The notes: generated by a model not told the origin, from the letters alone. DNA of 20,000 nt from a bacterium (GCA_013360215.1 JABWCP010000009.1:107597-127596); one strand, 5' to 3'; counted from the stretch's first letter, positions 1 to 20,000 are shown. Translations and numbers: made by a program.

Positions 1-70
1 CTGAAACTAACCACGGCGTTCGTTTTGGCCGTACAACAATGAATGGTATTATTTTTCCGACGGAGTCCCG

Positions 71-1663
71 ATGCCTGCTCATGACCTTTTGGTCACCGCG
101 ATCCTGTTACTATTCATTGCGATTATCGTTTCGATCGGTATTCGCCGTATCCGTTTGCCCTACAGCATCGGCTTAGTCGTTGCGGGTTTTGCCGTCGGTT
201 ATCTCCGCGTTGTTCCTTCGTTTTCCATCACCCCCGAATTAGTTTTTTACATTTTCCTCCCGCCGCTTCTTTTTGATGCCGGTTTTAATGCAAACCTGAC
301 TAATCTTAAGCAGAACTGGAAAATCATATTTACGCTGGCCGTACCCGGCACGATCGTGTCGGTCGCGCTGGTCGGTTCGATCGCACATTATGCCATGGAT
401 GTTCCCTGGATGTCGGCCTTACTTTTTGGCGCTCTGATCGTTCCGACAGATACCGTTTCGATTCTATCCGTATTTAAAGAACTCAAAATTCCCACACGTC
501 TCTCCACCATCGTCGAAGGCGAGAGTTTGTTCAATGATGGAACGGCCATCATCGTATTCAAACTTATTCTCGGGCTTATCCTTGCCGAGCAGTACAATGT
601 CACTGATATCAATTATGCTTCGTTTTCGTGGCACTTGCTTTTATCGTATACGGGCGGGCTTTTGCTGGGTGCCGCTGTAGGTTACGGTGCCGGTTGGCTT
701 ATGCGCCGTCTCAAAGATCCGCTTGTCGAGATCATGTTCACGGTAATGCTGGTTTACGGTATGTACATCGTTGCCGAAAAAATCGAAATCTCCAGCATTA
801 TTGCGGTGGTGACGGCTTCTATGATGATCGGCCATTACCGGCAAAAACTCGGTATGTCACCAACGACACAGATCGCACTTTCATCGTTTTGGAATTTTAC
901 TGCATTTGCGATCAATTCGATATTATTTATTCTGATCGGGCTACAGCTTAACTTTAATAACCTGCTCGAAAATATCGGCATCATTCTGATCGGGCTTTTG
1001 GCTGTCAATATCGGACGTATCGCTTTCATTTACCCCTTTTCAAACATTCTCAATATTTTTCTTGGTCGAAGTGCTTCAACCAAACACGCCGTTATACCGA
1101 TCAAATGGCAACACGTCATGGCGCTCGGTAACCTCAAAGGATCGCTCTCGATGGCACTCGTCATTAGTTTGCCGGAATCGCTGTTGTATAAAAACCAACT
1201 AATGACCCTGACATTTGGGATCGTTTTTCTTTCGCTCGTTATCCAAGGCACAACTTTGCGTCCGATTTTACGTAGATTTCAATTGCAAACAATACCACCC
1301 GAGCAGATCGAATTTGATAAACGGCAAGGCTTGATTCTTTCGGCGAAGGCCGTTTTGGCCTCATTACAATCGGAATATACGAGCGGCATGATTACCACTT
1401 CGGTTTATAATACATTAAAAGAGCAATACGAATTTACCATCGAAAATGCGGAAAAGAGCCTCCATCGTTTGCAGGAAAAAAATCCGTCTTTAGCGGATGC
1501 ACACTTGCAGTCTGCTTATTATCAGATGTTGATCCTTCAGCGTACCGTCATACAAAACGCACAGACGCACAATATCATCAGCGATGATGCGGCGGCGGAT
1601 TTGTTGAAAAATTTTGACCAACAGATGGCCGCGCTCACGTGGAGCAATCAGGATAAAAGTTAA
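71..1663 (+). CDS. CPA1-family Na+/H+ antiporter (NhaP/NhaG-like) with soluble C-terminal domain
   Basis: About 12 hydrophobic segments. CPA1 motifs FLPPLLF, PTDTVS, VEGESLFNDG and GNLKGSLSMAL, then a helical hydrophilic tail. GGAG RBS at 62-65. Confidence 0.93.
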   Translation: MPAHDLLVTAILLLFIAIIVSIGIRRIRLPYSIGLVVAGFAVGYLRVVPSFSITPELVFYIFLPPLLFDAGFNANLTNLKQNWKIIFTLAVPGTIVSVALVGSIAHYAMDVPWMSALLFGALIVPTDTVSILSVFKELKIPTRLSTIVEGESLFNDGTAIIVFKLILGLILAEQYNVTDINYASFSWHLLLSYTGGLLLGAAVGYGAGWLMRRLKDPLVEIMFTVMLVYGMYIVAEKIEISSIIAVVTASMMIGHYRQKLGMSPTTQIALSSFWNFTAFAINSILFILIGLQLNFNNLLENIGIILIGLLAVNIGRIAFIYPFSNILNIFLGRSASTKHAVIPIKWQHVMALGNLKGSLSMALVISLPESLLYKNQLMTLTFGIVFLSLVIQGTTLRPILRRFQLQTIPPEQIEFDKRQGLILSAKAVLASLQSEYTSGMITTSVYNTLKEQYEFTIENAEKSLHRLQEKNPSLADAHLQSAYYQMLILQRTVIQNAQTHNIISDDAAADLLKNFDQQMAALTWSNQDKS

Positions 1664-1686
1664 TTTTATATACGAAAGAACCACCC

Positions 1687-3357
1687 ATGCACCGTTATAT
1701 ACTGATCATCATTTTGATGTGCCTCAGCGCATGCGGCACACGCGCCAATATTGACATGCTTGTCGTCAACGGTAAATTTGTCACGATGGACGACGAACTA
1801 AAGAATAACGAAATCGAATCCATCGCCATTCGCGATGGCCGGATCGTTGATATGGGCAAGGCCGAAGTGATGAAAAAAAAATATGTGGCCAATCGTATCG
1901 AAGACGTCAAAGGTCAACTTGTGCTTCCCGGATTAATCGATGCGCATCTGCATATGCTCAATATCGGTCATTACCTTACGCAACTTGATCTTGTAGGCAC
2001 GGAATCGTACGACCAGGTCATTACGCTGGTTCGTGATCGTGTGGCGAGTACAAACAAAGGCGCATGGATTCGAGGCCGGGGTTGGGATCAAAACGATTGG
2101 TCTAAAAAAGATTTTCCCGAACATGCCGCACTGACCGCCGTTTCGCCGGATCACTTCATCGTTCTTGAGCGCGTTGACGGGCATGCGGTATTGGTTAATC
2201 AAAATGTTTTGACAGCCGCCAAAATTAACCGTGAAACGCCCGACCCGCGGGGCGGTAAGATAATGCGCAATGCGCAGGGCGAACCCACCGGCGTACTCAT
2301 AGATAATGCGATAGACTTGCTGACACCCTATATTCCCAAATATACACTTTCCGAAGACAGTCTCGCGTTGGAAGCCGCGATGAGCGCGTGCCTCAAAGTC
2401 GGTCTCACATCCGTACATGACGCCGGCGTTGATACCAATCATATTGACGTGTATAAAGAATTGGGACGCCGCAATAAACTTCGCGTGCGGGTTTATGCCA
2501 TGCTCAATGGCTTTGATCGCCGGCTTTTGGATATGTATTACAAAAAAGGCCCCGAGAAAAATCTTTTCAACCAATTCCTTACAATTGCGTCTATCAAGCT
2601 GTATTCCGACGGTGCACTCGGTTCACGCGGCGCGGCATTGCTGGAACCGTATTCTGACAGTCCGCAATCCAAAGGCCTTGAATTGATGATGAAACCCCGC
2701 CTTGAAATCATCGCCACCGATGCGCTAAAGTGGGGCTTTCAGGTATGTACCCATGCGATCGGTGATCGCGGCAACCGCAATACGCTCGATGCTTACGAAG
2801 CCGCCATGAAAGCGGTGCCCGACAGCGCAACATATAAACGCTTTCGTATCGAACATGCCCAAGTCGTTAATGAAGCGGACATCCCGCGTTTTGCAACCCT
2901 CGGCGTGATTGCTTCGATGCAACCCACACACTGTACATCGGATATGTATTGGGCGGAAGAGCGTGTCGGCAAGGATCGTATTCGGGGTGCCTATGCCTGG
3001 CAGAAATTTATCAAAAACGGTGTGCGTTTGGCCGCCGGTTCCGATGCACCGGTCGAATCGCATAATCCATTGCTCGGTGTCTATGCGGCAGTTACGCGTC
3101 AGGATGCCAAAGGATGGCCACCGGGCGGCTGGTATCCCGATCAAAAATTATCCATACTTGAAGCCTTACGCGCTTTTACGATAGACGCCGCTTACGCGGG
3201 TTTTGAAGAAACTCAGAAAGGCAGTCTCACTGTGGGAAAAATGGCGGACATTGTCGTTTTATCCAAAGACATTACAACTGCGGATCCGCGTGAAATTCTC
3301 AACACCCATGTCGTGTGGACGATGGTCGGCGGCAAGATCGTATATCGCCAACCATGA
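1687..3357 (+). CDS. Metal-dependent amidohydrolase (Amidohydro_3, YtcJ-like), probable lipoprotein
   Basis: PGLIDAHLH metal-binding motif, KLYSDGALGSR, HAIGD, RIEHAQ, GSDAPV and GSLTVGKMAD. N-terminal h-region ends in lipobox LSAC. Confidence 0.92.
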   Translation: MHRYILIIILMCLSACGTRANIDMLVVNGKFVTMDDELKNNEIESIAIRDGRIVDMGKAEVMKKKYVANRIEDVKGQLVLPGLIDAHLHMLNIGHYLTQLDLVGTESYDQVITLVRDRVASTNKGAWIRGRGWDQNDWSKKDFPEHAALTAVSPDHFIVLERVDGHAVLVNQNVLTAAKINRETPDPRGGKIMRNAQGEPTGVLIDNAIDLLTPYIPKYTLSEDSLALEAAMSACLKVGLTSVHDAGVDTNHIDVYKELGRRNKLRVRVYAMLNGFDRRLLDMYYKKGPEKNLFNQFLTIASIKLYSDGALGSRGAALLEPYSDSPQSKGLELMMKPRLEIIATDALKWGFQVCTHAIGDRGNRNTLDAYEAAMKAVPDSATYKRFRIEHAQVVNEADIPRFATLGVIASMQPTHCTSDMYWAEERVGKDRIRGAYAWQKFIKNGVRLAAGSDAPVESHNPLLGVYAAVTRQDAKGWPPGGWYPDQKLSILEALRAFTIDAAYAGFEETQKGSLTVGKMADIVVLSKDITTADPREILNTHVVWTMVGGKIVYRQP

Positions 3358-4226
3358 AAATTCGTATTCGGATCGGAGGTTTTCTCCTTCTTTGGTACAT
3401 ACCGCGCCTGACGACGCAGCAGATTTTTTTGATGATCGGCGTCGTGTTATCCGTTTTGATCAATCTTGCGGCAATTTTTTTCATCGAAATCGTAGTCAAT
3501 CCTACCAAACCACCGCAACTTATCAGCGATAGCGAAAAAGCCGTTTTACTAAAATTACTTGAAGAACCGGATATGAGTAAGGTGCGTGATTTGCTTGAGC
3601 AACCGAAAGCCAACGATAAGGTCGCCCCAAAACCGGATGCTTTATCCGATCGCAATTCTACCACAGACGTCAAACCACCGGACGAAATAAAAAATTTCGG
3701 GTCGGTTGATGTGACACAAAACCAAGAACCGCGTCCTAAAACAGAAAATACAACTCCGCCGGATGAATCCACCGATGAAGATCGTTTTCAGAATAATATG
3801 AACGTACAGCCTTTTTTGAAGCGCAATACCAATCAGAAGTCCGTTTATGAGCGATTAACCGGTCAGGAAGATCCTTCGCAACAAGGATTTGCCGGACAAA
3901 ATTACGAACTCAATACGTATAAGTGGGAATTTGCTCCGTATATGCTCGCATGGAAAAATAAAATGACTTCTAATTGGTATCGCATCACATCCAAAATATT
4001 TTTCAGTCAGTTTGCACGTGTCGGAGAAATACTCATCTACGTCAAAATGAACAGACAAGGCCAATTGGTTGACTCCAAGGTCGTGGATTATAATTGCGAT
4101 AAATCCTTTGTTGCGCCCGCGTATGCGTCTGTCGTAAATAGTTTTCCGCTTGATCCATTACCGAATGATTTCCCGGAAGACATGCTAGAAACGACATGGA
4201 CCATTTCGATCACCAATCAGAATTAA
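3354..4226 (+). CDS. TonB/TolA-like energy transducer (single TM, Pro/charged linker, TonB_2-like C-terminal domain)
   Basis: ATG at 3354 overlaps the upstream TGA (ATGA). One TM (MIGVVLSVLINLAAIFF), a Pro/Asp/Glu/Thr-rich linker, and a C-terminal pattern Y..W..K...NW...G...I...R.G.L...VV...A..V...P..PLP..FP typical of TolA/TonB C-domains. Confidence 0.7.
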   Translation: MKIRIRIGGFLLLWYIPRLTTQQIFLMIGVVLSVLINLAAIFFIEIVVNPTKPPQLISDSEKAVLLKLLEEPDMSKVRDLLEQPKANDKVAPKPDALSDRNSTTDVKPPDEIKNFGSVDVTQNQEPRPKTENTTPPDESTDEDRFQNNMNVQPFLKRNTNQKSVYERLTGQEDPSQQGFAGQNYELNTYKWEFAPYMLAWKNKMTSNWYRITSKIFFSQFARVGEILIYVKMNRQGQLVDSKVVDYNCDKSFVAPAYASVVNSFPLDPLPNDFPEDMLETTWTISITNQN

Positions 4227-4239
4227 TCCCGCTCCCGTA

Positions 4240-5370
4240 TTATTCCAATCGGCAAATAAATCCCCATCCGCCGCCTAATTCACTGACAGCCAGGATCAAC
4301 TCGTTATCCCCTTTTTTCAGAGGTATATAAAGCGCATCATTTTCGGAATCCATGATCCCCAAAAATCCCGGATCGCGAAAATACTGTGCACTGCGCCCGC
4401 GATAGAGTATTTGCCCGTTTAGGAATACGCACACTTCATCGCTGTATCCGATATACAGTTTTTTGATTTGATCGCGATCCGACGTGATTTTTGTTTTAGC
4501 ATAAACTATTTTAGAACCGGGTTGCGCTTCCAATCGTTTAGAAAAATCATTGGCAAAAGAAACCCGCAGATGCGGTGCTTCCCGATAACGATAAAGCGTC
4601 ACCATGCCCGGCGCCTCTGTTTCTACCGATTGCCATACTATTGATTTTTTCTCAGCTTGGGTCAGCGGTGATTCGACGTTACGTGACAGCGCATCCATCG
4701 ACGGTGAAATTTCCCATTGCTTCAACACATTAGGCAGCATAGCCGGATGTTTTCTCACCCACGGAGCATCCGTAGTTTTTTTAACTTCGAAATTGGAAAA
4801 ATATGTCGCGCCGGTTAAAACCGCTAAAGCGATAGAGCCTTTCTGAATTCCGCTTTTTAGATCGTCCATCACCAATACCGGCTTATCCATATTTTTTACA
4901 AACAACCGCGCTTGCGCTCCGGAAACTTCGAGCCGTAAATGGAACCACTCGTTTTTAGGTATATCCACAGCGCCGATAAATCCCGGCCCGCTGTACAGCT
5001 GCCAATTGAGCCCCGTATTGAGGATCGGGGTATATTGCATGGCATCAGCAAGTCCTGATTTGTGTTGGCGGAGATATACCCATTCTCCGTTTACGCCGTC
5101 TTCGGATATGCGAAATTGTATCCCAAAAAAACCACGCGCCGCAGGTGTCGAAACGTCAACGTCCATAACACCGTCACGCAATTCCAAATTTTTTAAGACG
5201 GCGGCGCCGCCATTGAGAAAAACACTCTTCCGACCTTGATAATCTACAAACCCGCTTTGGCCTTGCAGATCCCATATCGTAGAATCCATAGCCATAACCT
5301 GCGAAAAAACATTTCGCGCCTGGAGGAGGCTTGTTAAAAAGAAGGCCGCAATAAAAATAAATACGCGCAT
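4240..5370 (-). CDS. Secreted hypothetical protein; N-terminal ConA/LamG-like (DUF1080-like) beta-sandwich plus C-terminal jelly-roll domain
   Basis: Signal peptide MRVFIFIAAFFLTSLLQA. Motifs GIQFR, EWFHLRLEVSG...LFV and TYFSNF resemble DUF1080/LamG folds. GYSDEVCVFLNG and LKKGDNELIL resemble a sugar-binding jelly-roll. AGGGG RBS. Confidence 0.65.
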   Translation of the reverse strand: MRVFIFIAAFFLTSLLQARNVFSQVMAMDSTIWDLQGQSGFVDYQGRKSVFLNGGAAVLKNLELRDGVMDVDVSTPAARGFFGIQFRISEDGVNGEWVYLRQHKSGLADAMQYTPILNTGLNWQLYSGPGFIGAVDIPKNEWFHLRLEVSGAQARLFVKNMDKPVLVMDDLKSGIQKGSIALAVLTGATYFSNFEVKKTTDAPWVRKHPAMLPNVLKQWEISPSMDALSRNVESPLTQAEKKSIVWQSVETEAPGMVTLYRYREAPHLRVSFANDFSKRLEAQPGSKIVYAKTKITSDRDQIKKLYIGYSDEVCVFLNGQILYRGRSAQYFRDPGFLGIMDSENDALYIPLKKGDNELILAVSELGGGWGFICRLE

Positions 5371-5412
5371 GTCGCCCCTAGGTTAAATTAATGTAATTTG
5401 TTACGTAAATGG

Positions 5413-5438
5413 TACGACGTGCGGATACTATTGTTTCA
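5413..5438 (-). promoter_or_regulatory. ECF sigma (SigW-type) promoter TGAAAC-N16-CGTA
   Basis: Minus strand reads TGAAAC aatagtatccgcacgt CGTA, an exact match to the B. subtilis SigW consensus, about 42 nt upstream of the 5370 start codon. Confidence 0.6.
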
Positions 5439-5521
5439 AAATGAATTTAAGAAAACCGACTCCGACGAGAATCACAGACACCTATTTTATTCTAAAAAAT
5501 ATTCTAAAAAGCGAATTCGAT

Positions 5522-6214
5522 TCATTGCCCTGATGTCGTTAGTTTCTTCTTGGCTGTTTCATTCCAGCGGATAACCATTTGACCAAATTCATCATCTCTT
5601 TTTAACGCCATAAAACGATTGGTCTCATCAAAAAGAAATCCATATAAACCCAACTTCATATATAGTGCGCACAAGCGATCAAAATTACTTGGTTCAAAAT
5701 ATAACGAAGGAAATTTGGAAATTAGTCGTTTGAGACTTAATAACGCTGTTTCCGCATACTGATGCTCTTCAAACCAGTAGATTGCGCGCATACGCTCGGT
5801 CAAATACGGTACAGATTGATTTTCAGCGCGTGTTTCGTTAACCCGGCCATAGGTAAGGCCAAATTTTTGATCGTTGGTTCGTTCAACCGGTTGCGAGGGA
5901 AGCTGCTCCGCTTCGATGCGCGTGATCGCAGAAACCAAGTCGCGTTTGTTATTAACAAACATATCTTCGATGTAAAAATACCCGCCGGCCGGCGCATCAT
6001 ATACATCCGTTTCGCGATAGATTTTGAGCGTGGCATCGGCTTTAGTCAAAACATATGTACGCGGCGCTATTTTTTCTTTACTCCCTAGAGGCTGCCACTT
6101 CATGGATGTAACATCCAGATACATCGCATCGCCCTTTTCGAGTTTTAGCCAAATTTCCGATTGTCCCATCAATGGTGAGGTAAGAAGAATAAAACATATC
6201 GCCTTAAAAATCAT
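5522..6214 (-). CDS. Exported protein with FecR-like N-terminal beta region and TPR-like helical C-terminus
   Basis: Start ATG at 6214 overlaps the upstream stop (6204-6206). Signal peptide MIFKAICFILLTSPLMG. KGDAMY...W.PL...I....V.T..DA.L.I resembles the start of FecR domains. AETALLSLKRLISKFP lies in a TPR-like helical region. Confidence 0.55.
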   Translation of the reverse strand: MIFKAICFILLTSPLMGQSEIWLKLEKGDAMYLDVTSMKWQPLGSKEKIAPRTYVLTKADATLKIYRETDVYDAPAGGYFYIEDMFVNNKRDLVSAITRIEAEQLPSQPVERTNDQKFGLTYGRVNETRAENQSVPYLTERMRAIYWFEEHQYAETALLSLKRLISKFPSLYFEPSNFDRLCALYMKLGLYGFLFDETNRFMALKRDDEFGQMVIRWNETAKKKLTTSGQ

Positions 6215-8174
6215 ATACGTGTACCGTTCCATGGACTACTCCGTTTTTTTGAATCACTTCATCATAATACTGGCGCACACCTTCGCGATGCGCATGTTCA
6301 AAACCACCGTTTATAACAGTTGTTTCCAGCGGCAACCAAATCGTCACGCGTCCGGTTTTATCGGGGCGGGCAACATATTCAAATTCGGATAAACCCAACT
6401 GATCCACGGCATTAACCGGAATACTCGTATCCACAAGCAAAAATACATGCCCTATGGAACCCGGTTTGGCAGTTGGAATATTGATATTTTCAGTGAGCGT
6501 CGGGCGAATATCCACCACGGCGCAAGCATGGCCTATAGCCATAAGATTGGTAGCCATAAATGCAACAAGGTCTTCGCAATCGCCGGACTTTTGTCGCAGT
6601 GTCTCCGAAGGATATTGCACACGTTCATTGACAAAAGTCGTGGTAGGATCGGATACATAACGTAAATTTTTGCCGACAGCCGTTACAAATTTTTTTAACG
6701 CATGAAACTTATTATGAAAATCTGAATACGCGGAATCGGTTCCTATGGTCAACAAATTACTTTTGGCAAACGATTGTATTTCAGGCTCATCCGGAGCTAT
6801 AAAGTAGCGCAATCCCCACGTATCGCCATCCCAGCTATGGATATCATATAATGTCACCGGAAAACTGGACAGTGTGATGTGTTTGCCGCGTACTTCACCG
6901 GTAATTTTCACCTGAGCCACCATGCCGGATTGTTCTACGCTCTGATCCGGTATGTAAAAAAATAAGGGCACCGATTTGATCTCATGTGGTGCTAAATCAA
7001 TCGAAGACGAACGAAATATTTCGCCCCACGCACCGGCTTCGGCATGTATGACAACGCTCAGGTGTTCATCCGACGCATTATGTACATCCATCTGTCCCAC
7101 CGGATTGTATGCATAATAGGCGCGCTTGGCCGTATAAACTTTTGTCTGAAAAATTTTCATATTCACCATTTTTACGTAATCGGCAGCGCGGCTTCCTGAC
7201 AAATCATAACGCAATCCGATTTGCACCGTTTTGTGAGGCAACTGATTGGTAAGTTTTCCGCTCGATATGTCGCCGTGACGATTAAGCCATTGACGAAAAT
7301 TTTGTGATCTGAAATTTTCCGCCAAATACCATGTGCTTTCGTAACCGGCAAGTAATGTGAAGCCGCCACTCAAATCGTAACTTAGATTTAATTTCCACAC
7401 TTGATAATCCGACGGCCGCAAACTTCTGTAATATTCATTGTTCACCTGTAACGCACCATATTTCAATTGTACATTACCGCCCCAAGCATCCCGGCCTACA
7501 CGCGTGGTCATCGAATGCGAACGGTAACGATATTGAACATCCAAAAACCCGCTCAACTTATTTTTCAATGCATAATGCATGCTGTCGTTACCCATGCGTA
7601 TCATTCGCCAAGGCAATATGCCTGTCGTTACGGCAAACGGACCCCAATAGCTTGTCATCGCACCATAGCCTAATAGTGACGAACGGCGATGGGATGCAAA
7701 TTCATAATCCACGTAATACACTTTTGATGTCAGTTCTTTTACCAAAGTTGACACGATTTCTTCTTTTTCAACGAGAATTTGCGAACCGAAAGCAATTTCA
7801 AATCGTGCAAAACGGCGGCGCAACTCAAGAGCCGCCGGTAAATCAACCACATACGTGTGCGCATGGTTAGTGATTTGGCTACGATCCACTAATTTAACGC
7901 TGTCGGGCAACACCAACGTCGTGGTGCCGGGCATTATCGTAAAGGGTAGTTGTTGATTCATATTCACCAATACCGAAAAGCCATACAGGCCGTGATTGTG
8001 CATATAGTGAATCCGCGATGCGACGTATTCTTTTGAAGCAAATTGGCGAGCGGTGTACTCCGATACAAACGTGAGGCGTGCATCATAACGCATAGGCCGA
8101 TACGCATCCGCATCGTTTTGCGCAAAAAGTGATGCGGATACAAAAACTAACATCAATAGTCCCCATCTAGTCAT
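6204..8174 (-). CDS. Exported multidomain protein: probable outer-membrane beta-barrel, Ig-like linker and C-terminal transglutaminase-like (Cys-His-Glu) domain
   Basis: Start MTRWGLLMLVFVSASLFA (signal peptide) overlaps the upstream stop (ATGACTAG). Amphipathic aromatic strands (FLDVQYRY, WKLNLSYDL, VQIGLRYDL). C-terminal LRYVSDP..VQYPSETL..SGDCED (Cys codon 6576-6578), GHVFLL (His 6447-6449) and WLPLETT. Confidence 0.75.
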   Translation of the reverse strand: MTRWGLLMLVFVSASLFAQNDADAYRPMRYDARLTFVSEYTARQFASKEYVASRIHYMHNHGLYGFSVLVNMNQQLPFTIMPGTTTLVLPDSVKLVDRSQITNHAHTYVVDLPAALELRRRFARFEIAFGSQILVEKEEIVSTLVKELTSKVYYVDYEFASHRRSSLLGYGAMTSYWGPFAVTTGILPWRMIRMGNDSMHYALKNKLSGFLDVQYRYRSHSMTTRVGRDAWGGNVQLKYGALQVNNEYYRSLRPSDYQVWKLNLSYDLSGGFTLLAGYESTWYLAENFRSQNFRQWLNRHGDISSGKLTNQLPHKTVQIGLRYDLSGSRAADYVKMVNMKIFQTKVYTAKRAYYAYNPVGQMDVHNASDEHLSVVIHAEAGAWGEIFRSSSIDLAPHEIKSVPLFFYIPDQSVEQSGMVAQVKITGEVRGKHITLSSFPVTLYDIHSWDGDTWGLRYFIAPDEPEIQSFAKSNLLTIGTDSAYSDFHNKFHALKKFVTAVGKNLRYVSDPTTTFVNERVQYPSETLRQKSGDCEDLVAFMATNLMAIGHACAVVDIRPTLTENINIPTAKPGSIGHVFLLVDTSIPVNAVDQLGLSEFEYVARPDKTGRVTIWLPLETTVINGGFEHAHREGVRQYYDEVIQKNGVVHGTVHVYDF

Positions 8175-10338
8175 GACGATATTCCTTGATGAGTTGGATA
8201 AGGTCATCGTAAAAAAATTTAGGCGTATTGCGAAATCGTAAACGTATCACCTCTTCCGGAGATTCGTTTTTTTTCACGCCCGTGCGAATGCGTTCGGAAA
8301 TATTGTTTTGATATTCATCTATGCGCTGCTTCAAAGCCTTTGGTTCGGATATATCCGATGTGCCGCGTAAATATTCAAACATAGCCTGAGGTTCCTGTTC
8401 GCACCGTATCATCGCCTTGATCACCCAGCCGCGAAAATATTCGGTCACTGTGATGCGATGTAAACCCAGATCATCGGCTACCGCAGACATGGCACGATGT
8501 TTAAATTGATGGTCGCGGAGTGCATGGAGCACCCGCTCGGCCAAAGATTGCTCTGAATCAGAAAACGTTGCGCCGCGAATTTCGAAATCCGCCGGTAAAA
8601 TATAATTACGATGCCGCATGCGTGCATTGATCACACTGCGCTGAGTTGCTGCTTTTAGCTCACGCACATTGCCGGGCCAAGCCAATGTGCAGAGCCATTG
8701 GACGAGATGATCGGAGTATTTGAGTTCCGGAGCAATTTCGTACACAAACTGACGGAATAGAAAATCAATATCAACCGTACGTTCGCGTAAAGGTTTCAGC
8801 GGCAACACAAAACCGGCAATACGATAATATAAATCTTCGCGAAACTGTTTATCCCGGATCAATACCGATATATCCCGATGGGTCGCCGCAATAACACGAA
8901 CCGATACGCTTTTCGAAACAACGCCGCCGACGCGTTCAAACCGACCTTCCTGTAAAACCCGAAGAAGTTTAACCTGAAATGCCGGGCTTGTCTCTGCGAT
9001 TTCATCCAAAAACAACGTACCATTATCTGCCATTTCAAACCGGCCTGGCTTGGCTTGTACCGCGCCCGTAAAAGCGCCTTTTTCATATCCAAATAACTCC
9101 GCTTCGATCAAATTGTCGTTAAATGCCCCACAATTAACAGCTACAAAAGGACCCGAAGCGCGCTGTGAACGGCGATGAATAAATTCGGCGATACGTTCTT
9201 TCCCAGTGCCGGATTCACCGGTGATCAGCACCGGAACATTTGACTGGGCTACCTGATCGGCTTTTTGGAGAAGCTCTGCGACGGGCGAATCTTTATGGTA
9301 ATAAATACCCTGCGCTTCACGGCATTCCGACAAATCCAACGGGCGAATTTGATCGGATATTTTTTCGTAAAAATTGAGCCGATACCTTAGATCCGTCAGA
9401 TCATCCGATGTGGCAGAGGCAACCTCTTTTGTCACAGTAACGGTGCGACGCTTGATCCCCAACATGAACGTCGAAACGAGTATCGGCACAAGAGTCCAAC
9501 CTATACCGATAGGCAAATAAATACGCAAAAAGTATAGACCGGCAGCGAACGCACACCAAATCAATGCCGGGGCGCCTATCCAAATCCAACGTGTATCACG
9601 AAGCGACAAAAAGCTCACTACTGCCGTACCGGCGAAAAGAACAACCAGCAACCATAGCGGCCATTGTTTCCACATACGACCTTGTTTGATTTCCTCCGCA
9701 GCCCATATCTGAATAAGACTGACGGGGTTAACCGAACCTTGAGGTGACGCTACATACGAGGTTACACCGGGATAGTCAAAATAAAATACAACACTTCGGT
9801 TGCTCAAATCCGAATTGGACGACAAAAACGCACTCAGATGCATATCCGGAAGTAAAGTATCGGATGGCCAGTGCAATATAACGGTTTCTTCAGGTACTTC
9901 TGTTAAAGCTGAAACCAGCGAATGATCACCCGGCGTATAGATCAGATAGGCATTTTCGATTTGCCAATGGGCCGCAAACGGAAGAAATGTCCGACCGGCA
10001 GGAAACGATTGGCCGCCAAGTATGGTATTATTTTCCTGAACACGTTCCGTCATAAGAAAAATCTTATCATCCCTTACGCACTCATGATAAAAAACTTCGT
10101 CCGACTCCGGATGCAACGCATCGGCCGAGGGAAACGCCATATCAAAATAGATCGCTTGCGCGCCGTTTTGTTTAGCATGTTGTGCTGCGACCGCATACCA
10201 TCGTCGAGCCAAAGGCCATCCGCCCAGATGCTCTACATCGTGTTTACCGATAGCAATCCGAATCACCGGCCGTTCCTGCGCCGTAAGTAACGGGTTGCAA
10301 AACAAAATCAAACTAAGGCAAGCGACGATCTTCTTCAT
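8167..10338 (-). CDS. Membrane-anchored sigma-54-dependent transcriptional activator with extracytoplasmic CHASE2 sensor
   Basis: Signal/TM MKKIVACLSLILFC. CHASE2 signature IAI..HDVEHLGGWPLARRWYA...GAQAIYFDMAF, then three TM helices. AAA+ domain with Walker A GESGTGKE, ELFGYEKGAFTGA (GAFTGA at 9061-9078), Walker B LFLDEI, FREDLYYR and WPGNVREL. HTH AMSAVADDLGLHRITV. Confidence 0.92.
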   Translation of the reverse strand: MKKIVACLSLILFCNPLLTAQERPVIRIAIGKHDVEHLGGWPLARRWYAVAAQHAKQNGAQAIYFDMAFPSADALHPESDEVFYHECVRDDKIFLMTERVQENNTILGGQSFPAGRTFLPFAAHWQIENAYLIYTPGDHSLVSALTEVPEETVILHWPSDTLLPDMHLSAFLSSNSDLSNRSVVFYFDYPGVTSYVASPQGSVNPVSLIQIWAAEEIKQGRMWKQWPLWLLVVLFAGTAVVSFLSLRDTRWIWIGAPALIWCAFAAGLYFLRIYLPIGIGWTLVPILVSTFMLGIKRRTVTVTKEVASATSDDLTDLRYRLNFYEKISDQIRPLDLSECREAQGIYYHKDSPVAELLQKADQVAQSNVPVLITGESGTGKERIAEFIHRRSQRASGPFVAVNCGAFNDNLIEAELFGYEKGAFTGAVQAKPGRFEMADNGTLFLDEIAETSPAFQVKLLRVLQEGRFERVGGVVSKSVSVRVIAATHRDISVLIRDKQFREDLYYRIAGFVLPLKPLRERTVDIDFLFRQFVYEIAPELKYSDHLVQWLCTLAWPGNVRELKAATQRSVINARMRHRNYILPADFEIRGATFSDSEQSLAERVLHALRDHQFKHRAMSAVADDLGLHRITVTEYFRGWVIKAMIRCEQEPQAMFEYLRGTSDISEPKALKQRIDEYQNNISERIRTGVKKNESPEEVIRLRFRNTPKFFYDDLIQLIKEYRHD

Positions 10339-10384
10339 AAAATAAACGGCGCTGACTTTTGTAGCCAACGCCGTAGGTTCTCCG

Positions 10385-11287
10385 TTATTGTTTTTTCAAT
10401 TTGACTAAAACATTGTGCCAGTAATCGGCTTCAATTTGTAAGTTATATGTTTTTCCGTCGAACTTTCCTGTAGTGGTTAGCGGGTCTGGGAAATGCTCTT
10501 CAATAACGCCAACCAAGTAATCCGTCTCTTGCTTATTCCACTTTGAGGTAAGCAGTTGTAACTGTTCGGCTGGAATCACAATTTCATCAGTCTCAACTGT
10601 ATATTGAAAAAAAGCATATTCAAATCCACCTGCTACAGTATCTGCATAATTTGGTTTATAGGCATACAACTCAATCCAACCCGATTTGGAAGGGCGATTA
10701 AATTTAATAAGTAAATCCTCGCCATCACCAACCACTTGATTAACAGCTATATTTGTAATCTTCAATTGACTAGGCATTGGAATACTGGCCGTAAAATCAT
10801 TAATTTCCGGTGAATTTTGCCCGGATATCGTTATTTGACCGTTATTCACTATTGTGAATGGTTGATTACTTTGCTTTTCATAACTAATTATATCAAGCGT
10901 ATCAATATGTGCTGGAATTCCGTTTTTTTCCGGCCGATCAATAGTTATCCAGCTCTGATTACGCGTAATCTCTGTACCGCTAAGTTTCAATGTTCCATAA
11001 TCTAAAAACTTGGAAAGGAATCGACCATTAATATCGGTATTAAGATTATGTTGCAAACTCACGTAATAAAAAACAGGGTCTCCTTCCCCTACATCACTTT
11101 GAGAAATAGCAATTAACATACTGCTATCGCCCGGCGGATAATAGTGCGAGCTGGTTCGCAATACAGGATCATGACCAATGATCAGCGTTTGATCCTTTCC
11201 TTTGTCCGACATAACATCCGACCCGTCCTTGTCACATCCGATCGCCAATAAGGCGATGGTTACAATTAGTGCGACTGATTTTGGCAT
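10385..11287 (-). CDS. Uncharacterized lipoprotein
   Basis: AAGGAG RBS before ATG 11287. Signal peptide MPKSVALIVTIALLAIG-C with a lipobox. Beta-rich mature part with no recognised family. Confidence 0.82.
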   Translation of the reverse strand: MPKSVALIVTIALLAIGCDKDGSDVMSDKGKDQTLIIGHDPVLRTSSHYYPPGDSSMLIAISQSDVGEGDPVFYYVSLQHNLNTDINGRFLSKFLDYGTLKLSGTEITRNQSWITIDRPEKNGIPAHIDTLDIISYEKQSNQPFTIVNNGQITISGQNSPEINDFTASIPMPSQLKITNIAVNQVVGDGEDLLIKFNRPSKSGWIELYAYKPNYADTVAGGFEYAFFQYTVETDEIVIPAEQLQLLTSKWNKQETDYLVGVIEEHFPDPLTTTGKFDGKTYNLQIEADYWHNVLVKLKKQ

Positions 11288-11337
11288 ACATTTCTCCTTG
11301 TTGTTGGTTATCAGTGTTGTACACAACTCGACAACAA

Positions 11338-11353
11338 ACTAAATTCATGCCAA
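11338..11353 (-). promoter_or_regulatory. Putative sigma-54 (-24/-12) promoter
   Basis: Minus strand TTGGCATG-AATT-TAGT versus consensus TGGCACG-N4-TTGC. Strong -24 element, correctly spaced -12 G but imperfect -12. About 50 nt upstream of the lipoprotein start and next to a bEBP gene. Confidence 0.55.
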
Positions 11354-11357
11354 AGAA

Positions 11358-11370
11358 TAACTTATTAATT
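11358..11370 (-). promoter_or_regulatory. IHF-like binding site
   Basis: Minus strand AATTAATAAGTTA, one mismatch to WATCAANNNNTTR, with a 5' A-tract, immediately upstream of the -24 element. Confidence 0.4.
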
Positions 11371-11393
11371 TTTTTCAATATACCTTCATTCGA

Positions 11394-11455
11394 AAGTGAA
11401 GTGAGTGCAGTATATAAGTGAAGTGATGCATTTTCACATCACAAATGCATGTGAT
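11394..11455. promoter_or_regulatory. Cluster of direct and inverted repeats, candidate upstream activator sequence
   Basis: AAGTGAAGTGA at 11394-11404 and 11416-11426 (22 bp apart). Inverted repeats GTGATG-N8-CATCAC (11423-11442), ATGCATTT-N9-AAATGCAT (11426-11450) and ATCACA-N6-TGTGAT (11438-11455). Confidence 0.45.
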
Positions 11456-11540
11456 CCAAGGCACTCAAGAAGTTAATTAGAACTTGCTTTTATAATACCT
11501 ACACAACAATGTAGCCTGTCTCTGGAAATTACTTTAGAAC

Positions 11541-11576
11541 AAAAAAAGCCCGTTTACCATTGCGATAAACGGGCTT
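11541..11576 (-). terminator. Rho-independent terminator of fhs
   Basis: Minus strand AAGCCCGTTTA-tcgcaatgg-TAAACGGGCTT followed by further T residues (7-T run), about 20 nt after the fhs stop. Confidence 0.88.
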
Positions 11577-11595
11577 GAATGAAAAAAACTAAATT

Positions 11596-13293
11596 CTAAA
11601 AAATTCCGCGTATGACGCCGTTATCATCCATATCAATCGCCTCCGATGAAGGCACTGACGGTAACCCGGGCATGGTCATCATTTGCCCGGCAATGGCATA
11701 AATGAAACCCGCTCCCGCAGAAGCTTTGATATCATCAATAGGAACCACAAAATCTTTCGGACGCCCTTTGAGTGTAGGATCATGTGAAAGTGAAAGATGC
11801 GTTTTAGCAATACATATCGGCAGTTTGTCAAGACCTTCTTCTTTGAGCATTTTAATTTTCGATTTGGCTTTGGACGACAGGGAAATGCCCGCACCGCCAT
11901 AGATTGTTTTTACGACCGTGGCCATTTTATTTTCGATCGTATCCTGGACATCGTAGGTAAATTTCACTTCCGATTTTTCATCGCAGGCTTTGACTACTTC
12001 TTCGGCCAGCGCTGTTCCACCCATACCGCCTTTGCCCCAAACGTCAATCGGTATCACCGCACGCGCTCCGGTTTTAACGGCAATATCGCGAATGGCTTGT
12101 ATTTCGTTCTCCGTGTCCGAGGTAAAACGATTGATCGCCACGACGACCGGTACACCAAAACTGCGAATATTTTCGATGTGTTTTGTAAGGTTCTCACAAC
12201 CTTTGATCACGGCTTCGACGTTTTCTTTTTCCAATAATGCCTTATCAATCTTCTTACCCGGAACGGCTTCAAACCCGCCGCCGTGCATTTTGAGCGCTTT
12301 GACCGTAGCCACGACCACGGCAGCCGAGGGACGCAATCCGCTTTGACGGCACTTGATATTGATCAGTTTTTCCGCGCCGCAATCCGCACCAAAACCGCAT
12401 TCCGTCACGACATAATCGGCAAGGCGTAAGGCTATTTTATCTGCAATAACCGAATTATTACCCGTGGCGATATTGGCAAACGGTCCGGCATGCATGATCA
12501 CAGGAACGCCTTCCAGTGTTTGAACGAGGTTCGGTTTGATGGCGTCTTTGAGTAAAACCATCAGTGCGCCGACGACATTCAGTTGGCGTGCATATACGCC
12601 TTTTTTATCCCGTGAAGTGCCGACAAGAATCGTCTCAAGACGTTTACGCAGATCCTTGAGGTCTTCCGCGAGGGACAGGATTGCCATGATCTCACTGGCG
12701 GCCGTGATATCAAATCCCGTTTCGCGCGGGATACCGTTATTGCTGCCGCCTAATCCGACGATAATATCACGCAACGCGCGATCATTCATATCCATCACGC
12801 GACGCCAGTATATATTATTGATGTCCAGATTCAACGGATTACCTTTGTGCAGGTGATTGTCAATAATAGCCGCAAGAAGATTGTGTGCCGTCGTGATCGC
12901 GTGAAAATCACCGGTAAAGTGCATATTGATATCTTCCATCGGCTGCACTTGCGAATACCCTCCGCCGGTCGCACCGCCTTTGACACCAAAAACCGGTCCC
13001 ATCGAAGGCTGACGTAATGTCGAGATCACATTTTTTCCTATTTTGGCCAACGCTTGCGATAATCCGATATTGACGACGGTCTTGCCTTCACCGAGCGGCG
13101 TTGGGTTGATCGCCGTGACAAAAATAAATTTTCCAATTTTTTTGTCCTTCAGGCGGTCCAATACTTCTAGTTTGATCTTGGCTTTATGTTCACCGTACAA
13201 CTCAATATCGGAGGCATTCAATCCGATCTTTTTGGCAATTTCAGTAATCGGCGTAATGGGTGATTCCTGAGCAATTTCAATGTCGCTTTTCAT
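11596..13293 (-). CDS. fhs: Formate--tetrahydrofolate ligase (FTHFS)
   Basis: MKSDIEIAQ start, TAINPTPLGEGKT, LRQPSMGPVFGVKGGATGGGYSQVQPM, HAGPFANIA, ICIAKT and MPGLP. 565 aa is the typical length. GAGG RBS at 13301-13304. Confidence 0.98.
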   Translation of the reverse strand: MKSDIEIAQESPITPITEIAKKIGLNASDIELYGEHKAKIKLEVLDRLKDKKIGKFIFVTAINPTPLGEGKTVVNIGLSQALAKIGKNVISTLRQPSMGPVFGVKGGATGGGYSQVQPMEDINMHFTGDFHAITTAHNLLAAIIDNHLHKGNPLNLDINNIYWRRVMDMNDRALRDIIVGLGGSNNGIPRETGFDITAASEIMAILSLAEDLKDLRKRLETILVGTSRDKKGVYARQLNVVGALMVLLKDAIKPNLVQTLEGVPVIMHAGPFANIATGNNSVIADKIALRLADYVVTECGFGADCGAEKLINIKCRQSGLRPSAAVVVATVKALKMHGGGFEAVPGKKIDKALLEKENVEAVIKGCENLTKHIENIRSFGVPVVVAINRFTSDTENEIQAIRDIAVKTGARAVIPIDVWGKGGMGGTALAEEVVKACDEKSEVKFTYDVQDTIENKMATVVKTIYGGAGISLSSKAKSKIKMLKEEGLDKLPICIAKTHLSLSHDPTLKGRPKDFVVPIDDIKASAGAGFIYAIAGQMMTMPGLPSVPSSEAIDMDDNGVIRGIF

Positions 13294-13328
13294 ATATCAA
13301 CCTCATAATAGATGTTTTCGATTGGTCA

Positions 13329-13371
13329 ATTCTACGATTTCGATATATACGATTCCATGACTTAAGTCATG
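13329..13371 (-). promoter_or_regulatory. fhs promoter: TAGAAT -10 plus perfect 16-bp palindrome CATGACTTAAGTCATG
   Basis: Palindrome at 13356-13371. Minus-strand TAGAAT at 13334-13329. The palindrome centre falls at -41.5 if the hexamer starts at -12. Confidence 0.55.
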
Positions 13372-13428
13372 TCTAAAAAAGGTAGGTTTTCCCGATCTAA
13401 AAAGAATGTTCTGATATCAATGGTACGT

Positions 13429-14199
13429 TTAGTGGCGATTCAAAAAATCCATCACGATTTGACAAAATACATCGGCTTTTTCATGATGAATCCAATGCCC
13501 GGCATCCGGTATCATCTCTAATGCTGACGAAGGAAAGTGTTTTGCTATTAGCTCCGCGTCATCACGAAGATTATACATGGATTTTTCACCGCCGACAAAT
13601 AGTGTAGGACCATGAAACATATCGCTTTCCGAAGCTTTGAATCGTACTATTTCATTGGCCGCAAATTCCGTCAAAGCCGGAAGATTAACACGCCAATACA
13701 TCCGATCGTGATCTCGCACCAGGTTGGTAATCACAAAGGATCGTACGGCCGGATTTTTGATTCCCTCTGCAAGGGCCGATTCCACTTGTTTTTTTTCTTT
13801 ATAAAGATTCAGATCCACGGCATTCATCGCTGTGAGAATTTCGATCAAACCCGTGCCGTATGAGCGCGGTGCAATATCTTCTACGATCAACGCTTTAACT
13901 CGCTCGGGATGTGCAAAAGCGTAATTCATCGCGACATGGCCACCCATCGAATGGCCCAACAAGTAAAATTCATGCAAATGCAAACGGTCAACCAACGCCT
14001 CAATATCTTTACGCATCGCCACGATAGAATGTTCGGGATCGTGCGGTGAAACTCCGTGGTTGCGCAGATCCGGAATGATCAAGCGGTAATGGTCGGATAA
14101 TTTTTTGGCTACCGAATACCAGTTGCGTTCACTACCCAGCAGGCCGTGCAGTATCACCAGTGTTTTCGGGCTGCCGTATTCGACAAAATGTAATTTCAT
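13429..14199 (-). CDS. Alpha/beta-fold hydrolase (YbfF/ABHD11-like esterase)
   Basis: ILHGLLGS oxyanion motif, DLRNHG, nucleophile elbow GHSMGG, VEDIAP and catalytic His in AGHWIH. GGAG RBS before ATG 14199. Confidence 0.92.
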   Translation of the reverse strand: MKLHFVEYGSPKTLVILHGLLGSERNWYSVAKKLSDHYRLIIPDLRNHGVSPHDPEHSIVAMRKDIEALVDRLHLHEFYLLGHSMGGHVAMNYAFAHPERVKALIVEDIAPRSYGTGLIEILTAMNAVDLNLYKEKKQVESALAEGIKNPAVRSFVITNLVRDHDRMYWRVNLPALTEFAANEIVRFKASESDMFHGPTLFVGGEKSMYNLRDDAELIAKHFPSSALEMIPDAGHWIHHEKADVFCQIVMDFLNRH

Positions 14200-14287
14200 A
14201 CGCTCCGTTATATTGGCGCGGAAGTTAGTTTCGCTTATATCCAATTGCAACGGTTTTTACAAAACGAAGGATTATTACCGAATCGGC

Positions 14288-14316
14288 TTGCGCTTGGTTT
14301 GGCGCTGTTCTAATTT
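14288..14316 (+). promoter_or_regulatory. Possible sigma-70 promoter for the DUF350 operon
   Basis: TTGCGC-N17-TAATTT, ending 25 nt upstream of ATG 14342, in the divergent intergenic gap. Confidence 0.35.
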
Positions 14317-14341
14317 AAAGAAAAAAACAACAGATCAATCT

Positions 14342-15190
14342 ATGGACATTACTTACCTCACATTCGTTTTAGGCGCCGTCGTTACACTTTTGATCCTTGC
14401 GCGCCTCGTCAATCAATTTCTCATGCGGGAACGCCTCACCGATGCGCTAACTGAAAAAGATCGTTTGGCAACCGGTATCGCACTCTCGGGCTATTTGTTC
14501 GGCGTGATGATGATCATCATAGACGTACTCAGCGGCGAAGGGCATAACGATTGGCTCAAAGATTTTTTACTTGTCGGAATTTACGGATTGGCCGGGATCG
14601 TATTTTTGGTTTTTGTCAGCGTGATGGAGCTGCGTCTGATCCTCTCTGCCAAAGCATTGGATGCTGTTCGCGAAGGCAATGTCGCCGCCGCCATTACGGT
14701 CGCTGCTTCATACATTGCGACATCGCAGATCATCGGCGCCGTCGTATCCGGCGATAATACCGGCGGCAATTGGCTGACGGCTGTTATTTTTTTCATTATC
14801 GGTCAGACCACGCTGCTGATCATGACGTATGCATTTCGGTGGCTCACGGCGTATAACGATGCCGAAGCCATCATGCAAGGTAATGCTGCCGCCGCGCTTT
14901 CGTATGCCGGGGTCATGATCGGTATCGCTATTATTGTAGGCACAGCCTTACGCGGTGACTTCATAGACTATCCCACCAGCCTTGTGGATTATGCATGGTC
15001 GCTGGTGATCGTCGTGGCGCTTTATCCGATCCGCCAATTTTTAGTGCAAGGTGTTTTACTCGGGTGCGGATTTAGTTTTTATGGCGGTAAATTAGATGAA
15101 GAAATTTCCAAAGATCGCAATATCGGCGCCGGATGTATTGAGGCAACGACCTATATCGCCTCGGCACTTTTAGCCACGGCATTACTGTAG
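14342..15190 (+). CDS. DUF350 (YjfL-like) membrane protein with internally repeated domains
   Basis: About 8 TM segments. Repeated motifs EKDRLATGI, REGNVAAAI, MQGNAAAAL and KDRNIGAGC match the DUF350 'GN.A.G' repeat. Adjacent to a GspS-like gene, as is typical. Confidence 0.85.
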   Translation: MDITYLTFVLGAVVTLLILARLVNQFLMRERLTDALTEKDRLATGIALSGYLFGVMMIIIDVLSGEGHNDWLKDFLLVGIYGLAGIVFLVFVSVMELRLILSAKALDAVREGNVAAAITVAASYIATSQIIGAVVSGDNTGGNWLTAVIFFIIGQTTLLIMTYAFRWLTAYNDAEAIMQGNAAAALSYAGVMIGIAIIVGTALRGDFIDYPTSLVDYAWSLVIVVALYPIRQFLVQGVLLGCGFSFYGGKLDEEISKDRNIGAGCIEATTYIASALLATALL

Positions 15191-15203
15191 TAATATTAAA
15201 TCT

Positions 15204-16496
15204 ATGCGCACCTCCGAGGTAAAATACACCGATCCTTCGGTTCCGCGACGCGACCCGTATTTTGATTTTGCAAAAAAAATCACGGATTCGCATATCCTCA
15301 CCGATCCTTGGATTGACGGCGATCCGCGTTTTTCGGACGAACCGGTGATCCTCGGCGCCGGAACTTATGCATTGATGCAAAAAGCGGCCGAACACATCGG
15401 CGCTTTATATGACGAATTGGTGCGCATCATTCTTCGCGAACCTCATTGGCTCGATGATTATTTCCATTTGACGCCGCATCAAAAGATGCTTTGGTTTGCC
15501 TCCGGCGGACGATGGCATGGCATGGCGCGACTGGATATGTTTTTATGTACGGACGGACGTCTGCAAGTATGTGAAATGAATTCCGATACGCCCAGCGGTG
15601 AAGCGGAAGCCGTTTTGATCAATCAGATTATTCGATCGCGCTTTCCGCGTTTTACCGATCCCAATGCCGGATTGGAAACGCAATTTATACGTATGGTTTT
15701 ACGTCTCTGGGGCAAACGTACATGGCCCAGGCTTTCTCCGACGGTCGGCATCGTGTATCCGACCGAAATGCCCGAGGATCTCTCCATGATACGCTTGTAT
15801 CAGCGTTGGTTGGAATCCCGCGGCGCTCATGTCATATTGGGTTCGCCCTACAATCTGGGCAGCACTGCGCAGCGACTGACGTTACTGCAAAAACCCGTGG
15901 ATGTATTGATTCGGCATTACAAAACAGATTGGTGGTGCGAACGCTTGCCGGTGTGGAAAGATCAGGAACCTTTTCCCGACGCGCTTCCGCTCGTCAAACC
16001 ATTGCAACACCTGATGCGCACCTGGCTTGCGGGACAGATAGCGATGATCAACCCGCCCGGCGCTGTGCTTACACAAAACAAACTGACAATGGCTTTTTTT
16101 TGGGAACACCTGCGTAAGTTTTCACCTACGGCGCGGAATACGATACGCACGTGGATCCCGGAAACGCGTCGCCTGATAACGAAGGAAAGCAAAAAACTGA
16201 ATAAAAATGAATGGGTACTCAAAACCGATTACGGATGCGAAGGCGATGAAGTGATCATCGGTAACGATGTCAGTGAAACACTGTGGAAAGAATCGCTGTC
16301 CAAAGCTATTCCCAAACACTGGATCCTTCAGCGTTATTTTTCGTCAATCCGCATCGGGCGCGAAAATCTAATTCCAAATTTCGGCCTGTATCTCGTCGGA
16401 GGACGTGCGGCCGGTATTTATACACGTTTATCCAATACGGCCACGGACGGTACGGCGCTCAGCGCAGCGACATTGATTGACCAACATTCTCACTAG
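15204..16496 (+). CDS. Glutathionylspermidine synthase-like ATP-grasp ligase (YgiC/YjfC family, no amidase domain)
   Basis: ARLDMF, VCEMNSDTPSG (family E.N.DTP motif), NP...LTQNK, WVLKTDYGCEG, ILQRY and GLYLVGG..AGIYTR. Confidence 0.88.
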   Translation: MRTSEVKYTDPSVPRRDPYFDFAKKITDSHILTDPWIDGDPRFSDEPVILGAGTYALMQKAAEHIGALYDELVRIILREPHWLDDYFHLTPHQKMLWFASGGRWHGMARLDMFLCTDGRLQVCEMNSDTPSGEAEAVLINQIIRSRFPRFTDPNAGLETQFIRMVLRLWGKRTWPRLSPTVGIVYPTEMPEDLSMIRLYQRWLESRGAHVILGSPYNLGSTAQRLTLLQKPVDVLIRHYKTDWWCERLPVWKDQEPFPDALPLVKPLQHLMRTWLAGQIAMINPPGAVLTQNKLTMAFFWEHLRKFSPTARNTIRTWIPETRRLITKESKKLNKNEWVLKTDYGCEGDEVIIGNDVSETLWKESLSKAIPKHWILQRYFSSIRIGRENLIPNFGLYLVGGRAAGIYTRLSNTATDGTALSAATLIDQHSH

Positions 16497-16506
16497 AACA
16501 TAAACT

Positions 16507-18039
16507 ATGGCAAAAAGAAAAACCAAACGTAATCAAAAAGCCCAAACACCCGCATGGTGGAATGCCATGATTTCACGCCGTGAAGCCGGCCAACGATTGG
16601 CAGCCCTCGCAACCGGCGCTGCAATGCTGCCCTTCGCATCCATTCTTACGGGCTGTGGTGAAGAGGTCGAACTCGATGCTCTTGAGTTGCAGCAAAAACA
16701 AGGCTGGCAGGTCGGTGCGGACGGCGAAAATCTTGACTTCAAAGACGAACAAACTCGTGACAGCCTCGGTCAGGCGTGGGAAAATTATGCCGATCCGGCG
16801 GCATTGATGGTGGCCTATGAACCCAAAAATTATCGCTGGAAACCTTTTAAGGTTACGACGTTAGTCCAATCGCTAAGTCAGGAAACGTTACGTAAACAAG
16901 TGAAGCCGGTATTATCCGACGCGATGAAAACCGCCTATGCGCGCGGGCTCGGCATGCGCGAGATCATTCAAAAAATGGACAACCCCTCATCCACGATGAT
17001 CATCGCCGATCTGCACGGGGAAGAATCCGTAGCATTCGGCGCGGCATTAGCCGACGTCGCCAATGTGGTCATCGGATTTGATAACTGGCCGCACCCGCAA
17101 GGTGTCGTACCGGCACATCGCACGCTCGGTGCGATGATGTACTATGCACGCGAAGTAAGCGTAAAAACGGAAGAAAAACTTTCGTGGGATGCACCGGCCG
17201 TGATTTTATTGGACAATCATCGCTTGGGCGAATATACCGATGAATGGGATGTATTTGATAATCGTTACGTGGCCAAAGTGCCTTCCGCGCCATCACTTGC
17301 GTCGTATAAAGTCAGTCGGGTTTTATATGTCATACCGGATCGTGACACCAAAAACGAACTGGATGATCTCAATGACGACTTTGTTTACTACAAAGAAAAA
17401 AATATCAGCGTGGATCTGTTGCCCATGTCGGATTTCAAGCCAGCCGTCGCTGCGGCCATGGCTACATCGGCCTCGGCTAAAACATCCGCCGATTCGATGA
17501 TCGCGGCATACACAGGGAGCGACTCCGCGATAGCCAAAGCCATGACCGCACCGGCACAAAAAGATACTGTCGTCGCAACACCGGCATCCACGCGAACCGT
17601 ATATCATTACGGCGGCGGTCCATCCTATTGGCCGATATTTTTTGGTAACTATAATACGCCTTCGACGATCCGTCGCCCGGGCGGTTATCGTGCGCCTTCG
17701 CAAGGGCCGTCGAAACCGGAATACAAACCGGAACGTCGTCCGACATTGTTTTCTTCACGTACCGTCGGAAGTCAAACCAGCGGCGTGGGCAAACAAAAAC
17801 CGACCGGATTTGGCCGTGTATCCGCCAATGTTAATTCCGACGGCAATGTCACCCGCGTTCGCCAGTCACGCAATTACAGTTCGACCGGCACATCCCGTGC
17901 GTCGCGTTCAACTTCAACGTCATCTTCGTCGCGTTCCTCGCGGAGTTACCGGAGCTCGTCGTCCAAAAGTTCATCGTCCCGCTCTTCGTCAGGTCGCTCC
18001 GGATCGTTTGGCCGCAGTCGCAGCAGTTCTTCATCATAA
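16507..18039 (+). CDS. Putative Tat-exported lipoprotein with unknown core domain and Ser/Arg/Gly-rich C-terminal tail
   Basis: ISRREAG twin-arginine, h-region and lipobox LTGC. Globular core (DLHGEESVA, FDNWPHPQGVVP, FDNRY), an Ala-rich linker, and a tail ending RSSSGRSGSFGRSRSSSSS. Confidence 0.78.
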   Translation: MAKRKTKRNQKAQTPAWWNAMISRREAGQRLAALATGAAMLPFASILTGCGEEVELDALELQQKQGWQVGADGENLDFKDEQTRDSLGQAWENYADPAALMVAYEPKNYRWKPFKVTTLVQSLSQETLRKQVKPVLSDAMKTAYARGLGMREIIQKMDNPSSTMIIADLHGEESVAFGAALADVANVVIGFDNWPHPQGVVPAHRTLGAMMYYAREVSVKTEEKLSWDAPAVILLDNHRLGEYTDEWDVFDNRYVAKVPSAPSLASYKVSRVLYVIPDRDTKNELDDLNDDFVYYKEKNISVDLLPMSDFKPAVAAAMATSASAKTSADSMIAAYTGSDSAIAKAMTAPAQKDTVVATPASTRTVYHYGGGPSYWPIFFGNYNTPSTIRRPGGYRAPSQGPSKPEYKPERRPTLFSSRTVGSQTSGVGKQKPTGFGRVSANVNSDGNVTRVRQSRNYSSTGTSRASRSTSTSSSSRSSRSYRSSSSKSSSSRSSSGRSGSFGRSRSSSSS

Positions 18040-18056
18040 TTTAAGGATTACTAAGC

Positions 18057-18692
18057 ATGAATCGTCGCGGTTTTTTTAATAACATTTTTAAGTCGGATGA
18101 ACCCTCGGGTCCGATTCATTTTTACGGCATTCAGATCGTCATCAATACCGGTATCAATGATGAAACCCGTGCCAAACTGCATGCGGCGATCAACGTGCCC
18201 GTTAAAGAAGGTGAGACCCCAGAGGAAAAAAAAGCATTTTTTAAAAATGTCGCAGCTCTCTTACTCGAGAACGAACCGTTTTTTGAATATGGGTACTGGG
18301 ATTATCTGACGGATGCGGCCGAAGCGCAGGCCGAATTTGATTCGTGGGTCAACGAAATCGAAAGCAGTATGGCAACGGAGTCCGGCGAAGTCGGTGAAAC
18401 GATGGACGAGCAGTATCGCATGAGCGCAGAAAAACAATACGTCGTTATTTCGCTCGCCTTCTTAATCGAAAATGTACCGACACAAGAATCCTTTCAAGGT
18501 ATGATAGATATACCGGAAGAATCGTATTTTCTCCGCGAAACCTGGCCTAAATTGATCGAAGCCGTTCCGTATCTGGATTTTAACTACGTGATGGCCGATG
18601 CCGTATTTATTATGCCGGGCAACGAAAAAGACGGATTTTCATTTGAAGATTTGCACTCGGAAGGATGGGAATATCTAAAACCGATATCATAA
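18057..18692 (+). CDS. DUF1517-like protein (soluble domain only)
   Basis: AAGGA RBS. TPEE...ALLLENE.F..YG, AEAQAEF, QYVVISL, V...P...DGFS.EDL and terminal YLKPI follow the DUF1517 C-terminal domain pattern (from recall). Very acidic. N-terminus MNRRGFFNNIF. Confidence 0.65.
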   Translation: MNRRGFFNNIFKSDEPSGPIHFYGIQIVINTGINDETRAKLHAAINVPVKEGETPEEKKAFFKNVAALLLENEPFFEYGYWDYLTDAAEAQAEFDSWVNEIESSMATESGEVGETMDEQYRMSAEKQYVVISLAFLIENVPTQESFQGMIDIPEESYFLRETWPKLIEAVPYLDFNYVMADAVFIMPGNEKDGFSFEDLHSEGWEYLKPIS

Positions 18693-18754
18693 CACTAACC
18701 TAATAAGCTGACTTGCTAAATCAAAATGCCTATTCGTGACATATTATAGATTTT

Positions 18755-19597
18755 TTATTTAATCCCAAGCATCAGGCCATACATCCACAGTTTTTGCTGC
18801 AGCCCCAACCATTGAAATCGGCAGGCTTCCACGTTTCTAACATCAATTGTCGAAACGGATTGTCCGATCATGCGATGAAAGAGATGATTAACTTTGGCGG
18901 GATAATAGAACCTTGCTATGCGACGTGCAGAATGTGTGATATGCGCAGTTATATCCTTGCAGGTTGTTTTAGAAAAACCGGCTTCCTTCATAAATCGCAT
19001 GAATCTGTCGGTTGATTCCAAACTTTTGGCAGCCCATCCCTCAACCCACGTTCTCATAATTGGATTCGTGTTGTTCTCTAATGCTGTCACAAAACCATCT
19101 GCCACCACTAACCGACCTCTCTGTTTTAGAATGCGAGACGCTTCACGTATGAATTGCTCTTTCGATTCAGCGTAGCAAATACTCTCACAACCCCAGACCA
19201 CATCAAAATATTCGTCTGGAAATATTGTTTGACTGTAATCCATAACTTTGAATTCCGTCAAATGAGTAACCCCGGCATCTTCTGCATTAGCATAAGCCAA
19301 ATTCATTTGTCGTTCGCTCAGTGTAACACCAACAACTCGGCAACCGAAATTTTTCGCAAGATAAATACTGCTTCCACCAACACCACACCCGGCGTCTAAT
19401 ACGATATCCGAGGATGTGATCTGCACTGTTTCCGCCATCACTTCATTCATCCGGATTAGTGACTGCGCAAAGGTACGTACGGAGTCATCCCAATATCCGT
19501 AATGAATCGCCATACAATCATCTAGGCGCCAAACTAAACGCGCTGCATCTTCCGTCAGACTATAAAATTCCGCTATTTTTTTTTGATACTCATTCAT
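18755..19597 (-). CDS. Class I SAM-dependent methyltransferase (gamma-tocopherol/sterol C-methyltransferase-like)
   Basis: IHYGYW, motif I VLDAGCGVGG, VVGVTLS..Q, FDVVWGCES and RILKQRGRLVVAD. Confidence 0.92.
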   Translation of the reverse strand: MNEYQKKIAEFYSLTEDAARLVWRLDDCMAIHYGYWDDSVRTFAQSLIRMNEVMAETVQITSSDIVLDAGCGVGGSSIYLAKNFGCRVVGVTLSERQMNLAYANAEDAGVTHLTEFKVMDYSQTIFPDEYFDVVWGCESICYAESKEQFIREASRILKQRGRLVVADGFVTALENNTNPIMRTWVEGWAAKSLESTDRFMRFMKEAGFSKTTCKDITAHITHSARRIARFYYPAKVNHLFHRMIGQSVSTIDVRNVEACRFQWLGLQQKLWMYGLMLGIK

Positions 19598-19633
19598 CGG
19601 GTCGTAACTTTTTGAGTAAAGTGCCAATATTAG

Positions 19634-20000
19634 CTAAGGCTTCACACCGCTCAACATACCGTAGAGCCATAATTTCTTTTTGAAGGCGATATACTGATAC
19701 AACAGCGCATCAATGTTTTTGCGATTCACTTCCGGTACGCTTTTTCTCATGAGATGCTGATACAGATGATAACAGCGCGTCGGAAAATAAAAATATAACA
19801 TGCGCCGCGAGGAATGCATGACATGCGGCGTGATATCCCGAAAACGAATATCCGTAAACCCCATGTGTTGCATATACCCCTGCATACGCTCCGGTGTTTC
19901 GATAAAGTTAGCCGCCCAGCCCTCGAGCCAGCGCCGATTGATCGGATGATCATTGTACTCAAACTTAGCCGTCATACCATCCGCAATCACCAGCCGCCCT
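19634..20000 (-). CDS. SAM-dependent methyltransferase paralogue, C-terminal part (truncated by window end)
   Basis: The frame is open to the window edge (GRLVIADG...WLEGWAA...GF..I...DIT.HV.HSSRR...KLWLYG) and is colinear with the C-terminal half of the 18755-19597 protein. Confidence 0.88.
   Translation of the reverse strand, partial: GRLVIADGMTAKFEYNDHPINRRWLEGWAANFIETPERMQGYMQHMGFTDIRFRDITPHVMHSSRRMLYFYFPTRCYHLYQHLMRKSVPEVNRKNIDALLYQYIAFKKKLWLYGMLSGVKP

Follow-up and report, generated by a model that had tools for sequence, protein, structure and literature searches.

How could a sensor domain that lies outside the cytoplasm control transcription by sigma-54 RNA polymerase? The question is raised by a 20,000-nucleotide stretch of bacterial DNA (the window), in which four co-oriented genes lie within positions 5522-11520 on the minus strand. 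They encode a lipoprotein, an activator that joins a CHASE2 domain to a sigma-54 AAA+ domain, a protein with an outer-membrane barrel and a transglutaminase-like domain, and a secreted protein of 236 residues (Table 1). On balance we consider it fairly probable that the locus is a self-contained module that couples sigma-54 transcription to envelope state. Literature on CHASE2 with sigma-54 or 'enhancer-binding protein', and on membrane-bound activators, yielded no description of such a module, in line with a preliminary description of this DNA that knew of no characterised system of this make-up.

Table 1. Features of the four-gene module and its upstream border, in window coordinates
Feature	Position	Strand	Remarks
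Secreted 236-aa protein (predicted adaptor)	5522-6232	-	Signal peptide, β-sandwich, linker, TPR-like
Outer-membrane barrel + Ig-like + transglutaminase-like protein	6204-8174	-	656 aa by the protein collection's gene call
CHASE2-3TM-AAA+ sigma-54 activator	8167-10338	-	723 aa from MKKIV
Hairpin before activator	10346-10374	-	12 bp, GC-rich, then TTATTTT
Lipoprotein	10385-11287	-	300 aa, lipobox LLAIGC
Sigma-54-type promoter candidate	11337-11352	-	TGGCAT-GAATT-TAGTT, place conserved
Candidate enhancer (UAS), two direct repeats	11394-11426	-	Repeat conservation in orthologous loci
fhs intrinsic terminator	11546-11576	-	14-bp stem with 6 GC pairs, then TTTTTGT; upstream border of module
fhs gene	11596-13293	-	Pfam FTHFS, 855 bits

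Layout and conservation of the gene cluster

All four reading frames named in the preliminary description were found, and its account of their arrangement was borne out. The fhs terminator, with its stem and T run, insulates the upstream side, and the last three genes overlap at their stop and start codons. The activator stop codon (8169-8167) lies downstream of the barrel gene start (8174, or the first ATG at 8207), and the barrel gene stop (6206-6204) lies downstream of the start of the gene for the 236-aa protein (6232). Between the lipoprotein and activator genes there is no overlap but a gap of 46 nt, which contains a hairpin. The lipoprotein ATG is preceded by AAGGAG, with the mechanical ORF extending to a TTG at 11326, and the activator also has a longer ORF from a TTG at 10368. 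Export signals, read by eye from the sequences, are present in all four products: a lipobox in the lipoprotein and, in the other three proteins, a hydrophobic N-terminus ending in AQ or GQ.

The genes keep company elsewhere. The activator, barrel and 236-aa genes (the trio) are collinear in all 15 loci with enough flanking sequence, which come from 14 genomes; in one more genome the cluster is divided by contig ends. Amino-acid identity across these loci is 28-56%, and their hosts belong to the window's own small phylum, to Bacteroidota/Chlorobia-type MAGs and to Calditrichia, with Thermochlorobacter and others also named. The module is found in 3 of 20 genomes from the window's phylum, and a sample of the phylum of locus L019 gave a family match in 17 of 401 genomes. 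The lipoprotein matched no family in Pfam or NCBIfam, and the function of its family is unassigned. It is homologous to the upstream lipoproteins of loci L010, L011, L017, L021 and L022, and its look-alikes in the atlas are hypothetical proteins from Ignavibacteriota and Bacteroidota.

The activator and its candidate promoter

The activator consists of an N-terminal signal or anchor segment, a CHASE2 domain (~22-225), three membrane helices (228-295), an AAA+ domain and an HTH-like C-terminal region. The domains assigned to it in the preliminary description hold. Sigma54_activat (PF00158) reaches 224.3 bits (cut-off 20.2) and matches all nine orthologues, AAA+ models of NifA/NorR type give E values as low as 1e-87, and the Walker A (GESGTGKE at 374), GAFTGA (at 421) and Walker B (LFLDE at 442) motifs are invariant in the nine-sequence alignment. 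CHASE2 (PF05226) is likewise found in 9/9 orthologues, with a best E of 1e-10. For the window protein alone it gives 25.0-25.1 bits against a cut-off of 26.3, rising to 28 bits with neighbouring same-frame matches; the precomputed domains of the activator's cluster are PF05226 and PF00158, and PF05226 is also assigned to six of seven homologues of the periplasmic domain.

A hydropathy scan puts the three helices at 228-246, 252-272 and 277-295, with KRR after the last. Thus an N-terminal anchor precedes the CHASE2 domain and three membrane helices follow it, the topology that an excerpt of PMC5192318 gives as the rule for extracytoplasmic CHASE2 domains. At the C-terminus, Pfam HTH_8 gave no match at E<=0.1, and the sole match among solved structures is a TetR-type HTH at a weak E of 0.86; the motif HRxTVTEYxRGW is conserved in this region across the nine sequences. 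Judged from its sequence, the protein is a one-component, membrane-integral activator, with the predicted periplasmic CHASE2 sensor and the AAA+ output in a single polypeptide.

The candidate promoter lies 65 nt upstream of the lipoprotein start codon. Its -24 half is perfect; its -12 half (TAGTT) is poor, the weakest among the orthologues, and the site does not fit the strict pattern TGGC-N8-TGC. By itself it is no better than chance. The case for it lies in its conserved place in other loci: TGGCAY-N5-T stands upstream of the presumed true start of the lipoprotein gene in eight of nine loci, at about 59-73 nt in most and at 123 nt in L019, where chance would give TGGCAY alone 0.08 times per 150 nt. 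The sigma-54-like promoter that the preliminary description placed before these genes is retained as a candidate, poor -12 half included.

Upstream of this site are two direct repeats, TCACTTCACTT, at 11426-11416 and 11404-11394, their starts 22 bp apart and the proximal copy about 42-52 bp upstream of TGGCAT. Orthologous loci have two to three copies of nCCnTACACTT(T) at matching offsets (-69/-47 in L010, -70/-49 in L011 and L017). The composite of two direct repeats ~22 bp apart followed by TGGCAY-N5-T was found in 11 of 25 scanned sequences, with a single copy in each and invariably ahead of the lipoprotein gene, and had no match in a reversed-sequence control over 936 kb. A slightly looser form of the pattern matches the window's own 3.7-Mb genome, which encodes rpoN, at two places, this locus and one on C10. 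The repeats, about 42-75 bp upstream of the -24 element, are close for an enhancer. This conserved promoter and repeat architecture supports the sigma-54 output onto the lipoprotein gene proposed earlier, and the gene is probably a target of the activator.

Transcription of the trio from the same promoter would suit a different role for its products, in which the barrel-enzyme and the 236-aa protein remodel or repair envelope proteins under stress and are not relays, while CHASE2 senses an unrelated small molecule or membrane cue. The trio genes do follow the sigma-54-like promoter (in L011 the lipoprotein gene ends just 2 nt before them), and sigma-54 regulons are said, by Francke et al. in 2011, to be often tied to the cell exterior, which we count on this side. 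In most loci, however, hairpins or gaps of 122-319 nt part the target gene from the trio, and the trio is kept in L016 and L044, where an adjacent lipoprotein gene and the repeat element are absent; these two loci also count against the reading we favor. The window's hairpin (-20.4 kcal/mol) immediately precedes the activator ATG; similar hairpins precede the activator in L010 and L017, and none is present in L011. Placed between target gene and sensor genes, it could be a partial terminator or attenuator. The regulator may also control its own operon, as the preliminary description suggested, with this hairpin, or in other loci a gap of up to 319 nt, lying between the lipoprotein gene and the activator gene. 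Such a purely effector role is rather unlikely in our judgement, and the predicted contact between the 236-aa protein and CHASE2, described below, also argues against it.

The barrel-enzyme and the 236-aa protein

Both the outer-membrane barrel fold and the transglutaminase-like Cys domain of the preliminary description were found in the third protein. It contains a 14-strand β-barrel (~28-329), an Ig-like β-sandwich (~345-445) and a transglutaminase/LapG-like Cys domain. The model has a pLDDT of 66.9 overall and 70-90 over residues 30-325, with the transglutaminase-like domain poorly modeled (30-60). The barrel superposes on a FadL homologue (3dwo_X; Z 17.8, rmsd 4.0, 259 aligned), OmpG (2f1c_X; Z 16.2) and PorV (6h3i_F; Z 16.1), with a Foldseek probability of 1.00 for FadL and OmpG; for the modeled barrel, this is a likeness of fold alone and does not imply family membership. 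With 14 strands counted in the model, the Ig-like and enzyme domains should extend into the periplasm, and the enzyme domain probably faces that compartment and not the cell surface. Across loci the barrel part is 19-23% identical or undetected, whereas the periplasmic part is 42-49% identical; a fast-diverging barrel on a conserved periplasmic part fits an anchor better than a specific receptor.

In the enzyme domain, C533, H576, D582 and E617 (667-aa numbering) are invariant in nine sequences, with GDCED as the nucleophile motif. The profile of the enzyme family matches LapG chains over the Cys motif (4fgo_A, E 2.9e-5; 4u65_E, E 0.0015). Transglut_core gives the window protein 17.9-20.1 bits, under the cut-off of 23, and reaches 23.0 in one orthologue; five of the nine proteins match at E<=0.05. 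Peptidase_C93 (PF06035) remains at 12.5-13.3 bits, below its cut-off of 27, with a match in three of the seven C-terminal domains scanned. By these comparisons the domain resembles LapG-type cysteine proteases.

The 236-aa protein (model pLDDT 80.9) comprises a signal peptide, a β-sandwich (27-87), a helix (96-108), a disordered yet conserved linker with the motifs TRIEAEQLP and GLTYG, and a TPR-like region (144-234). In fold searches with the whole protein, whose lists are dominated by the TPR half, the N-terminal sandwich matched a single solved structure, 5ix9 (Z 9.4, rmsd 3.0, alignment of 74 of 76 residues; TM 0.75 at a Foldseek probability of 1.00). The C-terminal half is TPR-like by fold, as had been proposed, matching Cdc23 at Z 10.6 (rmsd 2.5 over 87 aligned residues) and, at Z ~10, many TPR chains, BamD and LpoP among them; these values fall below the caution level of ~13 for helical repeats. 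Pfam TPR models match 2 of 25 family members, weakly. An exhaustive profile search with the protein returned only 34 proteins, all of one small family.

Modeling of the CHASE2 domain with the 236-aa protein gave scores of 0.66, 0.67 and 0.66, against 0.07 for the best of three controls, the score being the model's own confidence. The partner has a pLDDT of at least 80, and the runs have at least 83% of contacts in common. In benchmarking, 116 of 157 solved complexes attained the mark for this score, as did 2 of 215 mismatched pairs; these rates apply only roughly here because author-supplied alignments were used. In the model, the helix/TRIEAEQLP and LYGFLxDE motifs of the 236-aa protein, which are invariant in its family, face the invariant GGWPxxRRWY/HPESD of CHASE2. 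Contact residues are enriched in invariant positions on the 236-aa protein (11/19 against 3.1 expected, P 1.6e-5) and on CHASE2 (5/21 against 2.1, P 0.04), in a test that is not fully independent because conserved residues enter the model via the alignments. The 236-aa protein is thus predicted by the model to bind the CHASE2 domain.

This predicted contact also suits the chain envisaged in the preliminary description, an analogue of FecA-FecR-FecI in which the barrel perceives an external ligand and a FecR-like periplasmic protein signals to the inner-membrane activator. The genes are indeed linked, and excerpts of PMC9239204, PMC5192318 and PMC13001267 tie CHASE2 to FecR-domain and TPR proteins and to an outer-membrane barrel. 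By sequence, however, the protein (230 aa in that description) shows no relation to FecR: Pfam FecR (PF04773) matches 0 of 25 family members at E<=1 and not the window protein at E<=0.1, and hhalign against the two FecR proteins of the window's genome gives probabilities of 2.7% and 0.09%. FecA-type TonB-dependent transducers have a 22-strand barrel, a plug and, at the N-terminus, a signalling (STN) domain. The barrel here resembles small 14-strand barrels and spans only about 300 residues, and Pfam Plug, TonB_dep_Rec and STN match none of nine orthologues; its divergence, as noted above, also suggests an anchor. With no FecR kinship by sequence, no transducer features and the enzyme placed in the periplasm by the 14-strand barrel, we disfavor this chain as quite unlikely. 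What survives of the relay first proposed is a periplasmic protein predicted to contact CHASE2 and a sigma-54 output; the FecA/FecR analogy and the surface signal do not.

The LapG-like profile and the 5ix9 match point to a further possibility, a strict Lap-like switch. Here the barrel-tethered protease would cleave the 236-aa protein, which shares its layout with a LapA-type adhesin's N-terminus (retention-module β-sandwich, helix, flexible linker), and the CHASE2 protein would be a LapD-like receptor sequestering protease or substrate. According to an excerpt of bioRxiv 10.1101/198937, 5ix9 served as template for the retention module of LapA. Moreover, the barrel-enzyme and 236-aa-like genes are still adjacent in nine distant loci, only five of which have an activator within 9 kb. 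Against this, the 236-aa sequence has no TAAG/PAAG di-alanine site (it contains no AAG), Peptidase_C93 is far under its cut-off, and the cluster lacks a LapD-type protein, a giant adhesin and type-1 secretion genes. A small β-sandwich at Z 9 is also a common arrangement, and the conserved linker motifs are modeled against CHASE2, not the protease. We therefore regard such a switch as conceivable, if doubtful.

Proposed mechanism and known systems

If the module couples envelope state to transcription as we favor, the 236-aa protein would serve CHASE2 as a co-sensor or protein ligand. How much of it is available could be set by the barrel-tethered enzyme according to the state of the envelope (outer membrane or periplasm), the enzyme either cleaving it in the conserved disordered linker or keeping it bound at the outer membrane. 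The arrival of the 236-aa protein on CHASE2, or its departure, would then be signalled via the three helices to the AAA+ domain, which may assemble on the repeats and remodel sigma-54 RNA polymerase at the promoter of the lipoprotein gene. The same promoter may, in relatives, also drive a repeat protein of 1050 aa that bears a type-9 secretion signal, so that, with the lipoprotein, the output would be cell-surface proteins. In its most specific form, which we put forward tentatively, the 236-aa protein may be the first identified protein ligand of CHASE2, its linker cut upon envelope disturbance by an outer-membrane-tethered LapG-like protease, releasing or engaging CHASE2 and turning on a sigma-54 activator embedded in the inner membrane. 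If true, an activator that works while embedded in that membrane would represent a hitherto undescribed mode of enhancer-dependent transcription.

Among known systems, NsrA of Sinorhizobium meliloti offers one parallel. This outer-membrane β-barrel is needed for the inner-membrane CHASE2 sensors CyaD1, CyaD2 and CyaK to respond, to a signal that is proteinaceous (excerpt of PMC13001267, citing Garnerone 2018 and Sorroche 2020). Compared by description, NsrA-CyaD1/CyaD2/CyaK-Clr and the present module both set an outer-membrane barrel alongside an inner-membrane CHASE2 sensor. In the excerpted account of the NsrA pathway the output takes the form of cAMP made by a cyclase, together with a separate CRP-type regulator, whereas here CHASE2 is fused to a sigma-54 AAA+ activator; the barrel here also bears a transglutaminase-like domain, and a separate β-sandwich/TPR protein is present.

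Excerpts of two further papers describe CHASE2 cyclases of Campylobacterota that cluster with FecR-domain and TPR proteins (PMC9239204) and a CHASE2 kinase/LysM-FecR operon in Burkholderia (PMC5192318). As these excerpts have it, the gene for a CHASE2 sensor is there too accompanied by genes for secreted accessory proteins, of which one has TPR repeats. The present cluster differs in having no detectable FecR, in carrying the sigma-54 activator in the same polypeptide, and in the addition of an enzyme-bearing barrel.

With the Lap system the module shares a periplasmic transglutaminase-like cysteine protease motif, GDCED, and an inner-membrane receptor with a periplasmic domain, as well as a partner whose N-terminal β-sandwich resembles the 5ix9 adhesin retention module, with a helix and a flexible linker behind it (excerpt of bioRxiv 10.1101/198937). 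The di-alanine site, c-di-GMP receptor, giant adhesin and type-1 secretion system of Lap are absent; instead the protease is fused to an outer-membrane barrel and the read-out is transcription. FecA-FecR-FecI has in common an outer-membrane protein, a periplasmic link, an inner-membrane component and transcription by an alternative sigma factor, but its TonB-dependent transducer, FecR homology, ECF sigma factor and anti-sigma mechanism have no counterpart here.

Finally, the activator shares with NtrC, NifA, PspF and ZraR an AAA+ domain with GAFTGA and a lid behind it, a C-terminal region that binds DNA in the classical proteins and is HTH-like here, and upstream repeats before a -24/-12 promoter (here a candidate). 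Those classical activators are soluble and controlled by a receiver, GAF or PAS domain or by a partner protein, whereas the present one has three to four predicted membrane helices and a sensor outside the cytoplasm.

Gene organization and conservation

The module spans positions 5522 to 11326 and consists of a lipoprotein gene, a gene for a sigma-54 activator, and two genes for secreted proteins of 656 and 236 residues. The preliminary description of this layout was correct: the four genes are co-oriented on the minus strand, the fhs terminator lies upstream, and genes 2 and 3 as well as genes 3 and 4 overlap. Between genes 1 and 2 lie 46 nt containing a hairpin that could either reduce read-through out of the lipoprotein gene or cover the start codon of the activator. 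Comparable hairpins are found in two related loci (L010 and L017), and a third (L011) has a gap of only 2 nt.

Features of the module and its surroundings (window positions)
Feature	Position	Strand	Remarks
fhs	upstream of module		Pfam FTHFS, 855 bits
fhs terminator	11576-11546		clear terminator closing fhs
Inverted repeat	11438-11455	minus	ATCACA-N6-TGTGAT
Direct repeats, TCACTTCACTT	11426-11416; 11404-11394	minus	two copies
Gene 1, lipoprotein (300 aa)	10385-11287	minus	lipobox LLAIGC
Hairpin	10346-10374	minus	12 bp, -20.4 kcal/mol, then TTATTTT; ends exactly at activator ATG
Gene 2, activator (723 aa)	8167-10338	minus	Sigma54_activat, 224 bits
Metatranscriptome contigs (X19)	8814-9038; 9573-9760; 9746-9897		inside activator gene
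Gene 3, barrel-enzyme protein (656 aa)	6204-8174	minus	secreted
Gene 4, small protein (236 aa)	5522-6232	minus	secreted
376-aa protein gene	4240-5370	minus	secreted
Run of co-oriented genes	14105-18692	plus	includes DUF350 membrane protein

The source genome is 3.7 Mb in 56 contigs, and activated-sludge metagenomes also contain DNA of the window. In X19, a metatranscriptome run from activated sludge, three exact contigs fall within the activator gene and none on the other module genes. These are compatible with constitutive expression of the sensor, though they are assembled contigs for which DNA carry-over is possible, and the uncovered parts prove nothing. The 376-residue protein encoded 151 nt downstream of the module has a weak 3-keto-disaccharide hydrolase (DUF1080-type) match; it was rejected as a module member because related loci have no counterpart. 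The plus-strand run also encodes an ATP-grasp protein resembling glutathionylspermidine synthase and two proteins without a Pfam family (510 and 211 residues).

The family of the 236-residue protein is tiny: a word-indexed search of 5.8 billion proteins found 7 members, and an exhaustive profile search, covering 1.84 billion cluster representatives, found 34. When one genome per species was scanned with the family profile, 8 loci were obtained, labelled Thermochlorobacter, Bacteroidota, Calditrichia and others. By tblastn, the activator, barrel protein and small protein are encoded in the same order in all seven loci with upstream flank, and contig ends divide the cluster of one genome. The family occurs in 3 of the 20 genomes of the collection from the window's phylum and, in a sample of 401 genomes from the phylum of locus L019, has matches in 17 (8 strong and 9 weak). 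The three genes are also collinear in the remaining seven strong loci (one duplicate of L016 was fetched besides). Thus, the expectation that the genes co-occur elsewhere held, as the trio is collinear in all 15 loci with enough flank, representing 14 genomes, one of which has two copies.

At all nine weak-match loci, a gene related to the Ig-like and enzyme part of the 656-residue protein adjoins the gene for the small protein's relative, whereas a CHASE2/AAA+ gene lies within 9 kb in only five and in varied orientation; the barrel-enzyme and small-protein genes are therefore the tightest pair. The distant subfamily loci (L051-L059, in genomes G242, G162, G386, G418, G214, G122, G238, G358 and G382) carry this relative with E-values of 1e-9 to 1e-18.

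The activator and its predicted promoter

Besides the Sigma54_activat domain, the activator has AAA lid and NifA/NorR-type matches, and the motifs GESGTGKE, GAFTGA and LFLDE are intact. Three hydrophobic helices, at 228-295, come after its 225 N-terminal residues, which lie outside the membrane. CHASE2 scores 25.1 bits in this protein, just below the Pfam cut-off of 26.3; it is matched in all nine orthologues (best E 1e-10), and PF05226 is precomputed on the protein cluster of the window's activator. For the sensor part, the database search used residues 20-240. The genome encodes rpoN and 11 strong activator genes. Elsewhere, the genome has two canonical CHASE2 proteins, C38:49965-51023 (159 bits) and C45:43139-44116 (128 bits), as well as two proteins with a FecR domain, encoded on C32 and C50; all four are on separate contigs.

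The lipoprotein has no Pfam or NCBIfam family. Its gene directly precedes that of the activator in eight of the first nine loci, and six of the lipoproteins are detectably homologous. A sigma-54-like promoter had been proposed ahead of it, and its placement and repeats are indeed conserved: TGGCAY-N5-T is found before the presumed true start of the lipoprotein gene in 8/9 loci, at a distance of about 59-73 nt in most and 123 nt in L019. Upstream of this site, by 47-62 bp, nCCnTACACTT(T) is repeated two or three times in direct orientation at a spacing of 21-23 bp. The composite pattern (repeat, 14-18 nt, repeat, 25-75 nt, TGGCAY-N5-T) has one match each in 11 of the 25 sequences scanned, always ahead of a lipoprotein gene, and none in a reversed-sequence control (936 kb, both strands). 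In three further loci TGGCAY precedes the lipoprotein gene with less regular repeats, and L016 and L044 have neither the gene nor the element. A looser pattern matches two places in the window's genome, this locus and one on contig C10.

The sequence of the site itself is less convincing. In the window, the -12 half reads TAGTT, the poorest version among the loci, and most relatives have TTTCA or TCACA rather than the classical TTGCA. Strict TGGC-N8-TGC has two matches in the window, both elsewhere and at chance level, so that the site is retained solely because of its conservation across loci. A canonical-looking TGGCAT-N5-TTGCA in L016 (position 5126) falls inside an ABC ATPase gene and was dismissed as chance. 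Just upstream of the direct repeats, the window also contains an inverted repeat that overlaps another, GTGATG-N8-CATCAC.

Four relatives (L045, L047, L048 and L049) point to what the element may control. In each, the genes after the promoter are, in order, those of the lipoprotein, of a ~1050-residue protein and of the activator; the large protein of L048 (2281-5436) carries CarboxypepD_reg repeats and Por_Secre_tail, the C-terminal sorting domain of type-9 secretion. The best-supported output of the module is thus a set of cell-surface proteins, expressed from the adjacent predicted enhancer and promoter. One genome, G070, has two complete module copies (L047 and L050) that differ in output, one having a lipoprotein and a ~1035-residue protein and the other two lipoproteins.

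The barrel-enzyme protein and the small protein

The model of the 656-residue protein has a pLDDT of 66.9, with the barrel well modelled over residues 28-329. The barrel resembles 14-stranded ones: a FadL homologue (Z 17.8), OmpG (16.2), PorV (16.1) and accessory barrels of the Bacteroidota BAM complex (16-17); Foldseek gives a probability of 1.00 for FadL and OmpG. Going by the model, 14 strands would leave both barrel ends periplasmic, and the enzyme part would then extend into the periplasm. An Ig-like sandwich at about 345-445 precedes a poorly modelled last domain, in which nine sequences share an invariant SGDCEDL motif together with a His and Asp/Glu residues. Across loci, the Ig-like and enzyme part is 42-49% identical, and the barrel part 19-23% or undetected. 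The C-terminal VHVYDF could be a barrel beta-signal, but two orthologues end differently. A word-indexed search with this protein, uninformative on distribution, returned at least two proteins.

In the AlphaFold model of the 236-residue protein (pLDDT 80.9), a signal peptide is followed by a β-sandwich at 27-87 and a helix at 96-108; a linker then leads to a C-terminal helical domain at 144-234. Although disordered, the linker contains TRIEAEQLP and GLTYG, the motifs best conserved in the family. The helical domain resembles TPR proteins with Z about 10, a generic level for helical repeats. Transglutamination of the Gln of TRIEAEQLP was ruled out as a strict rule, since several of the 25 members have H, Y, T, K or A instead.

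To ask whether this protein touches the sensor, its mature form was modelled with the periplasmic domain of the activator (residues 20-240), using a separate alignment for each chain. The scores of three runs were 0.66, 0.67 and 0.66, compared with 0.07 for the best of three controls; pLDDT of the partner was at least 80, and at least 83% of contacts were common to the runs. Among solved complexes, 116 of 157 reached that mark, as did 2 of 215 mismatched pairs, counts that are only a rough guide here because analyst-supplied alignments were used. Confident contacts involve, in the small protein, the helix/TRIEAEQLP and LYGFLxDE stretches and, in CHASE2, WPxxRRW and HPESD. Invariant residues make up 11/19 of the contact residues on the small protein (3.1 expected, P = 1.6e-5) and 5/21 on CHASE2 (P = 0.04). 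The model thus supports, without showing, the proposed binding of the small protein to the CHASE2 domain.

In the best-supported picture, the one-component, membrane-embedded activator would be the regulator and the small periplasmic protein its co-sensor, the barrel-tethered cysteine enzyme would act upstream of the latter, perhaps through cleavage, cross-linking or simple retention, and the adjacent enhancer and promoter would drive surface proteins as output. The preliminary description had instead drawn an analogy to FecA-FecR-FecI signalling with the small protein as the FecR-like component. This analogy fails because no FecR homology is found by sequence and the barrel is of the wrong, 14-stranded type. 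Pfam finds FecR in 0/25 family members at E<=1, and the two FecR proteins of the window's genome reach hhalign probabilities of 2.7% and 0.09%. FecR chains are also absent from three fold-search lists, but this is not evidence, as the lists barely probe the N-terminal domain.

A serious variant of the four-part picture is a Lap-like one, in which the enzyme is a protease acting on a substrate built like a retention module. The enzyme-family profile matches two solved LapG structures, 4fgo_A (E 2.9e-5) and 4u65_E (E 0.0015), and the sole solved-structure match of the small protein's sandwich is 5ix9 (Z 9.4, rmsd 3.0, 74/76 residues aligned), the template for the LapA adhesin retention module according to bioRxiv 10.1101/198937. 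However, the di-alanine site of the Lap system is absent from the small protein, and a family-level match is missing, Peptidase_C93 falling below its cut-off on the enzyme domain, as do Transglut_core and DUF553.

Comparison with known systems

Textbooks describe sigma-54 activators as soluble proteins. A conserved family that joins the AAA+ domain to a periplasmic sensor via three membrane helices raises the question of how it works: either the ring assembles and binds the enhancer while still membrane-bound, or the cytoplasmic part is set free. To our knowledge, no cysteine protease-like domain that faces the periplasm and is held by an outer-membrane barrel has been described, and the predicted combination would be a new enzyme architecture. 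The module also supplies a specific candidate partner protein that can be tested directly, its predicted interface consisting of invariant residues. Its small size (four genes), a predicted promoter and enhancer of its own and its presence in several FCB-group phyla would make reconstruction in a laboratory host feasible.

A full-text literature search for CHASE2 with 'sigma-54' or 'enhancer-binding protein' found no paper, and one for membrane-bound or transmembrane enhancer-binding proteins gave nothing pertinent by title or abstract. As the preliminary description stated, CHASE2 sensors are linked with FecR-domain and TPR proteins, according to PMC9239204 and PMC5192318, and PMC13001267 links them with the outer-membrane barrel NsrA. 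Because the literature makes these links and the searches found none with sigma-54, the module appears to be CHASE2 trans-envelope sensing of a known kind, to which it adds a fused sigma-54 output.
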